Assembly (NCBI GenBank): GCA_029248825.1
Contig: JAQWIP010000102.1
Location: 12,847 to 76,846, forward strand
Reading direction: 5' to 3'
Source of the DNA: Alphaproteobacteria bacterium
GTDB taxonomy: Bacteria; Pseudomonadota; Alphaproteobacteria; RS24
Length of the DNA: 64,000 nt
How positions within the stretch are numbered: position 1 is the first letter of the stretch; every line of letters begins with the position of its first letter. The notes below the pieces were generated by a model. The model saw nothing but the letters and a program-made list of their open reading frames with translations. It was not told where the DNA came from and ran no database searches. A program made the position numbers and the translations under genes. This document shows, piece after piece, positions 1-64,000 of the stretch.

Positions 1-130
1 CCGCGAAAATGCGGCTCGTATTATCGAAGCTGGCGCCTCTATGTTGGTGGCCGGAACCGCCACTTTCAAGGGTGGCCCCACCGCTTATGCCGATAATATA
101 GCCGCTCTGCGGACTGCCAAGGGGCAGTAA
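1..130 (+). CDS. rpe: ribulose-phosphate 3-epimerase, C-terminal fragment (5' end outside window)
   Basis: Frame 2 reads RENAARIIEAGASMLVAGTATFKGGPTAYADNIAALRTAKGQ*, resembling the Rpe C-terminus. TAA at 128-130 overlaps the next ATG (TAATG). Confidence 0.6.
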   Translation, partial: RENAARIIEAGASMLVAGTATFKGGPTAYADNIAALRTAKGQ

Positions 131-1857
131 TGGGACGCGCGCACCGGCTGACGACAGGCTTTGAAGCCTTGCGCGCCGATGCTGCTGCGTTTCGCCATAA
201 CCTCCGAAATGCGTTTTTATGCGTCTCCCCGGGACGCCGCCTTTGGCAAGGCCCTGCGGGCGCGCTGACCTATGGCGTGCCGCCGAGCTTGCGCCCGGGA
301 AACCCCGCGCGCGGCGAGGCTTGGCTGGCGGGCGATTATACTTTGCCCGGCGCCATTGTAAGAGATGCCAGCCGTCTGCCGTTTCAAATCGAGCCGCCCA
401 ATGCGGAATGGCGCGATGAATTGCATAGTTTTTCTTGGGCCTGTGATTTACTGGCGCTGCCCGATGCGGCGGGTCATCAGATGTGCCGCGATATGATTTT
501 GCACTGGGTGCAGGCGGATTATTTGGGGCGCAAAAAATATATGGCGCCCAATGTGGTCAGCCGCCGATTGGCCCGCTGGAACCTCGCCCTTGGGGTGTTG
601 AAGGCAGGCTTTGATAGCCAAGAATTGGCGCGCATAAATACCTGCTATACGCATCAGGCGCGCTGGCTGGCGCTGACCATTGGGCAAATTCCCGACGGGC
701 AAATGCGCCTCGAAAGTGCCATTGGGCTTACGTTAGCTGGCTTGAGCTTGCCGCAAGAAGGGCAGATTTTGCGCCAAGGCATGGATTTGCTAATCCGAGA
801 ATTGCGCCGCCAAATCCTCCCCGATGGCGGCCATATCAGCCGCACGCCCGATATTTTGGTCGACCTTTTGGCCGATTTAATCGCCATTGAATCGGGGCTG
901 GCGGCGCGCCAAATCGCCCCGCCGAATTTATTCGCCATCACCTTAACCCGCATGCAAGCCATGGTGCGTATGTTGCGCCATAGAGATAAAAAACTTGCCG
1001 TCTTCCAAGGCGGGCTGGAGCGAGAGGCCGCGAGCCTAGATGCGGTTTTGCCCAAAAAAGACCAGACGCCGATGAGTTTTGCCCCGAAAAGCGGCTACCA
1101 GCGCCTAGATGCCGAACAGACCACCGTCTTGGTCGATACGGGCAGTGAGATGAGCGGCGTCCATAGTTTGAAAAGCCATCCCGCCCCGCTGGCCTTTGAA
1201 ATGAGCCATGGCAGCGATCGTTTGATTGTCAATTGCGGGCCCAACCTTGTGCATGGCGCCGATTGGAAACTGGCGGCGCGCGGGCTGTCGGCGCATTCGA
1301 CGCTGTCTTTTGACCAAAATGTGAAAGACCCGTTTTTGCGCAGCGGCCATGCCGCGCGTCGTTTAGGCTCTCGCTTGAAAGCCGATGATTGGCATGTCAC
1401 GGCGCGGCGCGTCGAAGATAAAACCGGCATTTGGCTGGAGGCCAGCCATGGTATTTTTCTCGACACCCATGGCGTGCGTCACAATCGGCGTTTGTTTATG
1501 GATGCGCGCGGCGAAGATTTGCGCGGCGAAGATTTACTGCTCGCCGATATGTCGCATGAGGCGGCCGAGGGCGCGCCCTTTCATTTGCGCTTTCATTTGC
1601 ACCCTGATGTGACCGCCAGTTTGCAAAGCGGCGGCGATGCGGTTTTGCTGCTGACACCGAGCGGCCACGGCTGGCAATTTCGTACCGGCAAAGACAGCCC
1701 CACTCAATTGCGCCTCGAAGAAAGCGTCTATATGGGACGCCACGGCGTGCCGCAACGGAGCCAGCAACTTGCCATTCGCGGGCAATTGGGCCATACCGAT
1801 ACGCTCATCCGCTGGGCCTTGCGCTATGCAGGACGGCGCGGAAAACGCAGACCTTAG
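130..1857 (+). CDS. heparinase II/III-like family protein (function unknown)
   Basis: 575 aa ORF. Its position between rpe and purH and its overall sequence character recall the heparinase II/III-like proteins annotated at this locus in alphaproteobacteria. This is a call from memory, not a search. Confidence 0.5.
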   Translation: MGRAHRLTTGFEALRADAAAFRHNLRNAFLCVSPGRRLWQGPAGALTYGVPPSLRPGNPARGEAWLAGDYTLPGAIVRDASRLPFQIEPPNAEWRDELHSFSWACDLLALPDAAGHQMCRDMILHWVQADYLGRKKYMAPNVVSRRLARWNLALGVLKAGFDSQELARINTCYTHQARWLALTIGQIPDGQMRLESAIGLTLAGLSLPQEGQILRQGMDLLIRELRRQILPDGGHISRTPDILVDLLADLIAIESGLAARQIAPPNLFAITLTRMQAMVRMLRHRDKKLAVFQGGLEREAASLDAVLPKKDQTPMSFAPKSGYQRLDAEQTTVLVDTGSEMSGVHSLKSHPAPLAFEMSHGSDRLIVNCGPNLVHGADWKLAARGLSAHSTLSFDQNVKDPFLRSGHAARRLGSRLKADDWHVTARRVEDKTGIWLEASHGIFLDTHGVRHNRRLFMDARGEDLRGEDLLLADMSHEAAEGAPFHLRFHLHPDVTASLQSGGDAVLLLTPSGHGWQFRTGKDSPTQLRLEESVYMGRHGVPQRSQQLAIRGQLGHTDTLIRWALRYAGRRGKRRP

Positions 1858-1882
1858 TTAACGACCAAGTTAGGAACCCCCC

Positions 1883-3484
1883 ATGACAAATTCCCCCTCC
1901 AAGTCCGAACGCAAAGGCATGACGCGCGCGCTGATTTCCGTGTCCGATAAAGACGGGATTGTCGATTTCGCAAAACAGCTTGCGGCCAAAGGGGTCGAGC
2001 TGGTCTCGACGGGCGGCACGGCCAAGTTATTGCAAGAAGCCGGTCTGGCGTGTCGCGATGTCTCGGAGCTGACGGGGTTTCCAGAGATGATGGATGGCCG
2101 CGTCAAAACCCTCCACCCGAAGGTTCACGGCGGGCTTTTGGCCATTCGTGAGAATGAGGCACATCAAAGCTCGATGCATGAACATGACATTCTGGCGATT
2201 GATTTGCTGGTGGTGAACCTTTACCCGTTTGAGGCCACGGTGGCGGCTGGCGGCGATTATGCGAGCTGCATTGAGAATATTGATATCGGCGGGCCCGCGA
2301 TGATCCGCGCGGCGGCGAAAAACCATAATGATGTCGCGGTTTTGGTCGATAATGAAGATTATGACGAAGTGCTGGCGGCACTCGATGCGGGCGGCACGGA
2401 TTTGTCTTTGCGCCAGCGCTTGGCGCAAAAAGCCTATGCCCGCACGGGCGCCTATGACGCCGCGATTTCCAATTGGATGGCCGCGCAACTCGAAATTGAC
2501 ATGCCGCCCTACCGTGCGGTTGGCGGCAAATTGCAACAGGCTTTGCGCTATGGCGAAAACCCGCATCAGCAAGCTGGCTTTTATGTTGGCGATACGCCGC
2601 GCATTGGTGTCGCCACCGCCGAGCAAGTGCAAGGCAAAGCGCTGTCGTATAATAATATCAATGACACAGATGCCGCGTTTGAATTGGTCGCCGAATTCGA
2701 CCCCGCCCAAACCGCGGCTTGCGCCATCATCAAACACGCCAATCCTTGCGGCGTCGCTACGGGCGCCACATTGTCCGAGGCTTTTGCCAAAGCGTTGCGT
2801 TGCGATCCGGTTTCGGCTTTTGGCGGCATTATCGCCATGAACCAAACCCTCGATGCCGCCACGGCCACCGCGATTACCGAGATTTTCACCGAAGTGATTA
2901 TCGCGCCAGACGCCGATGCGGCGGCGCGCGAGGTGATTGCGAAAAAGAAGAACTTGCGCTTGCTGATTACCGGCGGCCTTCCTGTGGCCGATGCCGCAGG
3001 GCTTTCGCTGCGCAATGTTGCGGGCGGCTATTTGGTGCAAAATCGCGACAATGGCCATATTGGCGAGGCGGATTTAACCTGCGTCACCAAGCGCCAACCC
3101 AGCGCCCGAGAGCTGGCCGACTTATTGTTTGCTTGGCGCGTTGCCAAACATGTGAAGTCCAATGCGATTGTCTATGTAAAAGATGGCGCCACTGTGGGCG
3201 TGGGCGCAGGGCAAATGAGCCGCCTCGACAGCTCGCGCATTGCCGCGCGCAAAAGCCAAGATGCCGCCGAAGCTTGTGGGGCAGACGCGCCCCTCGCTAA
3301 AGGCTCGGTTGTCGCCTCGGATGCTTTCTTCCCGTTCGCGGATGGTCTGCTAAATGCGGCCGAAGCGGGTGCGACAGCCGTCATCCAGCCCGGTGGCTCC
3401 ATTCGCGACGATGACGTCATTGCCGCCGCCGATGAAGCGGGATTGGCCATGATGTTTACCGGCATGCGCCATTTCCGACACTAA
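1883..3484 (+). CDS. purH: bifunctional AICAR transformylase / IMP cyclohydrolase
   Basis: Motifs [47 protein letters not shown] and C-terminal MRHFRH. AGGA lies 7 nt upstream of the ATG. An alternative ATG is at 1919. Confidence 0.97.
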
Positions 3485-3493
3485 TCGAGCGGC

Positions 3494-5800
3494 TTAGCCA
3501 CACGCGTTTTTTGTGGTGTTTTGCCAGTCCTGCAAAATGGGAAACGCGAGAACCGCTTCGCGCCAATTGGCTTGCGCTTGCGTGCGCGAGAAGATTTTGT
3601 CTTGCATGGCACAGGCCTGCTGTTTGCGCTCTAGCTCGATGAAGATAGCCGCCAGCCCCAGCCGCGCGCCCATGCCGACGGGGTCATCGGCGGGCGTGCG
3701 CCGCGCCAAAGACGACAAAGCGCGCGCCGCTTCTAGGCCGCGTGCATTGGCTTGCAAAGTGGCGGCGCGCAAAAACCAAGCCGAGGGGCGGCGAGGAAAT
3801 TCGCTGGCCAATTTTTCGGCCAATGCCAAAGCCGCTTCGGGCTGCTCGCGGGTTAAATCGAAATCAATCAACGTCTCTAATAACACCGCGCGGGGGCGCC
3901 CTTGCAGGGTCTCCAAATCGCTGGTCAGCCAGACATACTGCGTGGCGAGGCGCGCTTTGGTTTCTGGTTTTTTGAGATAGGCTTTCCAATGCGCCAACAT
4001 ATGAGCGGCGGCGGCATCCTCTTGTGTCTCCAGCAGTGAGCTCAATCTTTCGCTATCTTTTTGCGCCACCAGATAGGATAAAGCGCGCGGCACCAAGGGG
4101 CGAATATCGCCGCCCGCCTCGACAAAACTCCCCCAGGCCGAGCCAAATTTAGGGCTGCTCAATTCTCCGCTCAAGGCAATTTCAATGCCCGCACGATGCA
4201 CCGCCAAAGGGTCTCCCGCAATACATCCGGGCGGGCATTCGACGCGCGTCCATAATTGATACAGCGTCATGGCTCCGCGCGCGCTGGCCGATATTTCGGC
4301 AGGGCTTTCGGTTTTGCGCCGCGCCTTTATCGCCTCGCCAAGCAAGCGCACGCGCATGCCCAAAAACAATCGATAGGCCGGCGTGTCGGGGCCAATGCCG
4401 GTGAGAATTTTATCGGCCTCCGCCCAGTTTTTGCGAGCGGTGGCATCGCGCGCCAAAACCACGCGCGCGCGCATCGCCAATAAAACATCCAAGGAGGGCG
4501 GCGGCGGGGTTGTCGCGGTGTCTGTGGAAATCGCTTGGGCGGGAATGGCGACCCCTTGGAAAGCGCGCGCCAGCGTCAGCATGGCCGCATCGGGTTTTTT
4601 GTCGACGGATAATTGCGCCAAAGCGATTAATTTATTTAATCGTAAGGCCGTTTCGCTGGTCTCTGGCAGAGCGTCTTGCGCCGAGCGAAGATGCGTGATC
4701 GCCAATTTATAGTCGCCCAAATTCAGCCGCGCCACGCCCATATGATAATCGACCCGCCGCTTGAGACCCGTTGGCATATGCGAATGGAAAGCTTTCATGC
4801 CCGGCCAAGCGGCCAAAATCTGTCCGTATTTTTGCGCCGCAAAAGCCTGCCGCATCCCCCGCAAAGAAAGGCCAGGTTCATAATCCATAGCATCGAGCAG
4901 CAATTGATCGCGCGCGACTAAATCCAACGCCGCTTTGAGGTTTTGCCCATCGCCTTGAAAGGCGGGGCGCAAGAGCGCGACAATCTCATAGGCCGGGCGC
5001 GTCTCGCGCATCGCTTGGCGCGCCAAATTCACCGCATCGCCGCTGGCAATCAAGCTTGAGCGAGGCGCCGCCTCAGAGGTTTGTGTGTCGAATAAAGCCA
5101 CGGGAGGGCGATAGTCTGGCGCGCTTATTCGCGCATAAAAATCGTCGACCGCACGGATAAAGCTCGGCGCGCCGCCCCGCTTTAGAGACTGTTGCAAACG
5201 CTGCAAAGTCGAGGTCGCCGTGGTTAAATCCCCTGCCTCAATTTGCGTGGTCGCCAAACCATACATGGCGCGTTGCACCAGCACGGGATGTTTAAATTCA
5301 AAGGTTAGGCCTTGCATCGCCTTGAGCGCGCCTTGCATGGCCTCGGCTTTTTCTTGCGCCGAAATATGGCGCACGGCGGCGGCCAATTGCCCCCAAGCCA
5401 CGCCATAAGCGCTCGCCACGCGCAGGCTTTCAATATCGCCCCATAAATCGGAGGACAGTAATTCTTCAAACGACAATTCATTATGGCGCACATTATCTTC
5501 GGCCCGTTTTCGCAACGCCGCCATAGTGTCCGAGACTTGGCTGGCTTGGCGCACGAAAGGCGCCAGCTCCAGAGGCCCAAAAGCGCTGTCATAACAAGCT
5601 TCCATGCCGATGGAATATTTATCCGTCGCCGCCAGATAGGGCGCGCTATTTTCGCTCAAAGCGGCCAGAATTTTTTCTGGCGTTTGGGTCAATAAGGCCG
5701 GCGGCGCCTCGCACGCGCGCACAGCGCTTGGCTCAAAACTCGCCAGAGCAACAAGCCAGACAGCCAACAAGGGTGCGCGCCAATATCGAATTAAAAACAT
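3494..5800 (-). CDS. large secreted alpha-helical (TPR-like?) protein of unknown function, last gene of the exbBD operon
   Basis: 768 aa. N-terminal signal peptide MFLIRYWRAPLLAVWLVALASFEPSAVRA. Long Ala/Leu-rich helical sequence with no catalytic motif recognised. Starts 8 nt after the VWA gene stop. Confidence 0.6.
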   Translation of the reverse strand: MFLIRYWRAPLLAVWLVALASFEPSAVRACEAPPALLTQTPEKILAALSENSAPYLAATDKYSIGMEACYDSAFGPLELAPFVRQASQVSDTMAALRKRAEDNVRHNELSFEELLSSDLWGDIESLRVASAYGVAWGQLAAAVRHISAQEKAEAMQGALKAMQGLTFEFKHPVLVQRAMYGLATTQIEAGDLTTATSTLQRLQQSLKRGGAPSFIRAVDDFYARISAPDYRPPVALFDTQTSEAAPRSSLIASGDAVNLARQAMRETRPAYEIVALLRPAFQGDGQNLKAALDLVARDQLLLDAMDYEPGLSLRGMRQAFAAQKYGQILAAWPGMKAFHSHMPTGLKRRVDYHMGVARLNLGDYKLAITHLRSAQDALPETSETALRLNKLIALAQLSVDKKPDAAMLTLARAFQGVAIPAQAISTDTATTPPPPSLDVLLAMRARVVLARDATARKNWAEADKILTGIGPDTPAYRLFLGMRVRLLGEAIKARRKTESPAEISASARGAMTLYQLWTRVECPPGCIAGDPLAVHRAGIEIALSGELSSPKFGSAWGSFVEAGGDIRPLVPRALSYLVAQKDSERLSSLLETQEDAAAAHMLAHWKAYLKKPETKARLATQYVWLTSDLETLQGRPRAVLLETLIDFDLTREQPEAALALAEKLASEFPRRPSAWFLRAATLQANARGLEAARALSSLARRTPADDPVGMGARLGLAAIFIELERKQQACAMQDKIFSRTQAQANWREAVLAFPILQDWQNTTKNACG

Positions 5801-5808
5801 CCCCGCCC

Positions 5809-6960
5809 CTATTCCAAATTGGCCAAGAAAGGCGCCAGCTCATCGTGAAACTTATCGTCGAAAATAAGCAGCGCCAAGGTTTTCATCAATTGGCGCTCAG
5901 CCGCCAAAGTCGCCGCTGTGCCGCCGCCCAAACGAGCCAATCTTTTAAATTGCGGCATCGTGCCTTGCTTTAATAAATCCGCGCGCCCCGACGTTTTGGC
6001 GCGCGCCCGACCCAACATTGCCCGATTGGCCTCGACGCGACTGTCGAGCAAAGAAAGCCGTCCGCCACGCGATTTCAACCGTTCGGCAATCTGTGCCGCT
6101 TCACCCGCCTCACGCGAATGCGGGGGCGCATCGCCAATGACAATCACCACGCGTTGCGCGCCCGGTCGCCACGCGATTTTGGTTTCCGCGTCGCGCAAGG
6201 CTTGGGTTACCGCTTCTGGATAATCGCCGCCGCCGACCGCATCAATGGCCGCAATGAAATCGCGCGATTTCACAATGTCAAAACTCGGCTGGGTGATGCG
6301 GGTGACAAACTCCAAATCATTATAATCGCGATAGGCGATAATGCCGAAGCGCGCCAAAGGCACGAGGTTGCGAATGTAAGTCGCCAATTGTTCCATCCGC
6401 TGATGAACTTTTTTATGCACCCAAACCATCGACCCCGTCGCATCAATGGCAAAAACCACATCAATTCCGGTCTTTTGCAAATGCTCAATATAATCGGCGA
6501 AAGTTTGCGGCACGCCCGAGATTAGCCCGCCGCCCGGAAGCGCGCGTTGGGTAACCGCCGCTGCGGGCAAAGGCATGGCAGGCGCGATGGCCGCCATATT
6601 GGCATTGTCCATCATCAAGTCATTGAAATCTGTATCGAGCGGCACTTCGAGAAGCTCGGATAAATCGAGATTTGCTTCCGCTTCGCGAAAATCTTCCGGC
6701 GGCGCCTGCGTGTCCAGCGTCAAATCCAGCTCTTCTGGCCCCGCTTCGCCCGCCGAAATGACCACGCTATCTTGCTCTGCCCCGCTGCCGCGCTCGCCGC
6801 CAAATAGCAACAGCAACACAAAGCCCACCGCGATGACATGCAAGACCACCGAGCCAACCAAAAGCCCAATCCAGACGCGGCGCGGCACCGCAATCAGGCG
6901 GGCGCGCAATTGGCCAAACCAGCCGCTTTTCTGGGTATTTGGGGCTGAGTTCGCGCTCAT
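5809..6960 (-). CDS. membrane-anchored von Willebrand factor A (VWA) domain protein with a TonB-like N-terminal anchor
   Basis: 383 aa. RR + TM helix RRVWIGLLVGSVVLHVIAVGFVLLLLF with Ser37/His41 spaced as in the TonB SxxxH anchor. Acidic/Pro linker. VWA-type motif DVVFAIDATGSM (residues ~166-180) and VVIVIGDAPPH. The ATG overlaps the exbD2 stop (ATGA). Confidence 0.7.
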   Translation of the reverse strand: MSANSAPNTQKSGWFGQLRARLIAVPRRVWIGLLVGSVVLHVIAVGFVLLLLFGGERGSGAEQDSVVISAGEAGPEELDLTLDTQAPPEDFREAEANLDLSELLEVPLDTDFNDLMMDNANMAAIAPAMPLPAAAVTQRALPGGGLISGVPQTFADYIEHLQKTGIDVVFAIDATGSMVWVHKKVHQRMEQLATYIRNLVPLARFGIIAYRDYNDLEFVTRITQPSFDIVKSRDFIAAIDAVGGGDYPEAVTQALRDAETKIAWRPGAQRVVIVIGDAPPHSREAGEAAQIAERLKSRGGRLSLLDSRVEANRAMLGRARAKTSGRADLLKQGTMPQFKRLARLGGGTAATLAAERQLMKTLALLIFDDKFHDELAPFLANLE

Positions 6961-7370
6961 TGTGCGGCTCCCTCATATTGCGTTTTCAGGCGAATTTCGC
7001 CCACCCCCGCTTTGGCCATGGCGGCGCGAAAAGCCAAAAGCGGTTTCGCATGGGCGCGCCGGTCGGCAATCAGCTCGACGGGCAAGCCTTGCTCGACAAT
7101 TCCCGCTGATTTCACATAATCCGCCAATTCGCCCAAAGTAACGCTTTCGCCTTCGGATAAATAAAACATGTCATCTTGTTTCAACCAGACGGCAAAGGCC
7201 GCGCCTGTGTATTCACTGTCTTGGGTGGAGGTCGCCACTTCGATTTGCTGCGGATGATTGGTCGTCGGGCGTCCCGCGATCAGCACAAATAAGATGAGCA
7301 GAAACACCACATTGATGAGCGGCAGCAAATCGATGGATTTTATTTCACGGCGTTGGCGATTGATTTTCAT
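6957..7370 (-). CDS. exbD: biopolymer transport protein ExbD/TolR (second copy)
   Basis: Start trimmed to MKINRQRREIKSIDLLPLINVVFLLILFVL, a typical ExbD N-terminus with single TM. The ORF-track extension 7371-7589 overlaps the upstream exbD. Confidence 0.85.
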   Translation of the reverse strand: MKINRQRREIKSIDLLPLINVVFLLILFVLIAGRPTTNHPQQIEVATSTQDSEYTGAAFAVWLKQDDMFYLSEGESVTLGELADYVKSAGIVEQGLPVELIADRRAHAKPLLAFRAAMAKAGVGEIRLKTQYEGAAQ

Positions 7371-7383
7371 AAGGCCCCAGCGC

Positions 7384-7821
7384 TCAAAAATCGGCCAGAT
7401 CAATATCAAATACATCGCGCTCCAAAGTGATGGAGGCTGCGCCCGCCTCCACCAAGAGGTCGAGCGTATCGGATATTTTTTGAACTTCTGCCGCGCCCGC
7501 CGGCATAAGCACGACAAGTTGGTCGTCGTGGCGCGCCACCAAAGCGGCGACATCTTGCGCCAGTTTTTCAGAGCTGACGGGCGCCCCATTCCAGTGCAAT
7601 TTGCCCGCTTCGCTAAGCGTCACAATCGCAGGCTGGCTGGCACTCTCGCTGCCGCCAGTGCCGCGCGGCGGCGCCAGACGGCTTTGGCCATAGCTGACAA
7701 AATCAGAGCCGAGCAGAAAAAACAGCAGCAATAGAAAAATCATATCGATGAGCGGGGTTAGCCCCATCATCGGATTTTTGCGCCGCGCGCGGGTGATTTG
7801 AAGGGCTTGCGACATCAGCAA
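7384..7821 (-). CDS. exbD: biopolymer transport protein ExbD/TolR (first copy)
   Basis: 145 aa with RRKNPMMGLTPLIDMIFLLLLFFLL anchor motif. Begins 8 nt after the exbB stop. Confidence 0.88.
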   Translation of the reverse strand: MLMSQALQITRARRKNPMMGLTPLIDMIFLLLLFFLLGSDFVSYGQSRLAPPRGTGGSESASQPAIVTLSEAGKLHWNGAPVSSEKLAQDVAALVARHDDQLVVLMPAGAAEVQKISDTLDLLVEAGAASITLERDVFDIDLADF

Positions 7822-7829
7822 GGAGCCCC

Positions 7830-8603
7830 TTAGGCTTTCGCCTGACTATCGCTGCGAACCAATATTTCGGTCAGCGCATCTTCCACCGTGTCGCGCACAT
7901 CATCCACCGCATTGTTGAACACAGCGGCGAGGATAGAAAACGGCAAGGCGACCCCAAGCCCGAAAGCGGTTGTCAAAAGAGCTTCCCAAATGCCCGAAGC
8001 CAGCAAAGCCGTATCCGCCCCACTGGAACCTTGGCCGACGCCTTGGAAAGCCACAATCATTCCCAACACGGTTCCCAACAAACCAAACAGCGGGGCGGAG
8101 GCCGCAATAAGTTCGAGAACCCAAATGTTTTTGCTTAAATGGCGAATTAAATATTGCGCCCGTCGGCCTAATTCTTCGCGCAAAATAGTGGCGCTCATCG
8201 TGCGGCCATGGGCTTGGGTAAGCGCATAGCCGATGAGCGGCGCGGCCGGATGGGCATAGGCATCGAGGCGTTTGGCCAGACCGTCAATTTCTCCCGCGCG
8301 ATAATCGGCCAAAGCCGCATCCAATTGTTGCGGGCGATAAATATCCATTTGGTAGAATTGGTAAATTTTAACCCCGGCCACCGGCAAGCCAACCGCCGAT
8401 AAAAGCGCAATGACCCAAGTGACCAAGCCGCCCTTGGAGAATAACAAGCCGAAAAAGCTCGGCGCCTCTTGCGCTACAGCCGTATTTTGCGCCGCGGCCA
8501 CATCTTGCGCCCAGCTTAGCTCGGGCAGCAAAGCCCCCGCCATCATAATTAAGCTCACGCCGGCCCATAGGGAAGCGGATTTCATAACGCCAAGTTTCAA
8601 CAT
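7830..8603 (-). CDS. exbB: MotA/TolQ/ExbB proton-channel protein with N-terminal signal-like extension
   Basis: 257 aa. C-terminal TM pair PLFGLLGTVLGMIVAFQ ... GIWEALLTTAFGLGVALP typical of ExbB/TolQ. N-terminus looks like a signal peptide ending SWAQD. Confidence 0.88.
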   Translation of the reverse strand: MLKLGVMKSASLWAGVSLIMMAGALLPELSWAQDVAAAQNTAVAQEAPSFFGLLFSKGGLVTWVIALLSAVGLPVAGVKIYQFYQMDIYRPQQLDAALADYRAGEIDGLAKRLDAYAHPAAPLIGYALTQAHGRTMSATILREELGRRAQYLIRHLSKNIWVLELIAASAPLFGLLGTVLGMIVAFQGVGQGSSGADTALLASGIWEALLTTAFGLGVALPFSILAAVFNNAVDDVRDTVEDALTEILVRSDSQAKA

Positions 8604-8635
8604 AAAATTCTCCTTTGAGCCAAAACATTAGCGCA

Positions 8636-8675
8636 ATGAAAAAACGCCGCCAGTAAAAATTGGCGGCGTTTTCAT
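8636..8675 (-). terminator. rho-independent terminator downstream of the acyl-CoA dehydrogenase gene
   Basis: Perfect 10-bp stem AACGCCGCCA (8643-8652) / TGGCGGCGTT (8661-8670) with an 8-nt loop. On the minus-strand transcript the stem is followed by a U-run. Confidence 0.8.
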
Positions 8676-8694
8676 TATTTTGAACGGGGCAAGT

Positions 8695-9849
8695 CTAGAG
8701 CGCGCGCGCAACCAGCATCCGCATAATCTCGTTCGAGCCACCATAAATCCGCTGCACGCGCGCATCGGTATACATGCGGCTGATCGGGTATTCATCCATA
8801 TAGCCATAGCCGCCGAAGAATTGCAGGCAATCATCGATGACTTCGTTTTCGCGTTCGGTACACCAAAATTTCGCCGCCGCCGCACTATTGGCATCCAGCT
8901 CGCCTTCCAGCAATTGCGCCGTCAATTGGTCTACCATGGCCCGCGCCGCCATCCATGTGGCTTTGCATTCGGCCAATTTATATTGCGTGTTTTGGTAATC
9001 AAAAATCGAATTGCCAAAAGTTTTGCGCTCGCGCGTGTAATCTAGCGTCAGCTCAATCGCGCGCTCCATAGAGGCCACCGCCTGATTGGCAATCACCAAA
9101 CGCTCGGCTGGCAATTGCTGCATCAATTGGAAAAAGCCTTGGCCTTCCTCGCCGCCCAAAATATTATCGGCTGGCACTTTCACCTCATCGAAAAACAACT
9201 CCGATGTATCGGCCGCATGTTGACCCATTTTTTCGAGGTTGCGACCGCGCGCAAACCCTTGTGTGTCGTCATTTGTTTCGACAATCACCAGCGAAATGCC
9301 TTTGGCGCCTTGCGACGTGTCGGTCTTGGCAACCACCAAAACGATGTCGGCGGTTTGGCCGTTGGTGATGAAAGTTTTCGAGCCATTCACCACATATTGA
9401 TTGCCGTCTTTGACGGCGGTGGTTTTGACCGATTGCAAATCAGAACCGGTTCCAGGCTCGGTCATGGCGATGCCACAAATCAATTCGCCCGAAGCCATTT
9501 TGGGCAGATATTTTTTCTTCTGCTCTTCCGTGCCATAGGACAAGAAATAATGCGAGCAGATGAGCGAGTGAACCGACTGGCCCCAGCCCGCCACACCGAG
9601 GCGCGTTTGCACTTCGGTGAGAATGGCTTCATGGCGATAGTCGCCGCCGCCGCCGCCATATTCTTCTGGAATCGACGTGCATAAAAGCCCAGCCGCGCCC
9701 GCTTTCGTCCACGCATCGCGGTCAACAATGCCTTGTTTCGTCCATTTGTCGGCCAAAGGCACGAATTCATTGGTCATGAATTTACGCGCCGCATCTTCAA
9801 AGATGGTGAGGTCTTCTGTCATCCAAGGGGATGTGTAATTTCCAAGCAT
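8695..9849 (-). CDS. acyl-CoA dehydrogenase
   Basis: 384 aa. MTEPGTGSDLQS, C-terminal RIYGGSNEIMRMLVAR and the overall ACAD pattern. Confidence 0.9.
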   Translation of the reverse strand: MLGNYTSPWMTEDLTIFEDAARKFMTNEFVPLADKWTKQGIVDRDAWTKAGAAGLLCTSIPEEYGGGGGDYRHEAILTEVQTRLGVAGWGQSVHSLICSHYFLSYGTEEQKKKYLPKMASGELICGIAMTEPGTGSDLQSVKTTAVKDGNQYVVNGSKTFITNGQTADIVLVVAKTDTSQGAKGISLVIVETNDDTQGFARGRNLEKMGQHAADTSELFFDEVKVPADNILGGEEGQGFFQLMQQLPAERLVIANQAVASMERAIELTLDYTRERKTFGNSIFDYQNTQYKLAECKATWMAARAMVDQLTAQLLEGELDANSAAAAKFWCTERENEVIDDCLQFFGGYGYMDEYPISRMYTDARVQRIYGGSNEIMRMLVARAL

Positions 9850-9942
9850 GTTTTGCTCCCATTTATATCTGGCAAGATGTTAGCCATAGAGAGGCGGCAC
9901 GCGCAAGCTTGTTCCCCTGCGACATTTATGGCGCAAGACAGC

Positions 9943-11103
9943 TTAAAGCTGCATGGCTTTATGATAGCCGCCAAGCCTCACGCGACCAATCATTTCATAA
10001 GTCGCGGCATTGGCAATCATATGTTGGGTCATGGTTTCGCTATCGCGCAACCGCCGCTGGATGGCACTGGTTTTATAAACCGATGTGCCGCCCGCCAAAT
10101 CATGCATTTGGCGCACCACTTGCACACAAACGCGCACCGCATGGGTCGATATCAGCCGCAAATCGGCGCGTTGTTCCGGTGTTATCGCGTGGCCGCCTTC
10201 GACAGCATCCCAAGTGTCGCGCAACGTCTGCCAATAAAACGCATCGGCGCTGCGCCATAAAGCTTCGGCCTCGGCCAAACTGGCTTGCACGCTACTGCGC
10301 TCGGCCAAGGTGCGCGAATTGCCCATCGGGGTTTTGGCCATGGCCAATTCAATGAAATCATCCAACGCCGCGCGCGCATTGCCCAAAGCCACGGCGCCGA
10401 CACCCGTCGCCAAAAATCCGAAATAGGGCATTTTATATAGCGGGTCTTGCGTCCACGGCGTATCCGTCGCAATCGAATAACTATGCGCCACTGGCACGCG
10501 AATTTGATCCACTTCGACATCGCCCGAGCTGGTGCCGCAAAGCCCCATCGTATGCCAAGTGTCGTGAAAAATAACTTGCTCGCGCGGGATCATCAAAAGC
10601 CGCACGCTTGGTTTTTCGTCCTCGGGCGCTTGCGCCAAACAGCCAAGCCCAAGGTAATCGGCATTGGCCGACCCTGACGCCCAAGCCCATCGCCCCGAAA
10701 CGATATAGTCATCGCCATCTTGCAGGGCGCGTCCATTGGGCGCGAAAATGCCACAGGTAATGCGGCTCGGACTGGCGAACATTTCTTGGCTAGTGTCGGG
10801 CTTAATGAAGGCCGACCCGAGAGCCGCCGTGGCGCCAATCATACTGACCCACGCGCTGGCCGCATCATGCATGGCGAGAACTTGCAGCCGCGCATTGCCT
10901 TCGAGTGGCGTCAATTGAGCGCCCCCAATATCTTTTGGCACAAACATAGAGAACATGCCCGCATCGGCCAATTGGCGCGCCAACTCGGGTGCCAAAGCGC
11001 GCGCGGCCTCGGTGGCCTCGGCGCTGGTTTTCGCGGCGGCGCAAACCGTGGCAAATTTTTTGTCTTTTTTAAACTCTACTTGTTTATCGGCTCGCGCGCG
11101 CAT
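9943..11103 (-). CDS. acyl-CoA dehydrogenase-fold flavoprotein (type-2 ACAD / monooxygenase-like)
   Basis: Start trimmed to MRARADK (ATG 11101-11103). ELARQLADAGMFSMFVPKDIGGAQL, WASGS and a C-terminal four-helix region are typical of the ACAD type-2 family. Confidence 0.65.
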   Translation of the reverse strand: MRARADKQVEFKKDKKFATVCAAAKTSAEATEAARALAPELARQLADAGMFSMFVPKDIGGAQLTPLEGNARLQVLAMHDAASAWVSMIGATAALGSAFIKPDTSQEMFASPSRITCGIFAPNGRALQDGDDYIVSGRWAWASGSANADYLGLGCLAQAPEDEKPSVRLLMIPREQVIFHDTWHTMGLCGTSSGDVEVDQIRVPVAHSYSIATDTPWTQDPLYKMPYFGFLATGVGAVALGNARAALDDFIELAMAKTPMGNSRTLAERSSVQASLAEAEALWRSADAFYWQTLRDTWDAVEGGHAITPEQRADLRLISTHAVRVCVQVVRQMHDLAGGTSVYKTSAIQRRLRDSETMTQHMIANAATYEMIGRVRLGGYHKAMQL

Positions 11104-11172
11104 GGTCGCCTCTCCTTGTCTTCGATGTCGGGTTCGATAAGTTTGTCGAAAAACCAAAACCAACGCAACCCG

Positions 11173-11976
11173 TTAGGCAATATCAATATAGACGGGCGCA
11201 TGGTCGGAGGGGCGCTCCCACCCTCTGGCCTCGCGCAAGACACCATAGTTTTCCACCGCGTCGGATAAATCTGGCGTCACCCAAATATGGTCGAGACGGC
11301 GACCTTTATCGGCCGCGTCCCAATCTTTGGCGCGATAGCTCCACCAGCTATAAAGTTTTTCTGCCGCCGGCACGAAGCGGCGCGAGACGTCTTCCCAATC
11401 CAACGTGTTTTGCAGCTTCGCCAAAGCCTCAATTTCAATCGGCGTATGGCTGACGACTTTTTGCAATTTCTTCGACGACCACACATCATGCTCCCCGGGC
11501 GCAATGTTTAAATCGCCCAAGAGAACGCTGGCGGGCGCCTCTTTTTGTTTCGATTGGCGTTTGAAATTCTTGGTCATCTCGGCCAGAAAATCTTGCTTAT
11601 GGCCAAATTTCTCATTTATCTCGCGGTCGGGTTCATCGCCGCCCGCTGGCACATAAAAATTATGAATGGCAATCGCGCGCCCCTTATGTTCGACGGTTGT
11701 GTGCATATGGCGACCATCTTCTTTGCCGCAATAATCGATATAGCTCTGCTCGACGAAAGGCAGACGCGAAAGCGTGGCGACACCGTGATAGCCCTTAATG
11801 CCGTTTTTCGCGATATGAGAAAACCCAGCTTTGGCGAAAGCTTTTTCGGGAAAACTATCGTTCGGGCATTTGGTCTCTTGCAGACAAATAACATCGGGTT
11901 TTAATTTTTTTATCAAATCCAGCACGAGAGGTTCGCGCAGGCGAACCGAGTTGATATTCCACGAGACAATCCGCAT
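11173..11976 (-). CDS. xthA: exodeoxyribonuclease III
   Basis: MRIVSWNINSVR, CLQETK, GDLNIAP, SDHAPV. Confidence 0.93.
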   Translation of the reverse strand: MRIVSWNINSVRLREPLVLDLIKKLKPDVICLQETKCPNDSFPEKAFAKAGFSHIAKNGIKGYHGVATLSRLPFVEQSYIDYCGKEDGRHMHTTVEHKGRAIAIHNFYVPAGGDEPDREINEKFGHKQDFLAEMTKNFKRQSKQKEAPASVLLGDLNIAPGEHDVWSSKKLQKVVSHTPIEIEALAKLQNTLDWEDVSRRFVPAAEKLYSWWSYRAKDWDAADKGRRLDHIWVTPDLSDAVENYGVLREARGWERPSDHAPVYIDIA

Positions 11977-11994
11977 GGCGTAAATCCTATCCGT

Positions 11995-12642
11995 TTAAAA
12001 TAAATTCAATGTGCGACCCGTTAGCGCCAGCGGCCAACGGCCTAGCTCAAACAGCCTGTAACGTAGCATAAGCGGGTGGTTCAGGGCTTCTTCGCCAGCT
12101 TCCATATCGTCCAAATTTCCGGCCTGCACGGCCGCCGCGACCAAAGCCAACGCCCCGCCATGGGCGGCTTGTTGGGCCGCGCCGACCGCCAAATCGCGGA
12201 TGGTGTCGGGCAATTCATCGGCCATCATCAGGGCTTCATCAATCAGCTCGGGCAAAACGTCGGCCAATTGCGCCGATAAATGCGCCAACATGACTCCCAA
12301 ACCCTCTTCGCTGACCCCCGCCAAAGCCTCTTCCATGAGGCCTGCGCGCAATTGCTCCTCGACCTCCCAAGCCTCGGTGTTGAGGTCGAGACTGGCCGAA
12401 GCATCCAGCGCATCATCCCAGCTCATCACGCCAATCGCATCGGCATCGGGAAAGCCCAACAGGTCGAGATAGCTGCGCGCCAGATAAGCGGTTTTTTCGT
12501 CTATCGGGTCGCCCAGCTCGGAAAACCAATTGGCGCGAACGGCGCGTTCGGCAAATTCGCGCACCGCCGAAAGCACCGGAATTTCACTTTCCAACGCCAT
12601 AAGGTTTTCGGCATCGGGCTGCCATTCATCTTGCTCCCTCAT
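11995..12642 (-). CDS. hypothetical, strongly acidic cytoplasmic protein
   Basis: 215 aa, very rich in D/E/A/L, with no TM segment or signal peptide and no motif I recognise. Sits in line between lolA and xthA, separated by 7 nt and 18 nt. Confidence 0.55.
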   Translation of the reverse strand: MREQDEWQPDAENLMALESEIPVLSAVREFAERAVRANWFSELGDPIDEKTAYLARSYLDLLGFPDADAIGVMSWDDALDASASLDLNTEAWEVEEQLRAGLMEEALAGVSEEGLGVMLAHLSAQLADVLPELIDEALMMADELPDTIRDLAVGAAQQAAHGGALALVAAAVQAGNLDDMEAGEEALNHPLMLRYRLFELGRWPLALTGRTLNLF

Positions 12643-12649
12643 AGTTTAT

Positions 12650-13270
12650 TTATTCCTCGTCTGGCTCATCATAGTCGATGATGAAAACCGATGCGTCTAA
12701 CCGATCGGTCGGGATAATTTGGCTCAGGCGGACTTGTGTCACCAGATTTTGCACATCGACCAAGCGCCACGCGTAAAGCGTTAACTCGGCGCGGGTGAAA
12801 TAAAGCGTCACCTCGCCCGGCAACTCGCCTTTGGGGTCGTGCAAGGTCAGGGCGATAACGCTGTCTGAATCGTCGCGCGCGCGCACCATGTCTTGGGTAA
12901 TGCCATCGCGCACCGCTTGGCGCAAAACCGAAAGCGGCGTCAGGCTGACCGGAAACCAATTGGGTTCTGCGCCTAGTTTTTCTTGCACGGCAACAAATTT
13001 GCCTTTGACAGTGACAATCGAGCCGCCGTCATTTGCCCCTTCATAGGCAAACCGCAGACGCGCAGGCCATTGCATATGATAGGTGCCACGCGCCATATTG
13101 CCATTGGGCAAGCTCTGCTCAAAGCGACCGCTTTGCGGCGGAATATTTTTCAACGCCACATTGATTTCGCTCAGGGACACATTGGGGTTTTGCGCGCGAG
13201 CGGGCGCGCTGGAAGCCCAAAGTCCAACCAGCGCCGCCACGGCCAAAAGAGAGCGAGAGAAAAAAACCAT
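12650..13270 (-). CDS. lolA: outer-membrane lipoprotein carrier protein LolA
   Basis: 206 aa. Signal peptide ...SSAPARAQ, SGRFEQ motif, and the conserved ftsK-lolA arrangement. The ATG shares 1 nt with the ftsK stop. Confidence 0.75.
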   Translation of the reverse strand: MVFFSRSLLAVAALVGLWASSAPARAQNPNVSLSEINVALKNIPPQSGRFEQSLPNGNMARGTYHMQWPARLRFAYEGANDGGSIVTVKGKFVAVQEKLGAEPNWFPVSLTPLSVLRQAVRDGITQDMVRARDDSDSVIALTLHDPKGELPGEVTLYFTRAELTLYAWRLVDVQNLVTQVRLSQIIPTDRLDASVFIIDYDEPDEE

Positions 13271-15663
13271 CAGTGTTTGTCCACCAAAATTTCGCGTTTG
13301 CCAGATCCGTTTGGCGGGCTGATAACGCCTTGTTCTTCCATTTGCTCAATCAGACCCGCCGCCCGATTATAGCCGATTTGCAGGCGCCGCTGCACATAAG
13401 AGGTCGAGGCGCGGCCATCGCGCGTGACAATGGCCACCGCTTGGTCGTAGAGGCTTTCCGCGACATCGACTTCCATGTCGCCGGCCTCTTCGGCTTCTTT
13501 GGTAACCTCTTCCAAATATAACGGCTCACCTTGTTTCTTTAAGTAGCTGACGACTTTTTCGACTTCATCATCGGAAACAAAAGGCCCATGCACACGCTGC
13601 ACCCGACCGCCGCCGCCCATGAACAACATATCGCCTTGCCCCAAAAGCTGCTCGCCGCCTTGCTCGCCCAAAACCGTGCGACTGTCGATTTTCGAGGTCA
13701 CTTGAAACGAAATGCGGCTCGGGAAATTGGCTTTAATCGTGCCAGTAATCACATCCACCGATGGGCGTTGCGTGGCGGTGATGAGATGCACCCCGGCGGC
13801 GCGCGCCATTTGCGCCAGACGCTGCACGGCGCCCTCAATGTCTTTGCCCGCCACCATCATCAAGTCAGCCATCTCATCGATGACCACGACGATGAAAGGG
13901 AGAACCTCGGTTTCAATAATCTCATCTTCAAACATCGCCTCGCCGCTTTCGGGGTCGAAGCCCGTCTGCACACGGCGCGATAAAGTCTCGCCCGATTTTT
14001 GCGCCTCGCTCATTTTATCGTTAAAGCCCTCGATATTGCGCACGCCGATTTTGGCCATCTTGCGATAGCGATTTTCCATTTCCTGCACGACCCATTTCAG
14101 CGCGACCACCGCTTTTTTCGGCTCGGTGACCACCGGCGCCAACAAATGCGGAATGCCATCATAGACCGACAGCTCAAGCATTTTCGGGTCGACCAAAATC
14201 AGGCGGCATTCGGCTGGCGACAGGCGGTAGAGGATCGATAAAATCATCGTGTTAATGCCAACCGATTTACCCGAGCCCGTCGTCCCCGCCACCAAAAGGT
14301 GAGGCATTTTCGTGAGGTCGGCCATCACTGGCGCGCCGCCAATGTCTTTGCCGAGCGCCATGGTTAATTTGCTTTTGCCATTTTCAAAATCGCTGCTCGA
14401 CAATAATTCGCGCAAAGACACCAGCTCGCGCGTCTGATTGGGCAACTCAATGCCAATGACATTGGCGCCCGGCACCGGCGCCACGCGCGCCGAAACGGCG
14501 CTCATTGAGCGCGCGATATCATCCGACAAGCCAACCACGCGCGACGAGCGAACGCCAGCAGCGGGTTCTAATTCATAGAGCGTCACCACAGGGCCGGGGC
14601 GCACTTTGCCGATGGTGCCGCGCACGCCGAAATCTTGCAGCACGGTTTCCAGCATTCGCGCATTGGCCTCCAGCGCATCCTTGCTCAAGGTGGTGGCTTG
14701 GCGCGGTGGTTTATGTTCGGTCAGAAGGCGCAAGGGCGGCAATTGATATTGGCTGGTTTTTTCAAACGCCAAACGCGGCTGCTGCTCGCGCGTCGCGCGG
14801 CGGCCCTTTTTGGGCGCCGGTTTTTTGTCGGTCACTTCGACAGCTGAGCCCTCGTCTGGCACTTCCGCCGCTTGCGGCGCAGGCGTTGCGGGCGCATCGC
14901 TGGGCTGTGGCTCGGGTTGACCCGCCATTTTGCGCGCGCGAAGGGCCGGCAGAAGATGTCTCACGCGGCTGGAAAGGCTTGCGCCGACAGCCGTCAATTT
15001 GGCGAACAACTGGTTCGGTTGGGGTTGGGGGCGCACCACGAGGCGCGCGAAACGCAGCCCCGTTTTGGCGCCCAAGAGAGCGCCCGTCGCCACCGCGCGG
15101 GTGAGGCCACTGGCATAAAGCGCCAGCAAAATGGCCGCCAATCCGAAGCCGCTCGCCAAAACCCATTCGACCGTTCGCCCCGGATAATAATGAATGACAG
15201 CCAAAAGCATCTCCACCCAAACGCCCATTAGCTGACCGAAAGCCCCGCCATGAAACGGGTCATAGGGCGAGGCATCGCGCCCGATGAGCGCAAAACTGAG
15301 CGCCATAAATAAAGGCGCCGCACAGGCAGCCAGAAACCGCCAATTGGGATGGGTAATCTCAAGGCCGCGCAATTGGCGCGCCGCGCGCGCCCCCACGGGC
15401 AACAAAATCAGCCACGCCGCATGGCCAAGACTTTGCATCACCAAATCGGCGACAAATGCGCCCGAAGTGCCAAGCCAATTATTTGGGCTTTGGGTATTGC
15501 TGGTATTTAAACTGGCGTCTTGCGCATCAAACCCCAATAGCGCTACGCCCACATAGACCACGGCCAGCAGCGTTAAGCTGGCCGAAACCCGCAGCCATAA
15601 AACAGCCAAAAGGCGGCGCAAAAACGGCATAAGGCCTCGGCGGAATTCTTGCAGTCGGCTCAT
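13270..15663 (-). CDS. ftsK: DNA translocase FtsK
   Basis: Start trimmed to MSRLQEFRRGL (ATG 15661-15663, ATGA overlap with the aminotransferase stop). N-terminal TM segments, Pro/Gln-rich linker, Walker A GTTGSGKSVGIN, Walker B VVVIDEMADL, and a gamma winged-helix YVQRRLQIGYNRAAGLIEQME. Confidence 0.95.
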   Translation of the reverse strand: MSRLQEFRRGLMPFLRRLLAVLWLRVSASLTLLAVVYVGVALLGFDAQDASLNTSNTQSPNNWLGTSGAFVADLVMQSLGHAAWLILLPVGARAARQLRGLEITHPNWRFLAACAAPLFMALSFALIGRDASPYDPFHGGAFGQLMGVWVEMLLAVIHYYPGRTVEWVLASGFGLAAILLALYASGLTRAVATGALLGAKTGLRFARLVVRPQPQPNQLFAKLTAVGASLSSRVRHLLPALRARKMAGQPEPQPSDAPATPAPQAAEVPDEGSAVEVTDKKPAPKKGRRATREQQPRLAFEKTSQYQLPPLRLLTEHKPPRQATTLSKDALEANARMLETVLQDFGVRGTIGKVRPGPVVTLYELEPAAGVRSSRVVGLSDDIARSMSAVSARVAPVPGANVIGIELPNQTRELVSLRELLSSSDFENGKSKLTMALGKDIGGAPVMADLTKMPHLLVAGTTGSGKSVGINTMILSILYRLSPAECRLILVDPKMLELSVYDGIPHLLAPVVTEPKKAVVALKWVVQEMENRYRKMAKIGVRNIEGFNDKMSEAQKSGETLSRRVQTGFDPESGEAMFEDEIIETEVLPFIVVVIDEMADLMMVAGKDIEGAVQRLAQMARAAGVHLITATQRPSVDVITGTIKANFPSRISFQVTSKIDSRTVLGEQGGEQLLGQGDMLFMGGGGRVQRVHGPFVSDDEVEKVVSYLKKQGEPLYLEEVTKEAEEAGDMEVDVAESLYDQAVAIVTRDGRASTSYVQRRLQIGYNRAAGLIEQMEEQGVISPPNGSGKREILVDKH

Positions 15664-16907
15664 CTTGCCACCTCCCCCTGGGGGTGCGCATCGAGACACG
15701 CTTTTAGCTTCAGCAAGGCCGTGCGCGTTTCCTCTAAGGGAGCCACCAAAGCCACGCGGATATAAGGGGCGCTGATATTCGCGCCGCCAATGTTCGCGCT
15801 CGTGGCGCTCGTTGCGCTCGGTGCGCTCGGCTGGGTGAGATACGCGCCTGGCAAAACCCGTACCCCCGCTTCGCGCCAGAGGGTTTTCGTTGTCGCCTCG
15901 CCATCGCCGACATGGAGCCATAAAAAGAAACCGCCTTGGGGTCGGTAAAAACCATAGGCCGTGCCGAAAATCTCTTGCGCTATATCTAATTTGGCACGAT
16001 AGGCCGTGCGATTGTCTTCCACATGGGCATCGTCGCCCCACGCCAGAGCGGCCGCGTTTTGCACCGGCAAAGGCGATTGCGGGCCCGCCACCATGCGTAA
16101 TTTTTGCAAACGCGCCATCGCGCTTTTGCCGCCCGCCACAAACCCCGAGCGCAGACCAGGCAGATTGGAACGTTTGGACAGCGAGTGAAACACCATCACG
16201 GGCGCATCGCTATCTTGCGCCTCGGCCATGACTTCCAGCATGGAGGGCGGCGGACTGGCGGCCAGCGGCGTGTCGTAAATTTCGCTATAGCATTCATCGA
16301 CCAATAATAAGAAGTCGTGGTTTTTGGCCAGCTCATAGGCGCGCGTGAGATAGGCTTTATCGGCAATGGCGCCTTGCGGATTGGCGGGCGAGCATAAATA
16401 AAGTGCGCGCAAGCGAGATAAAATCTCGGGGGTTAGGCTTTCTAAATCGGGCAAAAATCCGCTTTCGGCGGGCGCGTCGAGATAGAGCGGGGTCGCGCCT
16501 GCCGCCAAAGCGGCGCTGGCGTAAACTTGATAAAACGGGTTGGGCATGGCCATGACGCCCTGCGGTTTGGGCGGGGCGACTTGAGCCGCCAAAAACAGCC
16601 CTTCGCGCGTGCCATTGAGCGGCAGAATTTGCGCGCCCTCGGACAAAAGCCCGGCCTCAAGAGAAAAGCGGCGCCAGAGCCAGCCCTCGACAGCGGCGCG
16701 CCAGTCTGGCGTGCCACCAATCGGCGGGTAGCGACCATAGTCGGCCCTATTGCTTTGCAGAGCGTCCAAGACAAAACTTGGCGGCGCGTGTTGCGGCTCG
16801 CCAATCGCCATCGAACAAGGCACATCGCCTGGCTCGCACCCGTCCAACAGCGTCCGAAGGCGCGCGAAGGGGGAGGCGGGAAGGGCGTCGAAGGGCCCAT
16901 GGGACAT
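15660..16907 (-). CDS. class I/II PLP-dependent aminotransferase (DapC/AlaC-like)
   Basis: 415 aa. MAIGEPQH, NPANPQG-like CSPANPQG, and PLP-lysine motif SLSKRSNLPGLRSG. Confidence 0.85.
   Translation of the reverse strand: MSHGPFDALPASPFARLRTLLDGCEPGDVPCSMAIGEPQHAPPSFVLDALQSNRADYGRYPPIGGTPDWRAAVEGWLWRRFSLEAGLLSEGAQILPLNGTREGLFLAAQVAPPKPQGVMAMPNPFYQVYASAALAAGATPLYLDAPAESGFLPDLESLTPEILSRLRALYLCSPANPQGAIADKAYLTRAYELAKNHDFLLLVDECYSEIYDTPLAASPPPSMLEVMAEAQDSDAPVMVFHSLSKRSNLPGLRSGFVAGGKSAMARLQKLRMVAGPQSPLPVQNAAALAWGDDAHVEDNRTAYRAKLDIAQEIFGTAYGFYRPQGGFFLWLHVGDGEATTKTLWREAGVRVLPGAYLTQPSAPSATSATSANIGGANISAPYIRVALVAPLEETRTALLKLKACLDAHPQGEVAR
15796..15831. repeat. in-frame 9-bp tandem repeat x4 inside the aminotransferase gene
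   Basis: GCGCTCGTG / GCGCTCGTT / GCGCTCGGT / GCGCTCGGC at 15796-15831. On the coding strand it encodes SAPSATSATSAN. Confidence 0.9.
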
Positions 16908-16916
16908 GGTGTCTCT

Positions 16917-16960
16917 CCAAAAAGAAACCCGAGCGGCGCTTTTCGCCCCACTCGGGTTTG
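16917..16960 (-). terminator. rho-independent terminator-like hairpin between amtB and the aminotransferase-ftsK genes
   Basis: 9-bp stem AAACCCGAG (16925-16933) / CTCGGGTTT (16951-16959) with an inner GGCG/CGCC pairing. On the minus transcript it is followed by UUUCUUUUU. It ends only ~3 nt before the GGAGAG Shine-Dalgarno of the aminotransferase gene. Confidence 0.7.
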
Positions 16961-17035
16961 TTCGAATCAGCTGCCCCTACACTAGCCCAGCCCCGTCACG
17001 CGGGTCAAAGGGCATAAATTAAAGCGCGCGCCGGT

Positions 17036-18256
17036 TTAGCCACCAAACCCAACTTCTGGATTGGCCGCTACTTTATGGATCGATAAATCCGCGCCTTGGC
17101 GCTCTTCTTCTTCGCTCAAGCGAATGCCCATCGTGCGCTTCAGCAGGCCATAAATAATCGCGCCGCAAAGCGCGGCAAAGCCACAGCCAACCAACGTGCC
17201 GATGAGTTGCGAGGCCAAACTCACGCCGCCCAAACCACCAAAGGCCGCTTGGCCAAAAATACCACAAGCCACACCGCCCCAAGCGCCCGCCAAACCATGC
17301 AAAGGCCAGACGCCGAGGACATCATCGATTTTCAATGTCTCTTGGCAGAAAATAAACGCATAGACAAATAAGACACCGGCAGTCGCGCCTGTTGCCAAAG
17401 CGCCGGCTGGATGCATGACGTCCGAGCCCGCACACACGGCGACCAGTCCGGCCAAAGCGCCATTATGCACAAAGCCCGGATCGCCCTTGCCAAACCAAAG
17501 CGCGGCCAGCAATCCACCGACCATCGCCATCAATGAGTTGACCGCGACCAGACCCGAAACCCCCTCGAGGGATTGCGCCGAAACCACGTTAAAACCAAAC
17601 CAACCAATGCACAGCAACCAGCTACCCAAGGCCAACCAAGGAATAGAACTGGGCGGGAACGGGCGGCCCTTTGGGCCATAGCGGCCAAGCCGCGCACCGA
17701 GCAAAATCACCGCCGAAAAAGCCAGCCAACCGCCGACCGCATGCACCACAACCGAGCCTGCAAAATCATGGAAAGGCGCGCCGAAACTGGCCTCTAACCA
17801 AGCTTGAAATCCGAAGTTGCCGTTCCAAATCATCCCCTCAAACACCGGATAGACCAGACCGACAATCGCCGCCGAAGCCAAGAGCTGCGGGCCAAATTTC
17901 GCGCGCTCTGCAATGCCGCCCGAAATAATTGCGGGAATGGCGGCGGCGAAAGTTAGCAGAAAGAAAAACTTAATCAGCGAGAGGCCTTGTGGGCCATAGG
18001 TTTCATCGCCCGCGCTGCCGCTGATGGTGGCGGCGGAAGACATAAAGTCGACACCGTAAGCCACCGAATAGCCGACAAAGAAATAGGCCAAAGTCGAAAT
18101 GCCAAAATCGGACAAGATTTTGACCATCGCATTGACTTGGTTTTTGCGCCGCACTGTGCCGACTTCCAAAAACGCAAAGCCTGCGTGCATCGCGAAAACA
18201 AGTATCGCGCCCATGAGAATAAAAAAGACGTCGCCGCCGACCAGATTGTTTTCCAT
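17036..18256 (-). CDS. amtB: ammonium transporter
   Basis: 406 aa, multi-TM. HAGFAFLEVG, FHDFAGSVVVHAVGG, DDVLGVWPLHGLAGAWGG. Confidence 0.95.
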   Translation of the reverse strand: MENNLVGGDVFFILMGAILVFAMHAGFAFLEVGTVRRKNQVNAMVKILSDFGISTLAYFFVGYSVAYGVDFMSSAATISGSAGDETYGPQGLSLIKFFFLLTFAAAIPAIISGGIAERAKFGPQLLASAAIVGLVYPVFEGMIWNGNFGFQAWLEASFGAPFHDFAGSVVVHAVGGWLAFSAVILLGARLGRYGPKGRPFPPSSIPWLALGSWLLCIGWFGFNVVSAQSLEGVSGLVAVNSLMAMVGGLLAALWFGKGDPGFVHNGALAGLVAVCAGSDVMHPAGALATGATAGVLFVYAFIFCQETLKIDDVLGVWPLHGLAGAWGGVACGIFGQAAFGGLGGVSLASQLIGTLVGCGFAALCGAIIYGLLKRTMGIRLSEEEERQGADLSIHKVAANPEVGFGG

Positions 18257-18289
18257 TACAGAACCCCCAAGATGAATTTGCTTTATTTA

Positions 18290-18305
18290 TGCAATAAACG
18301 TGCCA
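18290..18305 (-). promoter_or_regulatory. sigma54 (-24/-12) promoter for amtB
   Basis: The minus strand reads TGGCAC-GTTTA-TTGCA, an exact match to the TGGCAC-N5-TTGCA consensus. The -12 element lies ~34 nt upstream of the amtB ATG. Confidence 0.65.
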
Positions 18306-18460
18306 AATGCCTTTCTCGCCCTCTCACCTCGCAAACCTTGCGGGCTTTTGGGTTATTTGCCCTAATTCTAGGCGCCCCTCGGCTGACTGCCCATTATTTA
18401 GGCAGGCGCGGGAGCTATACAGGGCTAGACGACAGCTTGGTTTTTTGGCACTGTCGCGCC

Positions 18461-19810
18461 ATGACATCCCCCGCCCCACCTGTTTCTGGCCCTGCCGCTT
18501 ACTCCCGCGTTTCGACTCTTGAGCGCGTGGATGTGCTTGTGCATGGCGGCGGCAATAGCGCCAAAATAACCGCCCTTTGTTTGGCCGCCGCAGGCTTTGG
18601 TGTCGCCCTTCACGACACGCCTGCGCCCGAATTGCCAGATTGGCAAAGCGTTTTGGCCCTCAGCCCCGCGGCGCGGCGGATGCTCGAAACCCTGGAGATT
18701 TGGCAAACTCTCGACCAGCCCAGCGCGCCGATTACAGACATGCAAGTTTATGCGCGCGCTAGCGATGTCTCGACAGATAACTCAACAGAGACCTCAACAG
18801 AAACGCCTTTGTTCCCCGCCAGTCTCGGCTTTGGCGCGCCCAAAGGCGAGGGCGAAGAGATAGAAATTCTGGCACATATCGTCAGCCTCGCCAGTCTCGG
18901 GCGGGCGCTATCGGGGGCGCTTGAAAGCCAAATTCAAAACGGGCGCATCACCCGACTGGCCACACCCATCGTCGATTTTTCGGCGTCCGAAACCCGCGCC
19001 ACTTTGGCCGATGGCACATACATAAAAACCGAGCTTCTCATCGACACGCAAAAGACGCCCCCCCTTTGGCGACAAAAAGCGGCGGCGCGACCCTTGCGCC
19101 ACGATTATCAAGCGGGGGCTTTGGTTGGCCAATTGCGCCGCGACCGCCCGCACGCCAATTTGGCGCAGCAAATCTTTTTGCCCAGCGGCCCGCTAGCCCT
19201 CTTGCCGGTGCCGAGCGATGGCGCGCAAAACGTTGCCATGGTTTGGTCGTTGCCCAAGGCGCGCGCCGAGGCTTTGGCCAAAGTGGAGCCAGACCTCGTC
19301 GCGCATGAATTGCAAAAAGCGACCGAGGGTCGGCTTGGCGATTTTACGATTGAGGGCGACTTGGCCGTGCAAGATTTGCAATTGCAGCTGGCGGAAAATT
19401 TTGTCGAGGGGCGCATGGTTTTGCTGGGCGATGCCGCCCATGTGGTGCATCCCTTGGCCGGACAGGGGTTTAATTTGACCCTTCGAGACGCCAGTCTTTT
19501 GGCAGATGTTTTATACGAGACGCGCCAGCTCGGCCTCGCTTTTGGAGATGGCGCCATGCTGGCCACCTATGAAACCACCCGCCGCGCCGACGCCAAATTA
19601 ACCGCCGCCGCCACCCATGGGTTGGCCAATTTATTTTCCAGCCCGCTGGCAAAATTAGCCCGCTTGGGAATGGCAATAACCGGACAAAGCGTGTCGCGCG
19701 ATACGCGTTTGCGCGAGCAGATGAACGCTCAAGCCAATAGCGGTTTGAGCGTCACCGAGCAGGGGCTGCCCCTCGCGCGGCTGATGCGCGGCGAACGGTT
19801 TGACGATTAG
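18461..19810 (+). CDS. FAD-dependent ubiquinone-biosynthesis hydroxylase, UbiH/UbiF/VisC/COQ6 family
   Basis: Start trimmed to MTSPAPP (ATG 18461); the ORF-track extension overlaps amtB antisense. DVLVHGGGNSA dinucleotide-binding region and LLGDAAHVVHPLAGQGFNL. Confidence 0.85.
   Translation: MTSPAPPVSGPAAYSRVSTLERVDVLVHGGGNSAKITALCLAAAGFGVALHDTPAPELPDWQSVLALSPAARRMLETLEIWQTLDQPSAPITDMQVYARASDVSTDNSTETSTETPLFPASLGFGAPKGEGEEIEILAHIVSLASLGRALSGALESQIQNGRITRLATPIVDFSASETRATLADGTYIKTELLIDTQKTPPLWRQKAAARPLRHDYQAGALVGQLRRDRPHANLAQQIFLPSGPLALLPVPSDGAQNVAMVWSLPKARAEALAKVEPDLVAHELQKATEGRLGDFTIEGDLAVQDLQLQLAENFVEGRMVLLGDAAHVVHPLAGQGFNLTLRDASLLADVLYETRQLGLAFGDGAMLATYETTRRADAKLTAAATHGLANLFSSPLAKLARLGMAITGQSVSRDTRLREQMNAQANSGLSVTEQGLPLARLMRGERFDD
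18781..18804. repeat. in-frame 12-bp tandem duplication in the UbiH-family gene
   Basis: CTCAACAGAGAC / CTCAACAGAAAC, encoding the STETSTET low-complexity insert. Confidence 0.85.
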
Positions 19811-19816
19811 CAAAAT

Positions 19817-20014
19817 TTATGACGAGAGTTTGCGCGCTTCTTCGGGCAGCATGATGGGAATGCCATCGCGCACGGGAAACGCCAGATTGGCATCTTTTGA
19901 AATCAGCTCATTGGCTTTGGCATCATAAGACAAGGGCCCATGGCTGACCGGACAGACCAGAAGCTCGAGAAGGCTTGGGTCTAAATTGGCTTGCGCTTGG
20001 CTATCATCCTTCAT
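19817..20014 (-). CDS. Trm112-family small zinc-ribbon-like protein
   Basis: 65 aa with [17 protein letters not shown], typical of Trm112/DUF343. Confidence 0.85.
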
Positions 20015-20045
20015 GGTGTTTCCCCTATCTGGCTTTATCTGGCCG

Positions 20046-20717
20046 TTATTGTACCGAATTATCGTTAGAGCCGCCCGATTGGCTGAGCTGCGCCAGCACC
20101 ATTTCGGTCAGCGCGATTAAAATTTCTGCCCGCTCCCCAAGGGTAACGGCTTCCAACATGGCCTGTTTTTCTTGCGGCCCATAGGGGCTAATAATGCACA
20201 AACTATTGACCAAGGCTTCATTGCCAGAACTTTCAATCGCTTCCCAATCGGCTTGCATGCCGTTTAAATCGAGATAGCGGCGCAACACATCCAACACCCC
20301 ATCGCGATTGACATCAAAGCTGCCCACTTCGGATACCAAATCGCTTTCATAGGGTTTGTAATCGGCTTTGATTTGGCGATAGGGCGTCAGCACATCCAAT
20401 TCTTGCGCCACGCGAAACCGCGTCACGCCCGTCAAAGACACAATGATGCGCCCCTCGTCGGTTTCGCTAAAAGAGGTGATGCGTCCCAAGCAGCCGACTT
20501 GAGCCAAGGGGGGATGGCTGTCATCGTCTTGTGGTTCGAGCGGTTGCAAAATACCGATGAGGCGTCCTTTGCCGAGCGAGTCTTCGAACATCTTTAAATA
20601 GCGCGGCTCGAAAATATTCAGCGGCAATTGTCCGCGCGGCAAAAGCAAGACGCCGTCGAGCGGAAATACCGGCAGGGTTTCCGGCAGCTCATCGGTGGAT
20701 TCGTAAGTTTGTGACAT
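20046..20717 (-). CDS. LON peptidase N-terminal (substrate-binding) domain protein
   Basis: Start trimmed to MSQTYES (ATG 20715-20717). [26 protein letters not shown] is the Lon N-domain signature. Confidence 0.85.
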
Positions 20718-20762
20718 TGCGTCGGCCTTTCTCGCGCGAGCCTCGCCCGCGCTTTGCATAAA

Positions 20763-21713
20763 TTAGCTAAACAAAATAGACGACAGTCGCCGCCGCGCCG
20801 CAACCACGAAACTTCCTGTGGCGCCATAGGCATCAAATAATTCGACCAATTGCTTGCGCGCGGCCTCTTCGTTCCAAGCCCGATCGAGCGCGATACTATC
20901 CAGCAAACTCTCCAGTGCCAATTCGCGCTGACCCGCCCCATGATAGGCCAAAGCCAACTCAAAGCGCGCCGCATGATCTTTCGCGTCCGCCGCCACTGCC
21001 GCCAGCAAAGGCGCAATCGCCGTTTCCTCGCTCGCATCGCTTGGCTTATCGGCCATTTTAATGGCCAGCGCCAAAGCGGCCCGCGCGGCACTCAGCTCGG
21101 GGTCATTGTCGTGTGCCGCTGCGCCCGAAAGCGCGGCTTGCGCGGCTGCAATTTTTTCCGCCGCCGCTCCGGGCGAGGCCAGATGCGCCTGCGCCAAACC
21201 GGCCATGGCTTTCGCATTTTCCGGCTCTTGTTCCAGCGCCGCGCTATAGCATTCAAGGGCGTCTTCCAGCTGACCCGCCGCCAGACTTTCCGCCGCCGTC
21301 TCTAGCAAGGCTTCGGCCGGCGAGGCGCCCAGCTCGCCATCGAGGTTTTTCTCGATGAATTTTTTCACATCGCTTTCGGGCAGCGCGCCCATAAAGCCAT
21401 CGACGGGCTGGCCGTCTTTGAAAGCAAAAACCGCAGGAATGGATTGCACTTTTAATTGCTGCGCCACTTCCGGGTGCTCATCAATATTCATTTTGGCCAG
21501 TCGTATTTGACCCTCGCCCGCTTCGGCCAGGGTTTCCAATACGGGGGTGAGCTGCTTGCACGGGCCGCACCAAGGCGCCCATAAATCGAGCAGCACCAAT
21601 TGGCTTTGGCTGGCCTCGATGACATCCACCATAAAGCTTTGCGTGGTGACCTCGACAACGGCGCCAGTCGGCTCGCCCTGAACCGGGTTGGCATCTGGTG
21701 TGGCATTATCCAT
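20763..21713 (-). CDS. thioredoxin-domain protein with C-terminal TPR-like domain (YbbN/CnoX-like)
   Basis: Start trimmed to MDNATPD (ATG 21711-21713). WAPWCGPCK active site followed by an Ala-rich helical repeat region. Confidence 0.88.
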   Translation of the reverse strand: MDNATPDANPVQGEPTGAVVEVTTQSFMVDVIEASQSQLVLLDLWAPWCGPCKQLTPVLETLAEAGEGQIRLAKMNIDEHPEVAQQLKVQSIPAVFAFKDGQPVDGFMGALPESDVKKFIEKNLDGELGASPAEALLETAAESLAAGQLEDALECYSAALEQEPENAKAMAGLAQAHLASPGAAAEKIAAAQAALSGAAAHDNDPELSAARAALALAIKMADKPSDASEETAIAPLLAAVAADAKDHAARFELALAYHGAGQRELALESLLDSIALDRAWNEEAARKQLVELFDAYGATGSFVVAARRRLSSILFS

Positions 21714-21887
21714 ATGGCTTCCTATTTTCCCGGCCCCCATGGGGAGCCTGACTTGATGTATATATAGGGTAAAATTTGGTGATAAATAGGGCAAAGCCGA
21801 TAAAAACGCAAAGCGGGAAAAAGCATCTTGTCAAAACCCGTCCATTGGTGCATAACGCCCTCGTCGTGCAAAAGACATTTCTGTGAC

Positions 21888-21962
21888 GCGGGCGTAGCTC
21901 AGGGGTAGAGCACAACCTTGCCAAGGTTGGGGTCGTGAGTTCGAATCTCATCGCCCGCTCCA
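21888..21962 (+). tRNA. tRNA-Gly (anticodon GCC)
   Basis: GCGGGCG acceptor stem pairing with CGCCCGC. D-arm TAGCTCAGGGGTAGAGC. Anticodon loop CTTGCCAAG. T-arm GGTCGTGAGTTCGAATCTCATC. Encoded CCA. Confidence 0.95.
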
Positions 21963-22022
21963 GAAAATCTTCTTGAAAATGAGCTCAAAAAATCAGTGCA
22001 AAATCAGCGCGAGAATACGCCT

Positions 22023-23270
22023 TTAGCGACGATGAATGCTCGCGCGCAAAATGCGCCGTATCGCCAGCCATACCAAAGGCACCGTGACGAACACCAAACT
22101 AGCCCGCAGCATGTTCGGGTCTAGCAACGGGAGGCGGCTCAATAGCCAATCGGCTGGATAGCTCAGCAAGCTCACCAGATAATAAGAAATCGCCACCGTC
22201 GATACGCCCTCGACCGTATGTTGCAGGCGCAATTGACGCGCCGCCGAATTATTTAACGAGGCCAAGAGGTCGGCATTTTGTCGCTGCAAGCCCAGCTCAA
22301 TGCGGGTTTGCAAAAGGGTTGTCATATTACCAATCTGCTTGGCCAAATCTTGGCGGCGGCGCTCGGTCGATTGATAGGTGGCAATGGCGGGCAAGAGGCG
22401 GCGTTCCAAAAATCCACCGACCGTAATGCGATTGTCGTGCGGCGCTTCATTCAGCGAATGCAGCCGCGCTTCCACCAAAGCCCAATAGGCCTCGCAGGCC
22501 GAAAAGCGGAACGAGGTTTTGCGCCAAATCTCGCCCAGCTCGCCGGCCAAGCGGCTAAGCTCCATAAAGCGCGCGCCGTCTTCGCCCTCGTCTTCGTTCA
22601 ACATCATATCGGCTGGCACGCGGTCGGCGATATCGGCGAGGCGCGCTTGCGCTTGGCGCGCGCGGCGCAGGCCAATGGCCGCGAAAGAGCGATAGGTTTC
22701 AATCTCCACCACTTGCAAAGCAATGCGGCCAATGTCGCGGACATCGGCTTGGGAATCGAAATCCAACGCGATTTTCGTATGCCCGTCTTCGGCCACTTTG
22801 AAATCGAAAAATAAATCCGCCAGACCTTTTTCCAACTGGCTGGCGCACGTCCAGCTTTCGCGCGGCTGACCCCGCTTCGCGCAATGGCAATCCACCGCCA
22901 CCACAATATTGGCATCGATTTTAGACAACCAATCTTCGGGCAAATGTTGCGCCGCCGAACCGCCATCGCCTTTTTCGTCGATAATCGTCAGCGAAATAAA
23001 TTCCGTATGGCGCTCGATATTAAATTGAATGTTGTTATGCGTGGCGCGCATCAACCGAGCGGGGGCTTGGGCGTCCCAATCGATTTGCGGCAGCTGGTCG
23101 CAAAGCGCGGCGCGCAAGGAAGCAAAACTATTGGCGCCCGAAAGACACAGGCGAAAAATAGCCGTCGGCAACCCAAAGCGCGGAAACGGGCGCGCGTTTA
23201 ACTCGTCGGTCACCTGATTAAGCCGCCACTCCGATTTATGCATGGGACGCAAAGAACTATCTTGGCTCAT
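22023..23270 (-). CDS. DUF3422-like membrane-anchored protein (unknown function)
   Basis: 415 aa. N-terminal ELNARPFPRF-type motif and two C-terminal TM helices, as I recall for DUF3422. Assignment is from memory. Confidence 0.5.
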   Translation of the reverse strand: MSQDSSLRPMHKSEWRLNQVTDELNARPFPRFGLPTAIFRLCLSGANSFASLRAALCDQLPQIDWDAQAPARLMRATHNNIQFNIERHTEFISLTIIDEKGDGGSAAQHLPEDWLSKIDANIVVAVDCHCAKRGQPRESWTCASQLEKGLADLFFDFKVAEDGHTKIALDFDSQADVRDIGRIALQVVEIETYRSFAAIGLRRARQAQARLADIADRVPADMMLNEDEGEDGARFMELSRLAGELGEIWRKTSFRFSACEAYWALVEARLHSLNEAPHDNRITVGGFLERRLLPAIATYQSTERRRQDLAKQIGNMTTLLQTRIELGLQRQNADLLASLNNSAARQLRLQHTVEGVSTVAISYYLVSLLSYPADWLLSRLPLLDPNMLRASLVFVTVPLVWLAIRRILRASIHRR

Positions 23271-23295
23271 ACTCTCTCACTCAAACTCCAAACAC

Positions 23296-23886
23296 TTACT
23301 TATTGCGCGGCGGCGTCCAATCGGTGGCAGCCAAATGGGTCTCGGCAAAAGCCAAAGGATTGTCTTCTATATCGGTAGCGAGGCCATCATTCCAGCGGTT
23401 CAAAAACCCAAAGGTCGCCACCACGGCGATAATCTCCGCAACTTGAGCCTCGTCGAAATGGGCTTTGGCAGCATCAAAATGCGCTTGCGTCGCTTGGTTG
23501 GGAACACTGGCCGCGCTTTGCGACAACTGCAAGGCGGCGCGCTCGGCATCTGAGAATAACGGGCTGGTTTCATACAACCAAAGCGCTTCGATTTTTTCAC
23601 TCGAGACGCCCCTCGCATGGGCTCCATGCGATGTATGGGCTTGGCAATAATTGCAGCCAGCCGCCGCACTCGCGATATAGGCAATCATCTGGCGAAGGCC
23701 TGGGTCAAGCTGAGATTCTGGCCCTAATACAGCCGCGCTCAGCGCCAGAAAGCCGCGCAAAATCTCTGGCCGATGCGCCATGATTTTAAGCGAATTGGCT
23801 TCAAACCCCATAATCGCTGCGGCAAACGCCAGCTCTTCGCTGACTTCGTCTAACTTGTCTTGGGGGGCATGGGGTAAATGCGCCAT
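23296..23886 (-). CDS. AhpD-like / carboxymuconolactone decarboxylase family peroxidase-related protein
   Basis: 196 aa with a CNYCQAHTSHG (CxxCxxxH) core motif. Confidence 0.8.
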   Translation of the reverse strand: MAHLPHAPQDKLDEVSEELAFAAAIMGFEANSLKIMAHRPEILRGFLALSAAVLGPESQLDPGLRQMIAYIASAAAGCNYCQAHTSHGAHARGVSSEKIEALWLYETSPLFSDAERAALQLSQSAASVPNQATQAHFDAAKAHFDEAQVAEIIAVVATFGFLNRWNDGLATDIEDNPLAFAETHLAATDWTPPRNK

Positions 23887-23913
23887 GGGAACTCCTATGT
23901 ATCCAGTATGTAT

Positions 23914-24402
23914 CTAGCGTTTTTTCAAAGTAACAAAATTAGCCGTCGAGGAGCCTGCGGCCAGCAGTTGCCCCTCGTCATTATATAATTCGCCCTCGAC
24001 AAAGCCGACCGAGCGACCCCGACGCACCACACGTCCGGTAGCATAAAGGCGACCTGGGCGGGCGGGCGCCATCATCGAGACTTTCAACTCGAGCGTGGGG
24101 GAAATTTGTCCCCAATCCAAATTCAGCCCAATGGCAAAAGCCATCGCATCATCCAACATGGCGGCCACATTGCCCCCTTGAATGCCGCCCCATTTATTGC
24201 ACAAAGCATCGGACGCATTAAACGCCATTTCCACCATGCCGCGCTCGCGGTCGACGGCGAGAAGCTCTAGCCCCAAATGCGCCGAGCTGGGCGATGGTTT
24301 ATCCTCGGCGGCTTTGACGTTCGGCGGCCAATCTTGGGCGCTGGTGATAAAGCCATCGCGCGCCGTGCCAAATTCATCGATGTCGATTTTCGTGTGATCC
24401 AT
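23914..24402 (-). CDS. PaaI-family hotdog-fold thioesterase
   Basis: Start trimmed to MDHTKID (ATG 24400-24402). NKWGGIQGGNVAAMLDDAMA and a C-terminal GRVVRRGRSVGFVEGELY pattern. Confidence 0.75.
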   Translation of the reverse strand: MDHTKIDIDEFGTARDGFITSAQDWPPNVKAAEDKPSPSSAHLGLELLAVDRERGMVEMAFNASDALCNKWGGIQGGNVAAMLDDAMAFAIGLNLDWGQISPTLELKVSMMAPARPGRLYATGRVVRRGRSVGFVEGELYNDEGQLLAAGSSTANFVTLKKR

Positions 24403-24495
24403 GATAACTCTCTTAAAGGCTGAAGAATTAAAATAGACAGGCCAAGAGATAAACACAAGTGGCCGACGCAAGCCGCCTTTGCTAAGCTCGCGGCC

Positions 24496-25008
24496 ATGGA
24501 AAAACCGCACCCCAATTCGCCCGTCCCCGCCAACGTCTATCACGCGCCCGCCTGGGTTGTGCCGCCGCAGCATATTTTAAGCTTGGCCGTGCGCGAGCAA
24601 GATATCGACGCCTTTCAACACGTCAATAATGTGGTTTATCTCCACTGGATGGCGCGCAGTGCTTGGGCGCATTCGCAAAGCCTCGGGTTTGATTTCGCCG
24701 CCTATGAAGCCAATGACTGCGGCTTTGTGGTGACCCGCCATGAGATAGAGTATCGCGCCGCCGCTAAGGCCGATGACACAGTTCATATCGCCACTTGGAT
24801 AACTGGCAATGACGCGCGCCTCAAGCTCACCCGCCGGTTTCAAATGATTAGCGAGGCCAGCGGCAAAACCCTCGTGTTCGGCATGAGCCAATTCGCGGCG
24901 ATGAAATTATCCACCGCCAAGGCGTGTCGCATGGCGCCCGCCTATGCCAAAGGCTATCCGCTAGATGCCGCCGCCGTCGATTTTTTTGAAACCAAACCGG
25001 CTTTATAA
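24496..25008 (+). CDS. acyl-CoA thioesterase (4HBT/YbgC-like hotdog)
   Basis: 170 aa. VREQDIDAFQHVNNVVYLHWM is the catalytic-region pattern of YbgC/4HBT thioesterases. Confidence 0.8.
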   Translation: MEKPHPNSPVPANVYHAPAWVVPPQHILSLAVREQDIDAFQHVNNVVYLHWMARSAWAHSQSLGFDFAAYEANDCGFVVTRHEIEYRAAAKADDTVHIATWITGNDARLKLTRRFQMISEASGKTLVFGMSQFAAMKLSTAKACRMAPAYAKGYPLDAAAVDFFETKPAL

Positions 25009-25692
25009 TTGCAAACAATAGCCGCCCTCGACGGTGCGCAAAATTTGCGCATCCGACGGGTCGGTTTCGATTTTTTGGCGCAAGCGATAAATATGGGTCT
25101 CTAGCGTATGCGTCGAGACTTGCGCGTTATAGCCCCAAACATCGTGCAGCAAAACATCGCGCGCAACAGCTGCCCCTTTGGCACGGTGGAGAAATTTCAA
25201 AATATTGGTTTCTTTTTCCGTGAGGCGAATTTTCTCGCCGCCATCGCGCACTTCCAAGGTTTTCACCGCGGCGCGCAAATCATAAGGGCCAATCGCGAGA
25301 ACCGCGTTTTCCGAATTTTGTTGGCTGCGCAAATGCGCCCGCATCCGCGCCAGCAAAATGCCGAAGCGAAACGGTTTGGTGATGTAATCATTGGCACCCG
25401 CATCGAGGCCTAAAATCGTATCGGCATCTGTGGCCGCGCCCGTCAGCATAACGATGGGCGTGCTGACCCCTTTTTGACGCATAATCTTGCACGTCTCGCG
25501 GCCATCTTGGTCGGGCAGGCCGACATCCAGCAGAATTAAATCAAAACTATTGGGTTCGCTCGCCGCTATGGCTTGCTTGGCGGTTTCGACGCGGGTCAGC
25601 GCAAATTCGGCGTGCAAACTCAATTGCTCGCCCAACGCCTCGGCGAGCGTATCATCATCTTCGACGAGTAAAATGCGATGCGTGGCAGACAT
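25003..25692 (-). CDS. OmpR-family response regulator (orphan; possibly CenR-like)
   Basis: Start trimmed to MSATHRILLVEDDD (ATG 25690-25692). DLILLDVGLPDQDG phospho-acceptor region, KPFRF, and winged helix RLTEKETNILKFL...HIYRLRQKIE. No histidine kinase gene is adjacent. Confidence 0.9.
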   Translation of the reverse strand: MSATHRILLVEDDDTLAEALGEQLSLHAEFALTRVETAKQAIAASEPNSFDLILLDVGLPDQDGRETCKIMRQKGVSTPIVMLTGAATDADTILGLDAGANDYITKPFRFGILLARMRAHLRSQQNSENAVLAIGPYDLRAAVKTLEVRDGGEKIRLTEKETNILKFLHRAKGAAVARDVLLHDVWGYNAQVSTHTLETHIYRLRQKIETDPSDAQILRTVEGGYCLQL

Positions 25693-25754
25693 GGGGGACG
25701 TCTTTCTTTTCCAGTCGCGGCAGACAACTCGCCACGAAACCTTAATGTGCCTAA

Positions 25755-25792
25755 TTTCGCAAGCCACCGCAAGTTGGCTTTCACTTGCGAAA
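25755..25792. promoter_or_regulatory. hexamer repeat cluster in the divergent regulator / L,D-transpeptidase promoter region
   Basis: CGCAAG at 25758-25763 and 25768-25773 (direct repeats, 10-bp period), plus inverted CTTGCG at 25784-25789. The outer 9-bp inverted repeat is TTTCGCAAG (25755-25763) / CTTGCGAAA (25784-25792). Confidence 0.4.
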
Positions 25793-25820
25793 AGCACCGA
25801 ATTTCGTCAGCTTAGGGGCA

Positions 25821-26351
25821 ATGTTTAAACAAATGATTAACGTGACGCAGCGCCAAGGCGCAAAGGCGATGGGAGAGCTGAGCTTTGGCCCGCATCGGGC
25901 GATGTGCGCTTTGGGCGCAAGGGGCTTTGCGTCCAAAAAAACCGAAGGCGATCGGAAAACCCCCATCGGCCAATTTGAATTGCGCCGCCTTTGGCTACGC
26001 CCCGACCGCGTTTCTATCCCCCAAACACGGTTTCCCATTCACTTTATTTCCCAAAAAAGCGGCTGGTGCGATGCCCCCGACAGTGTATTTTACAATCGCC
26101 CTATCGAGCGACCCTTTGGCGCCTCTCACGAGATATTATGGCGTCGCGACGGGCTATATGATGTATTTTTTGAACTTGGCTATAATGATGTGCGTCCCGA
26201 GGCTGGAAAAGGCAGTGCTATTTTCCTGCATTTGCAGAAAAACAACTTTAATCCAACCCTCGGCTGTGTGGCGGTGAGCTGGCGCAGTATGAATTTCATC
26301 TTGCAGCACGCCAAACCGGGGTGCCGCGTGACCCTCGGCAAAAACCGCTAA
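25821..26351 (+). CDS. L,D-transpeptidase (YkuD) catalytic-domain family protein
   Basis: GSAIFLHL...NPTLGCVAV matches the H...(S/T)xGC active-site pattern. Start is uncertain (TTG 25785, ATG 25821, 25833 or 25869). Confidence 0.7.
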   Translation: MFKQMINVTQRQGAKAMGELSFGPHRAMCALGARGFASKKTEGDRKTPIGQFELRRLWLRPDRVSIPQTRFPIHFISQKSGWCDAPDSVFYNRPIERPFGASHEILWRRDGLYDVFFELGYNDVRPEAGKGSAIFLHLQKNNFNPTLGCVAVSWRSMNFILQHAKPGCRVTLGKNR

Positions 26352-26370
26352 CCAGCCGCTTATTTGCGAA

Positions 26371-27066
26371 TTATACCGTGTCGCGCGCGCCAAAAAGCGA
26401 CGTGCCAACCCGCACATGGGTCGCGCCGCAGGCGATGGCCGTGGCAAAATCATTCGACATGCCCATCGACACATTCGCCAAGCCAAATTGCGCGGCACGC
26501 TCGGCCAAAAGCTCAAAATGGCGCGCTGCTGGCTCATCGACGGGCGGAATGGCCATTAAACCATCTATCGTTAGGCCGAGTTGCGTGCAATAGGCGTGAA
26601 ATTCGGGCAAATCTTGCGGTAATACACCCGATTTTTGCGGTTCTGCGCCCGTATTGACCTGAATATAGAGCTTTGGAAAGTCCGCCGCGTCTTTAAGCGC
26701 CGCCAAAGCGCGGGCTAATTTTTCGCGGTCTAACGTCTGAATGACATCAAACACCTCCACCGCTTGTTTTACTTTATTTCTTTGCAAAGGGCCGACAAGA
26801 TGCAGCTCGAGATCGGCGCGACCGGCGCGCAAATCTGGCCATTTCTCGGCCGCTTCCTGCACGCGGTTTTCACCAAAATGGCGCACGCCCAAATTCAAGA
26901 AAACCTCAATCAGCGCAGCCGGTTTGGTTTTGGAAATAGCCAAAAGCGTCACCTCAGAGGGCGCGCGTCCCGCCGCAAGCGCGGCCGCCTCTATCTCGGA
27001 CTGCACCTCGCGCAAGCGCTTTTCGCATAGCGGTTCATGGATTTTTTCGGCGCCAAGGTTTTTCAT
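26371..27066 (-). CDS. yggS: YggS-family pyridoxal-phosphate homeostasis protein
   Basis: Start trimmed to MKNLGAE (ATG 27064-27066). LLAISKTKP, HFGENRVQE, SMGMSNDF, RVGTSLFG. Confidence 0.9.
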   Translation of the reverse strand: MKNLGAEKIHEPLCEKRLREVQSEIEAAALAAGRAPSEVTLLAISKTKPAALIEVFLNLGVRHFGENRVQEAAEKWPDLRAGRADLELHLVGPLQRNKVKQAVEVFDVIQTLDREKLARALAALKDAADFPKLYIQVNTGAEPQKSGVLPQDLPEFHAYCTQLGLTIDGLMAIPPVDEPAARHFELLAERAAQFGLANVSMGMSNDFATAIACGATHVRVGTSLFGARDTV

Positions 27067-27226
27067 GAAACGGGTCTCTTTATGTCTAATCGTCAAAAGG
27101 CGCATCGTGTCTTGCCAGTTGGCGGCGAAGCGGCGAAGCTAGCGCAGAAGACAAAGCCTATTCTGGCAAACTAGCGTTTGCCCGCGCGGGTGACAAGTCT
27201 AACCACATCAGCCAAGGAGCCTTCCC

Positions 27227-27829
27227 ATGCGGGCGCCCCCTCTCTCTCGATTGCTCATCAGCGACCAAAGCCGTTGCCCCGATTGGCGCGCCGCTTTGGC
27301 CGCAGCCAAACACAGCGCAGGGTCGCGCGCGCGCCAAAGTGTCGGATTGATTTTGCGCGATTATGATTTTCCCGCCCGCGCCGAGCTGGCACAAGATATG
27401 GCCACTTATTGCGCGCGCGAGAAGCTTTATTTCGCCATTGCGGGCGATGCCCGATTGGCCGCCAAACATGGCGCCGCGTTTCATTGCCCGTCTTATTTGC
27501 TGGCACGCCCCGTCGCGAGATTGGGGCGCGCTTTGGCGTGTGATTTTGCCGCCGTGCATAATCGCGCGCAGCTTCGACAAGCCGCCAAGGCTGGATTTGG
27601 CAATGTGTTTTTATCGCCCGTATTTGCCACCCAAAGCCATATCGGCGCCCCGCCGCTCGGCGTTATCCGCGCCCGCGCGCTGGCAAAATTAGCGTCTCAC
27701 TATGGTTTGCGCGCCTATGCGCTCGGCGGCATGAACGAGGCCACATGGGAGCGGCTCAACGGCCAAAGCCAAGCCTTTCACGGCTTTGGCGCGATAGACG
27801 CTTTTGTGACCAATCCACCCGCCCCATAG
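27227..27829 (+). CDS. thiamine-phosphate synthase family (ThiE/TenI-like) protein
   Basis: 200 aa. LILRDYD, FLSPVFATQSH, YALGGMN. Confidence 0.7.
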   Translation: MRAPPLSRLLISDQSRCPDWRAALAAAKHSAGSRARQSVGLILRDYDFPARAELAQDMATYCAREKLYFAIAGDARLAAKHGAAFHCPSYLLARPVARLGRALACDFAAVHNRAQLRQAAKAGFGNVFLSPVFATQSHIGAPPLGVIRARALAKLASHYGLRAYALGGMNEATWERLNGQSQAFHGFGAIDAFVTNPPAP

Positions 27830-27943
27830 GCGTCGGGAAAAGACGGACATCTCTTTACATTTGCCCGCCGTGGCCATAATAGTTAGAGACTTCGATACCC
27901 ATTTATAACGCATGCCCGCTTGGGCTTTTTTACGGATAAAAAC

Positions 27944-28552
27944 ATGGCCGAACCTCGCACCGCTTTTTTACCTTGGGCGTCTCGCACGCAAAACCCCCCA
28001 ATCAAGGCTCGCCTCCGCGTCTCGCGCGCAATAAGCGGCGTTCGCGCACCCCTTCGCGTGCTGGTTTTGGCCGCCATGGTAAGCGCGTGTGGAGCCAATA
28101 TTGAAGCCAATTATCCAAGCGGCGCAGAAGACGAAATGGAAAACAGCGGCTCATTCCTCGATTTCTTCAGCTTTGGCGACCGCTCGGCCAGCCCATCCAA
28201 ACCCGCCAAAAAAGCCGCCCCTTTGGGCATCGCCGTGAACACCGATTTATGGCGCGCCTCGTTAGATACTTTGCGCTTCATGCCGATTGCCAGCGCCGAC
28301 CCTATCGGCGGCACAATTATTACCGATTGGTATAATGACCCCGGCACCAATGGCGAACGGTTGAAAATGAACGTTGTCATCAGCAGCCTCGAATTGCGCG
28401 CCGATGCTTTGCGCGTTTCGATTTTCCGCGAGCGCAAAACTTCGGGACGCTGGACTTCGGTGGCCGTGTCCAGTCGCTCCGCCGCGCAAATGGAAAATAT
28501 TATTCTGACCCGCGCCCGCGACTTTAAAATCGCCCGCCGCGTCAATCCTTAG
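27944..28552 (+). CDS. DUF3576-like lipoprotein
   Basis: Lipobox-like [34 protein letters not shown] recalls DUF3576, conserved upstream of leuS in alphaproteobacteria. Start is uncertain (TTG 27920 or ATG 27944). Confidence 0.6.
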
Positions 28553-28560
28553 GAGTCTTC

Positions 28561-31149
28561 ATGTCGCGTTACGACCCCCTCGAGCATGAGGCCGATTGGC
28601 AATCCGCTTGGGAGGCAGCCGATTGTTTTGCTGCCGAAGATATCGATGGCGGAAAACCCAAATATTATGTGCTGGAAATGTTTCCCTATCCTTCGGGGCG
28701 CATTCATATGGGTCATGTTCGCAATTACGCTATGGGCGATGTCGTGGCGCGGTTTAAAAAAGCCCAAGGCTTTAACGTGCTTCACCCAATGGGTTGGGAT
28801 GCTTTTGGAATGCCGGCCGAAAATGCCGCGATGGAAAAAAACACGCATCCTGGCAAATGGACGTATGAAAATATCGACGCCATGCGCGCCCAGCTAAAAA
28901 AGCTTGGCCTATCGATCGATTGGGCGCGCGAATTTGCGACCTGTGACCCAAGCTATTACGCCCATGAACAAGCCATGTTTCTCGACTTCCTCGATGCCGA
29001 TTTAGTCGACCGCCGCGAAAGCCTCGTCAATTGGGATCCGGTAGACCAGACCGTGTTGGCCAATGAGCAAGTTATCGATGGCAAGGGCTGGCGCTCGGGC
29101 GCGGCCGTCGAGCAGAGAAAACTCACGCAATGGTTTTTAAAAATCTCCGAACATGCCGGCGATTTATTGGACGCGCTCGATGGCCTCGAGCGCTGGCCAG
29201 AAAAAGTTCGCACCATGCAAGTCAATTGGATTGGCCGCTCGGAAGGCCTGTCGTTTGCTTTTGAGCTAGAAACACCAGCCGCCGGATTTGACGCTTTGGA
29301 AGTCTATACCACGCGCCCCGATACGCTTTATGGCGCGAGCTTTTGCGCCATTTCGCCCGACCACCCGCTGGCCATAGAACTGGCCAAAGACAATGGCGAA
29401 CTGGCCGCGTTTCGCGCCGAGTGTGCCAGCCGTGGCACCTCGGAAGTGGATATTGAGGCCGGCGAAAAACTCGGCCATGACACCGGCTTGCGCGTGAAAC
29501 ATCCGCTCGACGAGAGCTGGGTCTTGCCTGTCTATGTGGCGAATTTTGTTCTTATGGGCTATGGCACAGGCGCGATTTTTGCCTGCCCCGCCCATGACCA
29601 ACGCGATTTGGATTTCGCCCTGAAATATGGCCTGCCCGTGCGCACTGTGGTGGCGCCCAAAGACCAGCTAGATTTTGAAGTAAGCGATACCGCTTTTGCT
29701 GGCGCCGGCGCGCAAGATGGCGTGATGGTGCGCTCGGGCGCGCTAGACGGCCTGCGCCCCGCCGAGGCCAGCGAAAAAATAATCGCTCAATTTGAAGCCG
29801 AAGCCAAAGGCCAACGCAAAGTCAATTTTCGCCTGCGCGATTGGGGCATTTCGCGACAACGCTATTGGGGCTGCCCGATTCCGATGGTGTTGTGCAAGAC
29901 TTGCGGCACCGTGCCCGTGCCGCGCGCGCAATTGCCCGTGGTGCTGCCCGACGACATCCGCTTCGATAAGCCTGGAAATCCGCTCGACCATCACCCGACT
30001 TGGAAACATGTCGACTGCCCGTCTTGCGGCCAAGCGAGCGAGCGCGAGACCGATACATTTGATACATTTATGGATAGCAGCTGGTATTTCGCCCGCTTTG
30101 CAGGCCTTAGCGAAGACAGCCCGACCGATCGAAAAGCGGTCGACCATTGGCTGCCCGTCGACAAATATATCGGCGGCATTGAACACGCGATTTTGCATCT
30201 CCTGTATGCCCGCTTCTATGCGCGCGCGATGGAAAAAACTGGCCATTTGGGCGTCAAAGAACCTTTCGACAGATTGTTTACCCAAGGCATGGTGTGCCAT
30301 GAAACCTATCGGGTGAAAGGCGAGCCGAAAAGCGCTTGGCTGTCGCCCCAAGAGATTACCCGAAACGAAAACGGCGCGGTTTTGGCCGCCGACCCCTCCA
30401 TTGAAGTGGCGGTGGGAAGCATTGAGAAAATGTCCAAGTCGAAGAAAAATACCGTCGACCCCGACGATATTATCGCCCGTTATGGCGCCGACACGGCGCG
30501 CTGGTTTATGTTATCCGACAGCCCGCCCGAGCGCGATGTGCAATGGACGCAAGATGGCATTGAGGGCGCGTGGCGATATGTGCAACGGGTCTGGCGTTTG
30601 TTCGATGAAGCGCGCGGATTGGGTCAAGCCAAGCCAGATTTATCGGCGCCCACTGGCGAGGCCGCGCTGGAAATTTATCGCGCCACCCAATTGGCCATTG
30701 ATACGATGACCCAAGATTTAAGCGCGCTTGGCTTTAACCGCGCCGTTGCCCGCGCTTATGAGTTGACCAATGCTTTGTCGGGGTTTGAAGCCAAGACGCC
30801 AGAAGACACGGATACCTATCTTTATGCGCTGGCCAAATTAGCCCAATTGATCGGCCCGATGATGCCGCATTTGGCCGAGAGCGGCTGGCAGATTGTTGGC
30901 GGACAAGGGCTTTTGGCGCAAGCGTCTTGGCCGAAAGCCGATATGAGCGTGCTGGCCAGCGATGAGATTTTGATGCCCGTGCAAATCAACGGCAAGCGGC
31001 GGGCTGAAATTAAAGTGCCTAAAGACGCCGATAACGCTATGATTGAAGCCATGGTTCTGGCGGAACCGCAGGTGGAGAAATTTATCGATGGCAAGCCCAT
31101 TAAAAAAACCATCATTGTCCCGGGTCGGATTATCAACCTTGTTATCTAG
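28561..31149 (+). CDS. leuS: leucine--tRNA ligase
   Basis: 862 aa. HMGHVRNY (HIGH) and KMSKSKKN (KMSKS) motifs. Confidence 0.98.
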
Positions 31150-31642
31150 CCGAGCCAGCCGTCTCTGGCTGACCGTCTGGGTGAGCAGCGTGTCGCTGGC
31201 GGCGTGTGGGTTTGAACCCATCTATCGCGCCGATAATTTGCGCGCTAATGTGATTTCCAATCTCGAAATATCCGATAGCCGTTTGGGTCGCCAATTAGAC
31301 CGCGCGTTGCGCAGCCGCATCCGCCCCTCGGCGGGTGCCCCTTGGGTCGCCACTATAGACATAAAAGAGCGCCTCGAAGACCGCCAAGTCGATAGCCAAG
31401 GTGTCGCCCAACGCGCGCGCCTGACGCATCGGTTGGAATTGGTTTTGCGCGAGACGGCCACCGGTAAAACCCGCGTCGAGGTTTTCCAGCAAGAACAATT
31501 TCTTAACCGCAGCGATAGCGGTGGCGATGAAGTGGCGAAATTGCGCGCTTTGCGTGCCCTCGCCGTGCAGGCCTTGAGCCAAAAACTGGCGGCTTTTTTA
31601 CAAGCTCTGGCCACCCCCAAGGAGCGGAACCAGACGCGATGA
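31139..31642 (+). CDS. lptE: LPS-assembly lipoprotein LptE
   Basis: Signal peptide with lipobox SLAAC, and the conserved leuS-lptE-holA order. Start is uncertain (TTG 31139 or ATG 31088, both overlapping the leuS end). The stop overlaps the holA ATG (ATGA). Confidence 0.7.
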
Positions 31643-32697
31643 AACTACAAGCCTATAAAGTTGACGCCTATGTGTCCGCTCTCAAAGCCAGCACCGCCCC
31701 CGCTTTGATTTTAATCTATGGCCCCGACCATGGCGGCGTGCGCGAGACCTCGAAAACAATCTTGAAACGGTTTTTGGGCAAAGACTATGACCCCCTGCAA
31801 TATGTCTCGCTCGCCGATACGCAATTATCCGGCCAGCCCGGTTTGCTGGCCGATGAGGCGGCGGCCATGCCGATGTTTGGCGACGAGAAAATTATCGTCG
31901 TCACCGGCGCCGCCGGCGCGGCGCCCGAAGCCGCCCGTCTTTATTTGGAAACGCTGAACGAGGCGACCTCGAAAGCCGCGCTGGTGGTCATCGAAGCGGG
32001 CAATCTTAAGCCGTCTTCGGGTTTGCGAAAATTGGCCGAAAAAGACGACCGCGCCATGGCCTTGCCTTGTTATGAATTGGAAGCGCGCGACATTACGCAG
32101 TTGGCGCGCAGTTTCATGGAGGCCGAAAACTACCGCATCGAAGCGCAAGCTTTGGAAATGCTGGCGGCGCGTTTGGCCACCGATCGCGGGATTATTCAGC
32201 GCGAATTGGAACGCTTGGTTTTATTCAAAGGCGTGCTGGATAAAAACCAAGCGACGGGCATGATTACCGCCGAGGACGTCGACGCGGCCTTGGGCGACCA
32301 GACCCAAGCGGGGTTTGATAAGCTCATCGATAATGTGGCGCTGGGTCGTCTCGATGCCGCCGACCGCGCCGTGGCGCGATTGAGCGAAGCCGGAACGCCC
32401 GCCGCCGTGGCGCTGGGGGCGGTGCGGACGCATTTTCAAACCCTGCATCTCGCGCTCGCGATGATGGAAAAAGGCACGCCGCAATCGCAAGCCTTGAGTG
32501 CGTTTAAACCGCCGTTGCATTTTCGCCGCAAACCAAAAGTCGAAGAACAATTGCGGCTTTGGTCCTCGCGAAAATGTGCGCGCGCGCTATCGATTTTAAA
32601 CGAAGCCGAAACCGCCTGTCGCGGAGCCACGCCCGGCCTCTCGAAAGCGCAAGCCGGCCAAGCCCTCTTGCGGATTACCCGCGCGGCAAAATTATAA
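31639..32697 (+). CDS. holA: DNA polymerase III delta subunit
   Basis: 352 aa. LIYGPD N-terminal motif, plus length and position after lptE. Confidence 0.85.
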   Translation: MKLQAYKVDAYVSALKASTAPALILIYGPDHGGVRETSKTILKRFLGKDYDPLQYVSLADTQLSGQPGLLADEAAAMPMFGDEKIIVVTGAAGAAPEAARLYLETLNEATSKAALVVIEAGNLKPSSGLRKLAEKDDRAMALPCYELEARDITQLARSFMEAENYRIEAQALEMLAARLATDRGIIQRELERLVLFKGVLDKNQATGMITAEDVDAALGDQTQAGFDKLIDNVALGRLDAADRAVARLSEAGTPAAVALGAVRTHFQTLHLALAMMEKGTPQSQALSAFKPPLHFRRKPKVEEQLRLWSSRKCARALSILNEAETACRGATPGLSKAQAGQALLRITRAAKL

Positions 32698-32698
32698 T

Positions 32699-33631
32699 CT
32701 AGGTTTCCAAAAGCTTGCTGACCAGAGTGTCCAATTGGTCGAGCGATTTATAGGTCACGCGAAGCGAGCCGCCTTTATTGTCGCCCTTATCGTCAATCGA
32801 AACGCCAAGCCCGAGACTATCGCTAATGGTTTTTTCCAAAGCCCGCGTGTCGGCATTTTTTGCATCGGGTGTCGCCGCCTTGGCGTTTGAGGGCGCCGCC
32901 TCTTGCTTGTCGGAATTTGCCAAGCCCTCTACCGCGCGCACGCTCAACCCTTCGGCGATAATTTTCTTCACCAAAGCCGCACCATTGGAAACCCCCAAAA
33001 GGGCGCGCGCGTGCCCCATGGAAATCGTGCCTTCGACCAAAGCCTTGCGCACCGCATCGGGCGCCGCTGTCAGGCGCAACAGATTGGCAATATGGCTGCG
33101 GCTTTTGCCAATCGTCTCGGCAAGCTCGGCTTGCGTATAGGCGAAATCATCGATAAGTCGTTGATATCCCTCAGCTTCTTCGATTGGGTTTAAATCAGAA
33201 CGCTGCACGTTCTCGATAATGCCAATCTCCAGCGCGGTCACATCATTGATATCTTGAACGAGGGTCGGCACTTGATGCAATTTGGCTTTTTGCGCGGCGC
33301 GCCAACGCCGCTCGCCAGCGATAATTTCAAACTGGTGTTTTTTACCGGCAATCGGGCGCACCAAAAGCGGTTGTAAAATGCCTGACTTTTCGACCGAGGC
33401 GGCCAGCGCTACCAACTCGCTTTCGGCAAAGTTTTTGCGCGGCTGAAACTTGCCGGGCTGCAATTGGTCAACCCCGAGATAAACCAAGCCATCGCCGCGG
33501 GCGGGCACATCGTCGCGGGCTGTCACGGAAGTGGTTTGGCTCTCGGCTGTTGGCTCGACCACCGCCTGTTTGGCTGTTTCGCCAATGAGGGCCGATAGGC
33601 CTCGGCCAAGGCCGCGTTTTTTATCACTCAT
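32699..33631 (-). CDS. parB: chromosome partitioning protein ParB
   Basis: GLGRGLSALI, IIAGERRWRAA, ENVQRSDLNPIEEAEGYQRL, and HTH AELAETIGKSRSHIANLLRL. Confidence 0.97.
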   Translation of the reverse strand: MSDKKRGLGRGLSALIGETAKQAVVEPTAESQTTSVTARDDVPARGDGLVYLGVDQLQPGKFQPRKNFAESELVALAASVEKSGILQPLLVRPIAGKKHQFEIIAGERRWRAAQKAKLHQVPTLVQDINDVTALEIGIIENVQRSDLNPIEEAEGYQRLIDDFAYTQAELAETIGKSRSHIANLLRLTAAPDAVRKALVEGTISMGHARALLGVSNGAALVKKIIAEGLSVRAVEGLANSDKQEAAPSNAKAATPDAKNADTRALEKTISDSLGLGVSIDDKGDNKGGSLRVTYKSLDQLDTLVSKLLET

Positions 33632-34472
33632 GTGTTTCCCCTGGCGCGGCTTTATAGTGGCGCTCTCTTTGAATTAATTCTGACGCTAATTTCATATAGG
33701 CTTGCGAGCCGCTGCATTTGTGATCGTAAAGCAAAGCGGGCTTGCCAAAACTTGGCGCTTCGGACACGCGCACATTGCGCGGAATAATCGTCTCATAAAC
33801 CAGCGTTTCAAAATGCCCACGCACATCATCTTCGACTTGCGTCGACAGATTATTGCGCGCGTCATACATGGTCAGCACAATGCCCTGAATATCCAGCGTG
33901 GCGTTGAGACTGTCTTTCACTTGCTCGATGGTTTGCAACAATTGGCTCAAGCCTTCGAGCGCGAAAAATTCGCATTGCAACGGCACTAAAACAGATTGCG
34001 CCGCCACCATAGCGTTTAGCGTCAACATGTTCAGCGACGGCGGGCAATCGATAAACACATAAGCATAAGCCGCACCGCTATCGCGGGCAAAAGCCTCCAG
34101 CTCATCTTTCAGCCGATGCAAGCGGCGCGGGTTTTCGGCCAGCTCTACTTCCACACCCAAGAGATCCATACTGGCGGGCACTAAATCTAGCCCGGGCACA
34201 ACGCTTGGCATAATCGCCTCGACCATTGGCACTTCGCCGAGCAGCACTTCAAAGCTTGTGGTCTCGCGGCCTTCGCGGTCGACGCCCAAACCCGTCGAGG
34301 CATTGCCTTGCGGGTCGAGATCGACCAGCAGCACTTTTTCGCCGATGGCGGCCAAAGCCGTGCTGAGGTTAATCGCCGTCGTGGTTTTGCCAACGCCGCC
34401 CTTTTGGTTGGCCAGACAAATAAACCGAGGCGTCCCGGTTTTTTGGGATAACGGGGGGTCTTGCGAACTCAT
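33624..34472 (-). CDS. parA: chromosome partitioning ATPase ParA
   Basis: Deviant Walker A NQKGGVGKTTT, then DLDPQGNAS. Start is at ATG 34470-34472 (alternative 34490). Overlaps parB by 8 nt. Confidence 0.96.
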   Translation of the reverse strand: MSSQDPPLSQKTGTPRFICLANQKGGVGKTTTAINLSTALAAIGEKVLLVDLDPQGNASTGLGVDREGRETTSFEVLLGEVPMVEAIMPSVVPGLDLVPASMDLLGVEVELAENPRRLHRLKDELEAFARDSGAAYAYVFIDCPPSLNMLTLNAMVAAQSVLVPLQCEFFALEGLSQLLQTIEQVKDSLNATLDIQGIVLTMYDARNNLSTQVEDDVRGHFETLVYETIIPRNVRVSEAPSFGKPALLYDHKCSGSQAYMKLASELIQRERHYKAAPGETHE

Positions 34473-34518
34473 AAGCGTGTTTTTCTCCAAAAAGCGGCTG
34501 CTTCAACCCTTGTCTGGT

Positions 34519-35178
34519 TTAGCCTTGGCGCGCCGATAGGGCTTTAATTTCAATCAATCTCGCGTCCGCATCGGTACGGCTTTCATGCGCAATCGTCTCA
34601 AGTTTCCAATATTGTTGGGCTTGCGTCAATTCTTCTTGCCAATCTCGCCCCTTATGCAGCAGCGCAATTGTGGATGGATTGAAAAACGGCGCCATAAGCC
34701 CTGCCAACCCTTGCATAGACGCCAAAGCCCGCGCGGTAATTACGTCGACCTCGGCCAAAGCCTCCGGCAAAGCCTCGCTCAACGCCTCAATCCGCATATG
34801 ATGCACCGTGGCTGGCGCACCGGTGTCGCGCAAGACGGCGCGCAGAAAACTGACTTTCTTGCGGTCGCTCTCCACCAAATGCACTTGTGCTTGGGGCGCG
34901 CCCTCGGGTCTATCGGCCAAGAGAATAGCCAGAACCAGCCCAGGAAACCCCGCGCCGCTGCCGATATCCAACCAGATGCGTGCGGTTTTGGGCGCCAAAT
35001 CAAGAATTTGCGCGCAATCGGCCACATGGCGATGCCAATATTGCGCCAAAGTGGACGGCCCCACTAAGTTCACCGATTTTTGCCATTTGCCCAATAAAGC
35101 TTGATAGGTGGTCAGATGCACCATTGTTTCACGTGAAACATTGAATTGCTCGGCAAAGGCTTGCGCATTCATTTCCAT
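34519..35178 (-). CDS. rsmG: 16S rRNA (guanine527-N7)-methyltransferase
   Basis: Start trimmed to MEMNAQAF (ATG 35176-35178). FNVSRET N-terminal motif and SAM-binding motif DIGSGAGFPGL. Confidence 0.93.
   Translation of the reverse strand: MEMNAQAFAEQFNVSRETMVHLTTYQALLGKWQKSVNLVGPSTLAQYWHRHVADCAQILDLAPKTARIWLDIGSGAGFPGLVLAILLADRPEGAPQAQVHLVESDRKKVSFLRAVLRDTGAPATVHHMRIEALSEALPEALAEVDVITARALASMQGLAGLMAPFFNPSTIALLHKGRDWQEELTQAQQYWKLETIAHESRTDADARLIEIKALSARQG
35125..35140. other. parS centromere-like site (inside rsmG)
   Basis: Perfect 16-bp palindrome TGTTTCACGTGAAACA, matching the canonical parS consensus. In the rsmG frame it reads aat-GTT-TCA-CGT-GAA-ACA-atg = N-V-S-R-E-T-M. Confidence 0.85.
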
Positions 35179-35185
35179 GGTCGGC

Positions 35186-37081
35186 CTATGTCTCGGAAGA
35201 CTTGGTAGGCGCGCGCTGGTTTTTGCGCGCATGGTGCAGTAAAAGCGTCAAGGCGGCGGGCGTCATGCCGTCCATCCGCGCCGCTTGTCCTAGCGTTACC
35301 GGTCGGGCGGCGGCTAATTTTTGACGAACTTCCGTCGCCATGCCTTCCAGCGCCAAATAATCCATATCGCTTGGCAGGCTTAGCGCTTCGTCGCGGCGAA
35401 ACGCGTCAATGTCCGCTTGTTGGCGATCGAGATAGCCAGCATAAAGCGCATCGGTTTCGATTTGCTGGCGGATCTCGCGCGACCAATCGCCCATTTCTGG
35501 CCAGACGGCTTGCAAATCTTTCCAATCAATCGACGGATAGGCCAAAAGCTCGCTCATCGTGCGGCGCAAGCCATCGGCGCGAATATGCATGCCCTTGGCG
35601 CCCGCCTCATTGGGAGTCATTGTCCAAGAAGCCGCTTTTGTGCGCGCCGCCGTCAGGACCGCCATTTTGGCGCGAAACGCTTTGGCACGGCGCGGGCCGA
35701 CAATCCCAGCGGCAATGCCTTTTTCGGTCAAGCGCTGATCGGCATTATCGGCGCGCAAGCTTAAGCGGTATTCCGCCCGCGCCGTAAACATCCGATACGG
35801 CTCGGAAACGCCCTTGGTCACCAAGTCGTCAATCATCACGCCGAGATAGGCTTCGGCGCGGTCAAAATACACCGCCGCCTCGCCCGCCGCCGCGCGCGCA
35901 GCATTCAGACCCGCAACCAGCCCCTGTCCCGCTGCTTCTTCATACCCGGTCGTGCCATTTATCTGTCCGGCCAAATAAAGCCCGGGCAAAGCTTTCAACT
36001 CAAGGCTTGGCAGCAAAGCTTTCGGGTCGACATAATCATATTCAATGGCATAGCCCGGGCGGATGATTTTGACCTCCTCCAGCCCCACAATCGTGCGGAT
36101 AAACCTATCCTGCAACTCGGCCGGTAAAGAGGTGGAGATGCCATTGGGATACACCGTCGGGTCATCGAGGCCTTCTGGTTCCAAGAAAATCTGATGGCTC
36201 TTGCGCTCGGGAAAGCGCGCCACTTTGTCTTCAATGGCCGGGCAATAGCGCGGGCCAACGCCGGCAATCTGGCCAGAATAAACCGGCGATTGCAGAATAT
36301 TCTCTTCGATAATATCAAATGTCGCCTGATTGGTATGGGTGATATAGCACACCGTTTGCGGCACGATAATTTTCTCGGTCAAAAACGAAAACGGCACAGG
36401 CGCTTCATCGGCTGGCTGGGCTTCCAGTTTTTCGGTGGCAATCGTGCGGCCATCTAAGCGCGCGGGCGTTCCGGTTTTCATCCGCCCCATGGTTAAAGCG
36501 CCTGTTTGTTCGGCCAGAGCGTAAAGTCGTTTGGAAAGCGTAATGGCGGGCGCCTCGCCATGGCGCCCGGCCGGCACGCGCTCGGTGCCAATATGAATAA
36601 TGCCATCCAAAAACGTGCCCGTGGTCAAAACCACTGATGCCGCGCGGTGGGTTTCGCCGTCTTGCGTCACCACCCCGCAGGCGCGACCCGCTTCTACCAG
36701 CACATCATCGACGGGCTGGCCGAGCAGGCTTAGGTTTTCGGTTTCTTGCATCGCCGCCTGCATGGCCTCGCGATATAGCTTGCGGTCGGCTTGCGTGCGC
36801 GGCCCATGCACGGCCGGGCCTTTGCGCCGATTGAGCAGACGAAATTGAATGCCCGCCTGATCGGCCACCCGCCCCATCAGCCCATCCAGCGCATCGATTT
36901 CGCGCACCAAATGGCCTTTGCCAACGCCGCCAATGGCAGGGTTGCAAGACATCTCGCCAATCGTCTCTAACTTATGGGTGACCAAAAGCGTGCGCGCGCC
37001 AAACCGCGCAGCCGCCGCGGCCGCTTCACAGCCTGCGTGGCCTCCGCCAATGACAATCACATCCCAGTTGTTTTCGTGCAT
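35186..37081 (-). CDS. mnmG: tRNA uridine 5-carboxymethylaminomethyl modification enzyme MnmG (GidA)
   Basis: 631 aa. [17 protein letters not shown] motif, [20 protein letters not shown]. Confidence 0.97.
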
Positions 37082-37150
37082 TTACCTGCACTCCCAAATT
37101 TAAAGCGGGTCTCAAGCCGCCTTGTAACGCGGCGCAGGGGTCGAGGCAAG

Positions 37151-37166
37151 TGTTTCACGTGAAACA
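37151..37166. other. parS centromere-like site (mnmE-mnmG intergenic)
   Basis: Second identical perfect palindrome TGTTTCACGTGAAACA, in the 100-nt gap between the mnmE stop and the mnmG start. Confidence 0.85.
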
Positions 37167-37181
37167 ATTTTACCACGCGCC

Positions 37182-38555
37182 CTACTTACCGATGCAGAAA
37201 TCCGCAAACACGATATCCAGCAATTGCTCGATATCTACTGCGCCCGTGATGCGCCCCAAGGCGCGTTGGGCGAGGCGCAAATCTTCCGCCGCTAATTCTA
37301 GCCCCGTATCGGCAATCGCCAGCGCGCGTTCTAGCGCGGTGCAGGCCTCGCTCAAGGCTTGGCGGTGGCGTTCACGCGTTAAAACCGGCGCCTCTTTGGC
37401 ACCTGTGCGTTGGGTCACCAAGCCTTGCAATGCGGCTAACAGCGCGGTTTCGCCCTCGCCCGTCAAAGTCGAGAGCGAGAGGGTATCGCCGCCTGCAAAC
37501 GAGCCAAGCTCGGCTGCTGGCACAGCGCCCAAATCGGCTTTATTGCAAATCACCAAATCGGCGGCTTGCGTGGCTTCCACCTCGCCTTGGGGCGCGCGCG
37601 TGTCGGGCGAGAGAACCAAGAGGCGGATATCGGCCGCCTCAGCCTCCAATTTGGCGCGGCGCACGCCTTCGCGCTCGATATCGTCGCCCGCCTCGCGCAA
37701 GCCTGCCGTATCGACCAAAGTCACCGGCACGCCGCCCAAGACCATAGCCACCTCAATCACATCGCGTGTGGTGCCTGCACGCGCCGAGACAATGGCCGCG
37801 TCTTTTCCAGATAACCTATTGAGAATGCTGGATTTTCCGGCATTTGGCGCGCCCAGTAAGGCAACCCTAAGGCCATCGCGCAAAGCCAGCCCACGGGTGT
37901 CTTGCAGATGCGCTTGCATGGCCGCCGCAAGTTCTGGCACGCCCTCTAAGGCGCGTTGGCCTAGCCCGCCCGGCAAGTCTTCATCGGCAAATTCAATATC
38001 GGCCTCGACATGCGCCAAAGTGGTTTTCAGCGTCTCGCGCCAGCTTTCCATCAATTGGCGCAAACTGCCGCTCATTTGCCGAAGCGCTTGGGCTTGTTGC
38101 GCGCCGCCCTCGGCATCAATCAAATCGGCAATGGCTTCGGCGCCGGTTAAATCCATCTTGGCGTTTAGCACCGCACGGCGGGTAAACTCGCCCGCCTCGG
38201 CTGGCGTGCATATCTCGAGCTTCGCCAAAGCCGCCAGAATAGATTGCGTGACCGCCAGCCCCCCATGCACGTGCAGCTCGGCCATATCTTCGCCGGTAAA
38301 ACTATGTGGCGCGACAAAGCGCAAAACCAAAGCCTCATCGAGCAGCGCCCCGCCCTCTGGGTCATAGAGTTTTCGCACAGCCGCTTGGCGCGGTGCAGGC
38401 AATTTGTCGACGCCCAAATGCGCGAGAGCCGTCTCGACCTCGGGGCCGCTCAAGCGAATAACCGCGAGCGCGGCGCGGCCAGCGCCCGTCGATAAAGCAA
38501 AAACAGTTTCCGGAGCCTGGTCAGGTCGGCGCACGCATATCTCCTCTGGCGGCAA
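37182..38555 (-). CDS. mnmE: tRNA modification GTPase MnmE (TrmE)
   Basis: TVFALSTGAGRAALAVIRLSG, G1 GAPNAGKSSILN, DTAGLRE, NKADL, and the C-terminal CIGK tetrapeptide. Start is uncertain (TTG 38555 or GTG 38534). Confidence 0.95.
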   Translation of the reverse strand: MPPEEICVRRPDQAPETVFALSTGAGRAALAVIRLSGPEVETALAHLGVDKLPAPRQAAVRKLYDPEGGALLDEALVLRFVAPHSFTGEDMAELHVHGGLAVTQSILAALAKLEICTPAEAGEFTRRAVLNAKMDLTGAEAIADLIDAEGGAQQAQALRQMSGSLRQLMESWRETLKTTLAHVEADIEFADEDLPGGLGQRALEGVPELAAAMQAHLQDTRGLALRDGLRVALLGAPNAGKSSILNRLSGKDAAIVSARAGTTRDVIEVAMVLGGVPVTLVDTAGLREAGDDIEREGVRRAKLEAEAADIRLLVLSPDTRAPQGEVEATQAADLVICNKADLGAVPAAELGSFAGGDTLSLSTLTGEGETALLAALQGLVTQRTGAKEAPVLTRERHRQALSEACTALERALAIADTGLELAAEDLRLAQRALGRITGAVDIEQLLDIVFADFCIGK

Positions 38556-38581
38556 AGCAAATCATCGCTAAACTGCACGAG

Positions 38582-40645
38582 ATGAGCCATCCATTCAAGC
38601 GAAACAGACTGGCCGAAGCGACCAGCCCATATCTTTTGCAACATAAAGATAATCCTGTGCATTGGCAGCCTTGGGAACCCGAAGTGTTTGAAGAAGCGCG
38701 CGCGCGAAATTTACCCGTGCTTTTGTCCATCGGGTATGCGGCGTGTCATTGGTGTCATGTGATGGCGCATGAAAGTTTTGAAGACGAAGAGGTCGCCAAA
38801 GTGATGAATGAGAAATTCATCTGTATCAAACTCGACCGCGAAGAGCGCCCCGACCTCGACGAGATATATATGACCGCCCTGTCGATGATGGGCGAGCCAG
38901 GCGGCTGGCCGCTGACCATGTGTTTAGATGCCGATGCGCGCCCGTTTTGGGGCGGCACGTATTTTCCCAAATTGCCGAATTATGGCCGCCCGGGGTTTAT
39001 GCAAATCCTCGAGGAGATATCGCGCATCTGGCACGAGACGCCCGACAAGATAGAGAAAAACACCCAGACCCTGACACAAGGTTTGCGCGCGCGCGCCAAA
39101 GCCGATGCGCGTGGCGACATGCCCGAAGACCTGCCCTCGCGCGCCGCCACCACGTTGAGCCAGCATATTGATTTACAAAAAGGCGGCTTGCAGGGCGCGC
39201 CGAAATTCCCCCAAGCTTTCCTCTATCAATTTCTTTGGCAGCAAGCCCAGCTCGACGCCGACACGGATATCCGCAACGCGGTTCTGGTGACTTTGGAAAA
39301 AATTTGCCAAGGCGGTATGTATGATCATATCGGCGGCGGCTTTGCCCGCTATAGCGTCGATGCCGATTGGCTGGTGCCGCATTTTGAAAAAATGCTTTAT
39401 GACAATGCGCTTTTGGTGCAGCTGATGACACAGGTCTGGCGCGACACCAAAAGCCCGCTTTTAGCCGCGCGCATCGCCGAGACGCTGGCTTGGGTGACGC
39501 GCGAAATGACGCTGGAAACGGGCGCTTTCGCCGCCAGTCTCGACGCCGATACCGAAGGCATTGAGGGCAAGTTTTATGTCTGGTCGCGCCAAGAAATAGA
39601 GCAGCTTTTATCGCCGACCCGAAACGGGGAGGCTTTTTGCCAGACCTATGACATCACCGAAGTGGGGAATTTTGAGGGTCACAATATTGCCAATTTGCTC
39701 GCCCAAGGCGATGGCGTGCAAACCGATTTAGCGACAGCGCGTGCGCTTCTTTTACAAGCGCGCAACCAACGCATTGCGCCGGGGCGCGATGATAAAATTC
39801 TGGCCGATTGGAACGCCATGATGATTGCGGCCATGGCACAAGCCGGCCTCGCTTTCGGTCGCGACGATTGGTTGAGCCAAGCCAAAACAGCCTTTGTTGC
39901 CGCCCGCCAAGCGCTTACCGATGCCCAGGGTAATTTGCGTCATAGCGCGCGCGAGGGGCGGGTTTTAGCGGTCTCTTTATCCAGCGATTATGCTTTTCTG
40001 GGGCAGGCGGCCTTGGCGCTTTACCAAGCCACCCGTGAGGTGGCCTATCTCGACTATGCGAAACTATGCGCCGATAGTCTGCACGCAGATTTTTATGATG
40101 ACCCAAATCTAGGTGGGCGCGGCGGCTATCTGACCAATCGCCAATCTGAAGCCAAAGATGTTTTGGTCAACAATCGACCCGTGCAAGATAATGCTATGCC
40201 GTCTGGCAATGCCGCGATTTATCAGCTGTTCGCCTCACTGGCCACGCTGACGGGCGAGGCGTCTTATCGCGCGCTTGGACAAGATTTGTTCACCGCTTTG
40301 GCCGGACATTTGGCCAGCCAATATACATCTATGACGTCGCTTTTGGTCGCCCGCCAGATGGATGAAAACAGCCTGACGATTATTTTGATTGGCGATGTCG
40401 AGGGGATAAAGGTCTTGGAAAAAGCCGCCCGCCAACACCGTGTGTTTAGCGCCCATATTTTGGTTTTATCGCCCGAGGCGCAGCTTTCCCCCACGCATCC
40501 CGCGCATGGCAAAACACAAGTCGACGCAAAGCCCACGGCCTATGTTTGCCCGGGGCAAACCTGTTTAGCGCCGATAACCGACCCGCAAGCTTTGGTAGAG
40601 CAGCTAGACGCGGTTATCAAAGCGCGCCAAAAACGAGCTGATTAA
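38582..40645 (+). CDS. thioredoxin-domain protein, YyaL/DUF255 (N-acylglucosamine 2-epimerase-fold) family
   Basis: 687 aa. [62 protein letters not shown]. Confidence 0.88.
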
Positions 40646-41931
40646 GTGTTCATCGAGTCGAAGAACTCGCCGTTGTTTTTGGTGTTCTTCAATTTATCGA
40701 GCAAGAATTCGGTCGCGTCCACCGCCCCCATTGGATTGAGGATACGGCGCAACACATAGATTTTCGACAGGTCGCCAGCCTCCACAAGCAATTCTTCTTT
40801 GCGGGTACCGGACTTCATAATGTCGATGGCTGGGAAAACCCGTTTGTCGGAAATCTTGCGATCCAACACAATTTCCGAGTTACCTGTGCCTTTAAATTCT
40901 TCAAAAATAACTTCATCCATACGCGAGCCCGTTTCGATAAGCGCGGTGGAGATAATCGTCAGCGAGCCGCCCTCTTCGATGTTCCGCGCGGCGCCAAAAA
41001 AGCGTTTCGGGCGTTGCAGCGCATTGGCGTCAACACCACCGGTCAAAACTTTGCCCGAGCTTGGCACAACTGTATTATAGGCGCGTCCCAAACGCGTGAT
41101 ACTATCCAATAGAATAACCACGTCGCGGCCGTGTTCGACCAAACGCTTGGCTTTTTCAATCACCATTTCAGCCACTTGCACGTGGCGCGTGGCTGGCTCA
41201 TCAAAAGTTGAAGACACAACTTCGCCCTGCACCGAACGCTGCATGTCGGTTACCTCTTCGGGGCGCTCATCGATTAGCAAAACAATGAGATAGCATTCTG
41301 GATGATTGCTAGCGATGGATTTGGCGATGTTCTGCATCAGCACCGTTTTACCCGTGCGCGGCGGCGCCACAATCAGGGCGCGCTGGCCTTTACCGAGCGG
41401 GGCGACAATGTCGATGATGCGCGAAGATAAATCTTTGCTGGTCGGGTCTTCCACTTCCATGGCAAAAGCGCTGTCTGGATACAGCGGCGTCAGATTATCA
41501 AAATGGACTTTTTGGCGCGCTTTTTCTGGGTCTTCAAAATTAATGCCGTTCAATTTCAGCAAAGCAAAATAGCGCTCGCCGTCTTTGGGGCCGCGAATTT
41601 CGCCTTCGACTGTATCACCTGTGCGCAGCGAGAAGCGGCGGATTTGGCTGGGGCTGACATAAATATCATCTGGGCCTGGCAGGTAATTGGCATCTGGCGA
41701 GCGCAAGAAACCAAATCCATCTTGCAGCACTTCCATCACGCCTTCGCCGATAATGGTAATATTATCCTCGGCCAGTTTTTTCAAAATGGCAAACAGCATG
41801 TCTTGCTTCAACATAGTCGAAGCGTTTTCAATCTCATGCTCTTCGGCAAACGCCAATAGCTCGGTCGGCGATTTGCTTTTCAAATGCTCGAGTTTGATCT
41901 GGTCTTTCATGTCGTCCATCGTTTTATCCAT
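40642..41931 (-). CDS. rho: transcription termination factor Rho
   Basis: Start trimmed to MDKTMDD (ATG 41929-41931). GFGFLR RNA-binding motif, Walker [24 protein letters not shown]. Confidence 0.97.
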
Positions 41932-42076
41932 AAAGCGGGCGCGCAAAATTTGCGGCGAAACTGATTTTTTAAAAGGGGGAAGGCTTCAAATGTCGCAAAC
42001 GACGAAAGAGCCTTTATCGAAGTGAGTTTGAGTATAGCGAAAAATACGCGCCTTCACAAGCGCCCATCAAACCTGT

Positions 42077-42526
42077 CTAAAACGGCTGCACCACCACTAA
42101 AATAACGATGAAAACCGTCAAAACAGGCGGGATTTCATTTATCATCCGATAGAAGCGCGACGAGCGCGGCAAAGTCTGGCTTAGAAATTTCTTTCGCGTC
42201 GACGCCAAAAATCCGTGATAGCCCGATAAAATAAGCACAAGGCTCAATTTCACATGTAACCAAACCCCCGCGCTTTCAATAAATCCAGCGCGCAAAATTA
42301 AGCTCAGCCCTAAAATCCAAGCAACCACCATGGCTGGAGTCATGATGATGCGCAGCAGGTTTTTTTCCATGGTTTCAAAAATAGCAAATGGCTCGCCCGC
42401 TTCCATGGCTTCGGCGTGATATACAAATAGGCGCGGCAAATAATACATCCCCGCCATCCAAAACATCACAGCGATAATATGAAACGCTAATATCCATGGA
42501 TATAAATCGGCTAATACATCACGCAT
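42077..42526 (-). CDS. hemJ: protoporphyrinogen IX oxidase HemJ family membrane protein
   Basis: 149 aa with 4 TM segments. LAFHIIAVMFWMAGMYYLPRLFVYHAE matches the HemJ signature. Confidence 0.8.
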   Translation of the reverse strand: MRDVLADLYPWILAFHIIAVMFWMAGMYYLPRLFVYHAEAMEAGEPFAIFETMEKNLLRIIMTPAMVVAWILGLSLILRAGFIESAGVWLHVKLSLVLILSGYHGFLASTRKKFLSQTLPRSSRFYRMINEIPPVLTVFIVILVVVQPF

Positions 42527-42530
42527 CTAT

Positions 42531-43589
42531 CTATCCTTGTCGAACCAGTTCGATTAATTTTTGCACATTCTCCGGTGGCGTTTGCGGCACAATGCCATGA
42601 CCGAGATTGAAAATATAATCGCGCCCTGCAAAATCATTTTTAATGTCTGCCACGGCTTGCTCTAGAGCCGCGCCACCCGCTACCAAAGTTAAAGGGTCGA
42701 GATTGCCTTGCAAGACGATGTTTTCTGGCACGTTTTGCACCATCGCTTTTCTATCGGCGCTTGTGTCTAGCCCCAAAACTTGCACGCCTGTGCGCGCCAC
42801 ATAGTCAGCCATGTCGCAGCTGGCAGCGCGGGGAAACCCAATGATGGGAACGCCGACACCGCGCGCGCGCAAACCTTCCACAATGGCCGCCACGGGTTCC
42901 ACGCACCACATATCAAACGCCTCGCCGTGCAAAGACGCCGCCCAACTTTCAAATAATTGCAATACTTCGGCACCCGCCTCGACTTGTGCCGCCAAATAAT
43001 CAATCGTCGCCGCCACAATAATATCCATCAGACCTTGAAAGGCTTGCGGATCGCTTTGCGCCAGGGCGCGCGCAGGCGCTTGGTCGGGCGTGCCGCGCCC
43101 CGCCACCATATAGGTCGCTACCGTCCAAGGCGCACCAGCAAACCCGATGAGTGTGGTTTCCTTGGGCAAAGAATGAGACAAGCGAGACACGGTTTCAATA
43201 ATCGGCTCTAAATGCTCGCTCACGTTATCCAGCGATAAGCTTTGCGCCGACACCACCGGATCCAAACGCGGGCCCTCTCCGGTTTCAAACCAGACTTTCT
43301 GGCCGAGGGCATCGGGGATAAGTAAAATATCGGCAAATAAAATCGCTGCATCAAAACCATATCGTCGAATGGGCTGCAAGGTCACTTCTTCGGCGAAGAC
43401 TGGATTATAGCAAAGGTCTAAAAACCCGCCGGCGGTTTCGCGAAGCGCGCGATATTCAGGCAAATACCGGCCCGCTTGGCGCATCAGCCAAATCGGTGGC
43501 ACTGGTTGACTATCGGTTGGCTTTGTCTTGCTTGTCCCATCTTTGGCGGCTGCGCCAGAGAGGGTTTTTAAAAATAGTTTCATACTCAT
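42531..43589 (-). CDS. hemE: uroporphyrinogen decarboxylase
   Basis: PIWLMRQAGRYLPEY, ILFADILL, FNLGHGI. Confidence 0.96.
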   Translation of the reverse strand: MSMKLFLKTLSGAAAKDGTSKTKPTDSQPVPPIWLMRQAGRYLPEYRALRETAGGFLDLCYNPVFAEEVTLQPIRRYGFDAAILFADILLIPDALGQKVWFETGEGPRLDPVVSAQSLSLDNVSEHLEPIIETVSRLSHSLPKETTLIGFAGAPWTVATYMVAGRGTPDQAPARALAQSDPQAFQGLMDIIVAATIDYLAAQVEAGAEVLQLFESWAASLHGEAFDMWCVEPVAAIVEGLRARGVGVPIIGFPRAASCDMADYVARTGVQVLGLDTSADRKAMVQNVPENIVLQGNLDPLTLVAGGAALEQAVADIKNDFAGRDYIFNLGHGIVPQTPPENVQKLIELVRQG

Positions 43590-43598
43590 GCCACCTTC

Positions 43599-43645
43599 TT
43601 AACTTCCTTTTTTTATTAATACACTAAAGATGTAGTTGTAGTAGT
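43599..43645. other. AT-rich segment, candidate DNA unwinding element
   Basis: TTAACTTCCTTTTTTTATTAATACACTAAAGATGTAGTTGTAGTAGT is far more AT-rich than the surrounding sequence and contains the tandem TGTAGT TGTAGT. Confidence 0.45.
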
Positions 43646-43658
43646 GTCGCAGGGAAGC

Positions 43659-43667
43659 TGTGGATTA
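43659..43667 (-). promoter_or_regulatory. DnaA-box-like 9-mer TAATCCACA
   Basis: One mismatch to TTATCCACA. Confidence 0.5.
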
Positions 43668-43724
43668 CTTATTTCGCGCCAATCCATAAACAAGCAAAAT
43701 CAAAACGAATAGGCATGTGAACAA

Positions 43725-43733
43725 CGGGGATAA
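43725..43733 (-). promoter_or_regulatory. DnaA-box-like 9-mer TTATCCCCG
   Basis: Two mismatches to TTATCCACA. Confidence 0.35.
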
Positions 43734-43744
43734 GCTTTTCGCCC

Positions 43745-43753
43745 TGTGGACAG
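43745..43753 (-). promoter_or_regulatory. DnaA-box-like 9-mer CTGTCCACA
   Basis: Two mismatches to TTATCCACA; the TCCACA core is retained. Confidence 0.4.
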
Positions 43754-43809
43754 ACAATGTTTTTTGAGCGCTCGCTTGCAAAATACAGAGCTGTGAATAA
43801 TACGGACAA

Positions 43810-43818
43810 TGGGGATAA
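43810..43818 (-). promoter_or_regulatory. DnaA-box-like 9-mer TTATCCCCA
   Basis: One mismatch to TTATCCACA. Forms an inverted pair with 43844-43852. Confidence 0.5.
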
Positions 43819-43843
43819 AGGCTCGCGCGAGGCCGCGCATAAT

Positions 43844-43852
43844 TTATCCCCA
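43844..43852 (+). promoter_or_regulatory. DnaA-box-like 9-mer TTATCCCCA
   Basis: One mismatch to TTATCCACA. Inverted partner of 43810-43818; the pair flanks the palindrome CTCGCGCGAG. Confidence 0.5.
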
Positions 43853-43954
43853 AAACCCCCAAACATAGAAATCGATTTATTAAATCGCCTCAAACTCGGG
43901 GTATGAAAAATTAACAGTGGGGAGAAAATTTCTTGGCTTGCCGCGCGGTGCGAC

Positions 43955-43963
43955 TTATCCTCA
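43955..43963 (+). promoter_or_regulatory. DnaA-box-like 9-mer TTATCCTCA
   Basis: One mismatch to TTATCCACA. Confidence 0.45.
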
Positions 43964-43972
43964 CTATTCACA

Positions 43973-43981
43973 TAATCCACA
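43973..43981 (+). promoter_or_regulatory. DnaA-box-like 9-mer TAATCCACA
   Basis: One mismatch to TTATCCACA. Confidence 0.5.
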
Positions 43982-44021
43982 ATCGGGCGTGGCGCCGAAA
44001 CGAGGTAAGGAAGAAGCACTC

Positions 44022-44849
44022 GTGAAATATTTTCACCTGCATTTAATTTCCGACAGCACGGGCGAAACCATCCAAGCGGTGGCGCGAGCGGTCTGCGCGC
44101 AATTTGTCGAAGCCCAGCCGGTTGAGCATATTTATGGTTTGGTGCGGGGCAAAAAAGCGCTTGATCGGGCTTTGGCCGAATTGGCCGAAAACCCAGGCCC
44201 CGTCATGTATTCGATTTTGGACGATGCTTTGCGCGCCAATTTGCATAGCGTGTGCGAAAAATTATCGGTGCCATGTCTTTCGGTTCTCGAGCCTTTCGTC
44301 AATCAATTGGCGCCCTATTTGAAAGTCGAAGCCAGCGGCAAGCCAGGCGGCCAACACGCGATGGATACGGACTATTTTCGCCGCATCAATGCGCTGAATT
44401 ACACCATCCAACACGATGACGGGCAAAGCCAAAGTGATTTGGACACGGCGGATATTATTTTGACCGGCGTCAGCCGCACGTCGAAAACTCCGACATGTAT
44501 TTATCTGGCCAATCGCGGTTATAAATCGGCCAATGTGCCTTTGGTGCCAGGCATGGATCCGCCGAGCGAATTATTAGAAGCCAAAAACCCCTTGATTGTC
44601 GGCCTGTTAAACAGCCCCGAACGGTTGCGCGCCATTCGGCGCAATCGGCTTTTGTCGCTCAACGAAGAAAGCGAAACCGAATATATTGACCCCGAGTTAA
44701 TTCGTGCCGAGATTGCCGATGCGCGCAGATTATTTGCCCGCCAGCGTTGGCCGGTTATCGACGTGACGCGCCGCTCGGTGGAAGAAATTGCCAGCGCGGT
44801 TTTAAACTTATATCAAGACCATGAAAAAGCCCGCGATGCTCGCCCCTAA
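44022..44849 (+). CDS. pyruvate,phosphate dikinase / PEP synthetase regulatory protein (DUF299 kinase/phosphorylase)
   Basis: Start trimmed to GTG 44022 (VKYFHLHLISDSTGET) with AAGGAAG 9 nt upstream, giving ~275 aa as is typical. P-loop GVSRTSKTPT. Confidence 0.88.
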   Translation: MKYFHLHLISDSTGETIQAVARAVCAQFVEAQPVEHIYGLVRGKKALDRALAELAENPGPVMYSILDDALRANLHSVCEKLSVPCLSVLEPFVNQLAPYLKVEASGKPGGQHAMDTDYFRRINALNYTIQHDDGQSQSDLDTADIILTGVSRTSKTPTCIYLANRGYKSANVPLVPGMDPPSELLEAKNPLIVGLLNSPERLRAIRRNRLLSLNEESETEYIDPELIRAEIADARRLFARQRWPVIDVTRRSVEEIASAVLNLYQDHEKARDARP

Positions 44850-44873
44850 GCGAGGCGCGAAAATGAGGAAATC

Positions 44874-45461
44874 ATGCACTTAACCAAAACATTAACCTTG
44901 GCTTCGAAAAGCAAAATCCGCGCGCAAGTTCTAGCCGGCGCGGGCGTGGCTTTTGATGTGGCGCCATCTGGCGTCGATGAGGAGGCTTTGAAAGCCCTCC
45001 ATTCCGGCGATGCTGCGGGTCTTGCGGTCGGATTGGCCGAAGCCAAAGCGCGCGCCGTGAGCGCAAACGGGCTGATTATCGGCGCCGACCAAGTTTTGCA
45101 ATGCGAGGGCGTTTTATATGACAAGCCGCGCGATATGGAAGAGGCGCGCGCGAATTTGAAAAAATTTCGAGGCCGCACGCATTATCTTATCGGCGGCGTG
45201 GTTTTGGTCGAAGACGGCAAAACACTCTGGGCGCATCATCAAAAAGTATCGCTGGCGGTGCGCGATTTTTCCGATGCGTTTCTCGATGCCTATCTCGAAG
45301 AGGCGGGCGAGACAATTTTGGCCTCCGTTGGTTGCTATCAATTGGAGGGGCTTGGCGCGCATTTATTTGACACAATCGATGGCGATTATTTCTCGACGCT
45401 TGGCCTGCCGCTCTTACCACTTTTGCAGGCCTTGCGCGAGCATGGCGGTCTGCCCCGCTAA
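44874..45461 (+). CDS. maf: Maf-like nucleoside-triphosphate pyrophosphatase
   Basis: 195 aa. LASKSKIR, GADQV, GCYQLEG-type motifs. TAATG overlap with aroE. Confidence 0.88.
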   Translation: MHLTKTLTLASKSKIRAQVLAGAGVAFDVAPSGVDEEALKALHSGDAAGLAVGLAEAKARAVSANGLIIGADQVLQCEGVLYDKPRDMEEARANLKKFRGRTHYLIGGVVLVEDGKTLWAHHQKVSLAVRDFSDAFLDAYLEEAGETILASVGCYQLEGLGAHLFDTIDGDYFSTLGLPLLPLLQALREHGGLPR

Positions 45462-46306
45462 TGGTTGGGGGGGGGCAAAAAACGGGCATTATCGGTTGGC
45501 CCGTCAGCCATTCTCGCTCGCCGCTGCTGCACAGCTATTGGATGCAAAAACACGCAATTGAGGCCAGCTATGAACGCTACCCCATTGATCCGGCGGCGGA
45601 CTTTCGCCAAGCCCTTGAGGCCATGGCGCAAGATGGGTTCATTGGCGCCAATGTCACGATTCCGCATAAAGAAAATGCTTTTGCCGCCTGTGACTCGCAT
45701 ACGCAGCCGGCGCAAAACCTCGGTGCGGTAAACACGATTGTCATGCGCGATGGCCGCTTGCTCGGTGCCAATACGGATGGCGACGGATTTATTGCCAGTC
45801 TGGAAGCGGGCGCGCCAAACCAAGATTGGCGCCAACGACCAGCGCTTGTTTTAGGTGCGGGCGGCGCGGCGCGGGCTATTTTAGTGGCGCTGGAAACGGC
45901 GGGGCTAAGCGATATTCGTCTGGTCAATCGCACACGCGCGCGCGCTGAAGCGCTGGCGCCTTTATGCGGCCAAGCCTTGTCGATTGGCGATTGGGACGCG
46001 CGCGAGGCCTTGGCACAAGAGTGCGGTCTTTTGGTCAATACCACCAGTCTGGGCATGCATGGCGCACCAAGGTTGGATATGGGGCTGGAAACCCTTGGCG
46101 AAAAAGCCGTGGTGACCGATATTGTTTACACGCCGCTGGAAACAGATTTATTGGCGCGCGCGCGCGCCTCGGGTTTGGTGGCTGTCGATGGGTTGGGCAT
46201 GTTGATGCATCAGGCGGCGCTTTCGTTTGAAATGTGGTTCGGGGTGCGCCCGCAAGTCGATGTGGCTTTGCGCGCGCTTTTGGTCGAGGATTTAGGGTCG
46301 CTTTAG
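45461..46306 (+). CDS. aroE: shikimate dehydrogenase
   Basis: GIIGWPVSHSRSP, GANVTIPHK, NTD, LGAGGAARA. Confidence 0.93.
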   Translation: MVGGGQKTGIIGWPVSHSRSPLLHSYWMQKHAIEASYERYPIDPAADFRQALEAMAQDGFIGANVTIPHKENAFAACDSHTQPAQNLGAVNTIVMRDGRLLGANTDGDGFIASLEAGAPNQDWRQRPALVLGAGGAARAILVALETAGLSDIRLVNRTRARAEALAPLCGQALSIGDWDAREALAQECGLLVNTTSLGMHGAPRLDMGLETLGEKAVVTDIVYTPLETDLLARARASGLVAVDGLGMLMHQAALSFEMWFGVRPQVDVALRALLVEDLGSL

Positions 46307-46329
46307 CCTGTTATTGGGAGGATAGGATT

Positions 46330-46986
46330 TTGTATTTAATCGGACTGACGGGCTCCATTGGCATGGGCAAAACGCAAACCGCCGCTTTGTTTGAGGCCGA
46401 GGGCGTGCCGCGCTATGACGCCGATACGGCGGTGCATGCGCTTTATCAAAAAGGCGGCGCGGCGGTGGCCCCCATCGGTGAGTTGGTGCCAGAGGCGGTG
46501 GTGGATGGCCAAGTTGACCGCGCTATTTTGGGTCAAGTGGTGTTGAAAGATGGCGCCAAATTAAAAGCGCTGGAAGCTTTGGTGCATCCGCTGGCGGGGC
46601 AATCGCAAATGCAATTTTTGGCCGAGCAGGAAAGCGCTGGCCAAGCGGCGGTGCTTTTGGACATTCCGTTATTATTTGAAACCGGCGGACAAGATTATGT
46701 CGATTGCGTGGTGGTGGTTTCCGCCCCCTTTGAGATGCAGCGCGCGCGCGTATTGGCGCGCCCCGGCATGAGCGAAGAAAGATTTATGGATATTCTGGCC
46801 AAGCAAGTGCCGGATGAAGCCAAACGCCAAGCGGCCGAGTTTATTGTGGACAGCTCGATATCGGTAGAAGACGCCCACGCCCAAGTGCGTGCTATTGTGC
46901 AGCAAATAAAGGGGCGCGAGGGCAAGGCCTATGCCGCGCGCAAGAGCCGCTTCGAAGCCCGAAATTCTGAAGCTCCAAACCCATAA
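46330..46986 (+). CDS. coaE: dephospho-CoA kinase
   Basis: Start set at TTG 46330 (MYLIGLTGSIGMGKT P-loop at the N-terminus) with GGGAGGA upstream. The ORF-track extension overlaps the aroE end. Confidence 0.88.
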   Translation: MYLIGLTGSIGMGKTQTAALFEAEGVPRYDADTAVHALYQKGGAAVAPIGELVPEAVVDGQVDRAILGQVVLKDGAKLKALEALVHPLAGQSQMQFLAEQESAGQAAVLLDIPLLFETGGQDYVDCVVVVSAPFEMQRARVLARPGMSEERFMDILAKQVPDEAKRQAAEFIVDSSISVEDAHAQVRAIVQQIKGREGKAYAARKSRFEARNSEAPNP

Positions 46987-47012
46987 AGTTTAAGGTCGAT
47001 AGGAAAAACCCC

Positions 47013-47711
47013 ATGCGCGAGATTGTTTTTGATACAGAGACGACAGGCCTTAGTCCTAAAAATGGCGACCGCGTGGTGGAAATCGGCTGTTTGGAATTGT
47101 TCAACCGCTTGCCCACGGGCGAGACGTTTCACGTCTATCTCAACCCCGAGCGCGATATGCCCAGCGAGGCCGAGGCCGTGCATGGTCTGTCGGAAAGTTT
47201 TTTGGCCGACAAACCTTTGTTCGCCGAAGTGGCCGATGCGTTTCTCGCTTTCGTGGGCGATGCTGCGCTGATTGCCCATAACGCCAGTTTTGATATGCGC
47301 TTTGTCAACGCCGAGCTAACGGCGTGCGGGCGACCCGATTTAAGCGAGCATGAAGTGATTGATACTTTGGCAATGGCGCGCAAAAAATTTCCGGGCTCGC
47401 CCGCCAGCCTCGATGCGCTGTGCAAACGCTTTAACGTCGACACGTCTAACCGCGAGCTGCACGGCGCGCTGATTGATAGTGAATTATTGGCCGGGGTTTA
47501 TTTGGAGCTTATGGGTGGGCGCCAAACCGGCATGATTTTTGAGAAGAAACAACAACAAGCCCAAGCCGGAGATTTATCGCCGCGCCAGCCGAAAAAACGA
47601 CGTCCCACGCCGCTGCCCGCTCGGCTCAGCCGCGAAGAGCAAGAGGCGCATATTGCGTTTCTCGAGGGTTTTCCAAGGCGCGCCGTTTGGCTAGGCGACG
47701 AAGAGGCTTAG
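47013..47711 (+). CDS. dnaQ: DNA polymerase III epsilon subunit (3'-5' proofreading exonuclease)
   Basis: ExoI IVFDTETTGL, ExoII LIAHNASFDMRF, ExoIII HGALIDSELLAGVY. Confidence 0.95.
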   Translation: MREIVFDTETTGLSPKNGDRVVEIGCLELFNRLPTGETFHVYLNPERDMPSEAEAVHGLSESFLADKPLFAEVADAFLAFVGDAALIAHNASFDMRFVNAELTACGRPDLSEHEVIDTLAMARKKFPGSPASLDALCKRFNVDTSNRELHGALIDSELLAGVYLELMGGRQTGMIFEKKQQQAQAGDLSPRQPKKRRPTPLPARLSREEQEAHIAFLEGFPRRAVWLGDEEA

Positions 47712-48211
47712 TTTAACGTCTCGCCTGCGTCTTCCGCTTGGGAGCTTTCGCTTTGCTGATAGAGGGCCATGAAATCGATCGGGTCGAGCATGATGGGCGG
47801 ATAGCCGCCGTCGCGTGTGGCATCGGCCAAGACACGGCGGGCAAAAGGAAACAATTGCCGTGGCGCCTCGATGAGCAGCACAGGCTTTATGTCGGCTTCG
47901 GGAATATTCATCAGACGAAACACGCCGCAATATTCCAGCTCGGCGATAAATTGCAGGCTCTCTTCGCCGTCACCCTCGCTCTCGCCTGTGCCTTCCGCGG
48001 GGCTTTTGGCTTCAATGCGAAATTTAAGGCCAACCTCATAATCTGTATCGGATAATTTGCGCGCGCCGACATTGGCGTTCACGCCAATCTCGGGGTTCTG
48101 ACCGGCGGCGAAATTGGGCGCGCCTGGGTTTTCAAACGATAGGTCACGGACATATTGAACCATAATTTGCAAGCCAGCTTGGGCTTCGGGTTTGGGGGTG
48201 GCTTCGGCCAT
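47708..48211 (-). CDS. secB: protein-export chaperone SecB
   Basis: 167 aa. QYVRDLSFENP, CPRQLFPFARR-like APRQLFPFARR, and an acidic C-terminus. Confidence 0.93.
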   Translation of the reverse strand: MAEATPKPEAQAGLQIMVQYVRDLSFENPGAPNFAAGQNPEIGVNANVGARKLSDTDYEVGLKFRIEAKSPAEGTGESEGDGEESLQFIAELEYCGVFRLMNIPEADIKPVLLIEAPRQLFPFARRVLADATRDGGYPPIMLDPIDFMALYQQSESSQAEDAGETLN

Positions 48212-48286
48212 GGGTCTCTCCTATCGGGGTGGTTTTTCTAAGTTGATATTTGCCACACTTTGGAAGGTGACAAAACCTATTTGTGC

Positions 48287-48763
48287 TTAGCGCTCGTCGT
48301 CCTCGACGCGAAACTCGCCCTCGATAATATCGGCGGGGGTTTGCTTGGGGTCGGCATCTGGGCTCTGCGGGTCAGAGGGTTGGCGGGCTTGAAAGCCGCG
48401 CATGAGTTGCGGCAAAACCATCGCCATAACGCTTTCCAAAACCAAAAGCCGCGTCCAGCGCAGCATCAGCCCTAGCCCCAGCGTGTCGGTAAAAAATCCG
48501 GGCAGTATTAAAAGAACGCCGCCCATAATAATCAAAACACCATGGCCAACGGCGGCCAAAGGCGCGCGGTCTTGTTTTTGCGCGGCTTGCGCTTCGGCCA
48601 AAACGCTCATGCCTTGGCTGCGCATGCGGCTCATGCCCCAAAAGGCGGTGGCAAACATCAATAGTAAAGTCCAGCCCGCGCCAATGGCACTGCCGACCTC
48701 AATAAACAGATAGATTTCCAGCACAAGGGTAAGCAAGAGCAGTGCAAAAATTGGGCCAAACAT
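48287..48763 (-). CDS. fxsA: FxsA-family membrane protein
   Basis: Start trimmed to MFGPIFALLLLTLVLEIYLFIEVG (ATG 48761-48763). ILPGFFTDTLGL motif. Confidence 0.85.
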   Translation of the reverse strand: MFGPIFALLLLTLVLEIYLFIEVGSAIGAGWTLLLMFATAFWGMSRMRSQGMSVLAEAQAAQKQDRAPLAAVGHGVLIIMGGVLLILPGFFTDTLGLGLMLRWTRLLVLESVMAMVLPQLMRGFQARQPSDPQSPDADPKQTPADIIEGEFRVEDDER

Positions 48764-48905
48764 AGGGTCTCCTTTGCTGCGCCAGCATAGCGCAGTTCTG
48801 ATATATGGCCAGCGCTTTGCATTTGGGAAAAAAATCCCCATATTGGGTAGACGCTGGCCTATCTTGTAGATAGGTAGGAAACGCTAATTTGAAAAGAGAC
48901 CCGCT

Positions 48906-49661
48906 ATGGATCCGCTTAATTTAATTCTCCTGATTGTTGTTGTTCTGGTGGGGCTGAAATTGCGCTCGGTTTTGGGGTTTCGCAATGATGACGAAAAACC
49001 CAGCTCGCGCTCTAGCGCCTATCGGCTGAACCGCGACGCCTTTGAAAACAAACTAGAGGGCAAAGAAAACAATCAGCCAGCCGCGCTTCGCGACCCCGAC
49101 GATAGCTCGCAAGATGGTGGCCTGCAAGATAATGGTCTGCAAGAAGCCGCCCAACCCCTGCAAGGCCAGCCTGTGGCCGCAAGCCTAGAGCCGGTCTCGC
49201 AAGACGACGATACGGCGGGTCGCGGATTGGCTTATTTGCGCCGCGTGCAGCCTGACTTTGACGAGGGTAATTTTGTCGAAGGCGCGGCGCGCGCCTATGA
49301 GATGATTTTAACGGCTTTTGCCGATGGCGATATTTCCGGCGTGAAAGGCTTTTTGGGCGCCGGGGTAGCGGCCGGATTTGACGCCGCCATGGACCAGCGC
49401 CAAGCCCAAGGCCAGCAATTGATAACCCGCGTCTTGCGCCTCGACCGTCCGGTTTTGGAGGATGCGCGGTTTGAAAACGATAAAGTGCAATTGGATGTGC
49501 GGTTTCGCGCCGAGCTTATCTCTTTCACCACAGGCCTCGACGAGACCGTCGATGAGGCGGCTTTGCCGGCGCCAAATACGACTTTGGATGTATGGACTTT
49601 TGAGGGCGCGCAAGGCGTCGCCGACCCGAGCTGGGCTTTGGTCGCAACCCAAAGCGCCTAA
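48906..49661 (+). CDS. Tim44-like domain protein
   Basis: N-terminal TM segment, Q/D-rich linker, and C-terminal FDEGNFVEGAARAYEMILTAFADGD...WTF pattern of bacterial Tim44-like proteins. Confidence 0.75.
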   Translation: MDPLNLILLIVVVLVGLKLRSVLGFRNDDEKPSSRSSAYRLNRDAFENKLEGKENNQPAALRDPDDSSQDGGLQDNGLQEAAQPLQGQPVAASLEPVSQDDDTAGRGLAYLRRVQPDFDEGNFVEGAARAYEMILTAFADGDISGVKGFLGAGVAAGFDAAMDQRQAQGQQLITRVLRLDRPVLEDARFENDKVQLDVRFRAELISFTTGLDETVDEAALPAPNTTLDVWTFEGAQGVADPSWALVATQSA

Positions 49662-49663
49662 TC

Positions 49664-50248
49664 ATGGCGCCCCGACCGCCTAAGGATGACGGTAAAAAGG
49701 CCTGGGATAAAGTCACCCAGCAAGCCACGCCGCTCGACCCTGAAAAACAGAACCGGCATATTGAAAAAACCACGGCGGCATCCGCCCAAAAGCCCAAGAA
49801 AGCGGCTGCCCCGTCGATTTCTGGCAAGCTTTCCTTCCGCCAGCCTTTATCTGTAAAACCGGCTCTGCAAGGGCTATCGCGGCCACCTTTGGAGGCGGAT
49901 AAGCCGCCGCCATTGCCGCAGATTGAGCAAAAATCACGCCGCCGCTTGGGTCGAGGCTCGGTGGAAATCGAGGCGCGGCTGGATTTGCACGGCTATACGG
50001 CCAGCGAGGCGCAATTGGCTTTGACCCGTTTTATCGACCATTGTTTTGTTCAGCGCTTCACCTGGGTTTTGGTTATCACGGGCAAGGGCATGCGCGGCGA
50101 AGGGGTTTTGCGCAAAGGCCTGCCAGACTGGCTGTCCAAACTGCCGCTTTCCAATCGTGTGGCGGCTTTTGATACGGCCGCTGCCGCGCATGGCGGCGAG
50201 GGGGCGTTTTATTTACGGTTGCGCAAAGCCAAAGCGGGGCGCGCGTAA
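49664..50248 (+). CDS. Smr (MutS2 C-terminal-like) domain protein
   Basis: [24 protein letters not shown] pattern. Confidence 0.85.
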
Positions 50249-50349
50249 ATGTAACTTTATCTGGCGCTAACGCTATTATTATCCGCCCCATTTTGCTACA
50301 AAGACCTAAGTTAAGCGATGCAGACTTTATTTTTGAAAAGGACGGCTTT

Positions 50350-50964
50350 ATGCCTCAAGCCCCCAAATTGCGCCAAGCAGAAGCTTCGCGCGCGACCAAA
50401 GAAACCTCTATCTCCGTGGCCGTGAACCTAGACGGCACGGGCGAGTATAACGTCAGCACCGGCATTGGTTTTCTAGACCATATGCTCGAGCAGCTGTCGC
50501 GCCATTCGCTCATCGACATCGACGTGCAAGCCAAAGGCGATTTGCACATTGATTTTCACCACACCACCGAAGATACGGGCATTGTTTTGGGCGAGGCCGT
50601 GCGCGATGCGCTGGGCGATTTCAAAGGTCTAACGCGCTATGGCAGCGCGGTCATTCCGATGGATGAAACCTGCTCGCGCGTCTCCCTAGATGTTTCGCAG
50701 CGCCCCTATTTGATTTGGAACGTAAATTTCACCAAGCCCAAGCTTGGGGATATGGACACGGAATTGTTCAAAGAGTGGTTTCAGGCCTTTGCGCAAAGCG
50801 CGGGCATTACGCTGCACGTCGAGAATATGTATGGCGAGAATAATCACCATATTGTCGAAAGCTGCTTTAAAGCTTTGGCCCGCGCGCTTCGCCAAGCCAT
50901 TGAGATTGACCCCCGCAAAGCCGATGAGGTGCCCTCCACCAAGGGTGTGCTCGGCAGCGGATAG
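50350..50964 (+). CDS. hisB: imidazoleglycerol-phosphate dehydratase
   Basis: Start trimmed to MPQAPKL (ATG 50350). [41 protein letters not shown]. Confidence 0.96.
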
Positions 50965-50972
50965 GCGCTTAA

Positions 50973-51602
50973 ATGGTGAGCATCGCAATTATTGATTACG
51001 GCTCTGGCAATCTGCGTTCGGCGGAAAAATCCTTCGCGCGCATGGCCAAGCCCCGCAAGGTTTGGCTCACATCCGACCCTGAGGTGGTGGCCAAGGCCGA
51101 CCATATTGTTCTGCCAGGCGTTGGCGCGTTTGGCGATTGCGCCGAGGGGCTGCGCGCCATCGATGGCATGGTCGAGGCGCTAACCGAGCGCGTGCGAAAT
51201 CAAGGTCGTCCGTTTTTAGGAATTTGTGTCGGCATGCAATTGCTGTGCGCGCAAGGCCATGAGCGCGGCGTGCATGAGGGTCTGGGTTGGTTGGAGGCGC
51301 AAGTGCATCCGCTAGACGTGCCGCCCGATTTGAAAGTGCCGCATATGGGTTGGAATAATTTGCACATCGAGCGCGCGCATAAAGTTTTGGACGGGCTGGA
51401 TGGCGAAGACGTTTATTTTGTGCATGGGTTTGGCGCCAAGTTTTCGGGCGATGCCTCAGCGATTGCGGCCAGCGTAGACTATGGCGGTGCGGTGGTCGCG
51501 GCGGTGGCGCGCGATACGTTTATTGGCACGCAATTTCATCCCGAAAAAAGCCAGCAAGCGGGTTTGCGTTTGATTGAAAACTTTTTGGAGTGGCGGCCGT
51601 GA
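50973..51602 (+). CDS. hisH: imidazole glycerol phosphate synthase, glutaminase subunit
   Basis: [23 protein letters not shown]-like YFVHGF, FHPEKS. Confidence 0.96.
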
Positions 51603-52327
51603 TTATTTTTCCTGCGATTGATTTAAAACAAGGACGCTGTGTGCGCCTCGAGCAAGGCGATATGGAGCGCGCGACCGTGTTCAACGAAGACCCTGCCGAC
51701 CAAGCGCGCTCGTTTTGCGAGCAAGGGTTTTCGCATTTGCACATTATTGATTTGGACGGCGCCTTTGCGGGCGAGCCGGTCAATCGCGCGGCCGTCGAGG
51801 CCATCGTTAAGGCGACACCCGCCAAAACCCAATTGGGCGGCGGCATTCGCACTATGGCCACCATTGAGGCTTGGCTGGAAGCGGGCATTGGTCGGGTTAT
51901 TTTAGGCACGGCCGCTTTGCGCGACCCGCAATTGGTCAAACAGGCTTGCGCGGCGTTTCCAAATCAAGTGGCGGTGGGCATTGATGCGCGCGGCGGCTTC
52001 GTGGCGGTCGAAGGCTGGGCGGAAGACACGCAAATGAAAGTGCATGATTTGGCTGGCGTGTTTGAAGATGTCGGCGTGGCCGCCCTGATTTATACCGATA
52101 TTGATCGCGATGGATTGCTCAAAGGCGTCAATCTAGAGGCCACGGCAGAGCTGGCACGCGCAACGTCTATTCCCGTCATCGCGTCTGGTGGTCTGGCGGG
52201 CATCGATGATGTGACCCAGCTTTTGGCGCAGGAAAGCAGCGGCATTGTCGGCGCGATTTCGGGGCGAGCCTTATATGATGGCCGTTTGAACGCGGCACAA
52301 GTCTTGGCGCTGGAGGGGGTCGAGTAA
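51599..52327 (+). CDS. hisA: 1-(5-phosphoribosyl)-5-[(5-phosphoribosylamino)methylideneamino]imidazole-4-carboxamide isomerase
   Basis: Start at GTG 51599 (GTGA overlap with the hisH stop), giving [17 protein letters not shown]. Alternative GTG at 51590. Confidence 0.95.
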
Positions 52328-53118
52328 TGCTCAAAACCCGCATTATTCCCTGCCTCGATGTGCATGAAGGGCGTGTCGTCAAAGGCGTGAATTTTGTCGA
52401 TTTGATAGATGCGGGCGACCCTGTAGAGGCCGCGCGCGCCTATGATGCGGCCGGCGCGGATGAGCTGTGCTTTCTCGATATCTCTGCCAGCCACGAAGGG
52501 CGCGACACGCTTATCGATGTGGTGCGCCGCACGGCCGAGCAATGTTTTATGCCGCTCACCGTTGGCGGCGGCGTGCGCAAAGTGGAAGACGTGCGCAATC
52601 TTTTATTGGCGGGCGCGGATAAAGTTTCTTTCAATACGGCGGCCGTGCGCGACCCCGATGTGGTCAATGCGGCGGCGGAGAAATTTGGCTCGCAATGTAT
52701 TGTCGTCGCGATGGATGCCAAGCAAGTGGATGAAAGCCGATGGGAAATTTTCACCCACGGCGGTCGCGAAGCCACAGGTATTGAAGCGGTGGGCTTTGCC
52801 AAGGAAATGGCCGCGCGCGGGGCGGGCGAGATTTTGCTGACCTCGATGGATCGCGACGGCACGAAATCGGGTTTTGATTTAACCCTCACGCGCGCCATTG
52901 CCGATGGCGTGCCGGTGCCGGTCATTGCTTCGGGCGGCGTTGGCACGTTGGCGCATTTGGTCGAAGGGGTGCGCGACGGCCATGCCAGCGCGGTTTTGGC
53001 GGCGTCGATTTTCCATTTCGGCACTTTTACCATTGGCGAAGCCAAAGCGGCGATGGCGCAAGCGGGGCTGAATGTCCGCGCGCCTTTGGGCAGCAACGCA
53101 GGATTGCTTTCTGAGTGA
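52327..53118 (+). CDS. hisF: imidazole glycerol phosphate synthase, cyclase subunit
   Basis: [30 protein letters not shown]. Confidence 0.97.
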
Positions 53119-53168
53119 AAACTCGCTACCCCTGAAGCTATGAGGCGGACGCCAAGAGGAGATAGACG

Positions 53169-53486
53169 ATGAGCGATTTTGGCTATTTGGATGAGCTATT
53201 CGGCGAGATTGAAAAACGCCGAGGGGCGGCACCAGAAGAAAGCTATTCGGCACAATTAATGGCCGATTTGCCGCGCGCGGCGCGCAAGCTTGGCGAAGAA
53301 GGTGTCGAGGCTGTGGTCGCGGCACTTTCGGGCAGCGACGACGAGCTGCTGGGCGAATTGGCCGACCTTACCTATCATTTGCTGGTGGTTTTGGCGGCGC
53401 GCGGATTGACGCCAGAGCAAGTGGTCGATGAATTGAAAAAACGCCAAGGCGTTTCCGGCCTCACCGAAAAAGCCTCTCGCGGATAA
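53169..53486 (+). CDS. hisE: phosphoribosyl-ATP pyrophosphatase
   Basis: 105 aa. SYSAQLM, KLGEEGVE, ELADLTYHLLVVL. Confidence 0.92.
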   Translation: MSDFGYLDELFGEIEKRRGAAPEESYSAQLMADLPRAARKLGEEGVEAVVAALSGSDDELLGELADLTYHLLVVLAARGLTPEQVVDELKKRQGVSGLTEKASRG

Positions 53487-53504
53487 GGTAAAGAAGCCAG
53501 TTTT

Positions 53505-54461
53505 ATGACCGATATGATTAATGACAAGCGCGAAATATCGCCCTATCGATCGTTTAATACCGAGGAATGGGGCGAGCTACGCAAAGACGCCAAATTAACT
53601 TTGGTGGAAAGCGAGCTGGAAAAATTACGCGGGCTAGGCGAGACGGTTTCTTTGGCCGAAGTGGAAGAGATTTATCTGCCGCTGTCGCGCCTGTTGAATT
53701 TTTATGTCGAAGCCAGCCAAGGTCTTTATGGCGCCACCAATGCATTTCTGGGGCGCGAAGTTAAAGTGCCATTCATCATTGGCGTGGCGGGGTCGGTGGC
53801 CGTGGGCAAAAGCACCACGTCGCGGATTTTGCGCGAAATGCTGGCGCGCTGGCCGTCGCATCCTAAGGTTGATTTGGTCACGACGGACGGGTTTTTATTC
53901 CCCAATGCGGTTTTGGAAGAGCGCGATTTAATGCAGCGCAAAGGCTTTCCCGAAAGTTTTGATTTGCGCCGTATGCGCCGCTTTTTGGCCGAGGTTAAAT
54001 CGGGACGCCCGCATGTCGAGGCGCCGGTTTATTCGCATGTGGCTTATGATATTTTGCCCAACGATAAAATTACCGTCTCGCAACCGGACATTTTAATTGT
54101 CGAAGGGTTAAATGTTCTCCAGCCCGCGCTGCTGGCTAAAGAAGGCACGGAAATTCCTTTTGTCTCGGATTATTTTGATTTCTCGATTTATATCGACGCC
54201 GAAGAAACGGTTATCCAGCGCTGGTATGTTGAACGTTTCATGTCGCTGCAAAAGACGGCATTTCGCAAACCAGGCGCTTATTTCCAACGCTATGCGGAGC
54301 TGAACGAGCAAGAAGCCAGTGATATGGCGGTGGATATTTGGACGCGGATTAATTTGAAAAATCTCGAAGAGAATATTCTGCCAACCCGCGCGCGCGCCGA
54401 TTTAATTCTGCATAAAAGCGACGACCACCGCATTGACCGCGTGCTGCTGCGCAAAATCTAA
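53505..54461 (+). CDS. coaA: type I pantothenate kinase
   Basis: P-loop [22 protein letters not shown], plus length and C-terminal pattern. Confidence 0.93.
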
Positions 54462-55465
54462 AGCGTCAGACCTTGCGCTTTCAGCTCGGCGCCAACATCG
54501 GTTTGCGGACGCGGCCCGAATTGGCGGATGACATGGCTGGCGGCGATAATACCCATTTTACCTGCCAGTTCTGGCGAATGGCCGCAATGCAAGCCGGCCA
54601 AAAAGCCTGCCGCGAATTGGTCGCCCGCGCCCGTGAGGTCGACAATATCGTCGACCTTTTGCGCCGCGATTTTGGTGGCGTTTTCGCCCTCGAAAACAAC
54701 CGTGCCTTCGCCGCCATAGGTCACGGCGCCCAATAGATTATGGTGGGCAAAAAGCGGCGCCAAGACGCTTGGCTCTTGGCTGCCAAAGAGCGCTTTAATC
54801 TCGGTTTCATTGGCCAGAAGAATATCAATATGGCTGTCCAAAAGGCGCATGAAGTCGGCGTGATGACGCTCGACGCAAAACCCATCGGCCAAAGAAAACC
54901 CAACTTTGCCACCTTGGGCGCGCACGCGCTCGGCGGCGATGACAAAGGCTTGGCGCGCACTGTGGCTGTCCCAAATATAGCCTTCGGCGAAAAACAGTCC
55001 GGTTTGTGCCAATATCGCCTCGTCCAAATCTTCCGGCGCGGTGGTGACGGAGGCGCCCAAAACCGTGTGCATAGTGCGTTCCGCATCGGGGGTCACCAAT
55101 ACCAAGCAATGGCCGGTGGGCAGGCTGGTTTGGGGGCGGCTGGAAAAAGCCACATTGAGGGTTTCAAACGCGCCGCAAAAAACCTCCCCCAAAGCATCGT
55201 CAGAAACTTTTCCGATAAATCCGGTTGCCAGCCCGAGGCTTGCGATGCCCGCAACGCTATTGGCGGCCGAGCCGCCCGGTTGACGGGTATGCACGGTGAC
55301 AGATTTTTTCATGGCTTTCGATTGCTCGGGTTCGATGAGCGACATGGAGGCCTTGGGGCTATTGAGCGCGTCTAATTCGGCGTCTGTCACATCTGCAAAA
55401 AGATCGACCAAAGCAGCTCCCATTCCGGTGATGAGGCTGGGTTTCGTCGAGGCAAAATCGGTCAT
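54458..55465 (-). CDS. PfkB-family carbohydrate/nucleoside kinase (adenosine kinase-like)
   Basis: 335 aa. GGSAANS and C-terminal [13 protein letters not shown] motifs. Confidence 0.85.
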
Positions 55466-55487
55466 GGGCTATCTCTTATATTGGCGC

Positions 55488-56132
55488 TTAGGCGGTTTCG
55501 GTTTTTGGTTTGAAGCGACATAGGTCGCGGACCAAACAATTATAGCATTTGGGTTTGCGTGCCAAACAAACATAGCGGCCATGCAAAATCAACCAATGGT
55601 GGGCGTGGCGTCGATAGGGATCTTGGATGCGCCGGTCGAGTTTTTTCTCCACCGCCAGTTCGGTTTTGCCTGGCGCCAATCCGGTGCGATTGGAAACCCG
55701 AAACACATGCGTGTCGACAGCAAAAGTTGCCACGCCAAAGGCCTCATTCATCACCACATTGGCCGTCTTGCGACCGACCCCTGGCAGGCTTAGCAGCGTT
55801 TCCATATCGTTGGGAACGGCGCTGTTATGTTCGGCGATTAATTTTTGCGAGAGGGCGAAAACATTCTTGGCCTTATTGCGATAGAGGCCAATGGTTTTCA
55901 CTTCGTCGCGAATAACCGCTTCGCCCAGCGCGACCATTTTCTCTGGCGTATCGGCGCGGGCGAACAGCGATTTCGTGGCTTTATTGACGCCAATATCCGT
56001 GGCCTGTGCCGACAGCACAACGGCCACCAAGAGGGTGAACTCATTGGTGAAATCAAGCTCGGTTCGGGGCGCCGGGTTATCGCGCGATAGGCGCTCGAAA
56101 AATTCGGGGATTTGGGCAACTTTCATGGCCAC
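55488..56132 (-). CDS. nth: endonuclease III
   Basis: HhH LPGVGRKTANVV, catalytic VDTHV, and Fe-S cluster CLARKPKCYNCLVRDLC. Confidence 0.95.
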   Translation of the reverse strand: MAMKVAQIPEFFERLSRDNPAPRTELDFTNEFTLLVAVVLSAQATDIGVNKATKSLFARADTPEKMVALGEAVIRDEVKTIGLYRNKAKNVFALSQKLIAEHNSAVPNDMETLLSLPGVGRKTANVVMNEAFGVATFAVDTHVFRVSNRTGLAPGKTELAVEKKLDRRIQDPYRRHAHHWLILHGRYVCLARKPKCYNCLVRDLCRFKPKTETA

Positions 56133-56234
56133 ATCATAGCTTTGCTGGCGCGCCAGTGCAAAGCCAGCCTCGCGCGTGCAGACAAATATGCATATCGCCT
56201 TGTTTCTGCGCGCGCGCGACTTATTTACTGTGTC

Positions 56235-56774
56235 ATGGAAACCGTTACCGCTTTGCCGGATAAATTCAGCCTGATTTTAAGGCCCAATCGCTCGCTCTCG
56301 CAGCGAGGGTTTTTATGGCTTATGGCGCTCTTTGGCGGCGCGTCTTTTGCGCTCGGGATTTATTTTTGGTCGCTCGGGGCTTGGCCGGTGTTTGGGTTTT
56401 TTGGTCTCGATGTGGCTTTGCTATATTTCTTCTTCCGCCTCAATTATCGCTATGCGCGCCGCTATGAAACGCTGGCCATGCGCGACGGTAAATTAATTTT
56501 TGGTCAAGTGTCCGCCACGGGGCTGTCGCGCGAATGGTCGTTTGACCCCTATTGGGTGCGCCTGAAACTCGAGCGCCTCGGACAAGATGGCGAAGATATT
56601 GGCAATCTGATTTTATCGAGCCATGGAAAATATGTTTCGGTCGGGGCTTTTTTATCGCCTGAGGAGCGCGCCGAATTAGCCGCGCGTTTGCAGCTCAGCC
56701 TCAAACAAATGCTCACCGCCAGCCCCGCCGTGCAAAGCGAAGAAGCCAGCCCCGATTTTGGGCAACGGGCTTGA
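56235..56774 (+). CDS. DUF2244-like integral membrane protein
   Basis: Start trimmed to METVTAL (ATG 56235). LRPNRSLS motif, then two TM helices, then a soluble C-terminal region. Family call is from memory. Confidence 0.55.
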   Translation: METVTALPDKFSLILRPNRSLSQRGFLWLMALFGGASFALGIYFWSLGAWPVFGFFGLDVALLYFFFRLNYRYARRYETLAMRDGKLIFGQVSATGLSREWSFDPYWVRLKLERLGQDGEDIGNLILSSHGKYVSVGAFLSPEERAELAARLQLSLKQMLTASPAVQSEEASPDFGQRA

Positions 56775-56781
56775 TGATAGA

Positions 56782-57402
56782 TTACAGCTCGAGAATTTCT
56801 TTCGACGTCACTTGGCCTTGCGCATCCAGCTCATAGCAATACGGCACGCCCGTGCCGATGTTCACATCGATAATTTCTTCCGAGCTTAAGCCATCCAATT
56901 GCATCACCAAGGCGCGCAAACTATTGCCATGCGCGGCGATGAGAATGTCTTTGCCTTGTTTTAACAGCGGCATAATTTCGGCATCGAAATAGGGCAATAC
57001 GCGCTCGGCGGTATCTTTCAGGCTCTCGCCGCCGGGGGGCGGTGTATCGAACGAGCGGCGCCAAATATGCACTTGGTCTTCGCCCCATTTTTCGCGCGCG
57101 TCATCTTTATTGAGGCCTGCCAAATCGCCATAGTCGCGCTCGTTCAGGGCTTCATGGCGGGTGGTCGGCAAGTCCCCATCGGGCAGAAGGTCTTCCAGCA
57201 AAAGAGCCAGTGTTTTTTGCGCCCGCTGCAAATTCGACGTGTAAGCCAAATCAAATTTAGCGCCTGCCGTCTTCAGGGCGCGCCCTGCCGCATGGGCCTC
57301 GCGAACGCCTTGGGCGGTCAGGTCTGGGTCGCGCCAGCCCGTAAATAGGTTCTTTTCATTCCATTCACTTTGGCCGTGACGCACTAAAACAAGGCGGCTC
57401 AT
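56782..57402 (-). CDS. gpmA: 2,3-bisphosphoglycerate-dependent phosphoglycerate mutase
   Basis: [17 protein letters not shown]-type and AHGNSLRAL motifs. Confidence 0.93.
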
Positions 57403-57442
57403 AATCTAATCCTCTTTATCTTTTCTCGAAAAATCTCTTGGC

Positions 57443-58252
57443 TTAATGGGGGTCTTTCAACCCCAAAACATGCTGCATGTCATATAGGCCCTCGGCTCGG
57501 CCATGCGCCCAAACGGCGGCTTTTAGCGCGCCACGGGCAAAAATATCGCGCGTCTCGGCGCGGTGGCCAAGGCGGATTTGCTCGTTCTCGCCAGCCAAAA
57601 TAACCTCATGGTCGCCCACCACCGAGCCGCCGCGCAATGCAGCCACGCCAATGTCGCCAGCTTTGCGCGCGCTAGTGATGCCATCGCGCGCGGTTTGCAT
57701 GACTTTGTCGAGCGCCACATCGCGCCCCTGGGCTGCGGCATCGGCCAATAGCAAAGCGGTGCCAGACGGGGCATCCACTTTGTGGCGATGATGCATGTCA
57801 AGAATTTCAATATCCCAAGCATCGCCCAAAGTGGCCGCCGCCTGTTGCACAAGGCCGGCCAGTAAATTTATGCCGAGGCTCATATTGCCCGATTTTACGA
57901 TTTTCGCATGGCGCGCCGCCGCCTCGATTTGCGCTTCTTGTTCGGCGCTAAATCCTGTGGTGCCAATAATATGCACATTGCGCGCCTGCGCCGCCAGGCC
58001 TGCCAAGGGCACGCTGGCGTCCGGCACGGTGAAATCAATCACGCCATCGGCTTGGCGCATCAGCTCCAGCGCATCGTCACTGGCGACCACACCGCAAGCG
58101 GTTTGCCCCGCCAGCGTGGCTAAGTCTTGGCCGAGCGCGGCGCTTCCCGCAGGCTCCAACCCGCCGATAAGCTCTAGCGTGTCATCGGCTAGAATTAATT
58201 TTGTGAGCGCCTGACCCATGCGGCCAGCGCAGCCATTTACAATCAGTTTCAT
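57443..58252 (-). CDS. dapB: 4-hydroxy-tetrahydrodipicolinate reductase
   Basis: Start trimmed to [13 protein letters not shown] (ATG 58250-58252). [18 protein letters not shown]. Confidence 0.93.
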
Positions 58253-58333
58253 GCGAATTCCTATCTGCACGCATAATAGCAGGCGTCCCGATGGCCGTCG
58301 AGAGAGGAAAGCGCTAGCGCGGGCTTATGGAAT

Positions 58334-59440
58334 TTAATCCAAATCCCCAAAAGCTTGCGTGTCGGGATAATTGCCATCGTCGAGACTATCGTTAAACGCA
58401 TCCAAAAGTTTCTTTTGCGCGCGGCTCAAACCGGTTGGCGTTTCGATGTCGATTTGCACATAAAGGTCGCCGCTGCTGCGCGAGCGCAAAACCGGCATGC
58501 CTTTGCCGCGCAGGCGGAATTGCTGTCCCGCTTGGGCGCCTTCTGGCAGGGTGAGCTTCACTTTTTTGCCGCCCAAAAGCGGCACTTCAATGGCGCCACC
58601 GCGAATGGCGATATGGAAAGGCACGGGCATGGCACAAAATAAATCCGCCCCATCGCGTTGCAAAAACGCATGCGGGCGAAGATTTACAAATACATAAAGA
58701 TCGCCATTGGTGGCGCCTTGTGGCCCCGCATTGCCTTCGCCAGATAAGCGGATGCGGGTGCCGTCTTCGACCCCTGATGGAATGGAAACCGATAGATTGC
58801 GTGTCTCAGAAACGTGCCCACGGCCACTGCAATCGCGGCAGGGGTCGCTGATGGTTTGGCCCGCGCCATTGCACTGATGGCAGGTGCGCTCGACCATAAA
58901 GAAGCCTTGTTGGGCGCGCACTTTGCCGTGTCCTTGACACAGCGAACAGGTCATCGGTTTGCTGCCTGCGTTGGCGCCCGAGCCGGCGCATGTGCCGCAA
59001 GCGGCCGCGCGGTTTAATTTCAATTGGCGTTCTGTGCCGTCAAAAGCTTCTTGCAGGCTTATCTCGACTTCGGCGCGTAAATCATCGCCACGGCGAGCCT
59101 GTTGGCGTCTTCCGCCGCCGCCGCGACCGCCGCCGAAAAACTCTTCGAAAATATCGCCCATGCCGCCAAAGTCGCTACCAAAGCCGCCGCCCTGTCCGCC
59201 ACGGCCGCCGCCATTTTCAAAAGCCGCATGGCCGTATTGGTCGTAGGCGGCGCGATTTTGGTCGTCTTTTAAAACCTCATAGGCTTCGGAGACTTCTTTG
59301 AACTTCTGCTCGGCCACCGCATCGCCCGGATTGAGATCGGGGTGATATTGTTTGGCCATCTTGCGATAGGCAGATTTCAGCCCTGCCGCATCGGCAGAAC
59401 GGTCGACGCCCAATAGCTCGTAATAATCGGCCTTCGCCAT
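58334..59440 (-). CDS. dnaJ: molecular chaperone DnaJ
   Basis: J-domain with YHPDLNPGD, a G/F-rich region, and four CxxCxGxG zinc motifs. Confidence 0.97.
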   Translation of the reverse strand: MAKADYYELLGVDRSADAAGLKSAYRKMAKQYHPDLNPGDAVAEQKFKEVSEAYEVLKDDQNRAAYDQYGHAAFENGGGRGGQGGGFGSDFGGMGDIFEEFFGGGRGGGGRRQQARRGDDLRAEVEISLQEAFDGTERQLKLNRAAACGTCAGSGANAGSKPMTCSLCQGHGKVRAQQGFFMVERTCHQCNGAGQTISDPCRDCSGRGHVSETRNLSVSIPSGVEDGTRIRLSGEGNAGPQGATNGDLYVFVNLRPHAFLQRDGADLFCAMPVPFHIAIRGGAIEVPLLGGKKVKLTLPEGAQAGQQFRLRGKGMPVLRSRSSGDLYVQIDIETPTGLSRAQKKLLDAFNDSLDDGNYPDTQAFGDLD

Positions 59441-59486
59441 AACAGGCTTCCTTTTTTAGCGGGCAAACCCCCCGACTTTTGGCGGA

Positions 59487-61415
59487 TTAAGACGCTTTTG
59501 GTTCGCCGTCATCCTCGCCTTTTGGCTCGGTAACATCCTCGAAATCAGCATCCACAACCTTGGCGCCATCTTCATTGGCATCTTGGGCGGCGGCGGCTTC
59601 GCTTTCGGCCTGCTGGGCTTTGTAAACCGCTTCGCCGATTTTCATGGCGGCTTCGCTCAAGGCTTGCGCTTTTTCGTTGATGGCGTCGTGGTCTTCGCCT
59701 TCCAAGGCTTCCTTCAAATCGGCAATCGCCGCTTCGGTGGCTTCCTTGTCGCCGGCTTCGATGAGGCTTTCATTTTCCACAATCGATTTCTCGGTGGCAT
59801 GAATAAGCCCCTCGGCATTATTGCGCGCTTCCACCTGCTCGCGGCGGTCTTTATCTTCTGCGGCATTGGCTTCGGCGTCTTTGACCATTTGCTCGATGTC
59901 CTCATCGGACAAACCGCCCGAGGCTTCGATGCGAATATTTTGTTCTTTGCCGGTCGCCTTATCGGCGGCCGAAACATTGACCAAACCATTGGCATCAATA
60001 TCGAAAGTCACTTCGATTTGCGGCACCCCGCGCGGCGATGGCGGAATGCCTTCGAGGTTAAATTGACCCAGCGCCTTATTATCGGCAGCCATTTCGCGTT
60101 CGCCTTGGCAAACCGCAATGGTCACGGCCGATTGATTGTCATCGGCGGTGGAGAACACTTGGCTCTTTTTGGTCGGGATGGTGGTATTGCGATCGATGAG
60201 ACGGGTAAATACACCCCCCAAAGTTTCAATGCCCAAAGACAAAGGCGTCACGTCGAGCAGCAGCACGTCTTTGACGTCGCCTTGCAAAACACCGGCCTGA
60301 ATGGTGGCGCCCATGGCGACCACTTCATCGGGGTTCACGCTCATATTGGGCTCTTTGCCGAACACATCTTTCACAAAATCGCGAATGCGCGGCATGCGGG
60401 TTTGACCGCCCACCAAAACCACTTCGTCGATGTCGCTAATATTAATACCAGCGTCTTTAATGGCGGCCTCGCAAGGCCCGCGCGTGCGTTGCACCAATGT
60501 GTCGACCAGCGATTCAAAGGCGGCGCGCGTCAGCTTTAAGTTCAAATGTTTGGGGCCAGAGGCATCGGCGGTAATAAACGGCAGATTGACCTCGGTTTGT
60601 GCCGAAGCGGATAGCTCAATTTTGGCTTTCTCGGCCGCTTCTTTGAGGCGTTGCAGAGCCAATTTATCGCCGCGCAAATCAATGCCATTTTCTTTATGGA
60701 ACTCATCGGCCAAATGCTCGACGAGGGCCATATCGAAATCTTCGCCACCGAGGAACGTGTCGCCATTGGTGGATTTCACTTCGAAAACCCCATCGCCAAT
60801 TTCCAAAATCGAGACGTCAAATGTGCCGCCGCCAAGGTCATAAACGGCAATGGTTTGGCCGTCGTTTTTATCCAGCCCATAGGCCAGCGCAGCCGCCGTT
60901 GGCTCATTGATAATGCGCAAGACTTCGAGGCCCGCAATTTTGCCCGCATCTTTGGTGGCTTGGCGTTGGGCGTCATTAAAGTAAGCGGGAACGGTAATCA
61001 CCGCTTGGTCGACGCTCTCGCCGAGATAGCCTTCTGCGGTCTCTTTCATTTTTTGCAAAATAAAAGCCGAGACTTGCGATGGCGAATAGCTGTCGCCCAT
61101 GGCTTCTACCCAAGCATCGCCGCCGTCAGAGGCAGTGATTGTATAAGGCACCATGTCGATGTCTTTTTTGGTCGCAGGGTCATTAAAGCGACGGCCAATG
61201 AGGCGCTTGATGGCAAATAAAGTGTTGATCGGATTGGCGACCGCTTGGCGCTTGGCGGGTTGACCGGTCAGGCGTTCGCCCTCTTCGGTAAACGCCACAA
61301 CGGAAGGGGTTGTGCGTGCGCCTTCGGCATTTTCAATCACGCGCGGCGTGCTACCATCCATAACGGCAACACATGAGTTGGTGGTTCCCAAATCAATACC
61401 AATTACTTTGCCCAT
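59487..61415 (-). CDS. dnaK: molecular chaperone DnaK (Hsp70)
   Basis: Start trimmed to [18 protein letters not shown] (ATG 61413-61415). [22 protein letters not shown]. Confidence 0.98.
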
Positions 61416-61469
61416 ATTAAGCCTCGTCTCTTTTGCCCGCCAGCGGCGGGTCTGTTTCATCTGGAATTT

Positions 61470-61498
61470 ATATAGGTAGCCAGCGCGGGAGCTACAAG
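61470..61498 (-). promoter_or_regulatory. candidate RpoH (sigma32)-type heat-shock promoter of dnaK
   Basis: The minus strand reads CTTG (61495-61498) - N18 - CCTATAT (61470-61476). From memory, the alphaproteobacterial RpoH consensus is about CTTG-N17-CYTATNT. The element lies ~55 nt upstream of the dnaK ATG. Confidence 0.5.
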
Positions 61499-61600
61499 GC
61501 CTCATCGTCATTTAGACGAGAAAGGCGCTGTTTTTGGCTCCACCCCCTAATTCTTGGGGGTCAACGGAAGCTGGCCGTCTATATGCGGTGCGTCTTAGAA

Positions 61601-62248
61601 TTAATCTTTGGCAATACCAACTTTGGCGGGGCGCAAAAGGCGCTCTTCCATTTGATAGCCGGTTTCAATCACGTCGATAATCGTGCCAGCATCTTGTCCG
61701 GTGCCGGGGGCTTCAAAAAGGGCCTCGTGCAAATTCGGGTCAAATTTCTCGCCCATGGGCGACAGCACTTTCACTTTATGGCGTCCCAAAGCGGCCAATA
61801 AATCGCGCTCGGTGGCGGCCACGCCTTCCAGCACGGCTTGCACGGTTTCGGGCAGCGCGATTTTGGCGGCCGCATCCATTTCGCTGGCGGCTTTGAGGGC
61901 GCGCTGCAAATTATCGGCCACGCCCACCATATCGCGGGCAAAACTCACGGCGCCATATTTTAACGCTTCGGCGCGGTCGCGCTCGGCGCGGCGGCGGGTG
62001 TTTTCCAGCTCGGCCAAAGTGCGCAACACTTGGTCGTTCAAAGTCGCAATCTGCTCTTCTGGTGTCGGCGGTGGAGGGGGCGCGGCTGGCTCGCCATCTT
62101 CTAAATTGGCTTCCAAGGCGGCGTCTTCTTGTGCGTTGGGCGCATCCGCGTTTTGATTTGAGCTTTTATCTGCGTCCTGATTTTCTTCTGGGGAGCTGGT
62201 TTCAGCTTCAGCTTCGTTGATGTCTTTATCGTCGCTCATAATGTCCAC
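61601..62248 (-). CDS. grpE: nucleotide exchange factor GrpE
   Basis: 215 aa. Acidic N-terminus, coiled coil LRTLAELENTRRRAERD, C-terminal FDPNLHEA...GY. Confidence 0.95.
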   Translation of the reverse strand: MDIMSDDKDINEAEAETSSPEENQDADKSSNQNADAPNAQEDAALEANLEDGEPAAPPPPPTPEEQIATLNDQVLRTLAELENTRRRAERDRAEALKYGAVSFARDMVGVADNLQRALKAASEMDAAAKIALPETVQAVLEGVAATERDLLAALGRHKVKVLSPMGEKFDPNLHEALFEAPGTGQDAGTIIDVIETGYQMEERLLRPAKVGIAKD

Positions 62249-62322
62249 TCACGGTTAAGTTTTAAATCACGGTCTGCTGAGCCATACGGGGTCTGCCCGA
62301 CGCGGCTTGTTTATGAGGTTTA

Positions 62323-62350
62323 GGTAGGCGTCCTAGGGGCGCAGGTCAAG
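62323..62350 (-). promoter_or_regulatory. candidate RpoH-type promoter of grpE
   Basis: The minus strand reads CTTG (62347-62350) - N16 - CCTACCTA (62323-62330), ~75 nt upstream of the grpE ATG. The match is weaker than at dnaK. Confidence 0.3.
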
Positions 62351-62505
62351 GGGGCGGGCGAAATCTATTCGATGGCGGCTTGTTTCCCAAAGGCCGACAG
62401 GCTAGATAAGAAGTCCGATAGGTGGGGTAAAACACCGGCAAGATAATCACGCCCGCTTTTCCCGCTTTGCCTGAACCCCGACTTGCCAAAATAAAGGAAT
62501 TCGAA

Positions 62506-63264
62506 ATGACCCAGACTTCTTCCGCCAGCGACACCCAACGCCCTTCGGGTCGCGCCGCCAATCAGTTGCGCGCCGTCAGCCTTGAAACCAATGTGTCCAA
62601 ACATGCCGAAGGCTCGTGCCTCGTGAAATTTGGCGATACGCATGTTCTATGCACCGCCTCGCTGGAAACCCGCGTGCCGCCGTGGTTGCGCGGTCAGGGT
62701 CGCGGTTGGGTAACGGCAGAATATGGCATGTTGCCGCGCTCGACGGGCTCGCGCATGCGCCGCGAAGCCAATGCCGGCAAACAATCGGGTCGCACGCAAG
62801 AAATTCAGCGCCTCATTGGTCGCAGTCTGCGCGCCGTGGTCAATCTCGAAGCTTTGGGCGAAAACCAAATCAGCCTCGACTGCGATGTCATCCAGGCCGA
62901 TGGCGGCACCCGCACAGCCTCGATTACCGGAGCTTGGGTGGCGCTTTATGTCTGCCTCGAAAAAATGAAAGCCGAGGGTCTCTTGTCGGGGGATATTATG
63001 GGCGATGTTTTGCTCGACCAAGTGGCGGCGCTGTCTTGCGGCATTTATGAAGGTCTGCCCGTTGCCGACCTCGATTATGATGAAGATAGTGTGGCCGATA
63101 CAGACGGCAATTTTGTGATGACGGGCGCGGGCAAAATGGTGGAAATTCAAGCCACCGCCGAAGGCGCGGCGTTTGACGAACAAGAGTTCGCGCAAATCAT
63201 GAGCTTGGCCAAAAACGGCATTGCCGAATTGGTCGCTTTGCAGAAGAAAACCGTAGGTCTGTAA
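62506..63264 (+). CDS. rph: ribonuclease PH
   Basis: Start trimmed to MTQTSSA (ATG 62506). [44 protein letters not shown]. Confidence 0.96.
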
Positions 63265-63268
63265 GCCC

Positions 63269-63907
63269 ATGGCGAGACGGTTTAGCGAAGACAAGCTCAT
63301 TGTCGCGAGCCATAACAAAGGCAAGCTGGTCGAGATTGCCGAGCTGCTGACGCGTTTCGATGTAGAAACCGTGGGCGCCGACGAGCTGGGTCTGCCCGAG
63401 CCAGAAGAGACCGGCAAAACCTTCCTTGCCAATGCCGAGCTGAAAGCGCTGGCCTCGGCCACCACGGCGGGACTGCCGGCCTTGGCCGATGACAGTGGTT
63501 TGGCGGTCGATGCGCTGGAGGGCGCGCCTGGCATCTATTCGGCGCGTTGGGCCGAAACCCCCAATGGGCGCGATTTTGATTTCGGCATGCATAAAATTGA
63601 AATGGCGATATCGCAAAAACAAAGCGGCGAAACCGCTCCCGTGCCGCGCACGGCACAGTTTATTTGCGCCCTGTCTTTGGCTTGGCCCGATGGCCATGTT
63701 GAAAGTTTTGAAGGCACAGTCGAAGGCACGTTGGTTTGGCCGATGCGCGGCAAAAATGGTTTTGGATATGACCCGATATTCTTGCCGCTTGGGGGCGATT
63801 TAACTTTTGGTGAAATGGCACCCGAAGCCAAACACGCCATGTCGCATCGCGCCGATGCCTTCACGCAATTGGTGGAAGCCTGTTTTGTCGACCGCATCGC
63901 CCGCTAG
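63269..63907 (+). CDS. rdgB: non-canonical purine NTP pyrophosphatase RdgB/HAM1
   Basis: [35 protein letters not shown]. Confidence 0.94.
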
Positions 63908-63908
63908 C

Positions 63909-64000
63909 TTGCCGCCCCTAGGGGTCTATGTGCATTGGCCGTTTTGCGCTGCCATTTGCCCCTATTGCGATTTCAATGTTCACCTCCTGCGGAACTCGCA
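63909..64000 (+). CDS. hemW: radical SAM heme chaperone HemW / oxygen-independent coproporphyrinogen oxidase-like, N-terminal fragment
   Basis: Reads (L/M)PPLGVYVHWPFCAAICPYCDFNVHLLRNS, with the CxxxCxxC radical-SAM cluster motif. Probable TTG start at 63909, 1 nt after the rdgB stop. Truncated by the window end. Confidence 0.75.
   Translation, partial: MPPLGVYVHWPFCAAICPYCDFNVHLLRNS

Follow-up and report, generated by a model that had tools for sequence, protein, structure and literature searches.

An ExbB/ExbD gene cluster with a putative VWA-domain force transducer and a TPR-like partner in a marine alphaproteobacterium

Organization of the locus

The DNA analyzed here, a stretch of 64 kb referred to as the window, derives from a small-genome marine alphaproteobacterium, a member of the Parvibaculales. 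At positions 3494–8603 it carries five tightly spaced genes on the minus strand, which encode an ExbB protein, two ExbD proteins, a membrane-anchored VWA-domain protein and a secreted, all-helical protein of 768 residues. All five open reading frames had been located by an earlier reading made from the DNA letters alone (the sequence-only reading), and the junctions that it gave (8 nt, 13 nt, a 4-nt ATGA overlap and 8 nt) match the sequence. The first junction depends on the start of the first ExbD gene. A Shine-Dalgarno-like AAGGGG site lies 10 nt from an ATG at 7815 and 4 nt from a TTG at 7821, and because of this spacing ATG 7815 is more likely to be the true start than TTG 7821, in which case the junction measures 14 nt.

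The upstream boundary of the cluster is set by a strong hairpin with T-runs (8641–8672, no strand assigned; 14-bp stem with 7 GC pairs), located between exbB and an acyl-CoA dehydrogenase gene that it closes. At the other end, purH converges with the cluster at 3484, and no strong terminator was found within the five genes. Because of these three features, the cluster fits a single transcription unit. It is retained in chromosomes of approximately 1.8 Mb.

Motor subunits

The ExbB/TolQ-like proton-channel subunit (257 residues; 7830–8603, minus strand) contains a MotA_ExbB domain (residues 137–240, nt 7884–8195; Pfam E 3.6e-25) with the channel motifs LGT178 and WE207ALLTT. Its N-terminal extension (residues 1–32, nt 8508–8603), already noticed as signal-like, resembles a cleavable signal peptide (...LSWA/QD) and leads into the usual first transmembrane helix. 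The protein scores 63.9 bits against the NCBIfam exbB model (cut-off 206) and 59.7 bits against tolQ (cut-off 221). As both values lie far under the cut-offs, we regard it as a divergent member that is equivalent to neither.

The two ExbD/TolR-like subunits, ExbD1 (7384–7821, minus strand; 145 residues counted from TTG 7821; Pfam ExbD, E 8.4e-22) and ExbD2 (6957–7370, minus strand; 137 residues; E 6.3e-12), differ at the residue that carries the proton. ExbD1 retains the transmembrane Asp in a PLID motif (D26 counted from TTG 7821; nt 7744–7746, codon checked), while in ExbD2 an Asn takes its place (PLIN; N20, nt 7311–7313). The same division is found in all alpha- and gammaproteobacterial loci in which both ExbD genes were detected: the Asp is present in ExbD1 in 61 of 61, and the Asn in ExbD2 likewise in 61 of 61 (58 by motif search and 3, reading FMIN, by eye). 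In relatives that are further removed, both copies carry Asp. To our knowledge, every stator studied so far needs the Asp that ExbD2 lacks, and a motor of this composition may have a different working mode, or ExbD2 a regulatory role. The substitution counts against the overall explanation that we favor below.

Structure of the VWA protein

The fourth gene (5809–6960, minus strand; 383 residues) occupies the position of the transducer gene in exbB-exbD-exbD-tonB-TPR clusters, and is likewise followed by a TPR gene. The sequence-only reading had assigned a VWA domain to its product and had set beforehand, as a test, the lack of a TonB C-terminal domain. A Pfam search confirmed that neither a TonB_C nor a TolA domain is detected; it returned VWA above the gathering score (E 1.2e-6) and VWA_4 (E 4.4e-6). 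The assignment also holds in the AlphaFold2 model and in Foldseek, where the best matches are BatB (3ibs), the LapA vWFA domain, CMG2 and integrin beta. The VWA domain comprises residues 154–383 (nt 5812–6501), and the predicted MIDAS-type metal site is indeed an intact DxTxS motif, D173-A-T-G-S177 (nt 6430–6444). It is preceded by a transmembrane helix (residues 27–53, nt 6802–6882) and a disordered, acidic linker of about 95 residues (55–150, nt 6511–6798), whose composition is 19 Asp+Glu, 3 Lys+Arg and 8 Pro per 95 residues. The linker includes a conserved strand-like motif, SVVISAG (residues 65–71, nt 6748–6768). In the AlphaFold2 model the pLDDT values are 80–89 for the helix, below 50 for the linker and 75–90 for the alpha/beta VWA domain; this monomer model does not predict the SVVISAG "motor box" as a strand.

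TonB and TolA bind their motors through a Ser-x3-His helix pair, and the helix of the VWA protein carries such a pair in S37 (nt 6850–6852) and H41 (nt 6838–6840). S37, H41 and D173 are invariant across 40 distant relatives with identities down to 24%, and the pair is also invariant in 18 close relatives. Among representative relatives of 330–460 residues with an N-terminal helix it is present in 58 of 67, against 8% in shuffled segments. The helix shares only the Ser and His of the SHLS motif of TonB, with V48 and L52 at the Leu and Ser positions, and a comparison of the N-terminal region with TonB and TolA chains in the PDB gave no significant sequence match. Judged from sequence and model, the protein has a TonB/TolA-like build that consists of a helix, a disordered tether and a VWA head.

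These similarities might suggest a canonical TonB system in which the 383-residue protein is a very divergent TonB that energizes TonB-dependent receptors. The operon position, the ExbB/ExbD motor, the Ser-x3-His helix and a linker able to span the periplasm are all TonB-like. This reading is nonetheless extremely improbable and close to refuted, given the Pfam result and the C-terminal 230 residues, which adopt a VWA fold with high confidence in AlphaFold2 and Foldseek. Moreover, the linker is acidic whereas that of TonB is rich in Pro, Lys and Glu, the ExbB and ExbD scores are far under the equivalog cut-offs, and no TonB-dependent receptor was recognized among the open reading frames of the window, as judged by their starts, ends and lengths.

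The TPR-like partner

The 768-residue protein (3494–5800, minus strand) begins with a signal peptide (residues 1–29, nt 5714–5800) that ends in AxA/C; this end is kept in 28 homologues, and conserved cysteines are present as well. Only sub-threshold TPR matches were obtained in Pfam. The AlphaFold2 model, with a mean pLDDT of 89, comprises 39 helices and no strands, and Foldseek aligns it to TPR/HAT scaffolds (among them IFT-A, Ctr9, TTC7B, Ski3 and APC subunits) and to a Campylobacter flagellar periplasmic scaffold. The sequence-only reading described a helical protein with no catalytic motif. Its helical nature stands, but the fold predictions identify it as a periplasmic TPR-like alpha-solenoid, the very type of partner which that reading described as often following tonB. 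Conservation between classes is best at residues 108–140 (nt 5381–5479; E-x3-E-x2-L-x-S-x2-W...), and an hhalign comparison with gammaproteobacterial counterparts (probability 98.9%, E 1.4e-17, 710 columns) indicates that the proteins are homologous over their full length.

Conservation and genomic context

Gene order was compared in 32 loci from Parvibaculales and 49 from other lineages, all from metagenome-assembled genomes and with genes called by our own ORF and phmmer analysis. Conservation of the five-gene order, which the sequence-only reading had named as a test, was found in 30 of the 32 Parvibaculales loci and in 28 of the other 49, mostly from Gammaproteobacteria. In distant lineages the five families occur in other orders (loci L082, L084 and L086). 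The TPR-like gene is the constant companion of the VWA gene, the two being neighbors in 47/49 loci outside Parvibaculales. Since the set recurs both in the same order in Gammaproteobacteria and shuffled in distant lineages, the five genes appear to work together; by sequence comparison, the recurrence reflects functional linkage and not an inherited neighborhood.

In 17 relatives the VWA-TPR pair is found with no ExbB or ExbD detected at the examined locus, some of these loci being cut by a contig end. The pair could act alone in the manner of Bat proteins, with a neighboring ExbBD of the ordinary kind that works for a TonB whose gene lies elsewhere. Bat operons (BatA-E, the aerotolerance operon of Bacteroides and Leptospira) also join membrane-anchored VWA and TPR proteins, and among PDB structures Bacteroides BatB (3ibs, E 1.9e-8) matches the VWA domain best. 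We consider this very unlikely. Bat operons include MoxR and DUF58 genes and no motor genes; no MoxR ATPase or DUF58 gene is present in the window, and motor genes accompany the VWA gene across differing gene orders. The Ser-x3-His pair, the most conserved feature of the family, would be unexplained without a motor contact, and we know of no such helix described for Bat proteins. The subfamily-specific Asn of ExbD2 in every alpha/gamma locus points, in addition, to a dedicated motor.

In 43 of the 49 relatives that are not Parvibaculales, the module is located next to or inside a DUF1302-DUF1329-YCF48/BNR-MMPL envelope cluster, a count of loci that carry MMPL, YCF48, DUF1302 or DUF1329 and a VWA-TPR pair with or without motor genes. 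In 29 of the 49, the VWA gene stands between an upstream DUF1302 gene and a downstream DUF1329 gene. We take DUF1302 to be an outer-membrane barrel and DUF1329 a LolA-like protein, accompanied by YCF48/BNR and MMPL/RND proteins. All four genes are absent from the 64-kb window and from the 32 loci of Parvibaculales; the window copy stands alone, its target is not encoded beside the operon, and so the functional link has to be carried over from other lineages. DUF1302, DUF1329, BNR (YCF48-like) and RND (MMPL) genes are cofit and required for growth on fatty esters (10.1101/072470; 10.1101/2020.07.04.188060). In Shewanella amazonensis, Kangiella aquimarina and Pseudomonas the four-gene set is clustered or in two pieces, with no ExbB, ExbD or VWA gene among its listed members; the module is therefore not an obligate part of the set.

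For the DUF1302 cluster, Price et al. proposed a role in exporting a cell-wall component (10.1101/072470), which would also agree with a machine that parallels TolQ-TolR-TolA with CpoB/YbgF and, as the cell grows or divides, stabilizes or remodels its outer membrane or wall. The module logic is the same, in that a motor is combined with a tethered transducer and a TPR protein of the periplasm, ExbB scores about equally on the exbB and tolQ models, and the C-terminal part of the 768-residue protein weakly matches the tol-pal YbgF/CpoB model (E 8e-4, under the cut-off). Nevertheless, the head is a VWA domain and not TolA domain III, CpoB is about one-third as large as the TPR protein, and tolB or pal is adjacent in 0 of 81 loci. 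Alphaproteobacteria normally have a separate tol-pal operon. Such a role is, in our view, unlikely.

Discussion

Williams-Jones et al. (Mol Biol Evol 2025, PMC12204202) described by computation a class of vWA force transducers, founded on an example from Tichowtungia aerotolerans, whose genes neighbor tolQ, two tolR genes and a TPR gene and whose docking to the motor through a conserved His was modeled with AlphaFold3. The statement of the sequence-only reading that no system of this kind is characterized thus holds for experiments but not for computational description. The window operon belongs to this proposed class. Likened by description, the proteins share one N-terminal helix, a Ser/His motor-binding motif, a disordered linker of about 100 residues and a C-terminal VWA domain, and each has as neighbors a single tolQ/exbB-like gene, a pair of differing tolR/exbD-like genes and a TPR gene. 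The order is motor-VWA-TPR here and TPR-motor-VWA in the PVC group (PMC12204202); the present operon is, furthermore, alphaproteobacterial (Parvibaculales), stand-alone, and has Asn for Asp in ExbD2.

The authors of that paper suggested a role in gliding (PMC12204202), and the sequence-only reading proposed a VWA adhesion or assembly module. In such a device the motor would move or unmask the adhesin-like head, as Agl does with CglB in Myxococcus, and the TPR protein would be a periplasmic scaffold. Metal-site VWA domains are classic adhesion modules, the Foldseek matches of the VWA domain include the vWFA domain of the LapA adhesin and integrins, and one match of the TPR protein is the flagellar-motor scaffold. 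In Agl-Glt, too, a motor of the TolQ/TolR type that contains two distinct TolR-like subunits is functionally linked to a VWA protein. By contrast, CglB is an outer-membrane lipoprotein and not a transducer tethered to the inner membrane; here only some 95 disordered residues hold the VWA domain to that membrane, and no surface route is encoded. Gliding genes, Glt-like or other, are absent from the window and from every locus, the host lineages are marine and free-living and have genomes of about 1.8 Mb, and the recurring neighbors are transport-type genes, not adhesins. We give this reading a slim chance; an adhesion module in particular finds no support, and the context in relatives points to an envelope transport cluster instead.

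The other part of that proposal, a proton-driven ExbB/ExbD motor coupled to a VWA protein in the place of TonB, is backed by the domain, predicted-fold, motif and gene-order evidence. The explanation that we favor, with a probability of roughly 70%, is a single TonB/Tol-type envelope machine made of an ExbB/ExbD motor, a VWA transducer and a TPR partner. From family knowledge, ExbB would form a pentameric proton channel in the inner membrane, with a heterodimer of ExbD1 (Asp) and ExbD2 (Asn) within it. The 383-residue protein would stand in for TonB or TolA: its single helix would dock outside the ExbB pentamer via Ser37 and His41, the SVVISAG segment just past the membrane would pair with the periplasmic part of ExbD, and the acidic tether would span the periplasm. 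The VWA head may grip a partner via its metal site, D173-x-T-x-S177, so that the flow of protons would exert a pull on whatever the head holds, or let it go. The TPR-like solenoid is most likely the direct partner of the head or an outer-membrane adaptor.

The link of the module to the DUF1302, DUF1329, YCF48 and MMPL genes is not mentioned in PMC12204202, nor did we find there the Asn that ExbD2 carries in each of the 61 alpha/gamma loci in which both ExbD genes were detected. By analogy with the relatives that carry these genes, the machine would likely serve to energize the transport of hydrophobic or envelope material at the outer membrane or in the periplasm, and not TonB-dependent receptors.

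Gene Organization and Motor Subunits

Five open reading frames are located on the minus strand at 3494–8603, with coordinates exactly as given in the sequence-only reading: ExbB (7830–8603), ExbD1 (7384–7821), ExbD2 (6957–7370), a 383-residue VWA protein (5809–6960), and a 768-residue TPR-like protein (3494–5800). The junctions reported there (8 nt, 13 nt, a 4-nt ATGA overlap, and 8 nt) were read again from the sequence and are the same. The observation is confirmed overall, and its interpretation as a motor with a VWA protein replacing TonB is supported. From the spacing to an AAGGGG site, the start codon of ExbD1 is more likely ATG 7815 than TTG 7821. No strong terminator was found within the five-gene cluster; a strong hairpin with T-runs at 8641–8672 terminates the upstream acyl-CoA dehydrogenase gene, and purH is convergent, at 3484.

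Two genes of the acyl-CoA dehydrogenase family (8695–11163) lie directly upstream of the operon, beyond this terminator. Because one such gene is found near the operon in one related locus (L002) and none in another (L001), the adjacency is not conserved, and these genes hint at best weakly at a lipid theme. Elsewhere in the window, at 43659–43981, 6 of the 14 DnaA-box-like sites (TTATCCACA, at most 1 mismatch) are clustered in and around a 328-bp gap upstream of hemE (42531–43589), with parAB, rsmG, mnmG, mnmE, and rho nearby. By analogy with Caulobacter, this gap is probably the chromosomal replication origin, some 35 kb from the operon.

Pfam searches identify a MotA_ExbB domain in ExbB (E 3.6e-25) and an ExbD domain in both the second (E 8.4e-22) and the third gene (E 6.3e-12). 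Against the NCBIfam equivalog models, ExbB scores 63.9 bits for exbB (cut-off 206.2) and 59.7 bits for tolQ (cut-off 221), while tolR is matched with 29.6 bits (cut-off 127.3) and the ExbD models with less than 25 bits (cut-offs above 120). Because ExbB and both ExbD proteins remain far under these cut-offs, the motor is, as judged by profile scores, a divergent member of the family and the orthologue of neither Ton nor Tol.

The two ExbD proteins differ at the position of the transmembrane aspartate. ExbD1 retains it (D26 in the window, within PLID) and ExbD2 has an asparagine instead (N20; PLIN or PMIN) in all 61 alpha- and gammaproteobacterial loci with two ExbD genes, the window included; Asp is found in both copies of three more distant loci. 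A stator dedicated to this module and built as a heterodimer, with one proton-carrying residue in total, would be an unusual design, and it argues against an ordinary ExbBD pair that serves a TonB encoded elsewhere. Our literature search returned nothing relevant on Asp/Asn ExbD heterodimers, and the feature was not found in the study of vWA force transducers by Williams-Jones et al. (PMC12204202).

Structure of the VWA Protein

The 383-residue protein had been assigned to the VWA family by inspection, and profile and structure searches agree. It matches the Pfam family VWA with 29.3 bits (cut-off 23.8; E 1.2e-6) and VWA_4 with E 4.4e-6. An AlphaFold2 model of the monomer, computed from 18 homologues, consists of a helix at residues 27–53 (pLDDT 80–89; PRRVWIGLLVGSVVLHVIAVGF), a disordered region at residues 55–150 (pLDDT below 50), and a well-predicted α/β domain at residues 154–382. 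The helix, with its hydrophobic stretch VWIGLLVGSVVLHVIAVGFVLLLLF, corresponds to a single N-terminal transmembrane helix, and the linker that follows is acidic, with 19 Asp and Glu, 3 Lys and Arg, and 8 Pro per 95 residues. Foldseek matches the α/β domain to BatB (3ibs), the vWFA domain of LapA, CMG2/anthrax receptor, and integrin beta, each with probability 1.00; a role in adhesion or gliding, with which some of these matches would be compatible, is a less likely explanation. The metal site D173-A-T-G-S177 is intact and conserved, and the third-loop Thr that is usual in VWA domains is replaced by a conserved GGGD-x2-E motif.

The sequence-only reading had also reported the lack of a TonB C-terminal domain. 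Consistent with this, neither TonB_C nor TonB_2 is matched in Pfam at E up to 0.1, the C-terminus adopts the VWA fold in the model, and a Pfam search for TolA domain III was negative. A divergent canonical TonB, for which the position in the operon and the N-terminal helix could speak, is essentially excluded.

TonB and TolA bind their motors through a contact formed by the SHLS motif. In the helix of the VWA protein, Ser37-x3-His41 constitutes the first half of this motif; its Leu and Ser positions hold V48 and L52, and the match is limited to the Ser-His half. The same function of SHLS in TonB and TolA is stated by Williams-Jones et al. (PMC12204202). S37 and H41 are invariant in 18/18 Parvibaculales sequences and in 40/40 sequences with identities down to 24%; in the latter set, invariance otherwise extends only to the metal-site Asp173 and to some Gly, Asp, Met, and Glu residues of the VWA domain. 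A full HMMER scan covered 1.84 billion proteins, and among its 149 best cluster representatives are 73 proteins of 330–460 residues, 67 of them with an N-terminal helix; S-x3-H occurs in 58 of these 67, compared with 8% in shuffled segments. A phmmer search of residues 1–91 against all PDB chains, in which short helices rarely score, matched neither TonB nor TolA chains at E up to 10, and it is only the motif that suggests kinship of the helix to TonB and TolA. Just past the membrane, the segment SVVISAG (residues 65–71) is conserved, alternates in hydrophobicity, and aligns with similar segments of distant relatives; it forms no strand in the monomer model. The strand pairing with ExbD in TonB, the "motor box", sits at the matching position (PMC12204202).

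Many distant relatives of the VWA domain (P0230, P0240, P0250, P0267, P0269, P0279, and others) comprise 550–700 residues, and their VWA match starts from residues ~230–375. Their N-termini read like FHA-type domains (e.g., ...LRIGSDPDA...), and they represent a different architecture within the same VWA subfamily.

The TPR-like Protein

A TPR-type partner often follows tonB or tolA. The last gene of the operon had been described as encoding a secreted helical protein with no catalytic motif, a description borne out by its signal peptide and by the structural model. Pfam yields only sub-threshold TPR matches. The model, computed from 28 homologues, has a mean pLDDT of 89 and contains 39 helices and zero strands. 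Its Foldseek matches are TPR/HAT superhelical scaffolds only, with IFT-A, Ctr9, TTC7B, Ski3, and APC subunits among them, as well as a scaffold protein from the periplasmic part of the flagellar motor of Campylobacter. Because of the all-helical model and these matches, the protein is predicted to be a periplasmic TPR-like solenoid, a partner of the type just named, and not an enzyme. Several cysteines are invariant in the family, as expected because the protein is periplasmic. The signal peptide ends in AxA followed by Cys (VRAC in the window), and lipidation is made less likely by the Arg at position −2; the Cys of some homologues is located one to three residues past the AxA site. Alignment of the TPR family of the window with that of the gammaproteobacteria shows homology from end to end (hhalign probability 98.9%, E 1.4e-17, 710 columns).

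Conservation of the Gene Set

Close relatives of the VWA protein (57–99% identity) are found in Parvibaculales, 'Rhodobiaceae', and PS1-clade marine MAGs, and complete chromosomes of ~1.8 Mb are among their genomes. A pattern scan with a 12-sequence alignment, in which each species was represented by one genome, retrieved 507 relatives; the HMMER scan gave more than 4,700 protein-cluster hits at E up to 1e-10, a figure that counts any VWA-domain protein and so overstates the class. We analyzed 81 loci, the 79 returned by the pattern scan and two others, by comparing the five proteins of the window with all ORFs of each locus using phmmer. All relatives are MAGs, and the locus genes were called in this analysis with a GC3-weighted choice of ORFs and phmmer/Pfam checks, longest-ORF maps being misleading in high-GC loci.

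The order ExbB-ExbD-ExbD-VWA-TPR is conserved in 30 of the 32 Parvibaculales loci, the remaining two being truncated or fragmented. Other lineages account for 49 loci, and the order recurs in 28 of these, chiefly in Gammaproteobacteria such as Haliea, Pseudomonadales, and Candidatus Azophilus, with VWA identities of 34–43%. Among more distant loci with VWA identities of ~25–30%, the order is VWA-TPR-x-x-ExbB-ExbD-ExbD in L082, VWA-ExbB-ExbD-ExbD-TPR in L084, and VWA-ExbB-ExbD-ExbD in L086, where the VWA gene is preceded by others and the locus is cut after the second ExbD gene. That these families recur together in different phyla, with their order shuffled, points to a functional unit and not to inherited synteny. 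Outside Parvibaculales, VWA and TPR are direct neighbors in 47/49 loci. A Bat-like VWA-TPR pair acting independently of the motor is less likely than a motor-driven unit, in keeping with the recurrence of the motor genes.

Some gammaproteobacterial loci (L040, 7959–12588; L065, 7629–12243; L066, 302–7297; also L069, L074, L079, and L081) have the order VWA-TPR-DUF1329, sometimes with DUF1302 upstream, and no adjoining ExbB or ExbD. Their VWA proteins retain the Ser-x3-His helix, and the loci are reminiscent of orphan TonB paralogues, which use a motor encoded at another site. In Myxococcota and one 'Spirochaetales' MAG (L038, 5885–7503; L062, 5927–7509; L077, L033, and L037), a VWA-TPR pair with no adjacent ExbB or ExbD follows an MMPL-type transporter of ~1070 residues; between them lie two small secreted or lipoprotein-like proteins of ~244 and 281 residues with no Pfam match.

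Linkage to an Envelope Cluster

Outside Parvibaculales, the module is linked to a four-gene envelope cluster (DUF1302, DUF1329, YCF48/BNR, and MMPL/RND; Price et al., 10.1101/072470; Thompson et al., 10.1101/2020.07.04.188060). At least one of MMPL, YCF48, DUF1302, and DUF1329 lies within 8 kb in 43/49 loci, and in 29/49 the VWA gene lies between an upstream DUF1302 and a downstream DUF1329. The Pfam-confirmed order in locus L075 is MMPL-PSII_BNR/YCF48-DUF1302-ExbB-ExbD-ExbD-VWA-TPR-CobW-DUF1329, that in one Myxococcota locus is MMPL-two small proteins-VWA-TPR, and in the distant L086 PSII_BNR-MMPL-DUF1302 adjoins VWA-ExbB-ExbD-ExbD. All four families are absent from the window and from the Parvibaculales loci analyzed. 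Stand-alone modules also occur in a small gammaproteobacterial clade, which holds several of the non-Parvibaculales VWA proteins closest to that of the window. The association of the class with this cluster was not found in PMC12204202.

Cofitness of the four families is known from several bacteria, and export of a cell-wall component has been proposed (Price et al., 10.1101/072470). They are needed by Pseudomonas putida for growth on Tween 20 and butyl stearate. For DUF1302, an outer-membrane barrel of 18 strands is predicted, with the LolA-like DUF1329 as its binding partner. The identification of AupA/AupB, the alkane uptake proteins of Marinobacter, with DUF1302/DUF1329 was rejected, AupA being a member of the FadL family.

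The DUF1302 proteins encoded beside the module have 739–780 residues (L075, 3966–6230; L064, 3555–5897; L086, 4756–6975). The family model has 541 positions, and the Pfam match of the L075 protein begins only at residue 179. From these lengths, the module-linked proteins may possess an extra N-terminal region, which could be a docking site. A gene for a CobW/COG0523-type metal-chaperone GTPase is located between TPR and DUF1329 in 8/49 loci (L075, 11375–12358; L039, L043, L047, L060, L063, L070, and L080), and may relate to metal loading of the VWA site.

Comparison with Known Systems

The sequence-only reading knew of no characterized system of this kind. This holds in that no phenotypes have been reported for the class; the class itself has already been described computationally as vWA force transducers (PMC12204202). 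Its members are tethered to the inner membrane and combine an SHLS helix, a disordered linker of ~100 residues with a motor box, and a C-terminal VWA domain; AlphaFold3 predicts docking to the motor via the conserved His, and the function is unknown and phenotypes unreported according to the authors. As in the class, the VWA gene of the window has as neighbors one tolQ-like gene, two tolR-like genes that differ from each other, and a TPR gene. The system fits the class in this gene set, the single N-terminal helix with the conserved His, the disordered linker, and the VWA fold, and is not categorically new. No further paper on the class was found in the literature. In a second family of the same study, the VWA protein itself provides the stator dimer: its helix carries the proton-binding Asp but not the Ser/His motif, and tolQ accompanies it while tolR and exbD are absent nearby. 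The protein of the window does not fit, as its helix lacks Asp and carries S37/H41, and two ExbD genes are adjacent.

A Tol-like role in envelope maintenance would agree with a TolQ/TolR-like motor, but is less likely: unlike Tol-Pal, the cluster has no TolA domain III, tolB, or pal, and its neighbors are acyl-CoA dehydrogenase genes and purH. Two further candidates were rejected. The Bat aerotolerance operon is likened to the cluster solely by the BatB fold match, with no MoxR ATPase or DUF58 genes flanking. For the anti-phage system Zorya, PADLOC gave only weak and partial ZorA matches (E 0.0015, 15 bits), confined to the MotA-like helices common to both, and none for the other four proteins.

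Proposed Mechanism and Significance

Ton and Tol are the two established routes by which Gram-negative bacteria send inner-membrane energy to the outer membrane via a tethered transducer of the TonB/TolA type. One reading, to which we assign a probability of roughly 0.3, is that the operon encodes a third proton-driven trans-envelope energizer beside them. An ExbD1-Asp/ExbD2-Asn heterodimer, as a one-Asp stator, would pull a metal-dependent VWA "hand", and the TPR solenoid would relay gating or loading to an outer-membrane transport route for hydrophobic or envelope material. In other lineages this route would consist of the DUF1302 barrel, the LolA-like DUF1329, and MMPL; here, the partner would be encoded elsewhere in the genome.

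Gene content, domain architecture, the conserved Ser and His of the helix, the intact metal site, and the conserved linkage are established by the analysis. By extension from Ton and Tol and from the 2025 predictions, the ExbB pentamer would enclose the ExbD1/ExbD2 dimer, the helix of the VWA protein would dock on the outer face of the pentamer, and proton flow would be converted into a pull on the tether. The VWA head would then grip a partner, the metal contact being completed by an acidic residue of the latter. The constant adjacency of the two genes suggests the TPR solenoid as this partner or as an adaptor, and its residues 108–140 (E-x3-E-x2-L-x-S-x2-W), the best conserved across classes, are speculative candidates for the acidic ligands. 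Judging from the relatives, the energy may be spent on outer-membrane transport or assembly of hydrophobic or envelope material.

The Ton/Tol picture would be broadened by a third, widespread transducer whose "hand" differs. The Asp/Asn design of the stator is revealed by the comparative data and is open to point-mutation tests. Insertion into the DUF1302/DUF1329/BNR/MMPL cluster, for which mutant phenotypes on fatty esters are known and the mechanism is not, provides the first concrete functional lead for the class, and the retention of the system in streamlined marine genomes of ~1.8 Mb argues for a core function.

Follow-up and report, generated by a model that had tools for sequence, protein, structure and literature searches.

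A VWA protein with a TonB/TolA-like anchor as the probable force transducer of a third ExbB/ExbD-type motor in the PS1 clade

The 383-residue protein described here is probably the force-transducer subunit of a third PMF-driven ExbB/ExbD-type motor, a sibling of the Ton and Tol systems, which are the two classic Gram-negative routes for delivering inner-membrane energy to the outer membrane. It combines a TonB/TolA-like anchor helix with a periplasmic VWA head and is encoded within the window (the whole stretch of 64,000 nucleotides analysed) in one operon with ExbB- and ExbD-like genes. The basic idea is already in print: under the name 'vWA force transducers', msaf138 (Mol Biol Evol 2025, PMC12204202) treats proteins of this build and gene neighbourhood, with Tichowtungia aerotolerans as the reference species. 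The class was first proposed from sequence in 2025, and according to that paper no deletion phenotype had been reported. Its authors came to this conclusion independently of the reading followed up here; our locus is a PS1 clade/Parvibaculales member, and since the idea is already published the value of our analysis lies in corroboration and in extensions. Not found in msaf138 are the Asn at the essential Asp position of the second ExbD-like subunit (55/57 loci), the embedding of the module in DUF1302/DUF1329/BNR/MMPL clusters outside Parvibaculales and the added cytoplasmic FHA domain of longer relatives.

The VWA gene is the fourth of five tightly spaced genes, which follow each other in the order ExbB-like, ExbD-like 1, ExbD-like 2, VWA and a periplasmic TPR protein. 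Features of the operon are as follows:

8641..8672, no strand: 14-bp GC-rich hairpin with T runs on both sides, terminator-like, between the acyl-CoA dehydrogenase and ExbB-like genes
7830..8603, minus strand: ExbB/TolQ-like proton-channel subunit, 257 residues, signal-peptide-like N-terminus, first operon gene (Pfam MotA_ExbB, E 3.6e-25)
7384..7821, minus strand: ExbD/TolR-like subunit 1, 143 residues from the ATG at 7815 (ORF list)
6957..7370, minus strand: ExbD/TolR-like subunit 2, 137 residues (Pfam ExbD, E 2.4e-11)
5809..6960, minus strand: VWA protein gene, 383 residues; bitopic inner-membrane protein with a TonB/TolA-like anchor, a disordered linker and a VWA head
3494..5800, minus strand: TPR-rich protein, 768 residues, Sec-type signal peptide, last operon gene

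The successive junctions between these genes measure 8-14 nt, 13 nt, a 4-nt overlap and 8 nt; in the overlap the ATG of the VWA gene and the stop of the upstream gene are fused as ATGA. The hairpin marks the upstream edge of the operon, and the acyl-CoA dehydrogenase gene lies upstream of it. Coordinates of the VWA gene agree with the first-pass annotation, which had also described ExbB and ExbD proteins as adjacent; Pfam and the ORF list place the genes of ExbB- and ExbD-like proteins directly upstream.

Within the VWA protein four parts are distinguished:

6802..6876, minus strand: transmembrane helix, residues 29-53, with Ser37 and His41 (AlphaFold2 helix, alignments)
6505..6801, minus strand: periplasmic linker ('domain II'), residues 54-152, acidic, Ala/Gly/Pro-rich, predicted disordered
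6748..6768, minus strand: candidate 'motor box' SVVISAG, residues 65-71, after the Gly-rich spacer GGERGSG
5812..6504, minus strand: C-terminal VWA domain, residues 153-383 (Pfam VWA, VWA_4 and VWA_2; Foldseek; conservation)

The anchor is a single transmembrane helix with N-in/C-out orientation. Residues 27-55 read RRVWIGLLVGSVVLHVIAVGFVLLLLFGG (coded at 6796-6882), and direct reading places the Ser37 codon tcg at 6850-6852 and the His41 codon cat at 6838-6840. A helix is present at residues 27-53 of the AlphaFold2 model with pLDDT of 80-89, and no acidic residue occurs in it. In the SHLS register of TonB the corresponding residues are S37, H41, V48 and L52, which match at two of the four positions. 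The first 28 residues carry a net charge of +5 and the linker one of -16; by the positive-inside rule this distribution gives a cytoplasmic N-terminus and a periplasmic VWA domain, the latter as had been proposed earlier.

Conservation singles out the same two polar residues. Ser37 and His41 are among just ten invariant columns of alignment A2, which holds 44 homologues with 22-35% identity to the query; they are likewise invariant in alignments A3, A4 (a second set of 32 distant members) and A5. When the family was reduced to 119 representatives (clusters at 50% identity), S-x3-H was found in 100 of the anchors as compared to 9 of 788 control hydrophobic segments (1.1%). The exceptions either have Thr or Ala at the Ser position, with the His retained, or belong to secreted or multi-VWA architectures. 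The RR-hydrophobic-S-x3-H anchor of TonB type, which the first-pass annotation had read from this one sequence, is present, and its Ser37 and His41 are kept in very distant homologues.

In the PDB, the family anchor profile finds its best specific matches in the transmembrane helices of TolA, where Ser and His fall in register, at an E-value of ~1.3 that is not significant; we take this match as a lead and not as proof, since a 20-residue helix cannot separate homology from convergence. No TonB- or TolA-related Pfam model was matched by the N-terminal 67 residues at E<=10.

The helix is followed by a linker of 99 residues which contains 19 Asp and Glu, 3 Arg, no Lys and 9 Pro, in keeping with the acidic, proline-containing linker described from the sequence before. 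AlphaFold2 pLDDT is below 50 across residues 55-151. Clade-conserved linker motifs include DLSELLEVPLD, and the SVVISAG segment is conserved in Parvibaculales, with S69 kept in at least 90%. An alternating-hydrophobic block of the distant members aligns at residues 65-71. The AlphaFold2 monomer model has no strand at SVVISAG, and the concept of a 'motor box' is taken from msaf138.

The assignment of the C-terminal part to the VWA fold, made earlier on the segments DVVFAIDATGSM and VVIVIGDAPPH, both of which are found in the protein, is confirmed on several lines. Pfam VWA matches residues 167-300 with an E-value of 1.2e-6, exceeding the gathering score, and the AlphaFold2 model adopts an alpha/beta VWA fold at residues 154-366. 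Best Foldseek matches in the PDB (E ~1e-9) are BatB (3ibs), the VWA domains of anthrax-toxin receptors (ANTXR) and integrin beta I-like domains. A MIDAS-type DxTxS motif, D173-A-T175-G-S177, is coded at 6430-6444, and conservation extends to GGGD246xPE249 and GD277APPH. Set A2, the distant one, has D173, T175 and E249 invariant and keeps S177 and D246 at 90% or more; for D277, invariance is limited to A1 and A3, the closer sets.

Among the motor subunits, the ExbB-like protein scores 63.9 bits against NCBIfam exbB and 59.7 bits against tolQ, and because both scores are far under the equivalog cut-offs it is taken as a divergent paralogue. Its gene adjoins the VWA gene in 64 of the 78 related loci listed. 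ExbD-like 1 carries the helix LTPLIDMIF, whose conserved Asp24 is encoded at 7744-7746. The protein aligns with E. coli ExbD over the Asp25-bearing helix, and its Asp is present in 58/58 readable loci. In ExbD-like 2 the corresponding helix reads LLPLINVVF, in which Asn20 (aat, 7311-7313) replaces the essential Asp; PLINVVF aligns with PLLDVLL of TolR, and the Asn is present in 55/57 readable loci. The occurrence of Asn in one of the two ExbD-like subunits could mean that the motor works in a mode different from that of ExbBD. Closing the operon, the 768-residue TPR protein gives weak TPR_6 and YbgF matches and its homologues match TPR_14, TPR_19 and TPR_6. It has an invariant Cys730, and Cys767 is kept in at least 90%. 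It adjoins the VWA gene in 77 of the 78 related loci listed and is thus a near-obligate partner.

The family search gave 12,364 matches at E<=1e-3. The first-pass annotation had described a chimeric protein; an anchor joined to a VWA head is indeed what we find, but it is an old and widespread family rather than a one-off fusion. Within an exbB-exbD-exbD operon the VWA gene stands where tonB would be, and this placement is conserved across classes. More than 55 loci of Parvibaculales and Gammaproteobacteria share the order ExbB-ExbD-ExbD-VWA-TPR, and distant members have the permuted order VWA-ExbB-ExbD-ExbD-TPR; Pfam labels of the distant loci are independent of the profiles built in this analysis. 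The genome scan was built from the closer 11-sequence set, and none of the best 80 loci listed by it is from Kiritimatiellota; the taxonomic range given for distant members is drawn from locus titles and from msaf138. In some family members a VWA-TPR pair occurs without motor genes within 7 kb, S-x3-H being still kept, so that linkage to a dedicated motor is no strict rule. Longer relatives of the VWA protein carry an extra cytoplasmic FHA domain. The surroundings of the module are of two kinds: a conserved housekeeping context in 31/31 Parvibaculales loci, and DUF1302/DUF1329/BNR/MMPL envelope clusters outside Parvibaculales. The 64-kb window contains no DUF1302, DUF1329, BNR or MMPL genes, no second motor or TonB-like anchor and, near the module, no gene for an outer-membrane partner.

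These observations support the interpretation of a TonB-type anchor coupled to a VWA head with which the analysis began. Of the refuting conditions named in the first-pass annotation, those open to computation were examined, namely loss of Ser37 and His41 among homologues and a cytoplasmic VWA domain, and none of them held. From sequence and synteny we infer that the protein contacts ExbB/ExbD and transduces force to a ligand of the head, and a plausible course of events can be outlined. A pentamer of the ExbB-like protein would enclose a heterodimer of ExbD-like 1, with the proton-carrying Asp, and ExbD-like 2, with the Asn. The N-terminal helix of the VWA protein would dock outside this pentamer through its Ser37/His41 face, as TonB and TolA do, which would position the Gly-rich spacer and the strand-like SVVISAG (65-71) for grip by the periplasmic domains of the ExbD-like dimer. 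The acidic disordered linker of ~100 residues would then span the periplasm, and the VWA head would bind its target through the metal-ion site (D173/T175/S177 plus D246/E249/D277), so that motor action may pull on this target or remodel it. Among putative targets, the periplasmic TPR protein of the same operon is one of the best candidates; other lineages add the flanking DUF1302 outer-membrane protein and DUF1329 LolA-like protein.

A different possibility is a passive role, in which the membrane-tethered protein serves as a VWA scaffold or adhesin of BatA/BatB type and organises a periplasmic complex with the TPR protein, no force passing through it; the helix would be an anchor only, and the adjacent motor genes would serve otherwise or merely regulate assembly. 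The top structural match of the VWA head is indeed BatB of Bacteroides, Bat operons likewise pair membrane-anchored VWA proteins with TPR proteins, and some VWA-TPR pairs of the present family have no adjacent motor. However, a pure tether would not need an invariant polar Ser and His at 22-35% identity, and there is a single transmembrane helix here, not two. Motor-less pairs retain S-x3-H, which is expected if their motor is encoded elsewhere, as is the case for many tonB genes. Bat operons have MoxR AAA+ ATPase and DUF58 genes as their hallmarks; both are absent from the module, and the Bat-operon reading was rejected for this absence. A passive scaffold is therefore unlikely in our estimation. 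We regard as quite unlikely, too, a role of the VWA protein in regulation or assembly of the motor, for instance as plug, brake or stator-like tether, with the TPR protein or another component as the output. Docking through Ser/His would then be real, and the VWA head would sense a ligand without pulling. Docking features and synteny fit this explanation equally, the cytoplasmic FHA domain of the longer relatives is a signalling module, and the TPR partner is almost obligatory. On the other hand, an anchor followed by an extended linker of ~100 residues and a globular ligand-binding head is the layout of TonB and TolA, and the TPR protein has a signal peptide only, with no motor-docking element.

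Since MotA/ExbB-type motors serve phage defence in Zorya, the module might also be a conflict or defence system on a 5:2 motor, with the VWA and TPR proteins as sensor and effector. Very weak ZorA matches to the ExbB-like protein (E 0.0015-0.0076) point in this direction but reflect shared MotA/ExbB family membership alone, and PADLOC gave no matches for the other four operon proteins. No nuclease or other effector domain is present, and the module sits in housekeeping context or envelope clusters, not in variable islands. This reading was rejected after the PADLOC scan and appears highly improbable. Finally, S-x3-H in a lone sequence could be a chance feature of an ordinary signal anchor, as ~1% of hydrophobic segments show it; its invariance across the family, together with the excess over controls, already refutes chance, to which we give next to no weight. 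A force transducer thus remains the reading that we prefer.

What such a transducer might power is a more speculative matter. The genes of the four-gene DUF1302/DUF1329/BNR/MMPL cluster share fitness effects in Shewanella and Pseudomonas transposon screens, and mutants of the cluster show phenotypes on Tween 20 and fatty esters (bioRxiv 10.1101/072470, 10.1101/2020.07.04.188060). We tentatively suggest, as a possibility that we hold to be rather doubtful, that ExbB-ExbD(Asp)-ExbD(Asn)-VWA-TPR is the missing energy source of this envelope system. The VWA head would grip the DUF1302 or DUF1329 protein through its metal site and the motor, with its one proton-carrying Asp, would pull; in the streamlined PS1 clade the target of the module would be either a protein whose gene lies elsewhere or just the TPR protein. 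If this were true, Ton (import) and Tol (outer-membrane tethering) would be joined by a third trans-envelope function driven by the PMF, one that probably moves lipids or other hydrophobic material across the envelope.

More generally, if there is a third transducer class with a metal-dependent VWA head, one more envelope process would be driven through the same motor-docking solution. In the PS1 clade/Parvibaculales, an abundant lineage of marine alphaproteobacteria, this class is fixed and syntenic. Several handles are available: the invariant Ser/His pair and the metal-site motif are open to mutation, the second ExbD-like subunit of the motor is without the essential Asp, and culturable Gammaproteobacteria physically link the module to the DUF1302/DUF1329/BNR/MMPL cluster.

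Among known systems, the protein shares with TonB the bitopic N-in topology, the Arg-Arg followed by a Ser-x3-His docking helix, the position in an exbB-exbD(-exbD) operon and a long non-globular periplasmic spacer. The C-terminus, in contrast, is a VWA domain and not the TonB C-terminal domain that binds the TonB box, the 383-residue protein giving no TonB_C match in Pfam and NCBIfam; the linker, acidic, with 9% Pro and no Lys, is no Glu-Pro/Lys-Pro rod. Since the head is a metal-dependent VWA domain, target recognition would not use beta-strand addition to a TonB box. The likeness to TolA lies in the Ser-x3-His helix and in the Gly-rich stretch and short strand-like segment after it, and the TPR protein of the operon is reminiscent of CpoB/YbgF in tol-pal (weak YbgF match). 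The linker, however, differs from that of proteobacterial TolA, which is a long Ala/Lys/Glu helix, and neither TolA domain III nor tolB or pal was found in the operon or its flanks with Pfam and NCBIfam. BatA/BatB are similar in the membrane-tethered periplasmic VWA domain, in BatB being the top structural match and in the association with a TPR protein, but differ from our protein, which has one helix instead of two, an invariant Ser/His pair and a dedicated ExbB/ExbD-like motor; no MoxR or DUF58 genes occur in the module.

A second vWA family treated in msaf138, TPH-vWA, likewise couples a vWA head to a TolQ-like motor. Its members have a tolQ partner only, replace TolR/ExbD, carry the pore Asp and are without SHLS, whereas the 383-residue protein has the Ser/His, no Asp in the helix and two adjacent ExbD-like genes. 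The vWA force transducers of msaf138 differ from our locus in that the TPR gene lies upstream of vWA in the PVC group and downstream here, and the host in our case is a marine PS1-clade/Parvibaculales alphaproteobacterium. Otherwise the correspondence is close: an N-terminal helix with an SHLS-type Ser/His, above all the conserved His, through which AlphaFold3 models dock the transducer helix on the motor (PMC12204202); a disordered stretch with a candidate motor box (here SVVISAG, with no strand in the AlphaFold2 monomer); a domain II of ~100 residues, 99 here, and then the C-terminal vWA fold; and, as neighbours, a tolQ-like gene, two different tolR-like genes and a TPR gene. By this architecture and synteny, rather than by alignment to the Tichowtungia protein, the locus belongs to the vWA force transducers of msaf138.

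The VWA protein is encoded by an intact ORF of 383 codons, the fourth of five genes that run head to tail on the minus strand and form a single module:

7830-8603, minus strand, ExbB/TolQ-like protein, 257 aa (Pfam MotA_ExbB, E 3.6e-25)
7384-7821, minus strand, ExbD/TolR-like protein 1, 143 aa, with the helix LTPLIDMIF
6957-7370, minus strand, ExbD/TolR-like protein 2, 137 aa, with the helix LLPLINVVF
5809-6960, minus strand, VWA protein, 383 aa
3494-5800, minus strand, TPR-rich protein, 768 aa, with a signal peptide

Intergenic gaps along the operon are, in order, 8-14, 13, -4 and 8 nt, and the ATG of the VWA gene shares the sequence ATGA with the stop of the upstream gene. Because of the order ExbB-like, ExbD-like 1, ExbD-like 2, VWA, the VWA gene occupies the position of tonB in exbB-exbD-exbD-tonB clusters. 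No further motor genes or Ser-x3-His anchors were found in the 64-kb window. A perfect 14 bp, GC-rich hairpin with A and T runs at its flanks (8641-8672) separates the ExbB-like gene from an upstream acyl-CoA dehydrogenase gene and resembles an intrinsic terminator that would act in both directions. Beyond it, the same strand (8695-16041, -) carries two genes of the acyl-CoA dehydrogenase family, one for exodeoxyribonuclease III, an unassigned 215-aa ORF, a LolA-like gene and ftsK. A tie in function between these genes and the module was not found.

The first-pass annotation had read this ORF as a TonB-type anchor fused to a periplasmic VWA domain. All the residues it quoted lie where it placed them, including Ser37 (tcg, 6850-6852) and His41 (cat, 6838-6840), and the VWA fold is borne out by a Pfam VWA domain at residues 167-300 (score above the gathering threshold). 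The AlphaFold2 model, made with 21 homologues, consists of a confident helix (27-53), an unstructured stretch (55-151) and an alpha/beta VWA fold (154-366), which Foldseek matches in the PDB to Bacteroides BatB, the anthrax-toxin-receptor VWA domain and integrin beta I-like domains (E ~1e-9 to 1e-7). Net charge is +5 over the N-terminal 28 residues and -16 over the 99-residue linker; by the positive-inside rule this distribution predicts a cytoplasmic N-terminus and a periplasmic VWA domain, in agreement with the earlier reading. The metal site comprises D173-x-T175-x-S177 together with D246, E249 and D277. In the distant homologue set (44 members, 22-35% identity) D173, T175 and E249 do not vary and S177 and D246 are each kept by at least 90% of members, while invariance of D277 is limited to the two closer sets, A1 and A3.

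Short motifs inside the linker are invariant within Parvibaculales, namely DLSELLEVPLD at residues 99-110 (6630-6665, -) and AIAPAMPxP...VTQRA.PGGGLISGVPQ at residues 124-152 (6505-6590, -). Because of these motifs, the 'disordered' linker appears not to be a mere spacer and may harbour binding sites. SVVISAG (65-71), which lies behind a Gly-rich spacer, is conserved within the clade, and in distant members an alternating-hydrophobic block aligns at this place; SVVISAG forms no strand in the monomer model, and its assignment as a candidate motor box is only suggestive.

Conservation of the Ser/His pair extends far beyond close relatives. All close homologues (57-99% identity) belong to marine Alphaproteobacteria that bear the label PS1 clade, Parvibaculales or Rhodobiaceae; every one of them has His41, and at least 90% have Ser37. 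When 1.8 billion representative proteins were searched exhaustively with a profile, 12,364 relatives reached E<=1e-3. The 44-member alignment has just ten invariant columns, among them Ser37 and His41, the others all lying in the VWA domain; both residues are again invariant in a second distant set (n=32) from which the alphaproteobacterial clade was excluded. Of the 149 best representatives, 119 have a hydrophobic segment ahead of the VWA domain, and S-x3-H lies inside this segment in 100 of the 119 as against 9 of 788 (1.1%) such segments from other ORFs of the same loci. Representatives without S-x3-H have secreted or multi-VWA architectures, or retain the His but have Thr or Ala at the Ser position. 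Three of the top four PDB matches of an anchor-only profile are TolA from TolQRA cryo-EM entries with Ser/His in register, at an E of ~1.3 that is not significant for this 20-residue helix.

The two ExbD-like proteins differ at the position of the Asp that ExbD/TolR need to carry protons. ExbD-like 1 keeps the Asp (codon 7744-7746, -; PLIDMIF aligns with ExbD PFIDVML) and ExbD-like 2 has Asn (codon 7311-7313, -; PLINVVF aligns with TolR PLLDVLL), which implies a motor that would contain a single protonatable Asp. The Asp/Asn pairing is found at 55 of the 57 readable loci among L001-L075, in Alpha- and Gammaproteobacteria. At the distant locus L082 the two are swapped (Asn first, Asp second), and both subunits have Asp at L076, L078 and L080.

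When one genome of each bacterial species was scanned, 568 loci with a gene for a relative emerged, and neighbourhoods were counted in the best 78 of these with profiles made from the five proteins of the window. Among these 78, the order ExbB, ExbD, ExbD, VWA, TPR is found at every Parvibaculales locus long enough to show it and in most Gammaproteobacteria (Haliea, Porticoccaceae, Pseudomonadales, Candidatus Azophilus), and the VWA gene has a TPR partner in 77. By precomputed Pfam labels, distant metagenomic members have VWA, MotA_ExbB, ExbD, ExbD and a TPR protein of ~826 aa, and one distant metagenomic locus has only one ExbD, in the order MotA_ExbB, ExbD, VWA, unknown gene, TPR. At a minority of loci a VWA-TPR pair occurs without ExbB/ExbD genes inside 7 kb and still keeps S-x3-H; for this reason these lineages presumably use a motor encoded elsewhere, comparable to the Ton system, where many tonB genes are unlinked to exbBD. 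Such pairs are seen at L056:302-5847, L061:323-7295, L039, L055, L032, L036, L037 and L053; the Porticoccaceae order among them is DUF1302, VWA, TPR, DUF1329, and in Myxococcota an MMPL gene lies upstream. In one Rhodobiaceae MAG (L015:5440-10434) the whole module is fragmented (ExbB 189 aa, ExbD 64 aa, VWA 295 aa, TPR in seven pieces), which may reflect sequencing or polishing error of a long-read assembly, or operon decay.

The TPR protein begins with a Sec-type signal peptide in which no lipobox is clear. Across 18 homologues Cys730 never varies and Cys767 is retained in at least 90%, a pattern suggestive of a disulfide in the periplasm. Its signal peptide, conserved Cys pair and near-constant co-occurrence with the VWA gene make it a likely partner of the VWA protein. 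Residues 669-739 give a weak NCBIfam match to the Tol-Pal protein YbgF/CpoB, itself the TPR protein of the tol-pal operon, a parallel that serves as a lead only.

In Gammaproteobacteria the module is typically embedded in the order DUF1329, BNR/YCF48-like, DUF1302, module, DUF1329, as confirmed by Pfam. Inside 7 kb of the VWA gene, the non-Parvibaculales loci among the best 78 of 568 contain DUF1329 (34/47), DUF1302 (33/47), BNR (25/47) and MMPL/RND (25/47); none of these occurs at the 31 Parvibaculales loci within the same distance, or in the window. Loci with the module inside this cluster are L034, L040-L050, L054, L057 (890-11333), L058, L062, L066, L069 and L074. At two distant metagenomic loci a TP_0789-like (LolA-like fold) gene directly follows the TPR gene, and at one of them this gene also gives a weak DUF1329 match. 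In Shewanella and Pseudomonas the genes of the four-gene DUF1302/DUF1329/BNR/RND envelope cluster share fitness effects, and the proposed role of the cluster is cell-envelope component export or action on fatty esters (bioRxiv 10.1101/072470, 10.1101/2020.07.04.188060). These families are candidates for an outer-membrane target of the VWA head. In relatives of 572-606 aa (P0185, P0207, P0223, P0226, P0243) the Ser-x3-His helix and VWA head are preceded by an FHA domain that is N-terminal and cytoplasmic (Pfam E 1e-5 to 5e-14), a hint that in some phyla the transducer may be controlled by Ser/Thr phosphorylation in a phospho-threonine-dependent manner.

In the proposed mechanism, the ExbB-like pentamer and a heterodimer of ExbD-like 1 and 2 would form a PMF-driven motor. 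We infer that the helix of the VWA protein would dock at the motor periphery via Ser37 and His41, that the ExbD-like periplasmic domains would engage it around residues 65-71, and that the acidic disordered linker would bridge the periplasm so that the VWA head could bind a partner via its metal site.

The first-pass interpretation is borne out by the comparative evidence, and the VWA protein is probably a force transducer. It is not TonB, having neither the TonB C-terminal domain nor the Pro-rich rod, nor TolA, as it is without TolA domain III and there is no tolB or pal. A Bat protein was likewise rejected (no MoxR or DUF58 gene, a single helix). The vWA force transducers described in 2025 (msaf138; Mol Biol Evol 2025;42; PMC12204202) have an SHLS helix (the TonB/TolA-type anchor motif), a disordered region in which a "motor box" strand is predicted, a domain II that is ~100 residues long, and a vWA fold at the C-terminus. 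They are reported from Proteobacteria, Planctomycetes, Verrucomicrobia, Bacteroidetes and Rhodothermaeota, with no phenotype known, and AlphaFold3 models place their conserved His at the edge of the motor (PMC12204202). The Ser/His-bearing helix, the domain II and the vWA fold recur in the VWA protein, as does the synteny, and the motor box has a suggestive counterpart only. The second, ExbD-replacing vWA family of that paper does not fit, since Asp is absent from the helix and the operon includes ExbD-like genes. The transducer concept is thus already published, and the VWA protein appears to add a further member. Beyond that paper, which mentions neither Asn or an Asp/Asn asymmetry nor the DUF1302/DUF1329/BNR/RND families, are the ExbD asymmetry, the embedding in DUF1302/DUF1329 clusters outside Parvibaculales and the FHA-bearing relatives; the significance of the VWA protein among these transducers grows if the DUF1302/DUF1329 link or the one-Asp motor proves functional.
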